From NCBI GenBank assembly GCA_963924565.1, contig OZ004614.1, positions 26,040,001 through 26,104,000 of the forward strand: a stretch of DNA of 64,000 nt, given 5' to 3'. Positions 1 to 64,000 of this stretch are shown in pieces (the stretch's first letter is position 1; each line of letters begins with the position of its first letter). A program made the translations under genes and the position numbers. This DNA is from Ascidiella aspersa (taxonomy: Eukaryota). The notes beneath the pieces were generated by a model, which saw only the letters and a list, made by a program, of their open reading frames with translations, ran no database searches and was not told where the DNA came from.

Positions 1-417
1 ACTAGAGTAAAATACGACTAATTCTAATTCTAATCTATTTCGAAAACAATGCTAATAGCCTAGCTCTTGCCTAAAAATCATAGGCTATATTAAAACGTTT
101 CAAAATTATCACACGAATATTTACCATTCACATCCAATGTAATTCTAGTTCCAATTCTAATTAAATTTTGTTTTTTAAGAATTCGGTATTCTAATCTTAT
201 TTAAGAAAACTTAAGCCCAATAATCTACTTTTATTTAATCTAATTTAGCAAAAAACTCAAATGCTCCACTTTTATTTCTAACTTAATGTTTAAAAGCCAA
301 AATAATTGTAGCCCAAGTCGTCCAGGGTGGCCGGTTTACTTGGGACCTTACAACAGAAAGATCGTGACCTTTTAAAGCAGGATTTGTATCGTTGTGTGCG
401 CCAGAGTGTCAACTTAC

Positions 418-446
418 CTCGATGTTGACTCAAGAAGCATTAGCAT
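418..446 (-). CDS. Possible first coding exon (MLMLLESTSR..) of a gene extending left of the window
   Basis: Consensus donor GAG|GTAAGT at 418/417 on the minus strand, preceded by an in-frame ATG within a GC-richer patch. No recognisable homology. Confidence 0.25.
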
Positions 447-3400
447 ATTCCGACAATAACCCCTCGCGCTGTTTGTCGCGCGATGCTGTTTGTTACGTAA
501 CAGTGGGTATCGCTGGGGGCAAACTTGGGGGTGTTTTTCTTTTGTGAGTTTTGACAGCCGTGACCGATGGCTTAAGGCAGGGGTCGTTTTGCTCGTCCGG
601 TTATTTTGCTTTTTCTTTCTCGGTTTCCTGAATATTTCCAACGCAAACTGACTTTTGTCGTTTTGCTGAAATCTGCCAAAAAATTGCTTCAAAATTTTGT
701 CTTTTTCGTTGCTTCAGGCTGTTTTTCGCAAATATAGTAATAATTCGTACAATTTCTGTGAACTCAATAAATTTGTTGCGATATATTTTTATTTATTTAT
801 GTAAACAAAACTAAAACATAATGAAATAAAGGTAAATCTAACACTAAGAACACGCAAAATATTGTTGCCAAAAAGTTGAATTGTTCCTTTAAACTTAGGC
901 TTGTCATGGTTGAAAGCGGATCATTTTAAAAAGATTACCACGAACACAAAACTTGACGCTTCGTCAATTGTCCAGCGATGTTTATGAAATGGGATTCAAT
1001 CCCTGGTTAAGAATGTAAATGTTTTATTGGAGATTATTATTACTCTGTTTATAATCCAGGGTTTTTTTAATGATGTCTCCCACGAATGCGAAATTTAATA
1101 ATTTGAAAGCTACACTTTGTTTTTTTACAAAAAACTTTTTTCACGGGGTATTTACCAATGCTTTTTACGGGCGTTTGCAAACTGCCTTCAGCTTAAAAAA
1201 ATGTTCATGGTTTCCCCAAGATGATTTGTAATTATTGACTATCAGTCGTTTTCATTTTTTTAGCTTGCGGCTCTTGAGAAAATAAATTCGCAGCACAGTT
1301 TTTACAAACAACAATAGATACATACCTTGGTAAATGACCTTAATACCGTCGATACAATATGTGAACACCTTAGCATCACAGAAATTTTGACTGAGACAAG
1401 AAAGTCTATACTGTTTTGCTACCATTCGAAGTCATCGTCGTCACTAACGTGCATTAGGGCGAGGAGATATCTTCTTTTTCAAATATTCGGTTTGCACCTT
1501 AACATCGTCAGTTTTTTAATAGATAGTCTCCATTCAGTCTCGCACGCACGACTATATGTTTATTTGTAACACAAAAAGTTTCTGAATTAGAAAAAGTGAC
1601 ACGGCACACAGTTACAATTCACTGCCTGTGGAAATCAAAAACAAGAAATCATCAAACACGAAAAATCCCAGGCATTCGAAGCTACTTGGTGGCCGATATT
1701 TTGCCGTCGTCGTAATGTTTGTTTACCAGCTAAGTGACTGTCGTGTTGCGATCTTGGTGGTCCAAATAAATCCACGTCCCAGGTCAATTCCGTGTCATTA
1801 ATCCCCAGTCAGGAGTGCAGTGTGTTTACGGTGATTAACAGAGCAAGGTTCGAAATCCAAGAAAAGTTAGAAACTTGGCGAAAAGTCGGATTCTTTGGCG
1901 ACGCTTTTTCTTGCGACTCCTGCCACCGGATCCGGCATTGTGAGCAAACAAACGAACGAACGCATCGCGCGTCAATTGTTCGACCCACACCTCTGACTTG
2001 TCGCTGTCGGGGCGAAATTTCACCAAAACTTGTTGACGTTTTAACTTTTCGGCGCGCTTTTGCCATTGGCGTTAAAAGGGGGGAGGGTTAACCCCTCTTT
2101 TTTACCCTGAGGGGGGTTGCAATTAAAACCTCAAATCAATCACAAAGAAAGTGAAATACATAATAACGATTTGTTTGTAATCTAAATGAACAAATTCTGT
2201 ACAAAAGGATAGAATATTAAAGTTGAAGGCACAATGCCACAGTTTTTAGTTTTGTTGCAGATTGCCTAAAAGTTTCAAATCGTCTTTGCGTTTGATTAGG
2301 TGTTATTATTTTTGATATTTGCGTTCTAATGTTTTTCTCATATTTCACTTTTTTGGCAAATTTCAACCGAAAAAGTGACACCCATTTATCTTTTCAAATT
2401 CCTCCAATTTTTTAACAAATCTATACCTAGTATAAACGGACAAAGAAGACAGTGAATTACTCTAAGGAAAAACTTAAGATTGTTTTCAAACAGATTAATT
2501 TGCATCATAGATATATAAAAATCTGTTTAGAACATTAATCAAACCTTTTAAAAACTTTGAACACCTGTCGTGAAATCATTAAAAAATCATTTAAGTTTTG
2601 CGCAACGCTCGTTAATCCGTTTAGAATAAGTGTTACGATAATTTCCCGCTCACAAAAGCTGCAGAGTTTATGTTTTGATGAGATAACTTATCTCCGCTCT
2701 ACGGTTCGTTGCAATGAAAACAACACGCCAGGGTCGACCTTCCGTAGCAGCAGTGGGCGAGAGAAGATACCCTGTCGCTCTGTGTATTTAAGCTCGCTTG
2801 TTCAAATTGACTTTAGCAAGTCGACTGGTCACACAAGATGCAAGTCAAATATGTACAGCCCTGCTAGTCGCGTGCCCCCTGTACTGCCAGTCAGTTCACG
2901 CCCAACCTCTCGCCTGATCGCTATCTGCTCGGGGTCGCCGACGCTCAATCTAGGGCCGTGTCAAGGTCAAGCGCAAGGACAACACGTGGCGGCCAGATTC
3001 GGAAGAAACGTGACCCGAGTCTTGTGTCGTTTTTTTGCGCGTTTGCGTTTTCAGCTGATACAAAGTTTACGTTGTATAACTGGCTGTTGTTTTTATATTA
3101 TGAGTGTTACTCCGAGGTGTTGGGATTCAGTTTTTTTATAAAATGACAAATTCGCGTTCATAAAACAATATGTAAGTTGTTTTGCAACTCATAACTGTTT
3201 ACTTTTTGCTACAAATGCGAACACAGTAGCGAAGGATCAACGAAGAACCATAAAATGGTTATCGAGTCAATTGAGATAAACAAGACTATTTTTTTGTTTT
3301 GATTAGACTAGAGCGTTCATTGCAACAATAGTTTGCTACAATCTATTATACTTTCACAAAATCACTTTTAAAGTCCAAAACAACCAGAACGTTATTTCCT

Positions 3401-3953
3401 GACTTACGTTGTTCAAAACGCCCGAAAATTCGCGGCAACTTTAAGAGTCGGTCGGAGTTTGGAAAGTTGACAATTGATCGATGATCGAGCCCGGAATTGT
3501 CCGCTTTTCACCGGCGCCGCAAATTTTCCAAATTCCTCGGCAAAGTCAAAATCCCGCGACGCTCGAGGCCAGCGGTCGGGTTTCAGTTCTGCGGCGATTT
3601 GAAGCTCGAATCCCCGCGGATCTGGTTACGCTGGAACAAGTGGCTCCTGTGAGAGGTTGTGGGCCGGCGGTCACCGGGACACGCTTTATTTAGCCTTGTT
3701 TGAGTGATGGCGATCGAATAGAGCGGTCAGTGCAGGCCACAGTAGCCGCTCGGGGCTTGGCTGTGCTGCTTAAGCCCCTGTAACGAGCCCACTTTAGTTT
3801 GTAAGCCTTTTCGCTGCTGATTGACTGGCCGGTCGACGCCACTACTTTGCATTACAAGGGTCGTGACGTTGTTTTGGCGCGGGCTGTGCTGAAGGTACAG
3901 TAGAAAACATGCTGGAGGTACAGCAGCAAAATTGTATAATATCTTTAAAAAAA

Positions 3954-4121
3954 TGTTGCACTGAATATGTGATAATGGAAATCACCTTGACCCTTGCAAG
4001 ATAAATGTCGACCTTAATTCCTGATCAGTAACAGCAGAAGAGTTTGGTAAAGCTAGGAATTGAGATCAGACACTAACTTTCAATAAAGTCTGACGTGAAT
4101 TGCTAGCTTTGCTAGAGTATT
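3954..4121. repeat. Dispersed repeat shared with 44761-44880
   Basis: 3954-4033 is a reverse-complement match to 44799-44880, and 4088-4121 is a direct match to 44761-44794. Consistent with two remnants of one long-TIR element family. Confidence 0.6.
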
Positions 4122-6304
4122 CTGCTGGTATTTAAAAAAAAGAAATATTTACTGAATAAAATAGCACTTCACACACACTTTTTTAACCCCCTCGTGAATT
4201 GACTTTTTCTGCCTAATTCTCAAAATAAAACTATTTGAAATAGCGAGGCTACATATTTACGTCCAGCTTACCAACAATGCCAAATATATTTACAGTTGCA
4301 CAAGCGTATATTGTAATACACTGCTACTGCGTTTAGTCAAGGACTTTTCAACATTATTAATATTACTTAACAACACTTGAAATTGAAACGTTTATTGAGG
4401 ACAGCACAAAACAATCCCCCTAAACAAAACTTCATTATTTTTGGTCGCATATTTGGTAGTTTTGCGATTGTACATAAAGCTGCTTTCTCACTTGAAAACG
4501 ACTTTAGCCATTTTGGTTGGCGACTCAAACTTTAACATTGCAAAATATTATATTTACCCACACAAACAACGCTATATGTGCTGCAAAACTTATGATTGTA
4601 AAGTTGTAATAAAAAACCTGAAGTTTTGTTGCAACTCGAAATTATATAGAACTTCTTTTGAATCTAAATTAAAAAAAAAGCTGGTAACATTTTTGTTTAG
4701 TGGTTCACAACATCGAAGAAAGGCTCTAATATAAGTTGATCGGTTATTTCGCAGAGTTTTACGATTTATTTTGTTCACCATAAGTTTGAATATTGTTTGT
4801 TGCTCTGTTTCAAGCAACAGTTGTGTTTGTGAAACGAAGTCATTCGCCTCACTTTTACAAAATGGCGCATGTCTGTAATATTACTGGTTTATGATTTGCT
4901 GAAAAGGCAATCGACAATTTTTCTGGATATGAGATTTAGTCAAATAACTTATAAATACTTTATGCTTTTGTCTTGGGTGGCAAAGTAATTGTTGTTTGTA
5001 TACCTAATTGTTTTTCTTTTAATTGTAAGTATTTTGGGGCGAAATGCTCAAACTGAAACTGCAAATATTCTCTTGTTGTGTGAAATTCTGTTGGATACAA
5101 ATTTTACTTTTAATATATTATTCATGCCAGAATAACGTTATTTCTAACTTTTGAAAAATAAACCTCTTAAAGAGCTTCTGGCCATCGAACGTTGGTATAA
5201 GGCCAATTGCCTCAGTTGAACTAAAACCTAAAGGCTTTATTATTTACTATGGCTTTTATTTTCAATTAAACTTTCAAAATCATTCTTCAAAACTCATGTT
5301 TATTCATAAGTTAATTCATTCTCTTGCGAGATATTTGCGACTTAATGCAATAAACAAGCGCTAGAAGCACAAGAAAAACAAAAAGGGCGGCTTAATACGG
5401 AACCAGTGGGTGGTGTGCGCGCTGTTTTACTAAGGCGTTCAATTGGTAGTTGGAACGTAGATATAAACAACGTGTTCAGCCATTTTTGTTGGCCAGTACC
5501 TTCAAGAAGGGCTTGATCAAAGAAAAAAGCATTGTGTTCATGTACGTTTAAGTTGCTGTAGACAGGGCTGTTGATTAAGGCAGTGTTTTCGCGACCCAAC
5601 ATTTTGCCGCCGTCTTATTTGGTTGGGTCACCGATTGCAGTAGAACGCATTGTTTAATTTATTTGAGATCGGTTCATGTAGTAGATATACGAAGGCATGG
5701 CTCATAATATTTAAAGTCTAATCTATCCATGGCAGTTGCCTTATGTTTTGTTCACAAATTCAGTGAAGAGAACTCTGTCGCCAAAGCTTCACTGTTACAC
5801 TTACGCTCAGTATTTGGGTGGCCGCGACAAAAGAAACACTGCCCTAAGGCGTCTTGTGGAGGTAATTATTGTATTTTTGGCCTGCGTCACTATATTTATG
5901 GAGGTTAGCACGTGAAAACTATTCACAAACCTGCATTAGGTTTGGATAAAAATCACGTCAAAACATATCTTTAAATTTTATGCTCATTTGCTTTAAACCT
6001 GTGACTGTAATTTCACGGGGAAATAACGATTTATGTTTATTATAACGTGGTCATTCACCCTGAAGAAGGTGACTTCAATCGGTCGTAGAAATTCAGTACT
6101 TTTAACCGTAATTTGACAAACGTTATATATTGTCGTTTACGGTTCTAACTTCATATTTCGACCCATTTGGATGGAAAAGAAACTAATAAAACACAACCGA
6201 CAAAATGGAGACTTGAAATCACTTAAAGAATAATCCGCATTTGAATAAAGAAAATGGTCGCATTTAAAGTTAAGATAACGACACATAGTGAAGTAGGTGA
6301 AAGT

Positions 6305-9300
6305 TCACGGTGACGTGCTGACTGTGCTGCTCGAACCTGGACTCGTGTCGGATTTAAAACCGTCCGATCCTCCGTCCCTGGCGTATCCTCGTGACATTAC
6401 CGCGCACTCATCCGACCTGGCGAAACCTGGAGATAAAAGATGTTTTGTTGGAGATGACGTGGTTTTAAAGCAGGGGTTCTTAATCTGGGGCTGTGGACCC
6501 TATATGGGTACGCGGAATACTTTTAGGGGGTCCATGAAGGCCTAATGAAATCTAGTGTATAGTTTAAAATCCTGAATGAACTTGAAAAAAAATAGCGAAA
6601 GAAAAGCGATTAATTGAAAGAACGCTTTCATTCATTCTACTTCAATGAATTTAGACTGGATTCTAGCTGACGTACAAATTCGACCGAAAACTAGGTTTCT
6701 CAAGTCTACTAATTATGACGTCACCCTTGGTCCGCGCAACCTAAAAATGTATTTAGGGGTTGCATTGGAAAAAAAGTTGCTAATCCCTACCTTAAACACA
6801 AAAAACAACTGTTAAGTGAATCTCGTTCGTATTCGTTTAATCTAAGGCAGGGGTGACGAACACGTGGCTCGCGGGCACAAATGGCTCGCGGAAGAATTTT
6901 GTGGCCCGCGAAGCATTCGGGTGAAACAAATGCAGTCTTTGAAGTTTCTTTCACCCGCTTCTACTCTTTGCGATGCGATATGAAAAGCTGATAGCCTGAT
7001 TGAATAACGCGTATATCATGCAGGAATCGTAGGAACTGTTGTGTAAAACCAAACAGTAACCATCAATCGAAATTTCTCATTGAGCAAAAATTTTCATTAA
7101 ATGTTTATTTGTTAGTTCTTATTTACTATTTCATATTTCAATATTGCGTTAAATAATTTCAGCTGTATGGTTCGCATGGGTTTTAATTAGTAAAAAAAAA
7201 AAAAGTAAAAACTTGTGCGGCCCGCTTACTCAGAGGTAAATGACAAAGTGGCCCGCGACGGCAAATAGGTTCGTCACCCCTGATCTAAGGTTTAGGAAAA
7301 TGTGTAATAAAGTTTAAAATACCTGTAAAAAAGTTGTTTTATAGCGTCAATAAATTGAATTGATATCTCAATGAAAAAATAGGCAAAATAAGACAAAATT
7401 ACGGAATAAGACAACATACCAAATTAAATAACTTAAATATTAGGTTTCAATTGATCTCTAAAGATTTGTCATTGGCCTAAACAACTTTAACACATGAAGC
7501 ACTGAAAGAGTTGTTTTAACTTTATACTTGGAACTATTACTTGGAATCGTTTCAACTCGGCGCGAAAAAAATGCCATGACGTGGTTCAAAATATTTAAAA
7601 ATCCAGTTTGGAAAGAGTTTTTCCGTTGCAGTCTGTTTTGGGGAATAATAGTTTACATTTATCTGCGGTCCAGGTTATTTATCAAAAAGTCCCATGAAAA
7701 GAGCCGTAAGTTTCCGACCATGGACAAACACATTTTCTTCATGCCTTTCAATTTTTTGGGATTCTAATTTTGCTCTATTAGTAAGATTTGAATTGAACAT
7801 TGGTTAGAGCTGATGTGCATAGTTAAATTTTCATATTCTGTGATGTTACAGTAAGCCACTACGCGAAAATGCAAGTAAGGGTTGCCCCGCAATCTATTTA
7901 TTTTTGAAGTAGGTTTCCGTAAGTCAAAAAAAGTTGCGAAGAGCTGTTGTAAAGTAACGGTCACTTACCATCACTAGTGTCCAGTTGGTCAAACCTCTGC
8001 TGGACACAACCGAGTCTCTTGTGGTAAACATCAGGACCCTCTTGAAAGCTTCTTTCCTGTTTAAAATGCCCCCTGTAGCCGTAAAAGTCCCGTTCCACGC
8101 CGCTGCTGTCGTACAGTCTCCTCTGCCGATCGTAGGGGTGAAACCGATACCCCTGGCACTCAGCATCGGCGATCCCAAGCCCGTCCGAGACTCGACCGAC
8201 CACGTGGTCACTGTTATGTGGGACTCTCTTGTAGTAAAAGCTGCTGGAATCCGCGCTGTTTTGCTTAATATGGCTGTTATTTGAAGCCTGGAGCCTCCTG
8301 TTCGAATAAATGCACGTTTCCGGGTAAAAGTACCTCCACTCATCCGACCTGCCGTCGCCCGAGCGTTCCTCTGCTCCGCTTTGATACGTGCGCGCGAATT
8401 CTTTGTTTGCGAACATACACGACGAAGATTGCTCGCTCAAACAGGCGGTTCGCTTCTCGGGGATTCCCCGTGACTTCTCCTCGCCCGATTTTGTCCTGGG
8501 GCTTGCGACCAGGTCGCTTCTCACGTCATCCTGGATGGAATCGTCCGAAGAGTAGTGAGAGGAAATTTTCTCCTCCTCTTCATTGTTGGGAGGAGAGGAG
8601 AGAGGAGCGCTCTTTGTGCTCTTCGTTTTTCTCTTCTTTGCCTCTTTTTCTACTCCGAGCAGCTTCTGTAGATTTTTGATGTACTGGATGGCACCGCGCA
8701 ATGTCTCCACCTGGTGGGAAACGTGGTTTGGGTAAAATTTATATTTTTTGGGGGGAGGGTGAAAACTTCAGTTCAAAAAACTACTAAATTGGAAAGTTAA
8801 ACGACGCAATGATCTGTTGGAGTTAGAGTTTGATTAATGCTTGTTTTTTGCGCCTTAGCGTTTCGACAAGATATTGTCGTTCACCTTGCTCAGTCTCTTA
8901 TTTAAGGGTTGCATCAATACTTGTGTAAGGCAACAATCCCGGTTTGGCCGAGGTCGTCATTCCGAACCTCACTGCACAAGATACCTTAGGAAAGGCTTTA
9001 TCAGCCAGCCTATTTAGGACGATGTGATGTGTGGAAGCTAGGCCAGTCTAGACAAAATACTGTGGTGAGGTTCGAACTCACGACCTCAGACGCTCTACCA
9101 ACTGGGCCTTTCTTCGCGTTACTTGTTTTTTAAAACGACAGCCATTGATGTACGATTTAAACGGATACCGGTTGCGATCATTGTTTCATTACCAGAACCT
9201 TTTTAAACGTTTTTCATTTTTTTTCAATAGCCATCGATACCAGTATCGGTTTTAATCTGATATTATCGTTCACCTTGCTGAGTCTCTTCTCTGTGAATTC

Positions 9301-9657
9301 CTCGGGCAGATGTTCCCTCAGTCTCGCGTATCCATCGTTCACACACTTCACCCTCTGTCGTTCCCTCTCATTCCGTTTCCGTATAAAAGCAGGCTCAAAA
9401 CCGTAATCGTAGACTCCGTAAGCTCGAAAGGGGAAGTAGGGAAGCCTGGAGGCGAAAGCTGCGGGGTCTGAGGCGTACTTCGGGTCCAGGTAGCTCTCAA
9501 TGCCGCCGCTGAATGTCGGGTGAAGTTGCTGTAGGAAGAAAGCGTCTCGATACTGCGGGGTTTGGAAGCAGGGTTCGCCGCGTGGGTGCTGGACAGTGGC
9601 CGATGCCACCATCTGTTGCATCGCTGCTTGGTGGTGGTTGTAAGACGCTTGCTCCAT
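6305..9657 (-). CDS. Achaete-scute family bHLH transcription factor, class b (ASCL3/4/5-like), 3 coding exons, ~415 aa
   Basis: Exons 9657-9274, 8710-7969 and 6426-6305, all GT-AG with compatible phases (0, 1). Splicing rebuilds YGVYDYGFEPAFIRKRNERERQRVKCVNDGYARLREHLPEEFTEKRLSK|VETLRGAIQYIKNLQKLL, close to the vertebrate ASCL3/ASCL5 bHLH. Exon 3 reads GFARSDECAVMSRG...STSP*. If intron 2 is retained the protein stops at 7961. Confidence 0.93.
6471..6790. mobile_element. Decayed hAT-type MITE
   Basis: Starts CAGGGGTTCTTAATCTGGGG...GGGGTCCATGAAGG; similar segments at ~28790-29040 and inverted at ~52690-52766. Confidence 0.5.
6848..7282. mobile_element. hAT (Charlie-like) MITE in ASCL intron 2
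   Basis: Perfect 14-bp TIRs CAGGGGTGACGAAC/GTTCGTCACCCCTG and perfect 8-bp TSD ATCTAAGG (6840-6847, 7283-7290); subterminal GGCCCGCG motifs. Confidence 0.9.
9059..9104 (-). repeat. Internally deleted tRNA-like repeat fragment in ASCL intron 1
   Basis: CTGTGGTGAGGTTCGAACTCACGACCTC...CGCTCTACCAACTG matches the family with the anticodon arm missing. Confidence 0.6.
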
Positions 9658-10324
9658 GCTCGCCTGTGGAAACGTAAACGTTCGAGGTCAGCGACTTAAA
9701 ACAACTGATAATAGCGCGCATAGGAGCCTTAAGTAAACAGATCATTTACGCTTATTTCGCGCTAAATATCTCGTAAGTGTAACAGTTTTGTGCGATAGTT
9801 CAATTAGGCCACAAATAGGGAAAACGCTCACCCTTTTTTTTCTGCAAATATGCCTTATCAACAAAATTGGTTATGGCCACTTTGTAACCACGCTAAGTAA
9901 TTTTTTTTAAAAACACAACATGTATTAGGGCCCTAAAAAAGTTTATTGACACTGTCTTTTGTTATTATTTTGTTCGCTTGGCTTCAGGATCATTCCTCTT
10001 ACATTTGCTGCATTTTTTGTTTTCTTGTCAGCTGTTTTTTATCGTTTGCTGACAAGCTGAGTCAGTCATCCATGACTCAGTACAACGATTAGAACGGCTT
10101 GTAATCCGTGTGTGCACCCATGCGGAGCCAACCGATCTGCTGATTAATTGTTTCGCCTCAAAAGTCGAATTAGTTTAAAACAAGGCGCTCACAAACATAC
10201 AAATAGTTCTGTCACTTCGTGCTTCACATATGGTCGCTTGGTAATTTCTCAGGGTGCACTATTGAGCACAGTGTTAACGGGTTGTCAAAACCGTTTGTTA
10301 CTCACTCTAAATAGCGTTTGTTTC

Positions 10325-10370
10325 AGTCGTAAGACTGCCACCTGATTGTTGATCAATCAATCAAAAAAAA
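10325..10370 (+). mobile_element. Retroposon-like 3' end fragment (GTCGTAAGACTGCCACCTGATTG followed by a simple-repeat/A tail)
   Basis: The same core occurs in reverse at ~40240-40307 and ~60431-60492, each next to an (AAT)n/(AAAT)n-like tail. Confidence 0.5.
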
Positions 10371-13300
10371 GCTAGAAGTTTGTTCTTTTGACAGTCTGGA
10401 ATTAAACGTTGGATTAGTTTGTCACCAGTGTTCCCTCTAAGGTGCGCAATCCATATCAGACTTTTTGCGTAAAAAATTGCTCACTTAATTTCATTCCCAG
10501 TTTAAAACTAAAAGATCTTTGTAATTTTTGAGCATTTCGCAAAGTACATTTTTCCATTAATATACTTAATTAAGTTTTTAACCTACTATTTTGTGACTTC
10601 ATCACTAAAATTTTCGTGATCTTTACTTGTTGTTTACCATTCGGCATCGGATGCCCATTGCTGTATTAATTTAAACAGTTAAACAACTTATTTTATTTTT
10701 ACACCTATGCCTAGTGTTGGTCAACCTTTTACAAGTAGTGGCCTCTTTTAGGATATTAACAGGCAAAACAGCCTCAACGTTCATTTAAAGTAACCTATAT
10801 TCAGCGCAGTATTTCGGGGACTACATACATTAGTGCGTCCCAAACAGCTAAGCCAGTGGTACTCAACCTTTTTGTAAGTGGAAGACTCTTCATAAGTCCC
10901 AACACTTGTGCCCCCCTTGCTCACGTTTTGAAAAATTCGTCATTGAACGTCACAAGGGACGTCTATGATGTCATAATGAAACCAAAATTCAGAGTTTAGT
11001 GGATATCGATAGAAATAATTCTTATTATATCTCTCAGATAAACGAGATTATGAAGCAGTCAAAGAACATTTTTGTATGCGAAAGGCTTAACAAATGTTAA
11101 GACCAGCCCAGCATTACCAGACTTTGACAACTATGTAATTCTAGTTGGTTAATTTAATGAATTAGGGCAAAACTCTAAATCCCAAAGTTTGAATGGCCTG
11201 TGTAATATAATCCTAGTTTTAATCTTATGGGTGTTTTAAAAACATTCCGCTTTGCCCAGCCGCATTTAGTTAATACTCTTTGGTTGGAACGACTTGTTGG
11301 TTATTTTACAGTCTGTAAAGCCTTAAATATTTCCTAATACTTTTCCACCTTTCCTTGCAATTAGGGATATTTGATACTGGACATATTATTCCGATACCGA
11401 TCCCATCCGATACCAAATGACGTCATAACTATGGTAAAGAAATCAAAATGAAAGTTAACTTTCTGCACAATAGATTTAAAGGTTGTTTATTGCTTAAGCC
11501 TCTAAGCAACGTAATATAGTTTATTTTAAACAAATACGACTAAAACTTATATTTGAAATATAAATTATTGACCTAATCTCATTACTGTTTGAATTTTCAT
11601 AATTACCACATGCCTTTAAAACTTAACTAACAAGATAATTGGATTAATTAAAACATAATTTTTTTAAAAGTACTTGGTTTTTCGTCCCTTTTAATTTTAT
11701 TCGTTGTTGGATGCCTTAAATACCAAGTTATTTGGACCTAATAACTAATTGGAAACCTCTGTTTTGTCGCTGTAAATTTTATCCATTGCCAAATGCCTTT
11801 ATAACTTCTCTACCGAACTGTTTGAAAACTCCAGCTTAAACCTCCAATTCAAACTCAAGTGCTTCATTGTTTGTTATCAAACCACTACACCGAGACATCA
11901 AAGAGCATCAATCGTCACCGACAAGATTAATCACGTGTTCAACCGCGCACGATTAAATGTGCAATTCGCCGTGGAGTGATTTCAGCGGCTTTACTGACCT
12001 CAGGACTCTAAGGTCGATTCCGCCGGCTTTTCTTTACTGAAATCCGGTGGAATTTTCTTGTTCTCCTTAAAAGCAGGAAATGCTTGTCGCTTGATCCGTG
12101 GTTTATTGGAATTCGTTGTTTGCAGCTTGTAGTGTTATTAGGCCCCAAGCTTGAGATTAGTTGTTGTTTAAAGCGAACTCCTGCAGTAATGTTGACTGGC
12201 GATTGTCAGCTTGTAGAAAATGGCCGACTTTTTAGTCGTTATGCATATTTGGGTTTGGGTCGGCTTAAATCTAAAAAAAAATGCAACAAGAAACCAACAA
12301 TTAAAAAATAAGGAAGGAAAAGACTAAAAATAAATAAAATATTAGTGAAAACTCGACTTGGCCAGGACAGTTATTAAAACCATCTTCTGTCATTAACTGT
12401 AAAAAAACGCTGACAATGTTCCACAATAACTGCGCCAGTTGGTCAAAATGCCCACCTCCTATTTTTTATGTAGTTGAGCAAACCTGGTTCTTAAACTTTT
12501 TTAACTTGTAACACACTAAGAAACTAAAAATTCGCGACACAAAAACTATAATATTATAACTTTAGAATCGCCCATAATAGTCGGCGACACAACAAGTGTA
12601 CACATGAAATTATCAGCTATATAATAATTGGTTTGTGAGCAACACTAATTGTTTAGTAGCAAAAAAGTTACTTTCCAAAATTACAAAAGTTTTACACTTT
12701 AAATATTTTGAGTCACACAAATGGAAACCACTGCCTTAAAAATAGATTTTGTTGAAAGTTCAATAAACTGGTTTGCTACGAAAAATCGTGACCTGATTTG
12801 ATGCCAACATTCGTTTTCTTGCTCAAAACACTGGAAAACAACGATCAGATTTCTAGTCACGACCTTCGTTGGTTTTTATTCGAGAAAGTTGAAATACAAG
12901 ATCGGAAAGTTTGTGATTGGCGACACAAAACAGTAGGTTGACGTACTTTGTGATTCAGTATGTTGAAACATACAATACGCCTACACAAGGTGATAAATGT
13001 CACAAGCAACTGTTACAAAATGGTATAAACGGAGCTGTATTGCACAAACTGTAAAGGACCCTTGACTTAAAAATATCAAGAAAACTAAAGTTGAAAACTA
13101 GACTCTAGAACATTTTTTTTTGCTGCGACCCTACTACACTAAACTTAACTATAACAGCAGCAACTTTATTGGCGGCTTTATTCCATCTACTCAACTTTTT
13201 AAAAGCAAACAAGCAGTAAAGATATAGCATAAAAAATCGAATTTAATTTATTTGAGCGACGTCTTTGTATTCCTTCCACATTTTTCTTAAATATTTTGGC

Positions 13301-16300
13301 AATCAGGCTCAGAACCAATCCCAATAAACCTAACCTTGTAAACTACTGCGGTCGGCGACCCAACCAAATCAAACTGCGACTCGGTTTTGTTTCGAATTGG
13401 GTTCTCATGGGTTGAGAAACACTGATCTCGATCATTTTTTAGTTAGGACTATACACTTAATTTTGTTGTAGTTATACAAATATATAATTTTGTGTTGAAT
13501 GAATAAATCTGCATGAATGTGAATGGTGACAAAAAAACGATCCTGGTTGAACAACAATGATAAAGATTAAACTAAGTAAAAAACTTGGAAAACCGAAAAA
13601 AAGAATCTAATTAAACAAGATAATTATAATGCTAATAGGAGTGAAATATTATTAACGTGTAGCATCAAAACAAGTTGATTTTAAGTTTTCTACATTCCGT
13701 ACTTAGCTTGAACTTTTTTAGTGTTACCAATTAAAAACCAAAAATATTTTAACGCAGTGTCTACAATCTACCTGTGGATTAAACGTCATGTTTTTAATCA
13801 ATTACCAACTGTTTCCAGCTAAAGTTACCCGAGGAATCACACCTTTGCTCGCTTGATACACTTTGCGTGTTATGAGTTGTAACCTCGCATTCGTTTCGCT
13901 CATTGAGCTAGAAACCCAGCAACTTACTTACAACCCGCTGCGATGTTGCAAAACTTTCTTGCAACTAAGTAAGTTTAGTTCACTATTACTTAGCAGTTTA
14001 TCTCGATTATTTTGCGTGAGAATTGTAAAATTGAGACGAAGTTTTGCAAAAAGATATTCTCATTTTGTCAACTTTTAGCGAAATTGGTTCCTATTCTATT
14101 CAAGGTTATTCTGGTTTTGCAGCAAATTTTGGGAAACTAAAACCTTAAAATATATTTACTAAGGAACTCGACTCTTATAATATTCACAGAAACATCCTCA
14201 AAGTTTTCCATGTTTGTACGCACAACTGAGTCTACTTTTCTACGCACATTATACTTTTATCATTGTCGTTTATTTTTGAGCAGGCGATTAGTTGAAATAA
14301 ATTATTTTTCACAATTTAGTCGTATAAACTGGAACAACAATTTCGCTGGTTGCAAGGAAGAATATATTCTCGCAATATTATAGCAAGGTTTTCTTAAAAC
14401 TTCGAAAATTCAAAAATACATTGAAATGCAAACTTCCAACGAAAACCTGTCTGTTTTTGTTGATTGTGTTTTACAGCCTCGTATTCTGGAACCTAACATT
14501 GCAAAGTTTTCCAATGAAGCTTTACTTTACTTTTTGGGCAAGTTCTAACCGAGCAATGAGCAACCATAAGCCTTTGTATGCAAGCGTTTGGCTGGTCGAT
14601 GCGATATCGTAAAATTAACCGCAAACTTTTAAATCGAGTTGAAATTTTAATAATCAGAATTTTTTTTAGAATAACATAATCTGCCTGAATCCGAATGGTG
14701 AAAAATAGACGATTCTAGTTGCACATCAATGATAAAGATTAAGCAAACTACAGAACTTAGTAAATCTATATCTCAGTTCGTTTGGATGCTTTGTATGATA
14801 AATATATTTCACTTCTATAAGCAATTAGGCATAATCAGCATCATAAGTGGTAGATATTGATGGTGCTCATATAAATGAAAAATAATTATTGTGCGACATC
14901 AAAACAAACTGAATTTTGTTTCACTAAGTTTTGCCCTTGTTTCAATTTATTTTTACTATTTTAACTTACTTTCACCTGAACATGTTACAAATTTGACATA
15001 AGACTAGTTTATTATTTAAAACCTGGCACTTATTCTTATGAAACTTTTACCGTTACTTTTCGTGATGCTGCCCCTAAAAAGCTCGTCATTTAATAACTTT
15101 AAATTTAAAAACTACAGTTCAAAACTAACAGCACCATCACAAAACCTCAAACTGCCTCACAGCCCATGAGCTGCCACTGAATGCTGCTTCAGTTGAGCCC
15201 ACAGTCCGCTATACCTGCCAGTCGTCACGCTTTGTACGTTTTACTTCGACACAACCTAACACATCGCCACCATTTTTTTTGTTTCGCGTTTTAGACGTTG
15301 CTGTAGTTTTTACGATAAATTCGATTTGTTGACCATAAATAATTGGTTACTTGCTTTTTAAATCTGTGTTAAACGAATTTACGTGTAAAATTTTGTGTTT
15401 CTGTGCATTACTTTTAATTTGAACAATAAACCGACTTGAAGTGTTTTAGCACAAATATTAAATTATTTTTCAAACCAAAGCTTTTTCATTTTAACTTTAT
15501 TTAACTTCTTAAATTGTGCGAGTAATTATCTTCTTACGACAAACCTCTTTTTTCGTGCTTTCATCCGCCATTTTGAATACCCCACAGATGTTAATATTTT
15601 TGTTTGTTAACATTTATACGTTTTTCGGATTTCTATACAAGGTTTTGCTATGATTTTTTATAAATATAATATATTTGATTTTTCTTCTTACAAACCCTTA
15701 ACAAATAATTAGTTTTAGAAAATCCAACTGATTTTAAAAATTTCACTCGCTGTCGTTAAATTTATTCAAGTTAAAATAAATAAAATTAAAACTTTACAAA
15801 AATTGCAGCAAAAAACTAAAACAACTCCAGAAATGAACCAAACCTTAGATATTATAACAGTCACTTCAAAATACAAATATAAACTTAATTATTCTCACAG
15901 CCACAAAAAATCTTTCACTTAGTCGCAATATAAATCGCAATCTGGCAAAAGTAGCCAGAGTGTTTCTCTTGACAGTCATCGCCGTTAAGGAGGACATATT
16001 TGGGACAAATTCCCTCCAACCTGGGATACATCGGTCTCCTTTGATCGCCCGATAATCCACAATCTTCGCAATATTCCTTCACTTGCTGTTTACAAACCTA
16101 CCACTTCACAACGACCGGTGCGACACAACACTCAGCGTAAGCGCACACCGGTCGCCAATCCGTGTGAAGTTAGCCCGCCGAACACTTTAAGGAAGCTTGC
16201 TTATTTTCACAACGCCCCGGACAGCATGTATATTAGAACAGCGCAAGTAGGGTCGTCAGTCGCTGTGAACAAGCCTGTGATGACGTGCCCCAATACCCGA

Positions 16301-18174
16301 GCCACAAACAACGATACGCGAGTTTTTGCTCAAGAGCCCTTGGCTTAAAGAGCCACCTCAGAAAGTCCGGCTCCGTTTTTTAGGCTTTTTTTCATAAATT
16401 TTTACCATTTTTGGGCCGTTTTCATTGTTTTTTCAATATGGCAGCTTAATTCTTAATTTCATGTATTTGTATTATTTGTTTGGTAAAATGGAATGGTACG
16501 AAAAACCATTGAAAAGACTTTCTATTTGTTCTTCAGCAAACAATATTTGGAAATTAATGGCTGCAGGTTGTAAGATGCAGAATGAATATCAAATCCCATA
16601 AAGAAGTAGGTAGCATTTTGAACGTTATATATATCACTTAATATATTTTCACCAAACCTCTGTGGCGCTAATAATTTCACTAAAAAGGGTGCGGGCCGGT
16701 TTTGAAGTGGCCAGATAAGTTGGCCGAACAGCTCTTAGCCTGAAGGGTCGTTGAGTGAACGAACGTTTGTAAGCAAGTGCTTGGGCCACTTTAGTTGTGT
16801 AATGCTGGCTCTCGAGCCGCTTTGAAACACACAAACGCCCGCTCGTCCCATCTCAAGTGATTTTTCATCTTTTATTGAGCTCGACTGTGATTTGGCAGAT
16901 CCAGATTGGGAAAGAATGTTCGAAGTATCCGTCCCGCCATATAACAAAAATATGTTGTTTCGTCATAAAACGACGGAATTGTTCTATTAGTAAATATCAA
17001 ACGCCAGTGCCTAATCAGTCATCTCAAGCCCGTTCAGATTTTCTTAACGTTTTGAATAACTTTTTATTCATTTTTAACATAGTCTTTTATTCGACGTTCT
17101 CAAAAGGCCACCTACTTCTGTATAGACCTGGATATTCATTTATTTTACGGACAGTAAACAGACAAAGATTTAAAACAAACGAATGATATTTCACCATATA
17201 CTTTTTATAATAAAAGGGCCAAATAACTGTAAGAATTAAAGATCGTGGACCGGGAATAAAATGTTGTGTCGAACTTTATTACCTTGAATTTTTCTTCATA
17301 AATCGTATAATTATTCATCCAAAAACTGTAGTGAACTTAAATAAATTGTCGTTTGGTTTAAATTTTCATTAAAGTTAATGGAATGGTCGTCGACAACATT
17401 CTAACTGTATTTTATCTTCATTAAGTAAATATTCCGCGGGCCGGTAAAATGAACTCTGTTCGGTGACCCCTGATTTAAAATATAAATTAAGTAATGTGAT
17501 CGTATCACAAAAGCAAACAAGAGTTTGAGTTTCTTCTCAAGCTAAAATAAAACCACCATTGTTTTGGTGACACCAGCAATATTTACATCAAACCATTTTT
17601 TGTTGATTCTTCACCAAGAAGTCGCGCCTTGTTTTTAACCGCTACGGATTAATTGTAACATTGCCCGACTTATCCCTTACTCTGTGGACACGGATTGTTG
17701 TCCTCTTCTCTTTCCTTCATCCGAGTTTTTTTTTATTTTTCATAAAATGTATTTGATAAAAAATATTGTCAGTCTAAACCTTCTTTGCAAAGATTAACAC
17801 TTTGACCTTGGCCCGCTCAGATTCTATTCTGCCACGTTTTTGAAACTTTTTTACCTGTCAATCATTTTAATCCTCCTCTGTTACATAACATACTTGTATT
17901 TTTATCGCAGTTTCGCTGTTTAAAATGTAGAACATATAATATCAAAATCAAAGCCAAAAAGGTCGAGGAAATCGACATGATCTTGATTGAGACGTTTCGA
18001 TACGAACTTGTATTATCTTCAAATAAATTTTGGCTTTGAATTTCATTACCAAGCTTTTTAGGTAGACATAGAATGAAAATCAAAGCCATTATAGAAGTAT
18101 ACCGAAAGCCATTGCATACTCTTCACCGAATCTGTCGATCAATGATGCAAGCAGGGCAGACCAGAAAAACAACT

Positions 18175-18249
18175 GGCCTGCAGTGAGGTTCGAACTCACG
18201 ACCTCCGGTCAAGCCGGGACCGTCGCTCTACCAACTGAGCTATGCAGGC
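18175..18249 (-). repeat. tRNA-like (Pol III A/B box) repeat
   Basis: Reverse complement GCCTGCATAGCTCAGTTGGTAGAGCGACGGTCCCGGCTTGACCGGAGGTCGTGAGTTCGAACCTCACTGCAGGCC: paired acceptor, D and T stems, non-canonical anticodon loop, T-run just downstream. Confidence 0.75.
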
Positions 18250-21200
18250 TCAGAAGGGAACGAGTCGAGAAACAAGCATACGCCAATGCTTGCTCAATCT
18301 GTTAGTACAAGCAACTTCAATTGAAGGGGATTCACAGTTATCATTAAGATGTCAGCTGTAAACACACATATGTATTTGCATGTTTCATTATAGAAGAAAG
18401 TAGCATTTTGAACGTTCCGAATGAATCTTTTTTCTTTTCAACATCAAGGTTGAAAAATAAAGATTTATTTAAAAAGTTCAAAATGTTACCCACAAAAACG
18501 ATTTAACAAATTATTTTTTAAGACCTAGAAGCCCTGTTACACCCATTTTTTAGGCTTAGCGTTGGTAACTGCTAAGAAGTTGGAAAAAACAAAAGCTTTT
18601 TTTCAAGTAGGTCATAAATATAGCACTTATTATTTGCAGTTCGTATTTTAATAAACGATTTGATCTAATAAAAACATGGTTTTAACAGATATAAGGTGTA
18701 ACAATTAATTTTAAGCCTTTTACCGACCAAACGTTTGTTTAGTTATGTTTTATGTCAAGTCAAAAAAACTCCTATACTTATTGTGTGAGTGATAAATGAC
18801 TTAATTTAGTGAAATGTGGCATGCTTGCTGTTTAAGTGTGTCCACCCTGGAGTGTAGCAAGTGACACAGTTGTGTGTTCGTTGTTTTGCCCGCATAAGGT
18901 GTTTAGGCTGGATAAGGTGGTGGTCTGGATCAAGTGTTGCCATTTAAGTGCTTATCTTCACACTTAAACCCTCAGTTATAAACCATAGCTGCTCCGTGGG
19001 GGTGTTTACCCCCAAACGCCCCCTGTTGACCCCTAATAACCCCTTTGAGACTTCCTTGTTGACCCTGGTGCGTCTAATCTTGTACCAAAACAACGGCAAG
19101 GTGTTACTGCGGTAATTTTAGCGGCGTTAAGTAAAGAAAGCCAAGGTGATTCACACTAGGTACAACTTTGCGCTCAAAATTTGCTATTTTAGTTAATATA
19201 TTTGTATAACATTATAAATACTTTACACCTGGAAACGACAGTGTTTTAAACAAGTTAGTTTGAAATTACTTAAGTCCCAGCTAAACATTAGAAAAATAAC
19301 TTAAGTCCAAGTCAAGTCAATTGTGAAGTGACTTTAATCCAAATCAAACCTTATGAAAAAATAAATCCCAGTCCAGCCATTATTAAAGCAAATCAAATCA
19401 CTTTATTAAAATAAAATATCTATGTCTGAAAATGCAAACGTCTTAATGGTATCAATACATTTAAAACAGTGCATATTCCAATCTCAACGCGTGTTGCCTA
19501 TTTGTAATGCAAATACCTTATTTTCCAAAGTTGCAAACGTTTTAGAGCGCACTGAACAATCTCCCGAGACCCACACGGTTTGACAATCACTAATCTATAG
19601 CGCAATTTTAAAGAAATTTGACCAAGAGCTTCATATTTACATTAACGTTTTGGACTTAGTGTCCAGGCACCCTTGACGTTGACACAAAAGATTACCCTTC
19701 TTGGGTGAAGTGTTAGGGTTTAAGGGGATGCCCCTAGACCCCATTGTTTGTAGTCGGTTCGCGTCCAACCTCTTCTATTTTAAACAAGCAAGAAATTCTG
19801 AAAAGTTTTCATCACTGTGTTTCGACCGGAAAACATTGCAGGAGCTAAACGTTTATTTTCGCGTTATGCGACTTGAGTCATCCAACCGATAACAAAATAT
19901 ATTTCCTTTGAATAAGATTTTATTTTTACCCTGCGTAAAACAAAATCTCTAAATATGGTTCTAATTTTGTTCGAAAAGTCTAGTATTGGTATGCTATGTT
20001 AATAAATAAAATAATCTATATATGTGGTTCTCAAAGTGTTGGTCACGACCCAACCATGGCAGAGAGTAACAAAATTTGTCGCTCAAATACGATTAAATCT
20101 GCCACTAATTATACTGTTGAATTTTTATCTTTCTATCAAGTCGCTTCATCCAAACATGGACTAAATTACTGCGTCAGACTCATTTTTTTGGTTTCGTCTT
20201 TTGAAATAGGTCACGGGATTAAGACGTTACTAAATCAATTTAATCGATTTGCTAAGAATTGAGTAAATTCACTAGAATCTGGCACACCACACTATAGTTT
20301 TTCGTGTCTTGGGTAGAGAGGTTTTGATAAACTCAAATTTGGGTCACACATAAAAAAAAATTGGTGAACCACCGATTTATAGCCTGTAGGCACATTTGCA
20401 TTTCTTTTGTTACTGATTGGTCATAATTTTAACCAATCGATGCTTGTGATTTGTGTGAAGTGTGCAACAGTTGAGCCGGTTTGGAATGTTGAACACTGAC
20501 CCTTGGCATTGTTCAATCTTGTAATTAGATTAACTCCGAGCTCTTTAATTGCGAGTTAAGCCAAGAACTGCCAGGAATAACTGGTTGAATGAAACGAAGG
20601 ATAATTCCTCGACTGTCCACTAATTCATCAACGTCGCATTGCAGCGTCCAGCGCCACAATTTACCCTCTTTGCTTGTTTGTTATGTAAGCTCACCCCGGT
20701 TACCCCTTATCAGCCCCACATCTGGGTTGCCGGACAGCCCCAGTCATGCATGGGTGAACCCTAGACAGCTTACCCCGTTCCGCCTCATCAATTCCACTTC
20801 ACCCCACTGGACAAGCAACTTGGTGAAGCTCTTGACCTTTTTGCTTCGGACACCGACTGGTCAGTTAATGCGGATGTGGTCAGCGTGGGACAATGCGTCT
20901 TTGTGACGTTTTAAGGGGTTAATGCAAATCGACACAAAAACATTGAAAGTCAAAACGTAAAATGATTTAAGACACAGATTTTGTAATATTGTCACAAAAG
21001 GATTGCTGTTTTATACACATTAGGTAAATGTCGTTAAGTGTAAAACTAAATCTAACAAAAAGGTTAGATTTTATCTTTTAAAGCTATGAAGAAACTCGAA
21101 TTCACTAATAAGCCCACTTCTAAATATATTATTAAAAACGTAATAATCTAAATACGAGTATTTGTGGGTGTTTGAAAATTGTTACACTTTTACTAAAAAT

Positions 21201-21445
21201 ATTTTATGTAGTTAATATAGCAAATCAAAATTTGGTTTTTATTACCGTTGTATTAGCTTTTGCGTACTGAAATTGTTATTTTCTCAGATTCTAGATATAG
21301 ACATACATAGCTTCTAATTAAAAAAATATTTACATTTCAAATGTCAAAATTAACTGCTAAAAGGCCACCTGCAATACATTTGCTTCAAAATAATTAATCT
21401 CCCAGTCGCGGATTTAATTTCAGCTCTTTACTGCCATTTGTGTAT

Positions 21446-21459
21446 GTTGGTATGGCGAC
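21446..21459. promoter_or_regulatory. Imperfect RFX X-box upstream of the THEG-like gene
   Basis: GTTGGTATGGCGAC ~200 bp upstream of the ATG; RFX sites are typical of ciliary/flagellar gene promoters. Confidence 0.45.
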
Positions 21460-21662
21460 GAAAGTAGTTCAAGCGTGACGTTAATTGTTTGTGGCTTTTC
21501 ATTGAAGTTTTGTCACAAGATTAATTTACACATGTGTTTAAATGCTTGTATTTGGCTTGTAGCTAACTTCTATAGGCCGGTGTACCTGTTTATTAATTTG
21601 TACTTGCATTTTGTAGGTTGCTTTAGCGTTTCTTGTTTACTTATTTCGGCTAAAAGATGATA

Positions 21663-24600
21663 ATGGCTGAAGTAGAATCATGTAAGTTTTTATTTGCTTT
21701 GTTTTAAATTTAAACCATTCTTTTTTGTTAAGATCTATTTAATTTGCTCGAGTCATTAGCCATCCTAATAAAGTTACATCTGCATAAATTAATTTTAACA
21801 ATTTAACCAAACATTTTGCAAATGTCAAATATTTGTTTTATTTAATTGCAACTTAACTATAGGCTCAGGTCTAACAGTCATATTCGTTTTTTGACAAATT
21901 GTTCTCTAAATTAAAAAAAAATAGTAACACTACATTCTTTAAACAAAAAAAACATAAAAATAAATTCCATATTCGCCGACAATGCAGATGTAGCAATCTA
22001 GTATTAGGCTAGTGAAAATTTTTGCCCTACGCGAGCGTTTCATGGAAAAACTTACGTACAATATCATTTTTTACATATCAGTAAATGTAATCGAAGAGGA
22101 GTTACTTCCAAGTCTACATTACTATTGTCGTAAACAATCGTGAAACATAAGATTGTAAACAAACAATCGCACGCTTCCTTATATAGCTGTTTATAGACTT
22201 TTCTTGTGTCCGTTGCGCAAAGCGTAAAATGCTTTTATATCGTTCAAGTTACTTAAACTTTCATTTTCTAGGGTGCGATAAGACTTACAACGCATTTGGC
22301 TAAAATGATTTTATTAAATGGAATAAGACATACTGAAAACGTAATCCACACATTTTTATTAAAAAGTCAAAAATACAGTTTTTTTGGTGTGTGTGGGGGG
22401 CATGGGTATGTACCCTCCCTCCTGAATCCGTCCCAGTTAGTGAGAATTAACTCACGACAAATAACTAAAACTTTATTTACTTTGCTTACCAGACGATCGC
22501 ACTCAGCGTATCAACAACTTGGCTCAGCACAAGAAAACACCTCCAGGCTTCATCGAGGATAGGAGGTCAGTTTACTGGGTCGACAAGATTCCGCCGGCAC
22601 CCCCAACTAACTGCGGTAAGTAGGTTTATGTTTGTACACACATTTCACTCTTTGAAGGCGAACTTGTTTTTTGAGACCTTAAGTTGGTTAAGGCTGATCC
22701 CAACAGAGTTGTAAACAAGTCTTTTTAAACCGTCATAAGTCCCAGTCCGAATCAACTTCAACTCTAATCTTTAAAATAAAAAAATATATTAAACCAATAA
22801 AATTAAGTAAACCCATACATTATGAGGAATAGGTTAGCCAAAAAAAAAAAAACTCTACATATAGCAAGTTGTACTACAACGTTAAGCCATTATATCAAGA
22901 TTTTTTCGAAACATTTACAAAATTCTGCGTACTTTTCCATGGGCTTTGGTATTTCTGGATTCCTGCAACCTCCAGCCATTATGGCCCTAAATGTCAATTA
23001 CAATCGACCATTGCAGTTTTAACCCCGCGTCAAATGGAGCTTGTTCGTTGCAAGCCGATCGACCGCGAGTTCCAAGCTGACCGACCCTCGCCCATCTGGC
23101 AAGTAAGCCGCGCAGCTCTCAACTTCCCAGAGAGGGAAAGGCTCAAGCAACTCTCTGAGTCCAAAGCGTTCCACCAATCGTGGAAACCGATGCGTTCTGT
23201 GTACACTGTGGTGCCTGACGCTGCTAAGACGGCGACCCCAACCAAAAGGTACTAGCATGTTCGATACTTTGTATTGCACTGCATTGTCGCCTCTGTTAAC
23301 CTTACACAATGTAGTATAAGTTCTTTATGGCTTATTTAGATGTGTAAGCATTCTGTAGCTCGCGATCAAAGGTCACTGAGCACATAGTGCTTCCAGATCG
23401 TAGTTGTCTTTACTTTAGTTGGTGTTACTCCCTTGTCGCGATAGGTGATCGCATTACTGCGTATTTGGTTCTATTGTGTCGTTGGTATTAAAACTATGGT
23501 TTTATAGATTTATCTGCTTTAGGTATGTTGCTTTTTAGGTCTTATTGTGTGTTTTCACTGCCTAGTCGTAGCAGGAGTTGGCGCTGTTAGTTACTTTAAG
23601 TGTTTGGCGATGATGGTAAGCCTACTCTGATGCTGTTTCTTATTTAATAACATTGTTCTGTATTTATTTACAAGTTATTCGAATGAGCTATGAATCTATT
23701 GCCTTATAAATAAATCCCAGTACCTTTTTAAAGACTTCAGTATCGGATCGGATCCATTAGTTTACATGGTGCAAATTTAATTCAGCAATAATATAGCCAT
23801 CCAACTTAAAACCAAATACGTAATTTGTAAAGTAAAAAAAAACAAATTTGCAAGAAATCAAACTACATAAAATTTATATTATTACGTTTTAAATGAACAA
23901 ATGGTTTCTATAGCGCAGTAAAAAGATTCCACACCTTATTCCCCTGTTCAAGCTACTTTGTGGGGCAAACGTGGTTTTCGGAGGCAAATATTGCCGAAAA
24001 CTTTAACATAATCACATGAAACCAACGTTGATTGTTGGGGTACACTCCTTTGAGAAATGCGTTTGGTTTTTCTTTACCAAATTAGTTAATTGAAATTTTA
24101 GCAGCAAACTGTTAACTTTAAACAGTGGTCACGAACGTTTTCTCATAAAGGGATGGATAAAAAAAGTCTTAAATAACCTAATTCTTGATATACGACGGAA
24201 AATTAAAAGAACAATAACAAGCGTAGTTATAGCTTTAGAAAATTGTCCTGCATTTAAAAATTTCTTTAAAATTTAGATTTGAATTGCATCGACAACATTT
24301 TAACTGCTTCATTTAAAAAATATTTCGCCGTCTGAATTAATTGACCCGATGGTCCGTAGTTTAGTGACCACTGCCTTAAAACATAAAGGCCTATTTCTCA
24401 ATTACACTGAAAAAATCATCAATATAAAACTATAGACACGCTATCTAACAAAAATGCCTTTGTTAAACCACTATTACGTCACAATAGGCTTGTGGAGCTG
24501 GCGCGCCCGAAGCAGTTTGACCCCCTGTTAATCAAGTCGAACAGCTCATGGGATTGGGGGGAGTGGCGCAGTGACGTACCAAGGGAATCACTCACCCATA

Positions 24601-25552
24601 TGGCGTCTGCAAGGTTGGAACAACTGGCCGAAGCCAAACCAACTCCTGCGGCTTACAAGGACAACAGAACTGTCATGTGGCCAGTTTCAAAGGGGGCTAA
24701 GACCGCGCAGGTGGGATACTGTGAACGATATTACGGTACTCGATATTTATTAGATTCTCGATATTTGTTTGTTATCGATATTTGTCGAATAGTCGATACT
24801 CTGCATTTGTCCGATACTTTATACTCGATATTGTTTTAATAACCGATATTCGATATATTACCAATATTACGATACTCATATATTTTTCAATACCCGATAT
24901 TGTCCGATACTCGATATTTGTCTGATCATATTGTCCGGTATTTGTGTAGTAGTCGATTCTCTGTATATGCCCGATACTCGATAAACAAAATATGACCTAC
25001 CGGCTCACTACTATTCTTAATATTTTCCAAAAATCTTGTTTGATACTCCAAATATTTCATTTAATCCGGTACTAGATACTTGTTGTCTTCTACTCGATAC
25101 TTTGGGTAATTAATATTTTGGGGCATTTGTCTGAATGTCCGAAATCATGTTTTCTAAAATGTGCATGGAATAATTTTTATGTCGTGTAACGTTTCGTTTT
25201 TTTTTTTGCACAAAACCTTCGAAGTGAGTCTTTAAATGCCTTGCTGGTAGTTTACCTCTGTTATTGTTTAATGATGTTTAAAATATCTTTAAATATCAAG
25301 CCCAGTTACAATTTTTGACGGTCAATCTTGCAAACCTCGTAAATTCTTGACTTTCGCCTTAAAACTAACTTTGATTGTGTCTAGCCTTCGACCAGGCAAC
25401 AACAGCTTGCTCGTCCGAAAACCCGCGCCTCCCTCGACCAAGATTACGATCCTTACAAGGTTTCTTTCGCCGCTAGGAACGCTGTTGCTTCACCACGTGT
25501 CGGCGAACTCGCTACAGCCATTCCGCGCAAAGTCAGGGCCAAGAAGGCTTAG
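21663..25552 (+). CDS. THEG: THEG/SPMAP2-like protein (testicular haploid expressed gene repeats), 5 exons, ~254 aa
   Basis: Exons 21663-21681, 22493-22615, 23017-23248, 24488-24710 and 25385-25552 total 765 nt, open through all GT-AG junctions. Repeated THEG-type motifs: RINNLAQHK..DRRSVYW, DRPSPIWQVSRAAL, RLVELARPK, ASARLEQLAEAK, WPVSKGAK, RQQQLARPK, ASPRVGELATAIPRK. The first exon is the least certain, with an alternative ATG at 21657. Confidence 0.85.
24123..24373. mobile_element. hAT-type MITE in intron 3 of the THEG-like gene
   Basis: TIR CAGTGGTCAC/GTGACCACTG; degenerate TSD ACTTTAAA/CCTTAAAA. Internal sequence resembles ~17205-17472 and ~33710-34000. Confidence 0.6.
24725..24985. repeat. 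Degenerate array of CGATA(C/T)T motifs
   Basis: Repeated TACTCGATAT/GTCCGATACT words, similar to the 57-bp unit. Confidence 0.6.
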
Positions 25553-27170
25553 GGAAATCACCGCCCGGGGCATTTTGCAGTAGCAGTCTGTTTGTAAATG
25601 AATGTTGTTTGTTGTATAAAACATAGATCCATGTTGGCCTTGCTTTCTACATAAATGCCTGTTCTATAGTAAGTACCTGTTCATAGTATAGCATGAATTA
25701 CTTGCCCGTAAACGTATGTTGTTAGGTAATATAGATATTTGCCAAATAGTTTAAACCCAACTTACCAGGGATGTAGTTTTGTTGATAACTTGCCGTTAAA
25801 GAATCAAAAGTGCCTTACCTAACAATCCGCTCTTACCTAATGTTATAGTGGTTTCACAAACCACTAACTTGATCGCATTTCGCTCATATGGTTCCACAAG
25901 AGGTAAGTAATACACATTACACAGCTACGCCAAGCCCAGTCCATCCTATCCGCTTTTTAAATATTATATTTTCGCTCCACGTTTTGTTATTTTCCACAAA
26001 GTTAGGTCCGATTTCAACACAGTTATAAGGTCTATGTGTAGTTGAGACGTATTATGTTGAAGGTTAAAATCTTATTTAAAAATCGTAAAGAAATAATTTA
26101 TAGTTTTTCCATGTCTAACAAATGTCTTTCCCTCTACTTGTTTCATCCCAAGATTTCTGCGCTAACCATGCTTTAATGTGTGCTTTATGTGACGGCAGGA
26201 TTACTTCACTGGGGCCATATTAAATCCCAAATCCCAGTCCTTCTGTTGGGGATTAGTTGTTCTAATCCACCTTGACCAATCCTTTCATCCAAAAACGCAG
26301 GAAAATCCTTTTGTGTGAGTTTCTTGCTTTTCCATGTTTTTATGCGACGAACAAAACTCATAGCGGTGCCATATTTTCCATTCTACATACTAATTGCTTA
26401 TGTTTTTCCCGCAATCGCCTGCCTAAAAAGATTAAGTCCAAATGGTTATATTGCCAAACTGCATTTTGTTGCCTAACCTTTTAGTGCTTCACAATTATGA
26501 GATTACCTTCTTTTAAGCTGCGAACGAATGTTACTAGTATTTAAATTGTTTACCTTTGTTTTTCGTGGGTGTTATTTAGGAATAAATGTATATTGAAGAA
26601 AGTTCTTCTTTCGATTAAAATTAACATTTCATTACTTTAACAATACGATTTAATATAACTGCAATTATTGAGTAGTTAAAATAATTCTAATATCACCGTT
26701 AATATTTACAACGGTACTTGTTTTCGTTAAGCAAAAATATTATTTTTTTATTTCGTTCGAAGATATAAAAAAAATTGACGATTTAAGCATCTTTAAATAT
26801 TTCTCGTTATGGCTTTCAAATTATCCTTCAAAACAATTTGGTACTGCATTGAAATCTATTCTAGTTTTAGTTTGTATGATATTTATTTTTTTTGCAAAGC
26901 CTAACATAAAAAGTATATTGCCTTTAAATGTGTACTTTACTTACTTTATATAAAACTTTTATGCCAATGCTAATAGAAACGTCGGTTAGTAAACAAAGTT
27001 CGTGTATTAAGCAGAAAAAAGCACGACGCGAATTTGGAAAGAACGTAATCGACGTAAATAGAGAAGGTATAGTGTTGACTTTGTACAAGAAACAAAAAGC
27101 AAGTTGAAGCAAATTTTTACAGCAATCCCATCTTCGGAAATTGGCTCAGCGGTCATCCGATATAGTGGTA

Positions 27171-30100
27171 TTACCCTTGTGTCATCCGATCAGAGCGGTC
27201 ACTGAATAAAAACAAAATGTTATTGAAGAGGTTTCAATTATTCGCAATTTACAACTTTTATGCGAAAAACTTGATATATTGGTTGATGGATAAGTGTTAG
27301 GGTTGTTCTGTGCTACAAGGAGTCTTTGAAAACGTGAGTTGTTGAAAAATCTTTGCTCAAGATTTTGACCTTGGTCAAGATATGAACTATCAAGTTGATA
27401 AAGACACAGCACACAGGTAACACCTTTTACTGTCTAGACTGGCAATAAACATAACAGTGCACAATTTGAGTGTTGTAGGCTAAAAATACTTTACTGGTAG
27501 AGAATCCTACCACGCATTCAAATAATTATCAAATCAACGCACATTTTTTAGGTTAGGGTCCGGTTTAGCGTTTGGGTTCGGTTGGTTCAAGTGTTGTTAT
27601 TTTAATACTAACAGTTTGCGATTTACTAGTTTCGTTACTGAAAACAAAAGTGATAGGATTCTAAACCAAGGCCCAATACTCTGCTACAAATTTTACTATC
27701 ATTAGTAACGCATTAATAACACTTAATATCATTAGTAAAAAATAATTGAATAATATAAACATTGCAGTATTTGGCCATATGCGCCAGCCCAGTACTATAT
27801 GGCCATATACCAGTGTTTTGTAAATCAAGTTTTCTCACTTAAGATTGCAAAAGCAATTTTCCGCCAAAGTTTTCTAATCTTACATTTTAAAATACGCCTC
27901 AATTAAACACAAGCATTATGACGTAAAAATTGCTATTGTACAATTAGAACGTAGAAACAATTAGCCTTTATACGGTTTATGCTTTACTTCACAACACACA
28001 ACAATTAAGCTTTTTGATTAGCAAACTTACTTTGGGTTTCTTCTTGCCCTGCTTGGATCGATAAACCCTCGGATTAGTTTGTTTCTGTCAAGCCAGTTCT
28101 GGAAGTACTTTGTTCTTCCGTATCTGCAACAAAACGAAAACCTTAACCCAGTTGCAGTTACGCATATACTCAACGCTAGAAATAATACCGAAAGGGTAAA
28201 TTAAAATTGCAGTTAATTTTGCTAAAGTTAGTAAATCCTAAAACACTTTGAGCAGTTTAAAATACAAGTTTACTCTTTCGGCCGCTTGACCTAATAAGAG
28301 TTCGTTTAATTAACGTTTTCGCTTTTTATTTTTACGTAACAAACACTAAATTCTACTCTTACATGTTGAAATATACTTGCCGTAAAGCGTCATCAATTTC
28401 TGTTTAAGCCGGGTACGTTCAGCATTGGATAGCATTTGATGAATTCCATAATAATGTAAGGGTAGAGTTCGAATATCAAATCCTATCCAATGCCGAACGT
28501 ATCCGGCTTAAACAGAAATTGAAAACACTAAAATATTCGTGGCTTCTTGTTACATTGATAATAAATGCGATTGCCGACTGCCGTGAAATATCGTATCATT
28601 TAGGCGATTTTTGTCTTTGGAGGATTTATAAAAAGGCCTACTTTAAAACCTAACCAAAACTATTTTTTTTAAGTTGATGAAACAATAAACGTTGAAATAC
28701 TTACGCGTTCGTGAAAACTGCTTCGGGGCCAGACCGCTTCGTATCCTTTATGTCGTAATCCCTGCAAGCACATTAAAGTAACGGTAATACACGGGTTCTT
28801 AAGCTGGGGGGTCCGTTGACCCTTTGGGGTACGTGGAAGAGTTTAGGGGGCCCATGAAGGTATAATTGATTCCTAAATGTATTGTGTGAAAAATCTTATA
28901 CCATTTTTCAGCAAAAAAAAGTTTATTTAAAAAAACATTTTGGCGCCTTCATCGTAGGATTTAAACTCTATTTTATATTTTCTTATTTGTTAGATGAAAA
29001 CAGCAGGTTTCTTAAGTCTTATTGTTTTATGACGTCACTATAGCTACACAAAAGTGCAATACTTAGAACTTCGTAAACTGAATTTAAAAAGCATTTTTAG
29101 TTCGCCAATTGTTTTCTTTACATTTACATGTAAATTTAAAAGCTACCTTTGATGCATCATCTGCCTGAGCATATCCTGCTGCTTCCTGTATAGCAAGTAG
29201 CGGTTCAGGTAGTTGTTGTAGTTGTTGAGCTCCATCTGAGCGTACCTTTTGTCTACAACCGACGGTGGGTAGCCTTGTCTTGGGAAGCTGAAATAGTTCG
29301 GTTAGTTACTACGAGTTTGCCAATTTTTTTTTTTTGAAGTGACAGCGGTTAGGAGCCGATACCCGATGCCAAGTTTTAGTATCGGTACTCTTCCGATACT
29401 AGGGTGGTATGGGTGCCGATCGTCTACGAAATAATATAAGAGTTTCAACATTGATTTTCGATTAAACGCGATTTGAATTTAAAAAGGTATTTTTAAGAAA
29501 TGAGTAGGTTAATGACTTAAGGTGCCCAAACTGCTAAACGTTAAAGTAAATTTTGATGTAATTCCACGTCAAAATTACATTTAAACCTTTTGATTTTACC
29601 TAATCTGCTTGAAATTTGAAGTCAGCTTAATAGTGACGTCATTTGGTTTCGGATCGCGACACGTTTCACTTAAAATATCGGGAATCATTATCGGAACAAA
29701 ATTTCAAGTATCGGAAATTACTAAACCTGAATATTAAGCAAAACGGTCACCATTGAAACGAAATTATTGCCGATAAGTGATTAATATACTCACTTTCCTA
29801 AATCAATTAATTAAAAGGTTACAATTCTTCAAGGAAACACGGAATTAAGCCAAATTAAACTGGTTTGTCAAGTTTTGTAAATACTGGATTTTTTTAGTTT
29901 TGCGAAACGAACCCTTAAGGATTGTTTTTATTAACTACAACAGCCACGTGTGGCAGTAAAGAGCTTACTAGGCCGCTACTTTATTTTTTTTTAAATTCGG
30001 CACAAACAAGATGTATCCCGAAAATAAACAGCTGGTCAAATTACCAAGCAGGACAAATCAATGGCTTGGTCGGTTAATAAGCGTGCTATTGCAATCAAGA

Positions 30101-30980
30101 TATCGGAAGTTGACCTGTTTAAATTGAAGGAAATGAAGGTAAAATCGAAAATCTGAAATTGTAAATAATAAACGACCCTTTAAATCGATGCGTTGAAAGC
30201 ACAGCAATTAAAAAACGAACGGTTTTTGCGATTTAATCCAGGCTGGTTTGTAAATTTCAAAGAAATATTCATTTTTAATCGTAGTTATAAAGGCATTTAA
30301 ACGCAAAAGCAAATTTCGGTCTAATTACACCGTTAAAAATATTACCAATAAACTTGGTAATATTTGCTTATCTTTTTGCTTATTTTTAAGTAATGACGAC
30401 ATTTGGTATCGGTATTTTACAAGTATCGAAATAAAACAAGTATCGAACACTTCTGCTTACTTGTAAGGTTGCTGTGCGTCCCACGGGTGATATGCGACCT
30501 GCTGGTCGTACATCGGAAACTCGGCCCCACTTTGGGGGGGATTTCCCGCCCCATCCCCCGCTGATTCATCGACCCCAGCCCGGGCCCAGTTCATCGCGTA
30601 ATCCCTGTACTTTGGATCGACGTTCAGCGCTTTACTGCAAAATTTGAAAGAGATTTTCTGATATTTGTTCTATTTTCCATCTCTATATAATATTCAAAAT
30701 GCAAATATTTTAACAATATAAAAAAGTGTTAGCAATTAAAAAAAAGTATTTTATAAGCTATGGCATGAAAAATGTTGTGAAAAGTATAAATAAAACACAT
30801 TATAGCTTTGAAAATCGTAACCTTGAAAAAATCAACTTGTTTACTTTAAAACTGTGCAGTTAGAACGACTTACCCGACTGCGAAGCTGGTGTTTGTTAAC
30901 GTCACAAAGATTACGACAATGGCGATTCTTCCCAGGTACTTTCCCTTGGTTGATCGTAAAATTTGATTCCATAAATTCAT
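27171..30980 (-). CDS. Secreted prepropeptide, putative secretin/glucagon/GHRH/VIP/PACAP-superfamily-like precursor (~191-200 aa)
   Basis: Exons 30980-30874, 30634-30461, 29287-29147, 28761-28705 and 28123-28031, with a probable last exon 27201-27171; every intron is GT-AG, phase 2. Protein: MNLWNQILRSTKGKYLGRIAIVVIFVTLTNTSFAVG (basic then hydrophobic, signal-like) ...SVVD-KR-YAQMELNNYNNYLNRYLLYRKQQDMLRQMMHQRDYDIKDT-KR-SGPEAVFTNAYGRTKYFQNWLDRNKLIRGFIDPSRA-RR-NP... Without the last splice it stops at 28027. Confidence reflects the gene model; the family call is less sure. Confidence 0.8.
28393..28522. repeat. Long inverted repeat (48-bp arms, 3 mismatches, ~34-nt loop)
   Basis: 28393-28440 is the reverse complement of 28475-28522. 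Confidence 0.9.
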
Positions 30981-32910
30981 TTTGTTTTTCTATTTTACGA
31001 CTTTTGACCAGTCAAAGGATAAAGCAGGACGTCTATATTTTGTTTAATTTACACTAAAAAGCGTTATTGTGTCTGTGAAAAATGATTGCTGTGTAAATTT
31101 GCTCGCTACCATATTGTAAGCACGTCCGACTAATATTTACTTCCGATAAGCAATGAAGGTTGTAAAGCGAAAGCGATTGAATGTATTGACCCAATTATTC
31201 AAGGTTTGGGTAAAAATACAAACGCCGCGCGCATGACAGACGTGAATTGAGATAGATCGTTTCGAGCCACCGCAAACAGGGAAGCAAATTTATATTTAAA
31301 TCGGCCACAAATTGGACCGTTGTAATAACATGGCTCAGCAATCAGCGTAAATATAAATTTAGAGCCACTATACCTGCTTTTTTGATACAATACCAATTCA
31401 GCAGCACTTAGTAATTTTAAATACAATTTAACCGAATGTCTAAAGAAATATATTCTAACACATACTTGAACATTAGGCATTATGACGTTGACAATGCCTT
31501 TTGTTTGTTTACTTGGAACATTCGGACAATGCGATCCAGTTTTGTTTAGATCAGGGGTCGCCAAACTACGGCTGAATCCGACCCTCGACAAATGTTGTAA
31601 AAAACAAAATTATTATTAGATTTTAAACGGGAAAGTTTGTCAGATGCATGACTAAGCCAAATTTTGGTGAGGTTGCAAGTTAAACGACGAGTTAATTTGA
31701 AATATAGCGCTTCCTGTCATCTTTAAACTTTCCCATTAAACACAAAAGTATTCGTGGACCCAATTTGAAAACCACTGCTTCAGGCTTTATTATTGTTATG
31801 ATCGATTTAATAGGTTTGTTTTGTCTTGCATCGTCTATATATGAAGGGCTTCTTAACTCTTTCTAATTGAATCTTAGTGTGTATCTAAAAAAGAACAAAC
31901 TAATTTTTTAAGATAAAAAAGTTTTATTAAAAAAACGCTTTGGCGGTTTTTCCATAAATGTAACCCATTGCAGTTTCACATTTGCTGGAGCGAGATATTT
32001 CAACTTTCCGCGACCGAAAGTGTTTTTGCGATTTAGGTGCCGACGTTTTCCGTTACGCGTCTATTGTGAACAAACCTTTACTGTTTACCTCACAGCACCA
32101 ACCATCAAGTTTCGACCTTCTAACATCCAGTACTTTTAAGTCTGTAAATTTATCTGTCGCTGTATACAAGGAAAGACTAGCTTTTCATAAATAGTTCGAT
32201 TTCAAGAACTCTTGAAGGAGTAAAACGTTCTATTATTTACTAAAATATACGTCGAGGATAAAGTTGAACATTCCTAGCGGCAATTTATGGTAAGGCGAAA
32301 TGACAGATTTCAACAACCATAATAAAAAAACTCATTTTACCACCGTCTGTTTGCCCAACACGTTGTTCACAATTCCATAGAAAACTATAAATAAATCGAC
32401 GTTTATAGATTCCTGCCACTTTTTTACAGTAACGAAACTTGTCAAACTTAAAATTGCAAGGAAGAAATAAATATGATAAAACAAAGATAATAATAATATG
32501 TCTAATAACCCAACGCTGACTCTCACCCTAAAACAAATAATGTAAGCAATATAAAACCCCGAACGAAATGAGGTTCTGGACCAGCGCCTAAAAATTTGTT
32601 TATTTACAGTAACAAAATCAGGCGCCAAAGTTGGAGTTGCAAACTAGGAGAATAAATACAATAATAATACTTGACCCACCCAAGCGCTAATTGCATCCTA
32701 TGGCCTAAAGAATGTAAGCAATATAAACGCTCTGACGAAGATTCTAATTCAGCGCTTAAAGTTTTACACGACAAACCTTTCGTTACTGCCAAAAAAATGT
32801 GGTAGGACTCTGGACCAGCGCCCTATACTCGCCTCCCGGTTAGCTGCAGCATCTGGCAACCCACAACCGCCACAATATACACAGTTCATCACAACCTCGA
32901 TATTCCGCCA

Positions 32911-33058
32911 ATTTATAGATCCGTGATCGTTCTTCTTCCTTGCGCTCTCTCGGCCAATCAGAGGCCGCCCTGGTCACCACCTGGTGGCAGCCTATTATGA
33001 TTGATGTGACGCGTGACGTCACTGTTGCTAGGGCAACGCTTGTGCTGCGATGATTGAT
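32911..33058 (-). promoter_or_regulatory. Candidate core/proximal promoter of the prepropeptide gene
   Basis: Minus-strand TATAAAT 32917-32911; CCAAT 32954-32958; E-box CACCTG 32978-32983; TGATTGAT 32998-33005 and 33051-33058; CRE TGACGTCA 33014-33021; RFX X-box GTTGCTAGGGCAAC 33024-33037. Lies ~1.9 kb upstream of the ATG, with a plausible acceptor at 31033 for a non-coding first exon. Confidence 0.6.
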
Positions 33059-36000
33059 GCGGTTTATGGTGGATAAAAAAATACGCGCGATTTTAATTAA
33101 AAAAACAAATTGCATTTCCCTGGAAAAGATTTATAATTATTTAATAAAATCAGTGCGTTTTTGTTTTTTCAATGGATACATTTAACTTACGACCACTTAG
33201 ATCAGACTAAAAATACAGAATCAATAAAAACATTGTTAAAACTTTGGAGCATAATTGTTTAAGGTTCAGTTGGACGGATTATGAATATAAAGCCGATTAC
33301 TTAATATCAAAGCCCGTAGTTGATGTTAAAAAATGAACGAAGATATATTCCAAACGTTGAAAATGTTACCTACTTCTATAATGGGCTCTGCTGTCAAAAC
33401 TTGATATGAATACATTGCAATGTTCCCGGATGAATCTCGTTAAACATGCTTTAGTGAAAAAGATGTGAGTGCTTAGGGCATTACGCTGTCTTCCTATTAT
33501 CAGAAGAGTCATCAGAAAACGTTGTCGAAGCCACAATGTATGCATCAATTATTAATCGCCACCAGCTCCGTTTAATCGCGCTTGAGATTTCTCTTAACAG
33601 CCGCTTCATTACCAACAGATCGACAAATAATGCGCAGTTGAGGTTTATTAATATGTAGGTCACTTTCTATTCCCTCAGCGCATGGTTTTGTAGTTGTTGT
33701 TGTATGAACCAGGGGACATTAAACTTTTTTCATAAAGGGACGCATGTCGTAAGGCCTGAATATCACGTGCCAGATAACTGTAAGGATTATATATATTGCT
33801 GGCCGGATATAATTTTTGCGTTGAACTTTACTAACTTGATTATCGTTAGACGACAGAAATATTAATTACTTTTTAACAAAACTGAAGTGAGCATTGATAA
33901 ACTGCGGTTCAAATTGAAATTTCATCAAAATTTAGTTGGAAATTCTATTTGACAACACTTTAACGGCACTTTATCTTGATTAAGGAAATATTCCGCGGGC
34001 TGTAGTATGGTGGCATCATGTAACGCATATACCACGCTTATAGGTTTGGTAAAAGCACATACCATGATTTAATTTTCCAATCACCTATTAACTGTGTAGC
34101 CTATTGGTTTAGCAAATCTGATACGTTCGAAAATACTATTTTTCTACAATAGCCGAAAGTTATATCTGACTCAACGAAAATAATATCATACGCTAATATA
34201 AACTTTTTAATTTACTAAAAACTTTACTTATTTAACGGGCGATTTTTAAAGTTCAGATTTGCCTTATTGAACGAGCTGACATTTAGCTAGGTTTACAGGA
34301 ATAGCAGGTCAAAAGTCACACAACTGTTGTTTATCTCAACGTTTATAAAAAAATATGAAATTACGAACCCTTGAGAATTGTACTTTTCGATAATTACCCT
34401 TTGAAAATAGTTTCGGGAATGGACTGAATCATAATTGGCATTCAAAGGGTGTTTGTTTAATCGATCAATCCTCGGTAAATAGTCAATTGACCACACAACT
34501 GGTCAGTAGGTTGGTACGTGACCCACAATGGACACATTACAAGCTCGGATGTCGATCGCATTTAAACCCGCTCGAATCAAAACAAACATTTGATAACTGA
34601 GATTAAAAACTCTGCTCTTTAACGTTTTTGTGAAAGTTAATTTGCTAAATTTTGGTTAACTAAAATCTTCGGCATCCATTTTCAAGTTAAAAAGAATAAT
34701 TTAACACTGAAACTAGTGATTTTGTCATATTTATCGAGGCGACATAAAAATCTGTACATTTTTACAACATATAATCGCAGCTACAAAGTGGATCTTGTCA
34801 CTAATTTTTTTATAACGTAATTTAAGACATTTTCTCCTAACCAGATACGAATGATTAGATTTCGCGGAATCCCGTATCTTTCTATGTTTATCGCGAGGAA
34901 CATTGTATAAATACGTTTTTCATGGAAATAGCAAAACACTTAATTTCCTAATCCTGCGGAATTTTCTTAAAATAAATTTTAAACCATTTCGAACAACTAA
35001 CCCGCAATAAATCCCCAGTGATTTTCCCAAATGACATCATACATATACATCACCAGCGTATGACATCACAGGTCGCTTTATTTAATTGTGATAATCCGGT
35101 AAAAATTTTTTTTTTACTTACTGCCACCTTTCAGAGGTTTTATGAACCACTGCTGTTTTTTCGCTGCGAAATCGATTTTTAGACTGGGAGGATGGAAGAT
35201 TGATTGCCTGTAATATCAAGTTTATTGCAGAGAAACCACATTGGAACGTTTCAAGATATCGGCTGATTTCCCATAAAAAGTTAAATCAACACCAGGATTA
35301 AATCAATAAATTAATACTATCATACATAACATACTATCGATTTTAATTGGGACTTGGGCTTTATGTCACATTACGCCTCATAGCACACTTTGCTACGCCC
35401 AGCGTACTTTGAAGCACAGACCTCCTGTTGTAATTGTTTTTGGTCCAGTCACGCAACTTATTGCGAGAATGATGTCTGTGGATATGTTAGACTCATTATT
35501 CTTATCGCCTTTTACTCGCGTTTGTGCTTCTATGCTTCGTGCATTTGAATTGCTTGCATTTCTTTGGCCTGATGAAGCACGGTTGTGCGAAAGCTTGTCG
35601 AGATGTCATGACAATTTGTCTTAACATATCGCTAACTAATTACCCTATCCGTTTTAGGTTTACGAAAGACGCCAAAAAACTAACACATATTTATTCCCGA
35701 TTTTAAATTCTCGAATTAGATTTGGGAAGGTCATATGTAACCAGTTTAAAGTGTTAAAAAATTGGGCCTTTTAAACCTGTTTGCAAATTTTACTGCAAAT
35801 AAACGAAATTACATTGTAATATAAATCAATTTTTTTTATTTATATTAATGGTAGCAACAATTTATGTATGAGATAACATTGCTTTATGATTATAATAGCT
35901 TGTGCTATTACAACATAAAAACTAATTTCTATTTCCAAATTTTGCGAAATATTTGTAGTAAATTTATTTTTATCGTAAGAGTTTTTTCATTATCGTTTTT

Positions 36001-39000
36001 CTTTACATCTAATAATAGTATTCTCGGCCTGAATCCTTGTCCTGGTAAAGGTGCTTTAACCTGCATTTGAGCTATTCCGAGCATTTGAAAATTTACAAAA
36101 AAACAGTTCAGGCATTTTTGGTAAATGTCATAATTTTCATGACAAATTTGTCCAAAGTATTTGCGAATATTTTTTCAAAAACCTTAAGAAGCCTTCTTAC
36201 ACAATACGTCTGACAATAAATGACGTCACCGAACCCTTGGCATTTGGCGGTCACCTAATCTATGATGACATCATTGTTATGACGTCACTTCCTTTATTCT
36301 TTTGTTCGGCACTTAATCAATCACATTCCCCTTAATCAATCAAAAAGTTATAAAAAGATCTTTTGTGATATGTTCCGGTCGGTTCATTGTGTTTTTAATT
36401 TTGTTGTATTTTTAGTGACGTCGTTATTCTGCATATCATTCCTTGTTTTATGACGTCAATGTTGTAGAATCACTTCCTTGGTCTTTTATTCAACACTTGA
36501 AAATTTGACTCGATGTTTATGGGAATTCGGTCGCTGTTTTGTGTTTTATGATTTATTATGGCGATGTTGTTATTTTACGTTTTTTTATCTTGATGACGTC
36601 ACAACTATTGAATCACTTCCTGTGTCTTTTAATGGACACTTGAAATACGACATTTCAGGAATTGTGTAAAAATGTTGTTTTGCGATATATTTTTGTCGGC
36701 GTTTTCTTTTTTTTTTTATAGTTTATTATATTACAGTGATGTTATAATTTCATTTCTCGTTCCTTATTCTCATACGAGTTGTCATTTAATCACTTTTATT
36801 TGTACTTGGAAGGTGGGCGACGAAAAAAACTCACATAATATTCGAAGCTGATTATAACTTCCTAAACATGACAAAAAATAAACAAGAAGCAACAAGACAT
36901 CAAAAACCGGCAAACTGAATGTGAAAGATATATCCTCGCCCTCACAGGTAAATAACCACAATCCGTACAAGTTAAAGTATATTCTTTAGACATTTCTGCC
37001 TTAACCAAAGTTATTTGAAATATCTTGCAATTTTTTTTCTGTTTAGTATAGTGTGTATATAATTAAAATATAATCTAGTTTGGTCAAACTAGGCATATAT
37101 GTGCGCTGCAGCGCATTTAGGGAATATTATTTTGAAAGATTAAGTTAATCTTCTTGTTCAAAAACAGTTTTAATTTATAACTGATAGAAGAAATAAACTT
37201 ATGGTAAATACACAATGATACGATAAACAGCTTTCTTATCAAATCCAATACAAAAGTTGGTAGCGTTTTGAACGTTTCGAACAAACCTTAAGATAATGGT
37301 TGGAGATTGTAGTTTGACGTAGAATGAATGTCAAAGCCCATACATAACAGAGGTAAGAAGCATTTTGTGAAAGTTTCGAATAAATCCTAGATAATTGTTT
37401 GAGGTTGTAGTTAGACGAAGACTGAATATCAAAGTCCGTATAGAAGTAGGTAGAATTTTGCACGTTTTCCATAAATCTGACGATAATAAGTACAGACATC
37501 ATCGAAAACATCAGAAATAGATCTTAAGCTTCCGGGAGTCGTTTATTCGCAAGAATCATGTCTTGTTTGCCAGAAATCGCCGGTATTAGTGAGGTTTGGA
37601 GCGGCGTATATGATGGATGCGACTTGTCAGCCCACAATGAAGCCAATTCACAAGCGTTCGTTGTTGACTTCCCGTGTTGACCAGGCAAACACCCGGGCCA
37701 TGGTTCCGCGCGGTTCCAGCGGCCCCTGGGCGCCCGAAAAGCACCTGCGATCGATCCGGTGCGCTAGAGTCAATCCGGTGCCACAGAAGGATCGGGGGGT
37801 TTCGGTGTTAATTTGTTTTTTTAGGAAGGACGCGGAAAAAGGGTGTTATGGTTAAATGTAACGTCGCCTTTTGTTGTTAAGGATTGTTTATTGTTTCGAG
37901 ACTTTTTATTGTAGACATTTTTTACTTTATTTTTTTTTAATTTAAAGTTTGAAAAAAATTTTTTTGGGGGAGTGAGCTTTAAGTAGTATACAGCTCGATT
38001 CATTGTACGCTTACTATACATAATGTAGAAATAACCAAATCCATAATAATGCGTAGTGTATGTTGAACACAGTGTTGATATCATCTTTACAATTGTGTTT
38101 TAATATTAAATATGTTTGTTTTTTAAATAGGGAGATCACATGTTCGAAGAAAACAGAGTTAGTCCAGTGATTCAAGATCGGCCAAACAATTCTGCTGAAA
38201 GATGCGATTTGCTCAACATCAAGTGGAATATACAACAATTAAATAAGGTTTGCATTTTATTACGATTTTTTAACCTTGGTCCTTCGCAAGAAACCAAAGG
38301 ATGTGGAAATCGATGCCCGATGCCAAGTGGTGGTATCGCTGCTGATCCAATACTAGGCTGGTATCGATACTTGTCCGATACTAGGCTGGTATCGCTGCTG
38401 ATTCGATACCAAATTAATATGTGTGTTTTAGCTATTATTTGCAATCCAATGTTGGGTTTTCTATTTTTTAGGAAGTTTGAACTTATGAAAGTATAAAATT
38501 TAACTATTTACTTGTTTATCACTACAATGACATTTAGTGTGGGTTAGGACCGCGGTATTCAATGTACGGAACTAGCGCTAGATTAAAAGCGCGTCTCTCG
38601 TCACTTGTACTAAAATAATTTTGCGGTTACTATTATTGCATAAAAGTAGCGACTTTAAAACGTTTTATTAAAACTACCGACGTTTTGATTACCAATACGG
38701 TTAATAACAGGCGTCTCATGTTATTGCCTCGTTTCCATTATTTTGTTGTTGTTTGGCTGTAGTGTTTATACATCTTTGCAAACTGCAATTTTCTAGCCCC
38801 AAGAACATTTTTAACCTTCCCCTGTAGGTCTTTGGATCGCCTCAGCTTAATAATAATCTTGCCAGAAGAACCATTTATGTGGAGATTGGAATGAAATACG
38901 AATTATCGTGCATCGATAGTTAGTGCGCATATAATTGAACAAACCCGATTTCCACCCCGGCGCCCATTGTTCGGTGGCAACACGTGATTGTCTGGTGTTG

Positions 39001-40615
39001 TCACGTGAGCGATTGTTACACACGATTGTTTCGTGATAATCCATTATCGCATTATCGGTTCGTCACATTGGCTTTTGTGTACTGCTGGCCCAACCACAAA
39101 CACCAGCTTAATCAAGGGATAGGAAAAGTGTTTTAAGGTTGTTCAAGTTAAAGTGTCTTGAGGGACCAGAACGGTTAGTCAAGTTTATCCGATGGTTTCT
39201 TCAAATATTGCCTACTTCTGTAGCTACAGCAACTATGTGATTATTACATACTTAGGTACGTGATCATGTTCCCCAACCGTAATTTTTCCTATTTTAACTA
39301 AAAATCTTAATTACGTTTCCATATCTTACCCCGTTTTGATAAAATCGTTTTAGCCCAAATGCATCGTGCTCCTCATCGCACAATCGAAAATAAACGAAAA
39401 CTGCCTTAGTCCTGAATAAATGTAGTTTACCAAGTGTTTTTTTATCCGGTTGGTAAATACTCCTAAAGCGGAAATTTAACATTAATACAGGTTACTGCTG
39501 TTATTGACTGCTGAGTGCTAAAAACTAAAATTTGTAGCCAGCCTTCGAATTGGCAAACTTTTTTTTGAAAAGTAAATTTATTCATCCTTTTTTATTATTA
39601 TTAATTAACTGATTGCAGGTTCAAAATCTTTTTTTTTTAAAGGTTGAATGTTACCAAATTTCCCCTGTAGTAGTAACTACCAAGAGGTGGAGAACCCCTG
39701 AGGTAAACTACATTTATTCACGACTAAGGCAATTTCCACAACAGCTTAAATGTAGCTTATGCAAATTGCAGACCCCTTATGTAGCGTTGGTTAAAATCCC
39801 AACAATTCTCCACAGCACGACACTAAAATATTCAAAACCCACTGGTTTAAAGCGATGGGCAATTCAAGTGTACTCGGCCCATTCATAAAAAACACCTTTA
39901 TTTCTGATTGTTTTAATTATCTTCACATTAGCGCGTGATTATTACGTGGCAAATAAGCTCGTGAGGTCATAATTAACTCCTTGTCTCGCCACCTCCATAG
40001 CGCGATCGATTGTTACGTCACAGGCGTTGGACAAGTATGGTCGCTGTTTTTCTTTCGGGTTGTATCGAAGCTGACAATTGTTGCGTCAACAGACGAGCAT
40101 TGTCTCCAACTCGATGTGTGGCCAAAAAAACAAGGTTCGCGTCCCAACCTCGCAATACACAGCTGGAAGCGGCACGAATAGAAACGGCCGGCACCTTCTG
40201 CAAAACTTGTTCGCGCCGGTTTTTCCACATTTTTAGGTATTTTATTATTATTATTGATTTAACGACAATCAGGTGGCAGTCTTGCGATTGTAGAAAACCT
40301 TTTGTCGTGAATTTTAGATTTTTAAGCTTGTTACTTTGTTGTAAATGACTTGTGTCACTGTTTTCAAATGAGTTTTTGGGTAAAATTACTTAATTTGGAC
40401 TTTAGTCATTGGGGTAATCACCTTGGGTGAGTGTTTTCAATAAATATGTTTTAATAAAAATTGTGTCCCTGCGCATAAAACACTTTGCTTGTTATGTTTT
40501 GGCTTTCGGTTGTTTTTAGTTGAATTGCTTATAACTTTAAAGTTTAACTTTTTTTTACTTCACTGACTTGGAATGGGGCTTGACTTGTTATTTTTTGCAA
40601 AATACTCCACTTTGA

Positions 40616-40867
40616 CTGTTCAGTTCTAAACAACGCCGAATAAAGAAAGAAAAACAAAAGTTTAAAGCTTGCCTTTTGGCCCAAGTGTAAGCAAGTTATT
40701 TACAAAAGAAAGTTATATTACAATGACCTTACTGGAACTTAAGTATTTTACAAATGGCTTGACAGGGACTTAAGTCATTTCAATATAACTTGACTACACT
40801 TGGGCCAAAAGGCAAGCTTTAAACTTTGTTTTTCTTTTTTTATTCGGTGTTGTTTAGAACTGAACAG
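40616..40867. repeat. Long inverted repeat (~72-bp arms, ~105-bp spacer)
   Basis: 40616-40689 is near-identical to the reverse complement of 40795-40867. Confidence 0.9.
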
Positions 40868-41431
40868 GGTCTAGAACAGACCTGGCCGCCTTTTTGGCCA
40901 CATATTCTGGCCGTTCGGTTGGTTCGAAGCCTTCTGTAGCTTGAGCCATTTAAAGGTTTCAAGTTTCATCGGCCGTAACAAGAAACGACAGTTTGTAACA
41001 AACCTGGGGCGCTGATATTTTGCGAACAGATTCCGCAGGCAACTCTTCGAGACAGCTTACACGGCGTGACAAATATTTAACTTTGCAAGCAAAACTTCAT
41101 TAAATTCAAACTTCTTAGCAAAAATACAATGTTGTAAGCGTTGTTTCTTAATTTCTGTGTTTTTATTTTATAAATTTGCCTGGTGTTGTTATAAAACAGT
41201 GTAATTTAATACGCCGTGTTGCAAGTTACTTTTAATACGGCGTATTTATGTGACCTCCGAGCAATGGTGGGAGGCGGAGTTTAAGCTTAGCGGAGGTCGT
41301 GAGGCTTAGTTGTGGCCCAAGCAAGCAATTTTACTTGGTAGTTGCAGGATTTACAAGTTGTGTATTCACTCCTACTGTTGTTACTGAACCTCAAGGACTA
41401 GTTGGTGGATTGAGAACGAAGTTGGGCAACT

Positions 41432-44400
41432 ATGGATCCCGAATTCGTGCTAGTAAACGGTAATTTGGTTATTTTAAGCATAAGTTTGAGAAAGCAGCGA
41501 AGTAGGTTATTGAGTTATAGTATTGGTTTATTGGTGAAGTAATGCTACTGATAGGTGGTGTTTCATCTACTTCTGTTTAACAATGTCAGTTGTTTTCATT
41601 TTATATAAAAATATTCAAATACGAGATTTGTTTTTTTAAGTAAGTATGCCTCGTCAGCCAAATTTGGCAGTACACATGTGTTTTTACTTTATTTATTTCG
41701 ATATATGTTTTATGATTTATGTTACATTAGTGGCGTCAGTTCAGGTTCGCATGATAACAGGTGCAATTGTAACCTTACCCCTGTGATGTTTGTTCCACAT
41801 TAAAAAGGCGCCTTCTTCACCCTACTTTTGATTCTTTATAAACACTTTTAATTCGATTCATTGAAAGTGCTTTTAAAGACGAAATACTCTGAATGGTTTT
41901 CGATTTTACTCAAAAAGATCTTTGCTCAAAAGATTTGTCTCTTTCAAATCCTGCCGTGTACAAAGTACAATAGTTTTGTCACACCGAAAAGTTTTGTTAC
42001 ACCGAAAAGCCATTGCAGACTCGCCGAATCTGTCGATCAATGATTCAAGCAGGGCAGACTAGAAAAACGTAAAACTAGCCTGTGGTGAGGTTCGAACTCA
42101 CGACCTCGGCCATACCGGGACCGTCGATCTACCAACTGAGCTGCACAGGCTCAGAAGAAGCAAGTCAAGAAACAACCAGGGAACCGTTGCCTGCTGCATT
42201 CTGTTCGCAAAACTAGCCTGTGGTGAGGTTCGAACTCACGACCTCGGTCATACCGGGACCGTCGATCTACCAACTGAGCTGCACAGGCTCAGAGAGGAGC
42301 AAGTCGATGGATTTTATGATAAAATCAGTGAAAAATCTTAAACAACATTCTACATTCGATCGCATGAAATGGCCTAATTCTACATATTAATTTGTTATCG
42401 GGTCGGCAACGATACTACACTGTTAAAAATATTGGGTACTTCATTAAAAAAGTTTTGGGTAGTGCAACAGTTTACCCCGAAACAGGGCCAAAATATTTGG
42501 GTACCCTTAAAACCTACCCAAGTAGAATTGGGTAGCGTGTTTTTCTTAAGAAATTTCCCTTTTTTGTTGGGTAAAAAAACATGCTACCCAATTGGAAGAA
42601 AATTTTTTTTTTTTTTTTTTGGGTAGTAAGATTTCATACCCAATTATTCATGGAACGTTTCTACCCAAAACAGGAAAATTGGGTATTAATCACAAGTACC
42701 CAATTCCAATTTCTCGAATTGGGTAATCATAACACCCTAAAAGAATTAGGTATGAGCTTTTATACCCAAAACGCATGTACCCAAAATCGGTGAATTGGGT
42801 AAGGTTAACAAATACCTAATTACCAAAATGGGTACTCTTAACTTCCTAAAAACAGTGGTTTCAGCTTAGCATAAAACAAGACTCCAAAGCAAATTTTAAT
42901 ACGTATACCCTTGTATCGGACTAATACGGATTCTACCACTTAGCATAGGGTTTTGGCTCTGTTCCGATAATACCATAATTGCAAATATTTAATGTTCACG
43001 TTTGCTCCGCAAGGTTCTAGCGCACAGGTCGTGAAACATTTAGAGGGCCGCATTTCTTCGTTTAATTTATTTATTTTTTGTTCAGCTTTATTATTGATGT
43101 TGTATACTGAAAATATTTGTTAGGCTGTATTAAAACAAATTGCTATTCATAAAAGGATAATACAAAAAGTGAAACTAAATAATACCAAAAGTAACAGTTT
43201 CTGAGTCGGAAATAATCGGTAACTTTACGGAGCAAACGTACTGTACACTGTGTATCCTAAACAGCTCAAATGGAACATAAACGCAAGAACATTACGAATT
43301 GCGTGAACAACCACCATCTATATGGTTTACAAGGGTGGTCCAAACACAGGCCCGTGGGCCAAACCCGCTCCTGCGGCCTGCCAGTTTGATTTCTCCGGCC
43401 GAACATATTTCCTAAAACAAAGTATATTTTCCTAAAACAAAGTTTATTAATATTTGCCTTTAAACAGGAAAAGCAAACAAAGCTAACATAAGTTTTTATG
43501 AAATTTTAAACTGAGCGACAATTTAATAAAACTCGCAATATAAGCGGAAGCACATTCGAATGTAAGGAATCTCCCGCAGACAATAAAATGTAAAAGAAAG
43601 ATCCTTGCTTTCGTATCAGATGACGAATAATCCATTTTACAGAAATCAATATTTCGCCCTATGAATAGGCATCGTCAGTTCCTGCTCGCTATATATTTCT
43701 TGATAGCTAGTTTTTGGTTCCCTTCGTTTCAGAAAATCAAGTCTATTAAGGTAAAAAAAAAAACTATATCCGGCAAGCGACCTTCTATCCTCATAGTTAT
43801 CCGGGCCTTTATGAAAAAAGCTGGTTTATAACATTGTTGAGCTTAAATATTAATTTTGGAGTTAAATAAGCAATTTTTTGTGTAAAAATTTTACCACTTT
43901 TGAAAATTGCTTTTCAGACTGCAAATTATGGCTGAATCCGACACCACCAATTAACATTGGTTATTCGTTATGATCTGTTATTATTGGATGACAGGGTTTT
44001 CAAATTTTTAACGTGGTTCAAGAATTGTCTGCATGAAATATTTGTTAACAAATGTTTTGCCCCGGGAATATTAGCCTAGAAGTAATTAAGGTTAAAATGT
44101 TTTTGTTGTTGTTATTGGCAACAGAGAGTCTGGACGTCGACGAGTTCCTCAGTGACGTGTCAATGCACCTGCGCAGACGCGACCTGCGCATGTTGCTAGG
44201 CTACATCGGGCTTACATCGAGAGAGGTGGACTCGATGTTGTACGATTGCGAGTAAGTATCTTGAGATCCACTTTTTAAACTCGACTTTGTTTTTTGGCTC
44301 GAACCGGAACTAGACTTTTTTTAGTAAGTCGGTTTTCGGACTAGTGATTCCGATTCGAATTGTTTAAAATCGACTCCACAGTCATGTTTAAACTTTGGCT

Positions 44401-47400
44401 GTTATCTTAAATATTATTGGTAGAAAAAGTTTTTCTGGTTTATTTTAAACGCTTTTGCAGTTTACGCTTTTCGTGAAATTTCAATATATTTATAACGTGC
44501 TCAGTGCTCACGTTTAAATGGATGAATTTGGGGAAACAGTGCTGTGGTTCGAACGAAGTATATATGCATATTTCTTTAAAGATAAATATACTGTTGCTGC
44601 CATTGTTTAACTTAAAAATCGTTTTTCTGACCAAATTTATTGAAGTACCGACGTTTCGATCATCTTTTCGGGCATTTTTTTAATTGCAACTATAGGCGAG
44701 AAATATTTGTACCAGACAACAGTAAAAGAAAAACAACTTCTTTTAAGATTTTTTAATATTGTCTGACCTGAATTGCTAGCTGTGCTAGAGTATTTTAAAC
44801 TGTTACTGATGAGGAATTAAGGTCGACATTTATCTCGCAAGGGACAAGGTGATTTCCAATATCACCTATTCAGTGCTACATCTAATATTGAATGTAAGAA
44901 GAACGATTTAAGTTCGCGACTGTCATCAATGTGTTTTAGTGTAACAACGTTAAACACAATACAGAGCTCTATTCTCAGGCTTCCATTGAACAGTAATTCG
45001 ATATTGTAATAACACAATGATGTATAGCTCTGGGTTTTAAAGTGTTTGTAAGTAGAACACCACAACGTTGTTTTGTTGTTGTGTTACAAATAGAACTAAT
45101 TACTTGCTTTATTCCTTAAAACCCTTGTTTTCAAAGAATTAAAATGAACGTCAAATAACTTTATCTATGTCGTTAAGATGCAAACTTAAGTTTAAGGTAA
45201 TTTTTTTCAAAAAACAATTAAAGTCATTATTAGATCAAGTCATTTTAAATCAAGTCTTTAAAATAAGTAAAACTTTAAACCATTAAAATTGGTAAACTCG
45301 TGAGAATATGAGCAATAATTCAACTAAAAAATAACAAAGCAAAAATTATTTCAACCCAAGTTATTTGACAAACAAGCCAAAGTCAAGTTAGCTTGACCAA
45401 CAGAATTAAGTCAAGTCATTACAAACAGTGGCTTAAGTCATTACAAACAGTGTAGTTTAAGTTTTGGTGCTAAACAGTAGTTTCATCACTTTATGTTGGA
45501 CATGCTCCGTTTATTAAAAAATGTGTTTTTTGGCGAAATTTTAGCTTAAAATCATATTCCCCTCTTGAAGACCCTAAATCTGCACGATTGTTCAAAAAGC
45601 GGCAAAAAATCCGCATGAAAAATACTGTTATCTATCTCTGTCAAAGTAGTCCTGATAAAATTAGTGCTCATAATATGCCATCACCGAAATTAAAGGGAAA
45701 AGACATTACAGAAATTCGTTGCTTAAACAAAATACAGACAAGCATTGAAAAATATACTTTACCCCTGTTGTGCTGGTCAAAGCCTACATTCATAATTAGT
45801 GTTTCTCAACCGCGGCTCCTGTTGTATTTTTAGCGGCTCCCAGTAGGGTTAAAAAAATAACATGATTTATGAGAAGCATATTTGCACGCGAGTTCGCTCA
45901 ACAGCAGCAGGTGTTATTACATTAATTGTTTGATTACTGAAAATGTTCAAGCCCCCAAAATAACAATACTGGACCACCCCTGCACATAACATACCGCGAT
46001 GCCAAAACAACTTTCGAAGTAAATTTGCCTTATTTAGCAAGAAAATAGAACGTTTCAGAGTAAATGGTTAGATAAACATTTTGCCTTCTTTGATGTGGTT
46101 TATTAATTTTAAATTTATTTTCAATAAACTGCTTGATCTTTTTGCGGTTTTAAAATGGACAGTATAATTTTAACTCACATGCTTACAAAGATTGAGAACC
46201 ACTGCTCATAATATACCGCCCTTGGAAACGACATTCGCGAAATTAATAGCCAGTTCTCGATTTTATTATGTTCCGTCAACCTCTGTGTATATATCTGGTT
46301 CTTAATACTTATCCTTCAGCCAATATCCTACACTGTACGCCCCGCCCGGCCACCCGCAGAGTCGCTGTAACAAGGTTGTTGGGAGAAATGCTGATAGGCA
46401 AACAGCTGATTCCAATAATTTCGTTATATACGAGACAAGCTGCTACAACCAGATGTTGCGAATGGAACAAATCTTGCGTAACAAACGCAACAAATTGGAA
46501 GCAAAATAATTGCATTAGGGTGGTCGATTTAAATTTGTAGTCGGTCATTACAGATCTGAACACTTAAAAATAAAACGCTTCAAATGAGTAACAACAAAAA
46601 ACATTACATAAAAGTGATTTGAAATGCAATTGACCCCAATCACGTGTTGAGAGATGTCCGATAATATGGGATCGGAGCCGATACCCGATGCCAAGTGGTA
46701 GTATCGGTACTCGTCCGATAATATCGGATCGGAGCCGATACCCGATGCCAAGTGGTAGTATCGGTACTCGTCCGATAATATCGGATCGGAGCCGATACCC
46801 GATGCCAAGTGGTTGTATCGGTACTCGTCCGATAATATCGGATCGGAGCCGATACCCGATACCAAGTGGTAGTATCGGTACTCGTCCGATAATATCGGAT
46901 CGGAGCCGATACCCGATGCCAAGTGGTTGTATCGGTACTCGTCCGATAATATCGGATCGGAGCCGATACCCGATGCCAAGTGGTTGTATCGGTACTCGTC
47001 CGATAATATCGGATCGGAGCCGATACCCGATTCCAAGTGGTTGTATCGGTACTCGTCCGATAATATCGGATCGGAGCCGATACCCGATGCCAAGTGGTGG
47101 TATCGGTACTCGTCCGATAATATCGGATCGGAGCCGATACCCGATGCCAAGTGGTTGTATCGGTACTCGTCCGATAATATCGGATCGGAGCCGATACCCG
47201 ATACCAAGTGGTAGTATCGGTACTCGTCCGATAATATCGGATCGGAGCCGATACCAGATTCCAAGTGGTGGTATCGGTACTCGTCCGATAATATCGGATC
47301 GGAGCCGATACCCGATTCCAAGTGGTGGTATCGGTACTCGTCCGATAATATCGGATCGGAGCCGATACCCGATTCCAAGTGGTAGTATCGGTACTCGTCC

Positions 47401-50400
47401 GATAATATCGGATCGGAGCCGATACCCGATGCCAAGTGGTAGTATCGGTACTCGTCCGATAATATCGGATCGGAGCCGATACCCGATACCAAGTGGTAGT
47501 ATCGGTACTCGTCCGATAATATCGGATCGGAGCCGATACCCGATACCAAGTGGTAGTATCGGTACTCGTCCGATAATATCGGATCGGAGCCGATACCCGA
47601 TACCAAGTGGTAGTATCGGTACTCGTCCGATAATATCGGATCGGAGCCGATACCCGATACCAAGTGGTAGTATCGGTACTCGTCCGATACTCTGGTGGTA
47701 TCGGTGCTAAATCGATATTAGAACTTCAGCCATATTTCGCCACCCAACGCAACCATTTTACCTTGCAAGGTAGAATTTTAAAAATACGGCATGCGATTTT
47801 TTTGTTGGTAGCATTTTGAGTTGTGACATTTTTCCAGGTTGAAGGCAGGTACAGAGCGGGGACTTCTTTCCACAAGCGGAACTGTGGTGGAGGGAAGCAG
47901 CTCCATCAACTTCATGGAGCAGAGGAGAGGAGCAATGAAGAGATGGTGGGAGCACGCCAGCAACACAAAGAGCAGGAGCACTCCTTCACAACAGAAAGTC
48001 AAGGTACGGGGCTTGGAGATGGTTTGGCTTGCGGCACCCTACAAAAATTATAAATAGTTCGCGGCACCCTTGCTCGTATTTTCGCTGAGTCATTAACTGT
48101 AACGTCACAAAAATTTGTATCAAGAAAGAATTGAAATCCTAAAAGAATTTGCAATATCTCTCAGCACCCTTAGGCGTAGAAAATGGCCGCCCTAGAGTGC
48201 CGCGGCAACCCAGTTAAGAACAATTGACTCGGAGTTTTAGATCACAATAAGGAAAAGTAGGTTGTTTGGCGTTTCAAAGGGCAATTTCGTTTTTAAGTTT
48301 GGCGTATGATGAATATTAAATCCCATAGAGAATTAGGTAGCATTTTTGAACGTTTCGGATAAATGTTAAGATAACGGAGGTTGTAGTTGGAAGTAGAATG
48401 AACATCAAAGCCCATACACAAGCAGGAAGCATTTTAAACGTTTCGAATAACTCTTTATTCAGTTTTTTTAACGTCACCTATACTTTTGTATGAGCTTAGA
48501 TATTTATTCCACGGCTAACTACAACCTTTGCCATAACTTTTTACACCTTCGGCCGTCTCGGATCTTTTGCAAATGTTAGTTTTCAGGAGAGATTAATATG
48601 TATCTTTTAGAACAGTGTTTCGCTAATCTCTACCCATGGTGCACGTCTCTAAATTGGGCAGCTCACGCATGGATAACTTTAGTCTCACCAACAAAAAGTT
48701 GATTTTAGAATTGGGTGGTCAAAGCTTCGCATTTGGACTTACGCTTTTATTCTAAAAATTAAACAAATTTCCTAATTTTTTTATCATCATGCAAAGTTAA
48801 TATGTTTGATCTTTTTAAAGTGGTTTAATAAATAAAGCAGTTAAATGTTATTTGGATTTCATTTTCAGTTAATTCAAATTTTGACACTCCAGGTATATAT
48901 AATGCTGAGAAACACTCTTAGTATAATACCTATCTTTATCATGCGTATTCTATGTTAACATAAGTCATTTCTCACCTGTTCTTAGGTTGTGGAGTCGAGC
49001 AACTACGTTCTGCCGCAAATACCCGAGAACGGTGACGTCGGTGCTGGTGACGTAGGCCATGTTGTGTTCGACGTCACAGCAGCCAAGTTCCCCCCGATCA
49101 CGCCCTTCCACCTTCGTAACGACCCGGGTAAGCTGATGGTCCAAGATTGGAAGGATCTGAGATCAAGTATTATTTGCGCATTCTTGTCGGCCGCACACTA
49201 GTGTTGTTTAAAAAAATAAGTAACGTTATTATAATTAAAGTTATTACATATTCAGTTAATGCGACGGTTAATCTGATGCACGAACGGAGCGTCTAATAAT
49301 TACAACATTCCTCTGTAAGTAGTATATTTTTTTCTAGGGTAAAGAGTTATTTGGCTGCACAGTGTACATGGCTTTATAGACCACCCCTGCTTCCAAATTA
49401 ATGTTCGTTTTAACGTAAAACAGCAAGGTATTTCTCCTGTGGGTCGAATCATATTTCCGATATCTTGCGATTACGATTTTTAATTTGTGTTTAACGCAAT
49501 CTCAGCGTAGGATTTTGCGTGAAGGCTAAATAAGGCTTAGTAAAAAAATAGTGGACCACGTATTGATTGGCTTAAATCATTTATAAAAAGCATCAATTTC
49601 TATCGCCGATAAACCGCGTCATTATACGTCATAGGTTAATCAGGTGTCACTATAGAAAGACAAATTGTGTTGATTCTCGACAAGCTTTCCGCACAACAAA
49701 GCAATTAAAATGCACGAGTTGCTTCCATTTCCACTTTGACCTACAAAGAAGCACGGTTGTACGAAAGCTTGTCGAGAATCAATACACTTTGTCTTTATAT
49801 AGTGCCACTAGATTACCCTATTTATAGAATTGACGCATACACCCAAAGATTATACGTCATGTCATCATGACGTCATGGATTAGGTTTCCTATTTTTTTTT
49901 GTAATTCTACAATTAATATATACTAATGTAGTTGTGATCTTTTTGTTTAGATCATCTGTTAAAGACTTCAGAAATTGTTCAGCCTGGCACCCCGACGATT
50001 GTCAGTGACATCTCTGGCACCATGCCACTCGTCAGTGACGCACAGGCAAGTAACATCGAAGTTTGGTGGCATGCGGAAGATTTTTTCGCTCTATTTCGAG
50101 TTGCATCACAGCCAAGCCCTATTAAAACTGAAATTAACTCAAAATTGGCATGGGGGTATATTTTGTGTGTTTAACTCTTGTATTGAATCCTACTAGACGG
50201 GCCCAGCGATATTCGATTTGAAAGCAATGCTCGCTGATTTCTCAGGTTTTATTTATTACAAAAAGTAAACTTCCCCACAGCGTATGCGTCTTTTAGGTAG
50301 CAGACAAAAATTCGTAGGTTCAGACGCAATAACCTATAAGACCAAAACATATGACTATGCAGTCAAAAGTTCAACTATGGCTGAGGCTAAAAATTTAAAT

Positions 50401-53400
50401 AGAGGAATAGAAGCTTAATTTTTTGATGTCTAAATTCACAAGCGTTTACAAACCGACTTAAATTATATTTTTCAATGCACGAAACAACACTAGTTTAGAG
50501 TTTAGACTCAGAGTAAGTTCTGCTGTTGCGAAGGGACTAACTAATATTGAGCGGCAAAATAAAACTATGTAAAAACTCGCACATAATTATGTTAAGCTAG
50601 AAGCTTCCCACACGTAGAAATCACACCATACTTGCGTGAGATCCGAACTTTAGACCTTTAAAAGATGCTTACACTAGCCACCTTTTAATACTTTGATAAA
50701 AATACTCGTTTATAATTATAATTTATATTTTATTTTAGCACCAGGCCGGGGTCGGGCTGATTACCCCCACAGAAACGGGGACTTCCCAACTGCTGGAGCC
50801 CCCTAAATCTGCAGGGCCGGTTGTTCAAGTTCCAATGGCGGAGGTAGGTTGAGTGAATTGCGTCCAAAAAACGCGATTGCGTTGGAAGTTTATTCAAAAT
50901 TTGTCACAATGACCAAAGAAACATATTTAAATGGCGTTGCGCGTTTAGTGAGCTACTTTCGAATTTATAAATTTTGCTTCATTAAACACAATAGGAAACT
51001 ATTTGTTATTTATTAAATCTCACGCAGATCACAAATGGTTCAAACACAATAAAGTACACTTATTTTAATTTTATATTTTTTTAACAACCAGTAGTTAATT
51101 ACTGGGTACAGTTGCTTGTATGTTTGTTGATAAAACCATAACTTGGTCAAATTCCAGGGCTTTTTGACGCTCAACCAGAAATTGTAAGAAGCATACTTGT
51201 TTACCAAACGTCATATGTTCCTCGTTCACCGTTTTTCCACAGATGTTGGGTTCGAACCGCGCCCCTCTCACCTACGGTATGTCGCTAGAGGGCGCTCTTA
51301 CCGTGGACCGGAGCCAGCAAACGGACGTCACAGGTTGTGACGTCATGCCCGACCAGGTGGCAATTTCTGGAAGCAACGTCACACTTGAGGTTCGGTATTT
51401 TTGATATTTTATTCCGATACGCAGTATTGTTGACAAAAATTATCGCCATCTAATTAATACCAAATGATATGATTAATATTTTCAAACAAGCAAAACAGCG
51501 AATTAAAACGTTCAAAAGCCTTTTTCCAGGTTGTTAGTCTAAATTTGCTTTGGCTTAAAGAAGTTTAGTTGCCGCCTATTAAACAAAATGCTTTCGAGGT
51601 TGATTTGCTGCCTTGGATCGTTATTATGGCTGAAGTTTCTATGTTAATTTGGTATCGGACGAGTACCGATACTACCCAAGTATCGGACGAGTACCGATAC
51701 TACACTTGGCATCGTGTATCTGCTTCGATCCGATATTATCGTACTTAATACAGAACTAATTTAAGTAACAACACAATATTAGTAAAGTGTCTTCTGTGTT
51801 ATTTCTCCCAGATAACTTCGTCTAAAAAACAGGATGTTAAATGGTCTTTTCGCCAAAATGCCAAATTTCGTTGTGACGTCATCACAAACGTCACATGTCA
51901 TGAAGCGCTTAGTGCGGCATTAAGTAACAACAATCGCCGGTTGTTCGTCATAAACGCCGGCTCTTTTATCGTAAACAATGGCCATTGTTACGTAAGAATC
52001 ATCGCGTGAATAATGCAGAGCGACAAAATTTGACGATGCATGAATTAATTAGCATAACGCCATTCGGTGGCTGTGTAAAAGGAAATACGAGACAACACGT
52101 CCTAAATATTTTATAGCGCGGATTAAAATCGCTGCATAATTTATTCGAACTTGCGACGATTTGTGATTTTTTTTTCGTAAATCGCGAATCATCGCCGCGA
52201 TTTTAATGAAAATCAATTTGTTGGCGCTTTTTGCAACATCTGCCCAAAACGTCGTCGCTTCTCTCGAGACTCGAGCTTGTTTTGCAAGTTTGACAAACGT
52301 CAGAATTTTAATGCAACGCATATTTTCCGCGCCTTGAAGTTAAATTCAAACTTACTTAAATTCTTAAATTTGGCAGTTCAGAAGAAAAGGCCTTTCGACA
52401 AACAATATTTCGACATAACTGCATTTTAAAAATATTCAACTTGGAGAGCTGCATCTAAATTTAATATTACACTGATTACCAGTATAAACACTCGTACCAA
52501 CAACTACAAGCACATAAGCTGTCATTTTGCAATTAAAATATGTTTAGAGATCCTGTGAAATGTTTTTCCAAGAAAAGTGAAACTTAAATGAGGTCTAATT
52601 CCGTTCAAGGAGAAGGCGCCAAAAGTTTTTTTTTTAAATTAAGTTTAAAAGAAATTAATTTATTTTTTTTTAAATATACTAAGATTTTAATTAGGCCTTC
52701 ATGGACCTACTTAAACTAGTCAACCTGCCCCTAGGTGTCCACGGACCCCAGTTTGAGAACCCCTGATCGAAAATCTCGTGACCCACATCACGCGGCCAGT
52801 AATCTGTGACGTCATTATATAACGTCATCGCTGAAAATGATAGCCGACCCTGGTCCTTGTGTACATTAGGTTTGATGACGTCATTTTTACGTTGAAGACG
52901 TCAATGTTCCGTTTGATGACGTATGTTGTTACGTTTGATGACGTATTTTGTTACGTTTGATGACGTATGTTGTTGCAGGAGCTGCTGCGCAAGTTGTGGA
53001 AGAGTCTGCAAGCTTGTGGGTTGAACAGAGTCGTTGAGGATTTGCAACAGAGGTGGCTTATAAGGGTCGACGTTAACCAGGGTGAGAAGTAACTTATGTT
53101 GGTTTTGTGGGTTTTGTGCTTTGGGCTGACAACAATCGCATTAAGATTAAAACTGTGCTTTTCAACCTATTTTTAGCGGCGCTGGAAAACTAAGCTTGGA
53201 TATAACAGCAGCCAAGTTTTGGCGACACAATTCTCTGAAATGAACTTGTGAACAAAACATCAGACATTATCATTGATAAGTTCGAATTTAATCATTATGA
53301 ACCATATCTTTGTATTGCCTTTTTCCCAAATTTTAAATAAATAATATTCAGAACCAATCCTAATAATTCTAACCATATATAACTAGTACAGTCGACGACC

Positions 53401-56400
53401 AACATTTAGCTTCCAGTTATTTTGTTATCCATTTCTACAATTTATAAGTTGATGAAAATCGTAGAGTTGTTCTTCCACCTATTAAACAAGCTGCTTTATA
53501 AAGCCATAATGCCAACTTTTACAATTACATTAAGATTTCTTGCTTCCCATATTATTGAAGCTGTACAGTAAATATATTCCATGGGTCAGTGGTTCAAACC
53601 CCGCCTCAACCAATCACGACTGTTACCTTGCAGGCCGGGCCGACATGTTCCCCAAAATGACGTGGGGAACCCCGATGCCCCCCCAAACCCCCTTCACGTA
53701 CCCCCCTTACAAGAAGATCGGCCACCTTGCGGTCATGGGATCTACGATGAGTATTGAGGCCAAATCCTACAACTTCCCCCAAACCGAGATCACCAGCTCG
53801 AGAACCGCGCGCGTTGCAGACAATGGGAGCATTGTGACGTCACGGAGCCTGCCCGTTGACGGGGGAACCCCCCGATTTTTAGTGAGTTTATATATTTTTT
53901 TAAATTAAAATTTGCAGCGTTTTTTTTATTTTTTTCAATGAAGTAATATATTTAACTCACAAAAAACAATTGTTGGAATACCTTTAAAATACCTAAACAA
54001 CGTTTGCTTTAAAGCTTTAGGGATCTAAACACCACATGACGTCACACGCACGCCAGTGCCGACGTTAAGTTAAACTTGCGTCACATATATTCATGTTTGT
54101 TTGTTTATTTTACCCCCTCCCCCCCTCAAAATATTTTAAACTTTTGTATATTCACTTTTTTCTCCAGCCCAGCGCCATTCGCGATCGCCTGAAGACACGT
54201 TCGGCAAAATCCCGGGGTGGTTTCACTTCTGTGTCACTAGATGGCGCCCCTGTGTCCTCCTTTCCGTCACGTGACTCATGGAAGCTCCGCACTGACACCG
54301 TGCGGCGGAAAGGAGGTGAGAAAAGTTTGCTAAAAACAGTTTTTGCCGATTAAGTAAGTCAGGTATAATAAGCTGGGTTTATTTAATTTCAGTTTGTAAA
54401 CAGGTTAGTCTCGGTCTTAGCCCCCATTAATCCTAAATAGCAAATTATGTCGCATTTTGTTTGTACAAAAGTAAATGTGGAATTACAAAAATAGGTTAAA
54501 AAATTACATTACAGCAATATTTAGCCAAAGCCGAAAACCAAAGAAATAATATATTTTAAATTTTTCTTTCGGAAAGATTTTAATAACGCTCAACTTTTAG
54601 TTGAGTCATTAAAACAGACATGAGGCAAAATGTTGTTAATATGGTTCGGAATGTAAAATAATTAACGACGATTGATATGTATTGAAAAAGTATATAAACA
54701 TTTCGGAAAATAAAAATTAAATTAAACAATTAAATAACTTTATTCTTATTAAAAAAATTTATCGTTTTTTTTTCAGCCGCGATTTCGATCCACGTGTCGG
54801 TCGATGACGTCACACTTCCGGCTCACCCCTCTATGACGTGGGGTTCTAGCTTGCACGTGAGTGGCCAGCAGTTGAGGGAGAGGGTGGGGAGGGTTTTCTT
54901 CACCCACGTCACAAACGAGTCGCGTGTTCTCTGCCGAACAATCGACCGGTGAGCAATTAGGAGTGTACGATAGTATCGTATCGTCACCCATAACCGATAC
55001 CAAGTGTTAGTATCTGTAGTGGTATTTCTTGGTTGAACACACTTGTTTTAATACCACTTATAACTCGTGATTCCAGCAATCATAATTTGCGATTTGCATA
55101 TTGCTCGCAGTCATGGTCTAATCAAAGAAATAGCAATTTGTAAAGTTTATGAGTCCACAGCGCAACATGTTAAAGTGTGCATAAAATACCTTTGGGCTGA
55201 ATAAAGTTCCTTAAAACAATCAAAAACATTGCAAGCCGGATAGAACTTAAAAAGCGTAATTTTTAAAGCAGTTGGTTTAAAAAATGTTTTTTTGGATTTA
55301 GTTCCAGCGCTCGCTTAAAAGGTGCTAAAATTAGGTTAACAATTGGATAGAAAATTAATATAGACTTATTCGAAACGTTCACAAAATGCCACCTATTTCT
55401 GTATGGGCTTTGATATTCATTCTACGTCTAACTACAACCATTATGCTCCAAAACTATATTTTATTTTGCATTTTTCAAGAATCGAGAGAATCCGTGGTTT
55501 GGTGGTGGAGAACGCCCTCAAGCGGATTGGCGGTGGCGGGAACGGCATAGAAATCACAAGTTCCCAGTTGGTGTTCCAATGCAGATGTCTTCACCCCGAG
55601 ACCGTAGAGCAACTGTGGCTTCTCTATCAGGTGTGTTTATATATTTTGGATAGTTTTTCGTATTTAACATTTTTAAGGTTGCAAACACCGTTTAAAAACA
55701 ATAGAAGAATCTTAATAGTTTAAAAACTATTTGAAGCAAAAATGGAGTATTTTTAGATCCAGTCTGTAGTCGTAGTGAATTGCCACCATATAAAGACACC
55801 CCCATACAGAGACAGGAACTAAACATACTTTATTTTTGCTCCAAAATAGTTCTTAAACTTTTAGGTTTTCTTCATTGTTTTAAACGGTACTTGAGCAATT
55901 AAGAAACACAACATTTGAATCTAAATTTAAGGTGGAGTGTTAACTTTGCAGCATTTTTTCAATCAATTTTTTATGGTGTCACATACACAATAAAAAAAAA
56001 ATATCAATGTAAAAAGGAACTACTACAGTAGGCGACGGTTCACTATGATACGTAAGCCGTAATCGTTGGTGCGCAGTTGTTAAACACGCAAGTTTCTTTC
56101 CTTGACCTCATTTATCTCACAGTTTGCAGAAAACAACGCTTTGGTTTCTTCTTTAAGGTGTTTAAACTTCATTTCAGCTTCACGTTTATTGGGCCAAATA
56201 ATGTTTCCAAGTCTACTTGTTTTATAACGTTATTTTAATAATTGAGTGCCGATCCTGGTCTTTCAGTACACTTTAATAAAATAAAATAAAATAAAATCAG
56301 GTAAAAAAAATGCGATTCATAAAAGGTCAACGGGAAACAAAAAATAAAAAGCGAATAATTTTTTTGATTTGTTTAAAAGGCTTAACTCGTCAAAAGGTAA

Positions 56401-59400
56401 AATTAAGATTAATCTGATTCAGTTCACAGCTTAATTGTTTTGCAGAGCGGTCAACTGCGGGAGAACTTCCAGGCAGGTTTGGTGACGAAGCGAGCGAGGC
56501 AAGCTTGTGCGGTCGACTTCATCCAACTGAGGACTTCCATCACTGAAGAGGAGTACAGGAGAGCTCTTGGTCTTCTAAGGAGGAAACCGATGCCCAACAC
56601 TAAATCAGGTCAAACAGTAGATCAGGGTTCAGTCCTTCGGGAGTCGTACTGACCAACAAAAACGACACAAATATATACAGTACACTACATGCCCTCCGAA
56701 AAGTATTCAAAGCTGACCATAGAATGTATATGGAATTTTTACTTCCTGATTACGGGTTGTTGGCCCATGCAAACGAGGTTTTATGTGCGAACATGATGCA
56801 GCAGGCAACAGTGTTAGGGTTGTTTCTCGACTTGCTCCCCTCTGAGCCTGTGTAGCTCAGTTGGTAGAGCGACGGTCCCGGTATGACCGAGGTCGTGAGT
56901 TCGAACCTCACCACAGGTTACTTATACAAACGGTTGTTTCTCGACTTGTGTGTAAAAACTCAGTTGGTGTAGCGACGGTCCTGGTTTGACCCAGGTTGTG
57001 AGTTCGAACCTCACCACAGGCTAGTTTCATTTACAGGACGCAGCTGCTAGCTCAGTTGGTATAGACCAGTGCTTCTCAACCTTTTTTCGTGGCGACCCAA
57101 ATATTAGGCGTAAGTATGACGACTGAGCTTTGGCGACCCAATTGTTTTTCTTGTAAGCGAACTAAAAACTAGCTTCTTGTAAGCGAACAAAAAATAAGCA
57201 TTAGCATAAAGAATTTCGAATTTTAATAATTATTCTAAGACATTATTTGTATTGCTTCCTTAATTTTCTTAATTTTCCAAATTTCTTTCTCAGAACCAAT
57301 CTCAATTATTATAAACATGTGAGCTACTGCAGTCGGCGGCCCAACCAAATCAAACAGCGACCCAATTTGGGGTCGCGACCCATAGGTTGAGAAGCACTGG
57401 TATAGAGCGACGTTTTTTAGGTCTTTGAAAAGCTATAAACTTTCTAAAAATCTTTGAATGTCTATTTCGCTAGTGTGTAATTTTGCTACATTCTCCCCAT
57501 TCATGTTATGATTACGCATCATTAATTATTGATGACGTCATCATTAGGTCGGTTCCACGTCACCAGCGGCACAGCGGGTGTGGTGGGGGGAGGAGGGTCG
57601 TTGGCGCATGCGCAAAACCGAGCCCTGATGTCAGTGACGAGATACTTGAAGCTTCCCGCTCCAATGCCCAACACACAGGTGGTTGTAGTATAATGCTGAG
57701 TGTGATTGTTTTTGTAATTTTCAACAGGAGTTTCGTGGGACATCACAATGGACTTTTTTGTTTTAATATAAGAACTATAAAACACTGCTGGGACTCATAA
57801 AGTCAAAACTGTGTGTTTTTCGTATTATTTTAACTAAATCAGTTTCTGTTGGACTGCGTATTAAAAATTAAACGATTTGCAAAACTTTCAATGAAACTCT
57901 GGACTCAATACCAGATCTAAGTTAAGTTGTTTGCCAAAAGAATTAAGTCAAGTTAAGTCTAGTCATTGACTTAAGTCATTCCAACACTGCTGATTTGGTT
58001 AGTCACTTCAAATATCCCGGTTTAAAGTTTGGTTTATGACGTTCTTTAGCAACGTAACAATGGTCGTATTGTTGCAGAACCCTCCCCCGAACCCCCCAAC
58101 AACTTCGATGGCGGGAAACGAACCGGGGAGCAAAACTTTGGCGTCGAAATCGAAACCTCGTCCAACTGGAAATCTTCTGCATAAGGTGAGGACAACAAGT
58201 GAATACTTAAACTTATTTAATCCAGTAGCCCACTATACTTCATTCTGTACAAACTTATAGTGTTTTGCCACTTTTGCTTCGCACAAACTCGATTTAAACG
58301 AACCTACTTTGCCGAAGCGTCCTTTGAAACACAATTAAATTAATCCACTTCCTTGTCTGATATTAAAAAATACAGTATTTACGGCAGCCTCTATTTTTCA
58401 TTGAAATAAACTTCATTAAACTCCACAAAAATTCTGCCACTACTAGTTACACAGGTTGAAAGTAGGTAGCATTTTGTGAACTTTTTGAATAAATGTTTAT
58501 TTATTTTTAACATGGTCCACATGTTGATATTCTTACTACGTGTAACCTCCAACCAAACTCTTTTGTTACTCGCTGTGAATTGTGTCACAAAAGAAAGCAT
58601 TCTTTAGTCGTTAGACTACCACCTAAATATAGTTAAATCAAAAAAGTGCATCCTTCGATTATTCACGTAACAAAGCGTTTATGACGTAGGTGCTTGTGAA
58701 GGAGCTAGAGGGGCTCAGACAGCGACTGCGCATGTGCGAAGACGACTGGTGCGAGTTTGCCGCCAACCACATGGCCGTCATGCTCCGCTGCGCAAGCCAC
58801 GTGATGCAGAGGCGGGTCGTTGGCGCCACCACGCAGATGCAACGCACGCCGAGATGCACTTCGATAAGGTGAGTGCTTTGTGTGTTTTTGCCTGCATTAT
58901 CTGTACGCCCCACGCCCCTGTTGGGAGTAATCCGCCTTTTTATGGTTGCTAGCTATGTTTTTGTTAAGATGGGGGAGAGTATTATTCTTATACTTATACC
59001 TACAAAATCTATTTTCTTGTGCCACTTTTGCTGAGTTTGGTTTAGTAGTGTCAACCATTAGGATTTATTACAGTTGTAGTGTCACTTGACTTTCAGCTAA
59101 CAAATAAAACAACTGCTGGACCCTAATTAAACCGTACTTGAACTTTCCAGTTTACTTAGCTTGTTGCGAAACTTAGTCGCTTTTCCAGCAAAAACTAAAT
59201 CAAACATTCCAAAGTGAAATGCATTTCAAAATATTATTACATTTTCTTTAGAATTTATTTTTTTCTTCATAACTTAATTTTTTCTTAAATATTTTTTAAT
59301 TTCTTCCAGCTTACTTTGGTCGCTATACAAAGTTCTTAAGTCCAGCAACAAATCCACCCCTCCAAACAAAGGGGTTTCCCCCCGCGCCCCAGCCCACCCC

Positions 59401-60706
59401 GCGCATCACAGCAGCATCGCGCTTTACCCCAGTGACGTCACGTTCTCGGGCGTCGACCTGATGACGTCAGTGGACGATGACGATGACGTCATCAAGCTCC
59501 GCAAGCAAGAGGAACGCGACTTCGTGCGCGGGTTTGCGAAGTTTTGCGGTTTGATCGGGGAAATTGCGGCTTGTAGAGTCGCTTTGCAGGAGAAGATTGT
59601 GGCGAGGTTGACAACCAACCCGACTGTAGCTCCTTCCAAGCACCTTTACCTCGCTAAGGTCAGTAAATATTACACCAATACACACATTATAGATGTAGGT
59701 TGAAACTAACCCGACTGTAGCACATTTATTTCGCTGGTGTTAGCGTGAAATGATTTAAACACAACCCTATTGCAGGGGCGGATCCAGGGGGTACGTGGCC
59801 ACGCCCCCCCTCAAACTGCATCTTTTTGCCTATTTTAATTACATAAATGCAAACAATTGTCTACGTTTCTAGTATGTAAAACCCTAGTCATGGAAAAGAT
59901 GATTTAAACTCATTCCCTCCCCCACTTTAGGACGTTTACAGTCTGATGGAGCGTTGGCGCCACCTGCTGGGCCGTGAGTTCCACTTCGCCCAGGATGAAC
60001 TCGTCCAGCGATTCAGCAAGAGAATCCTCTCGGATGAAGTTGTGTCGTCATCCTTCGATCCAGGACTTCAGGATCAGTTCCCGGGCATCATCGCACTTCT
60101 TCCAACAATGTTCCACATCTCAGAGCAAATCCTGAACAAAGTAAAGGATCTCATACCAAGAGCAGGTAAGCAAAAGTTTTAGTAAAAGTTAAGGTGTTCA
60201 AAATCACAGACCTGGATATTCGAAATTATCAAAAGGTTTTTCATCTTGTTTGAGACTTTCTCAGTTCTACGCAGAATAAATATCAAAGCCCATCGAGAAT
60301 TAGGAGCATTTTGAACGTTTCAAATAAATAATTCGATATGCTACTTCTGTGTGGGCTTTGATGTTCAATCTACGTCTAACTACAACCTCCAACCCTTATG
60401 CTCCAAGCTTTCTCAGATTTATTTGTGTTTTATTTATTTATTTCACGACAATCAGGTGGCAGTCTTACGACTGGAGAATACATTTTGTCGACGGGTAACA
60501 CCAGTTTTCAGGAACAACACGTTAACAATGAATCAATAAAGTACACTGAGAGGAATTTACATCAAAATCTACGAGAATCAACAGGAAGTGATGCTAACCC
60601 CCACAATGCTTTGCGCGCAGAAGTTCCGTCAAAGAACCGGATGTACTCCTCGGTGGGGAATCCCCGAAACAGCTCCCGCCATCTTTCCATCTGGCTCAGC
60701 GCGTGA
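41432..60706 (+). CDS. Uncharacterised ~1020 aa protein with an N-terminal death-domain-like region and a central TRADD-N-like motif, 20 exons
   Basis: Exons 41432-41459, 44125-44251, 47838-48003, 48986-49127, 49951-50045 (GC donor), 50739-50843, 51243-51389, 51812-51991, 52979-53081, 53634-53881, 54168-54315, 54777-54948, 55480-55630, 56446-56608, 57548-57678, 58078-58185, 58690-58868, 59310-59658, 59931-60165 and 60621-60706 total 3063 nt in one open frame. Death-fold pattern: FLSDVSMHLRRRDLRMLLGYIGLTSREVDSM...FMEQRRGAMKRWWE...LLRKLWKSLQACGLNRVVEDL. Second motif: LVFQCRCLHPETVEQLWLLYQSGQLRENFQAGLVT...LRTSITEEEYRRAL. Confidence 0.75.
42077..42288 (-). repeat. Two tandem tRNA-like repeats (42077-42150, 42215-42288; period 138 bp)
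   Basis: Same family as 18175-18249; B box GTTCGAACC intact; shares flanking sequence with the other copies. Confidence 0.75.
42418..42857. mobile_element. Non-autonomous CACTA/EnSpm-like element with many TACCCAA/TTGGGTA subterminal motifs
   Basis: Termini CACTGTT...AACAGTG with more than 10 TACCC/GGGTA motifs in both orientations. TSD not evident. Confidence 0.5.
45797..46204. mobile_element. hAT-type MITE
   Basis: Ends TAGTGTTTCTCAA / TTGAGAACCACTG; TSD TTCATAAT/CTCATAAT (7/8). Confidence 0.65.
46656..47697. repeat. 57-bp tandem minisatellite, ~18 near-identical copies, in intron 2 of the death-domain gene
   Basis: Unit GTCCGATAATATCGGATCGGAGCCGATACCCGATDCCAAGTGGTDGTATCGGTACTC; it generates the 19-aa periodic ORFs on both strands. 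Confidence 0.97.
48310..48450. repeat. Member of an abundant dispersed repeat family (AAAGCCCATA...GTAGCATTTTGAACGTTTCG)
   Basis: Similar segments in both orientations at ~16570-16625, 18390-18490, 37250-37470, 55365-55440, 58450-58500 and 60280-60390; probably MITE termini. Confidence 0.6.
49630..49821. mobile_element. Palindromic MITE (fold-back)
   Basis: ~67-bp imperfect inverted arms (ATAGGTTAATC...GACAAGCTTTCCGCACAAC / GTTGTACGAAAGCTTGTC...GATTACCCTAT); partial relative at ~35540-35650. Confidence 0.65.
52870..52975. repeat. Short tandem repeat (~22 bp, TTTGATGACGTATGTTGTTACG) abutting a splice acceptor
   Basis: Three good and two degenerate copies end at the acceptor of exon 52979. 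Confidence 0.75.
56846..57023 (+). repeat. tRNA-like repeat (56846-56919) plus a degenerate tandem copy
   Basis: GCCTGTGTAGCTCAGTTGGTAGAGCGACGGTCCCGGTATGACCGAGGTCGTGAGTTCGAACCTCACCACAGGT; second copy at ~56950-57023. Confidence 0.75.
57067..57399. mobile_element. hAT-type MITE inserted into a tRNA-like repeat fragment
   Basis: 16-bp TIRs CAGTGCTTCTCAACCT/AGGTTGAGAAGCACTG; TSD GTATAGAC/GTATAGAG (7/8). Related decayed copies at ~13120-13424 and ~53150-53400. Confidence 0.85.
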
Positions 60707-63073
60707 CGTCACTTCCTGGTTATGACGTCACACCACTTCCGGTCGCTGCCCGCCAAAGAATATCCGATAAAAGATGTTTAGTTACAGTTTGGTTTGTGAA
60801 GAATCACACTTACCGGACAAATCCCATGATATTCCTAGTACTTCGGAAACCAATACACGTTTTATAGTTATTTACTAAATTCCTTTCCATTAGTATTTTT
60901 ATTGAAATTCCAGGAGCTGTTTTAAGTATTGTCATCTTTCCAGTCCCATATTGTGCGAAGAGTTAACTCCTGACTCACACTTTCAAAACGTTTTTAGAAA
61001 ACCTAGTTATCTGTTTCAAAGTCCTTGCGATGCTTATAGCAGTTGTTTATCTACAACTGCCCAGAACTGCCTTTAAGTAGTTTTGAAACATTGTTGTCAG
61101 GTTCTATTGGTGTTCGACAAATTATTGGCTGGAAATTTGTCAAATTATATAACGCCCCACCCTACCACACTACACTAGTTTGTTACATTATCTGACACAT
61201 GTGCAGCATAAATTCAAAAGTCAGAGATATAACAGTTTATTTCAAATATAAACTACTACCAGGCATAATCAAACAGCTCCACTAACTACCAGAGGAGTAT
61301 GATGGAACATTCGGAGGAATTGACTTTGGCTTTAAATGTTGATATTTGTTGCGTTTTTGTGAGATGTATTATAAGAGAAGTTGAAGTATGTCGTGGTTGT
61401 GAAACGGAGGAACTTAGACAACCATAAAACACGAACATTGAAAACATTCAATGAGATCACCACCAAGTAAAGTAAGAACTGGGTATAAATCTATACATTT
61501 TCCATATTTAGACACTGAATTAATATATAAGAATCAAGACAAGCCAAGTGCCAACATTAGTATTTTAATCTACGCAATATTTCAAATAAAATGTAGCTGA
61601 TACCGTTTGAATGGACATTTATTAAGCGTGAAGTAACTGATCAACAAAGCATAAAATGATAACCTTGCTTATATTGTTCCGAGCAAAATGAACAAGTGTA
61701 GAAATGGATGATAAATCATAAAAAGTTCCTTGATTGATACAAAAATGTTGTTGAATCCCATAAAGCAAAACAGATTTAGTGAATTTATGCAGCAACATTT
61801 CCTGTCAAGGCCGCCTCTATAAATATATAAGGATAGTAGTGTGAATCGAACAAAACACAAACTAAATATTAATATTTTATCAGCTATAGCGGGGTAAACG
61901 TTTTTAATCCATTTCTAGCACGTTTAAAAGCGCTACCAGTCAGTTGATACGCGCGTTTATTTATTTAAGGTTGTTTGTTTAAAAAAAATCTTGATTGCGC
62001 CACAGTCGTTTAAATTAAGCTGGAACGGTCCGGAAGGCGTTCGGTAAAATAGGTTTTGCAGATACGCCGTACCGGTAAAAAAATTTACTAGGGCATTTGC
62101 TTGAATGTATTCAAACTCGAACGATAATCTCGTGTTTCCTAAAGTTACTTATTTTAAACATCCCATTATGACGTAACTTTGTGATCTTAATAAAATGCCC
62201 ATACGTTCTGGTACGAATTGAACTTCGACCCCTGCTAGAAACTTACAAAGTAATTGGCCACCAAACTCCGCAAAAAAGCTAAGCACAAATAATTATGACC
62301 AGCAGAAAATAAAAGTTGCCGCAGTTCAAACTCTAGAACTTTAAATATAAAAAGCATAATTGAAAACAGCGCACTAACATAGAAACTACACGTTTTCCGC
62401 GGTAAACAATTCGCCACAACCTAAAAAATGATTTCTGCAAAAACCCTCGCCAGCAGGGTTAAGGCTGTTGCGAGGCTACAACCACGTGATCAATGCGCGG
62501 GAAATAATTCAAATGACGCAAAAGTTTAACCGCATGAGTGGTTCGTTGCGATACACAAGAACAAGAAATACACACAGTGAAGAAAATCCGGAAATATACG
62601 GCCGTTTGTAGATTGCACTTGGATCGACTTTTTAGAGGCGAACAGTTCAAAAAATACCTCATTTTTAAAGAACATTTTTGATGTTTAACCACAACAATAA
62701 TAAAAATGCGGAAAACTATAAAAAATGAACTTCTATTTTTGATTCTTGAAAATTTTAAGTTAGAATTGGTTTTCGAATGCTTTTTCATCAAATATTACAG
62801 TAAGTTGCCCATTTATTTGCTAAACTTCACCAGGTTGGTTTGACATTGGGGAAACACTTCAGTGGATGTTCGCTCGATTTAGGCGTTGTGACGTCATACA
62901 GCTGACACAGTGACGTAATAAAAATAAAATGCCCTTTAGTCGGCAACACACATTAACAAAATCGAACCGCTTTAAAATCCACCGAGTTACGTCATCAAAC
63001 GTTTGGAACAGTTTATGACATCATGGAAATGCACAAAACCGTCAGTGACGTCATAAAAATGTTGTCGACGTCA

Positions 63074-63720
63074 TCAACACTCTGAATCTTCGGCGAAGAG
63101 CTGATCGTAATGCTGAAGCAGCATCAACGTGAAGTTGTTGATCGGTGACATGGCAACCAATGACGCAACCTGTGACGTCATAAAATATGCTTATTTATTC
63201 GGCGTGACGTAACAATGCAGAAAAAGTGTACAATTGGCTGGAATATCCGACTTAAGGGTAAAAAAATTAATTATGAGGTAAAAAATGGAACCTTCAGGGT
63301 CTAAGAGGCAAAATAAAAAACTATGGGTAAATATAAACGAGATTCGTGTAAAAACTTTCATATTATGAACAAGTATGAATTGCAAAGTCAAAAAAGTCGA
63401 GTAGATCGACATCATCTTAATAAACTTGTATCATCTTTAGTTAATGCGACTGACAACTAAATCAAAGTATCACTTATAAAAGGTGGGACGTAATTGTTAT
63501 CATGATTAGAACAATTTCTGTTCACTGACCTCATCGCTTGACCACACCAGGTTTGGCCCGAACACCACGGAGAGGTTACTAGCGGTCATCTTGTTGACCT
63601 CTGACCTCGAGGTGACCTTGACCAGGAAGTCGAGCAGGTACTTTAGCGCCGCGTAGTTGTCACGTGGAAGCTTTTGAAGCAGAGATGAAACAACCCGAAC
63701 TCGAGTGTCGGGTTCAACGT
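63074..63720 (-). CDS. Rho GTPase-activating protein, ARHGAP1/ARHGAP8-like; last two coding exons (gene continues past the window end)
   Basis: Exons 63720-63530 and 63169-63074 read LLQKLPRDNYAALKYLLDFLVKVTSRSEVNKMTASNLSVVFGPNLVWSSDE|VASLVAMSPINNFTLMLLQHYDQLFAEDSEC*. This is the RhoGAP C-terminal signature (NKMT..NL.VVFGPNL), with the PIN.FT..LL.H...LF tail typical of p50RhoGAP/BPGAP1. Confidence 0.88.
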
Positions 63721-64000
63721 CTACAAGGTCAAGCAAAGATCAAATAAAAAAAAGCCATTTTAATTAAAATCAAGCGCTAAAGCTGGACAAAGTGTGTAAA
63801 TATTAAAGCACAAAAATATGGGACGCTATGGTAACAACTAAAACTCTAATATTCGGTGTGGATTAACGGTGTAAGTTGTTTCGCATTTAACGAAAAAATA
63901 TTTCTAGTAATTTATAATACCGAAGACTCAAATATTCATCCAAAACGACATTGGTCAGAAACCAGTCACGGCTAAAGAAGATTTTTATTATGTTGTACAC

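Follow-up and report, generated by a model that had tools for sequence, protein, structure and literature searches.

Positions 30980-28027 of the window, the whole stretch of 64,000 nucleotides of Ascidiella aspersa DNA that was analysed, contain what is in all likelihood a real, unannotated gene, which very probably encodes a secreted precursor carrying two long, helical peptides. Five short minus-strand exons in this span join into one 191-codon frame across four GT..AG introns, each in phase 2, and the coincidence of features at the five segments exceeds what chance would give. One of the two peptides starts in a manner resembling vertebrate hormones of the VIP/GHRH/glucagon type. In tunicates, the sister group of the vertebrates, a ligand of this gut-brain hormone kind has yet to be found, and the present precursor is therefore a candidate for it. 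That the gene encodes a class B1 (secretin/PTH-superfamily-type) ligand is a tentative reading of its motifs, to which we give somewhat less than an even chance. The features of the gene are as follows.

31033..31041, minus strand: TATA-like AAAATATAG, some 55 nt 5' of the ATG, seen in the sequence itself; a possible core promoter
30874..30980, minus strand: exon 1, start ATG at 30980, signal-type peptide
30635..30873, minus strand: intron 1, 239 nt, 24% G+C, phase 2
30461..30634, minus strand: exon 2, 174 nt, acidic spacer (pro-region), Gly/Pro/Gln-rich
29288..30460, minus strand: intron 2, 1173 nt, 33% G+C, phase 2
29147..29287, minus strand: exon 3, end of the spacer, first KR site and first 32 residues of peptide 1
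28762..29146, minus strand: intron 3, 385 nt, phase 2, interrupting peptide 1
28705..28761, minus strand: exon 4, 57 nt, last 8 residues of peptide 1, second KR and start of peptide 2
28124..28704, minus strand: intron 4, 581 nt, phase 2, interrupting the core of peptide 2 as F-T-N-A/Y
28027..28123, minus strand: exon 5, remainder of peptide 2, RR site, C-terminal tripeptide and TAA stop

The start ATG has an A at -3. Exon 1 ends in a phase-2 donor, CGG/GTAAGT, exon 2 lies between the acceptor TTTTGCAG/T and the donor CAA/GTAAGC, and GTAAG-type donors open three of the four introns; the donor of exon 3, AAG/GTAGCT, is weak. A strong phase-2 donor lying over a stop is found in 2.9% of ORFs, a frequency at which any 4 kb should contain some, and a strong phase-2 donor together with a phase-2 acceptor with a pyrimidine tract occurs in 0.8% of 9,916 ORFs (0.55 Mb of the same genome). 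A repeat present in very many copies lies in intron 2 at about 29340-29425, and intron 4 contains an inverted repeat with 55-nt arms at 28386-28529. The initial annotation allowed for five or six exons, of which five are retained and the sixth is dropped, because nothing coding-like was found in 27171-28026: all minus-strand ORFs there score negatively, including an 83-codon ORF at 27433-27185 with a codon score of -20.8 bits. The TAA stop at 28029-28027 lies within an unused GTAAGT that has no coding-like downstream partner, and a longer 3' coding part is therefore rejected as well.

Several features of base composition and codon usage coincide with these exons. G+C content is 50% in the exons (59% in exon 2 alone) and 24-33% in the introns. 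In the joined exons GC3 is 0.62 and GC2 0.385, and the in-frame difference between GC3 and GC2 of exons 2 and 3 is larger than in 95% of window ORFs. A codon log-likelihood model trained on 8,379 codons from the same genome gives the frame +44 bits in total, or +0.24 bit per codon, where ORFs across the window give a background of -0.15 +/- 0.17, and the model frame is the best of six in all five exons, with exons 2, 3 and 4 reaching +0.34, +0.36 and +0.33 bit per codon. Among about 80 minus-strand ORFs between 26.6 and 31.3 kb, the only ones above +4 bits are those holding exons 2, 3 and 4 and a single 21-codon ORF, which itself lies inside exon 2 in a different frame. Neither exon 3 nor exon 5 has a paralogue in the same genome, so the gene is single-copy and not a repeat. 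In two other DNA data sets, all nine listed indels in the gene span are intronic, and the frame is intact from ATG through signal peptide to stop, with no frame-breaking variant listed. The four listed exon polymorphisms, three of them non-synonymous, all fall in the spacer. Gene structure and coding statistics thus give good support to the initial proposal of a hidden prepropeptide gene with two dibasic-flanked peptides.

Transcription was assessed in about 6% of one RNA-seq run, X3 (1.18 of 19.7 billion letters), whose tissue of origin is not stated. In this sample the exon bins hold no reads with the first mate on the plus strand and no junctions are listed, and the spliced transcript called for by the initial annotation was accordingly not seen. 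The few reads at the locus in the same sample have the opposite orientation and are spread over introns and exons alike. The library appears to be first-mate-antisense, since all coverage of the 3' end of the plus-strand THEG gene comes from reads with the first mate on the minus strand; the sparse reads over the locus would then be antisense read-through.

The exon translations contain the signal-like N-terminus, pro-region and KR, KR and RR borders described initially. The n-region comprises 18 residues with four basic (K/R) and no acidic ones, the 10-residue hydrophobic core has a Kyte-Doolittle mean of 3.38 and is too short for a membrane span, and the c-region ends with small residues, including those at -3 and -1. 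By the (-3,-1) rule, these features point to a cleavable signal peptide. Apart from one internal RK, dibasic pairs are confined to the peptide borders (KR at 29250-29245, KR at 28739-28734 and RR at 28044-28039), and the product is probably a processed peptide precursor. Peptide 1 has 40 residues, encoded at 29244-29149 in exon 3 and 28761-28740 in exon 4, and peptide 2 has 36, encoded at 28733-28705 in exon 4 and 28123-28045 in exon 5; both are Cys-free. The precursor lacks a Gly-dibasic signal for amidation, and neither peptide occurs in repeated copies. AlphaFold2 single-sequence models predict a helix over residues 10-45 of exon 3 (mean pLDDT 84.8) and over residues 4-21 of exon 5 (mean pLDDT 70). 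In an amphipathic-helix test, the maximal hydrophobic moment of neither peptide exceeds that of its shuffles.

The strings first noticed in the two peptides (EAVFTNAY, KYFQNWL, a YA start and QQD) are all present. Peptide 1 begins Y-A-Q and has Leu at position 6, without F-T. Peptide 2 begins S-G-P-E and has Phe at position 7; its E-A-V-F-T-N-A-Y segment starts three residues after KR, so that an activation core of the form [DEQ]-[GA]-x-F-T-x-x-[YL] stands directly behind a convertase site. Exon 4 supplies the first nine residues and a split codon of peptide 2, with E-A-V-F-T-N at 28724-28707, and the core tyrosine arises only after exon 4-exon 5 splicing. Across 309 Mb (about 6e8 six-frame positions), a DNA pattern for [DE][AG][IVTAM]FT[ND]xY has one match, compared with eight for its reversed control, and with the pattern this rare, an F-T core three residues behind KR in a secretory precursor is unlikely to arise by chance. 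The sole match, at locus L075, lacks splice sites, G+C contrast and precursor context and is taken as chance.

Other family features are displaced or missing. The Y-F-Q-N-W-L of peptide 2 (28107-28090) places F-x-x-W-L six residues closer to the N-terminus than it is in peptides of the glucagon type, so the residues that bind the receptor extracellular domain are not at the canonical spacing (F22, W25 and L26 in glucagon-type peptides). A mini-exon in intron 4 that would restore this spacing was sought and not found, the sole weakly positive ORF being within the inverted repeat. H1 and F6 are key residues of the family peptides (PMC2880984), and neither peptide combines His or Tyr at position 1 with Phe at position 6. 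In vertebrates each peptide of the family is encoded within one exon (PMC2880984), whereas here peptide 1 is interrupted by intron 3 and peptide 2 by intron 4; in tunicate genomes, with their shuffled introns, this criterion carries little weight. The initially proposed membership in the secretin/glucagon/GHRH/VIP family thus gains from the unusual F-T-x-x-Y core behind KR and from the receptors in the same genome, and loses on position 1, spacing, exon layout and the blank exon-by-exon profile searches; it is not established and stays a live candidate.

Searches for relatives gave no match at this locus. No exon, searched one at a time, matches any Pfam family at E<=10. The proposed comparison with hormone and PTH profiles likewise came out negative exon by exon: PF00123 matches neither exon 4 nor exon 5, as which peptide 2 was tested separately, nor the 32 exon-3 residues of peptide 1, searched as one piece, and PF01279 matches neither exons 4 and 5 nor peptide 1. 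Genome-wide, a PF00123 scan returns five chance-level matches, none at this locus, a PF01279 scan returns none at E<=10 (a scan that the control genomes cannot validate), and PF00123, PF01279 and PF00473 together detect no ligand gene anywhere in the genome. A Hormone_2-like locus, L003 (17.9 bits, E 1.5), has no splice sites, G+C contrast or precursor context and is also taken as chance. No match was found among PDB peptide chains, and no homologue for exon 3 among 1.84 billion protein representatives, for exons 2 and 3 in a word-indexed search, or in two scans of metagenome contigs. With the searches blank, family membership rests on the motifs.

Receptors of the appropriate class are encoded in the same genome, where three or four class B1 receptor genes were located. 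Two receptor exons are PTH-type, with best matches to PTH1R (L008, 5.1e-10) and PTH2R (L011, 1e-6), and a third (L010) has GLP1R/CTR as its best match at about 1e-3; every class B1-type extracellular domain is divided among several exons. No authentic secretin-family ligand gene has been reported from tunicate genomes (PMC7251081, PMC2880984, PMC3483286, PMC11661445): genome and transcriptome searches of tunicates in 2010 and 2020 found none, and no TIP39 gene turned up when Ciona was searched in 2012 (PMC2880984, PMC3483286, PMC7251081, PMC11661445). Tunicates carry class B1 receptors of PTHR/GCGR type; for those of Ciona the literature identifies no ligand, and the functional PACAP/GCG peptides of amphioxus have 10-15% identity to human PACAP (PMC7251081, PMC2880984, PMC3483286, PMC11661445).

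It is improbable that no functional gene exists here and that the exons are short, G+C-richer ORFs with splice-like sites strung together by chance, or an unexpressed, decaying relic. The RNA sample, with neither a model-strand read nor a junction, would fit such a locus, as would the blank exon-by-exon protein and metagenome searches, the weak exon 3 donor, the frequency of strong phase-2 donors over a stop, and an exon polymorphism in the spacer part that is not visibly below that of the introns. However, the coding score agrees with the G+C steps and the splice sites on the same five segments and the same frame, the donor-acceptor combination is rare among ORFs, and the frame is intact, with no frame-breaking variant listed in either of the other DNA data sets. 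It is more improbable still that the gene encodes a small secreted protein left uncut, such as a helical extracellular or tunic/mucus protein in which the dibasic pairs are incidental. There are only three or four such pairs, and amidation signals and repeated copies are lacking; yet the pairs neatly mark off two units of 36-40 residues that follow an acidic spacer, as is usual in prohormones, and no domain was detected.

A real secreted prepropeptide might instead carry signals peculiar to the tunicate lineage that share no ancestry with class B1 ligands and act on another receptor class or in a non-hormonal role, in which case F-T-x-x-Y and F-x-x-W-L could reflect coincidence or convergence. 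We regard this as rather unlikely, even though the gene-structure evidence applies to it equally and it would account for the blank profile and sequence searches, the N-terminus offset by one residue, the mid-region six residues short and the absence of an amphipathic moment above shuffles. Against it stand the rarity of the 8-residue core in the genome, its position where the activation motif should be, just behind a convertase site, and the lengths, helicity and lack of Cys that suit class B ligands, as well as receptors in the same genome without a detectable ligand.

The explanation that we prefer is a single-copy tunicate gene that would yield a 191-residue secretory prepropeptide. After removal of the signal peptide, prohormone convertases would cut at KR, KR and RR and release linear, Cys-free, non-amidated and largely helical peptides of 40 and 36 residues. 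Within the secretin/glucagon/PACAP-PTH superfamily, peptide 2 (and perhaps peptide 1 as well) may be a highly divergent ligand, with a PTH1R-like, PTH2R-like or GLP1R/calcitonin-receptor-like class B1 receptor of the same genome as its target; the E-A-V-F-T-N-A-Y segment would enter the receptor core and the following helix would bind the extracellular domain. A bolder form of this proposal, which is conceivable and which we hold with some doubt, is that this is the first genome-encoded tunicate ligand of the superfamily, and that peptide 2 is a hybrid and the natural agonist of ascidian PTHR/GCGR-like receptors. The hybrid would place a PTH-like S-x-x-E start and a W-L...K-L tail around a secretin-type A-V-F-T-x-x-Y core and, if real, would preserve a state near that of the ancestor shared by PTH-type and PACAP/glucagon-type hormones. 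A candidate with defined cleavage sites makes the tunicate ligand question directly testable. Receptor activation would show when, and from what, glucagon, VIP, PACAP, GHRH and PTH arose; if the receptors are not activated, the gene would still add a new long-peptide precursor of a kind missed by annotation to the tunicate peptidome.

Among invertebrate chordates, the amphioxus PACAP/GCG precursor (bfPACAP/GCGa, b and c) likewise contains several tandem peptides, of 32-33 residues, and its exons are alternatively usable (PMC9049855, PMC7251081); every internal exon here is symmetric (phase 2-2) and could hence be skipped in frame. Compared by description, the amphioxus gene has four exons and the present one five, with introns within both peptides; the amphioxus peptides act on a class B1 receptor (PMC9049855, PMC7251081), an activity that is a prediction for the present candidate. 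[quoted passage not shown] Those peptides share 85-96% identity with human PACAP, no tunicate genome has ever been found to contain them, and their authenticity is questioned (PMC7251081, PMC2880984). The present gene, unlike those cDNAs, is genome-encoded and highly divergent.

The vertebrate prepro-VIP/PHI, prepro-PACAP/PRP, proglucagon, GHRH and GIP precursors likewise combine a signal peptide, a spacer and tandem dibasic-flanked peptides, and the vertebrate peptides are linear, helical and about 27-44 residues long, a range that includes the 40 and 36 residues found here. The A-V-F-T-N-x-Y of peptide 2 resembles what we take to be the corresponding segments of VIP (D-A-V-F-T-D-N-Y) and GHRH (D-A-I-F-T-N-S-Y), its F-x-x-W-L presumably corresponds to that of glucagon and GIP, and the Y-A start of peptide 1 to that of GIP and GHRH; these likenesses serve as a lead and not as a test. 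Compared with vertebrate Hormone_2 (PF00123) peptides, peptide 2 has Ser in place of His/Tyr at position 1 and a core shifted by one residue, and peptide 1 is without the F6-T7 core. Compared with PTH, the W-L of peptide 2 lies three residues early, and the F-T-x-x-Y core is absent from the PTH family. The S-x-x-E start of peptide 2 nevertheless recalls what we assume to be the S-V-S-E of PTH, and G-[KR] at positions 12-13 and W-L followed a few residues on by K-L are presumably shared with PTH and TIP39. Peptide 2 is non-amidated, as are the peptides of the PTH/PTHrP/TIP39 family (PF01279), and the best-scoring class B1 receptor exons in the genome are PTH1R- and PTH2R-like.

The hidden gene described in the initial annotation is confirmed as five exons in a single shared reading frame. 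That description had allowed for a sixth exon, which is not there, and the strand is corrected to minus. The exons, from a minus-strand reading of 27000-31100, are as follows:

30980-30874, minus strand, exon 1
30634-30461, minus strand, exon 2
29287-29147, minus strand, exon 3
28761-28705, minus strand, exon 4
28123-28027, minus strand, exon 5, with the TAA stop at 28029-28027

Together they give a CDS of 576 nt (191 codons plus the stop). All four introns are GT..AG and split a codon after its second base (phase 2). The donors are CGG/GTAAGT, CAA/GTAAGC, AAG/GTAGCT (weak) and CGC/GTAAGT, and every acceptor is CAG preceded by 7-9 pyrimidines in 12. The stop lies inside a perfect but unused phase-2 donor, AAA/GTAAGT (28031-28024, minus strand), which resembles the four real donors; no coding exon was found downstream of it, so it could be left over from a lost exon or have arisen by chance. 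Across 0.55 Mb of the same genome, 2.9% of ORFs stop within a strong phase-2 donor; those additionally carrying a phase-2 acceptor and its pyrimidine tract make up only 0.8%. Intron 4 contains a MITE-like hairpin element, an inverted repeat at 28386-28529 with 55-nt arms, 89% complementary and separated by 34 nt. A very high-copy repeat family with CCGATAC/TATCGG-type words occupies 29340-29425 (intron 2), 29640-29720, 30400-30450 and a 1.1-kb tandem array at 46548-47710, where long spurious ORFs run in several frames. Its words reach a Logan depth of 1.4e5-2.8e5, where unique DNA shows about 50-100, and RNA reads contain it on both strands. The exons themselves occur once in the 309-Mb assembly, and the model is therefore not a repeat.

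Four independent intrinsic measures (composition, periodicity, codon usage and local contrast) agree on the same five segments. G+C is 41-59% in the exons (50% overall), 24-33% in the introns and 37% in the window, and by codon position 1/2/3 it is 0.49/0.385/0.62. In exons 2 and 3, the excess of GC3 over GC2 exceeds the 95th percentile for window ORFs of at least 30 codons (n=1,175), in the proposed frame only. Scored with a codon table trained on 8,379 in-frame codons from kinase and myosin exons of the same genome, exons 2 to 5 reach +0.34, +0.36, +0.33 and +0.12 bit/codon, and exon 1, the signal-peptide exon, -0.04; the model totals +44 bits, with the proposed frame the best of six in all five exons. 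Window ORFs score -0.15 +/- 0.17 bit/codon and a neighbouring bHLH gene +0.21. Among ~80 minus-strand ORFs of at least 20 codons at 26.6-31.3 kb, only those of exons 2, 3 and 4 exceed +4 bits, besides a 21-codon ORF in another frame within exon 2. In Logan contigs from two other DNA runs, all nine indels listed in the gene span are intronic, and the four listed exon substitutions, three of them non-synonymous, all fall in the spacer (the pro-region before the first KR); none of those listed lies in the 252 nt of peptide code. The model is thus very probably a real protein-coding gene, and the contrary reading, that there is no functional gene here, is improbable against the agreement of the four measures.

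The RNA data are ~6% of the one Ascidiella aspersa RNA-seq run, X3 (1.18 billion letters). In this portion no splice joints are listed at the locus and no reads with the first mate on the plus strand fall in the exon bins, so the junction confirmation proposed initially was not obtained. Reads over the locus are few; their first mate is on the minus strand, and they cover introns as often as exons. Just upstream lies a THEG-repeat (testicular haploid expressed) gene (22869-25549, plus strand; PF14912 in three ORFs), whose presumed 3' end (26300-26496, depth 13.8) is the sole well-expressed feature in the RNA-mapped stretch and calibrates the strand of X3. Because every read covering this plus-strand 3' end has its first mate on the minus strand, we infer a first-mate-antisense library, in which the sparse locus reads would be read-through from the plus strand, antisense to the model. 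The sample evidently contains testis, and the RNA blank counts only weakly against the gene, since a peptide gene of few neurons or endocrine cells was sought in such a sample. The bHLH gene (7964-9657, minus strand), separated from the peptide gene by about 18 kb, is of achaete-scute type; ORF 9217-9657 holds the HLH domain (PF00010, 2.7e-10) and is continued by ORF 7964-8710. In human, ASCL2/ASCL3, SCT and PTH all lie at 11p15.

The exon translations bear out the proposed layout of a signal-like N-terminus, a proregion and two peptides between KR, KR and RR. Behind the start Met come 18 residues that include four K/R but nothing acidic, then a hydrophobic core of 10 residues (mean Kyte-Doolittle 3.38) and a c-region of small residues, for which standard rules predict a cleavable signal peptide. 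After a spacer with many acidic residues, Gly, Pro and Gln come KR (29250-29245), a 40-residue peptide, KR (28739-28734), a 36-residue peptide, RR (28044-28039) and three final residues. All peptide strings quoted in the initial annotation are present, but peptide 1 has 40 residues and is split by intron 3; intron 4 interrupts peptide 2. The translated model has neither a cysteine nor a Gly-dibasic amidation signal. AlphaFold2 without an alignment models peptide 1 as a confident helix throughout (pLDDT 84.8) and the exon-5 portion of peptide 2 as a moderate helix (pLDDT 70). We favour a real, unannotated prepropeptide gene whose product is probably a processed precursor. A small secreted protein that stays uncleaved is very improbable beside the ordered dibasic sites.

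Exon 3 matches nothing among 1.84 billion representative proteins; the gene's own product is missing there too, and the gene is therefore unannotated. A word-indexed search with exons 2 and 3 and two metagenome scans were likewise blank, results that with 31-57-residue queries rule out close, annotated orthologues only. Searched exon by exon, with peptide 2 divided between exons 4 and 5, the model has no Pfam family at E<=10, and no PDB chain matches at E<=10. The hormone-profile check found neither PF00123 nor PF01279 at the locus, peptide 2 being queried only as exon pieces; peptide 1, largely exon 3, failed against PF00123 when queried whole. In six frames of the whole genome, Hormone_2 (PF00123) gave five chance-level matches, all of them away from this locus; Parathyroid (PF01279) and CRF (PF00473) have no match in the genome. 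The top PF00123 match, L003 (G000:C5:2431774-2431836, minus strand; 17.9 bits, E 1.5), is a 49-codon ORF with H-S-E-A-I-L-T-N-E-Y behind P-R, AT-rich and with no clear splice sites or dibasic borders; without gene-like context, it was dismissed as probably chance.

The suggested likeness to secretin, glucagon, GHRH and VIP holds in part. In its favour are the F-T-x-x-Y core of peptide 2 directly after a convertase site, the peptide length, the linearity and the precursor layout. Against it stand a start of S-G-P-E with Phe at 7, where His/Tyr at 1 and Phe at 6 are expected, an F-x-x-W-L six residues earlier than in canonical secretin/glucagon spacing, amphipathicity not above shuffles, and peptides not confined to one exon each. 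The core's tyrosine arises only on exon 4-5 splicing. As a DNA pattern, [DE][AG][IVTAM]FT[ND]xY has one match in the 309-Mb genome (the reversed control has 8), a frequency of ~1e-8 per six-frame position; even allowing for many peptide families, it is therefore unlikely that the core lies by chance three residues after KR within an independently supported secretory precursor. The one match, L075 (G000:C6:7334934-7334957, plus strand), reads D-G-T-F-T-N-T-Y ten residues after KR; with a stop seven residues on, AT-rich sequence and no gene-like context, it was dismissed as probably chance. An orphan, lineage-specific peptide precursor would accommodate the blank profiles and the divergent start and would leave the core as a coincidence; we consider it somewhat unlikely.

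Homology of the peptides to the secretin/PTH superfamily, as class B1 ligands, is plausible if tentative. Peptide 2 has what we take to be PTH-like traits, a lead rather than a test: it opens with S-x-x-E, has G-[KR] at 12-13, and places K-L after W-L. Because PTH-type receptors give the strongest matches, peptide 2 could conceivably be a PTH/secretin hybrid. The class B1 extracellular-domain exons in this genome are as follows:

G000:C2:34677798-34677905 (L008), nearest solved relative PTH1R, 5e-10
C3:22806317-22806421 (L011), nearest solved relative PTH2R, 1e-6
C8:20497274-20497405 (L010), nearest solved relatives GLP1R/calcitonin receptor, about 1e-3
C3:21100577-21100669 (L013), nearest solved relatives VIP receptors, 0.01

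Two further loci, L009 and L014, resemble adhesion-GPCR HRM domains. No class B1 ligand is detectable in the genome by PF00123, PF01279 or PF00473. The class B1 reading stays alive because of the rare core behind KR, the receptor exons with no profile-detectable ligand, and an agreeing literature; if confirmed, the gene would extend a known kind by a highly divergent new member and supply tunicate class B1 receptors with a candidate ligand. Tunicate genomes have yielded no authentic secretin-family ligand gene, the authenticity of the Chelyosoma PACAP cDNAs is doubted, and Ciona has PTHR/GCGR-like receptors with no PTH-family ligand gene identified; amphioxus PACAP/GCG peptides are active on their own receptor at only 10-15% identity to human PACAP (PMC2880984, PMC3483286, PMC7251081, PMC9049855, PMC11661445).
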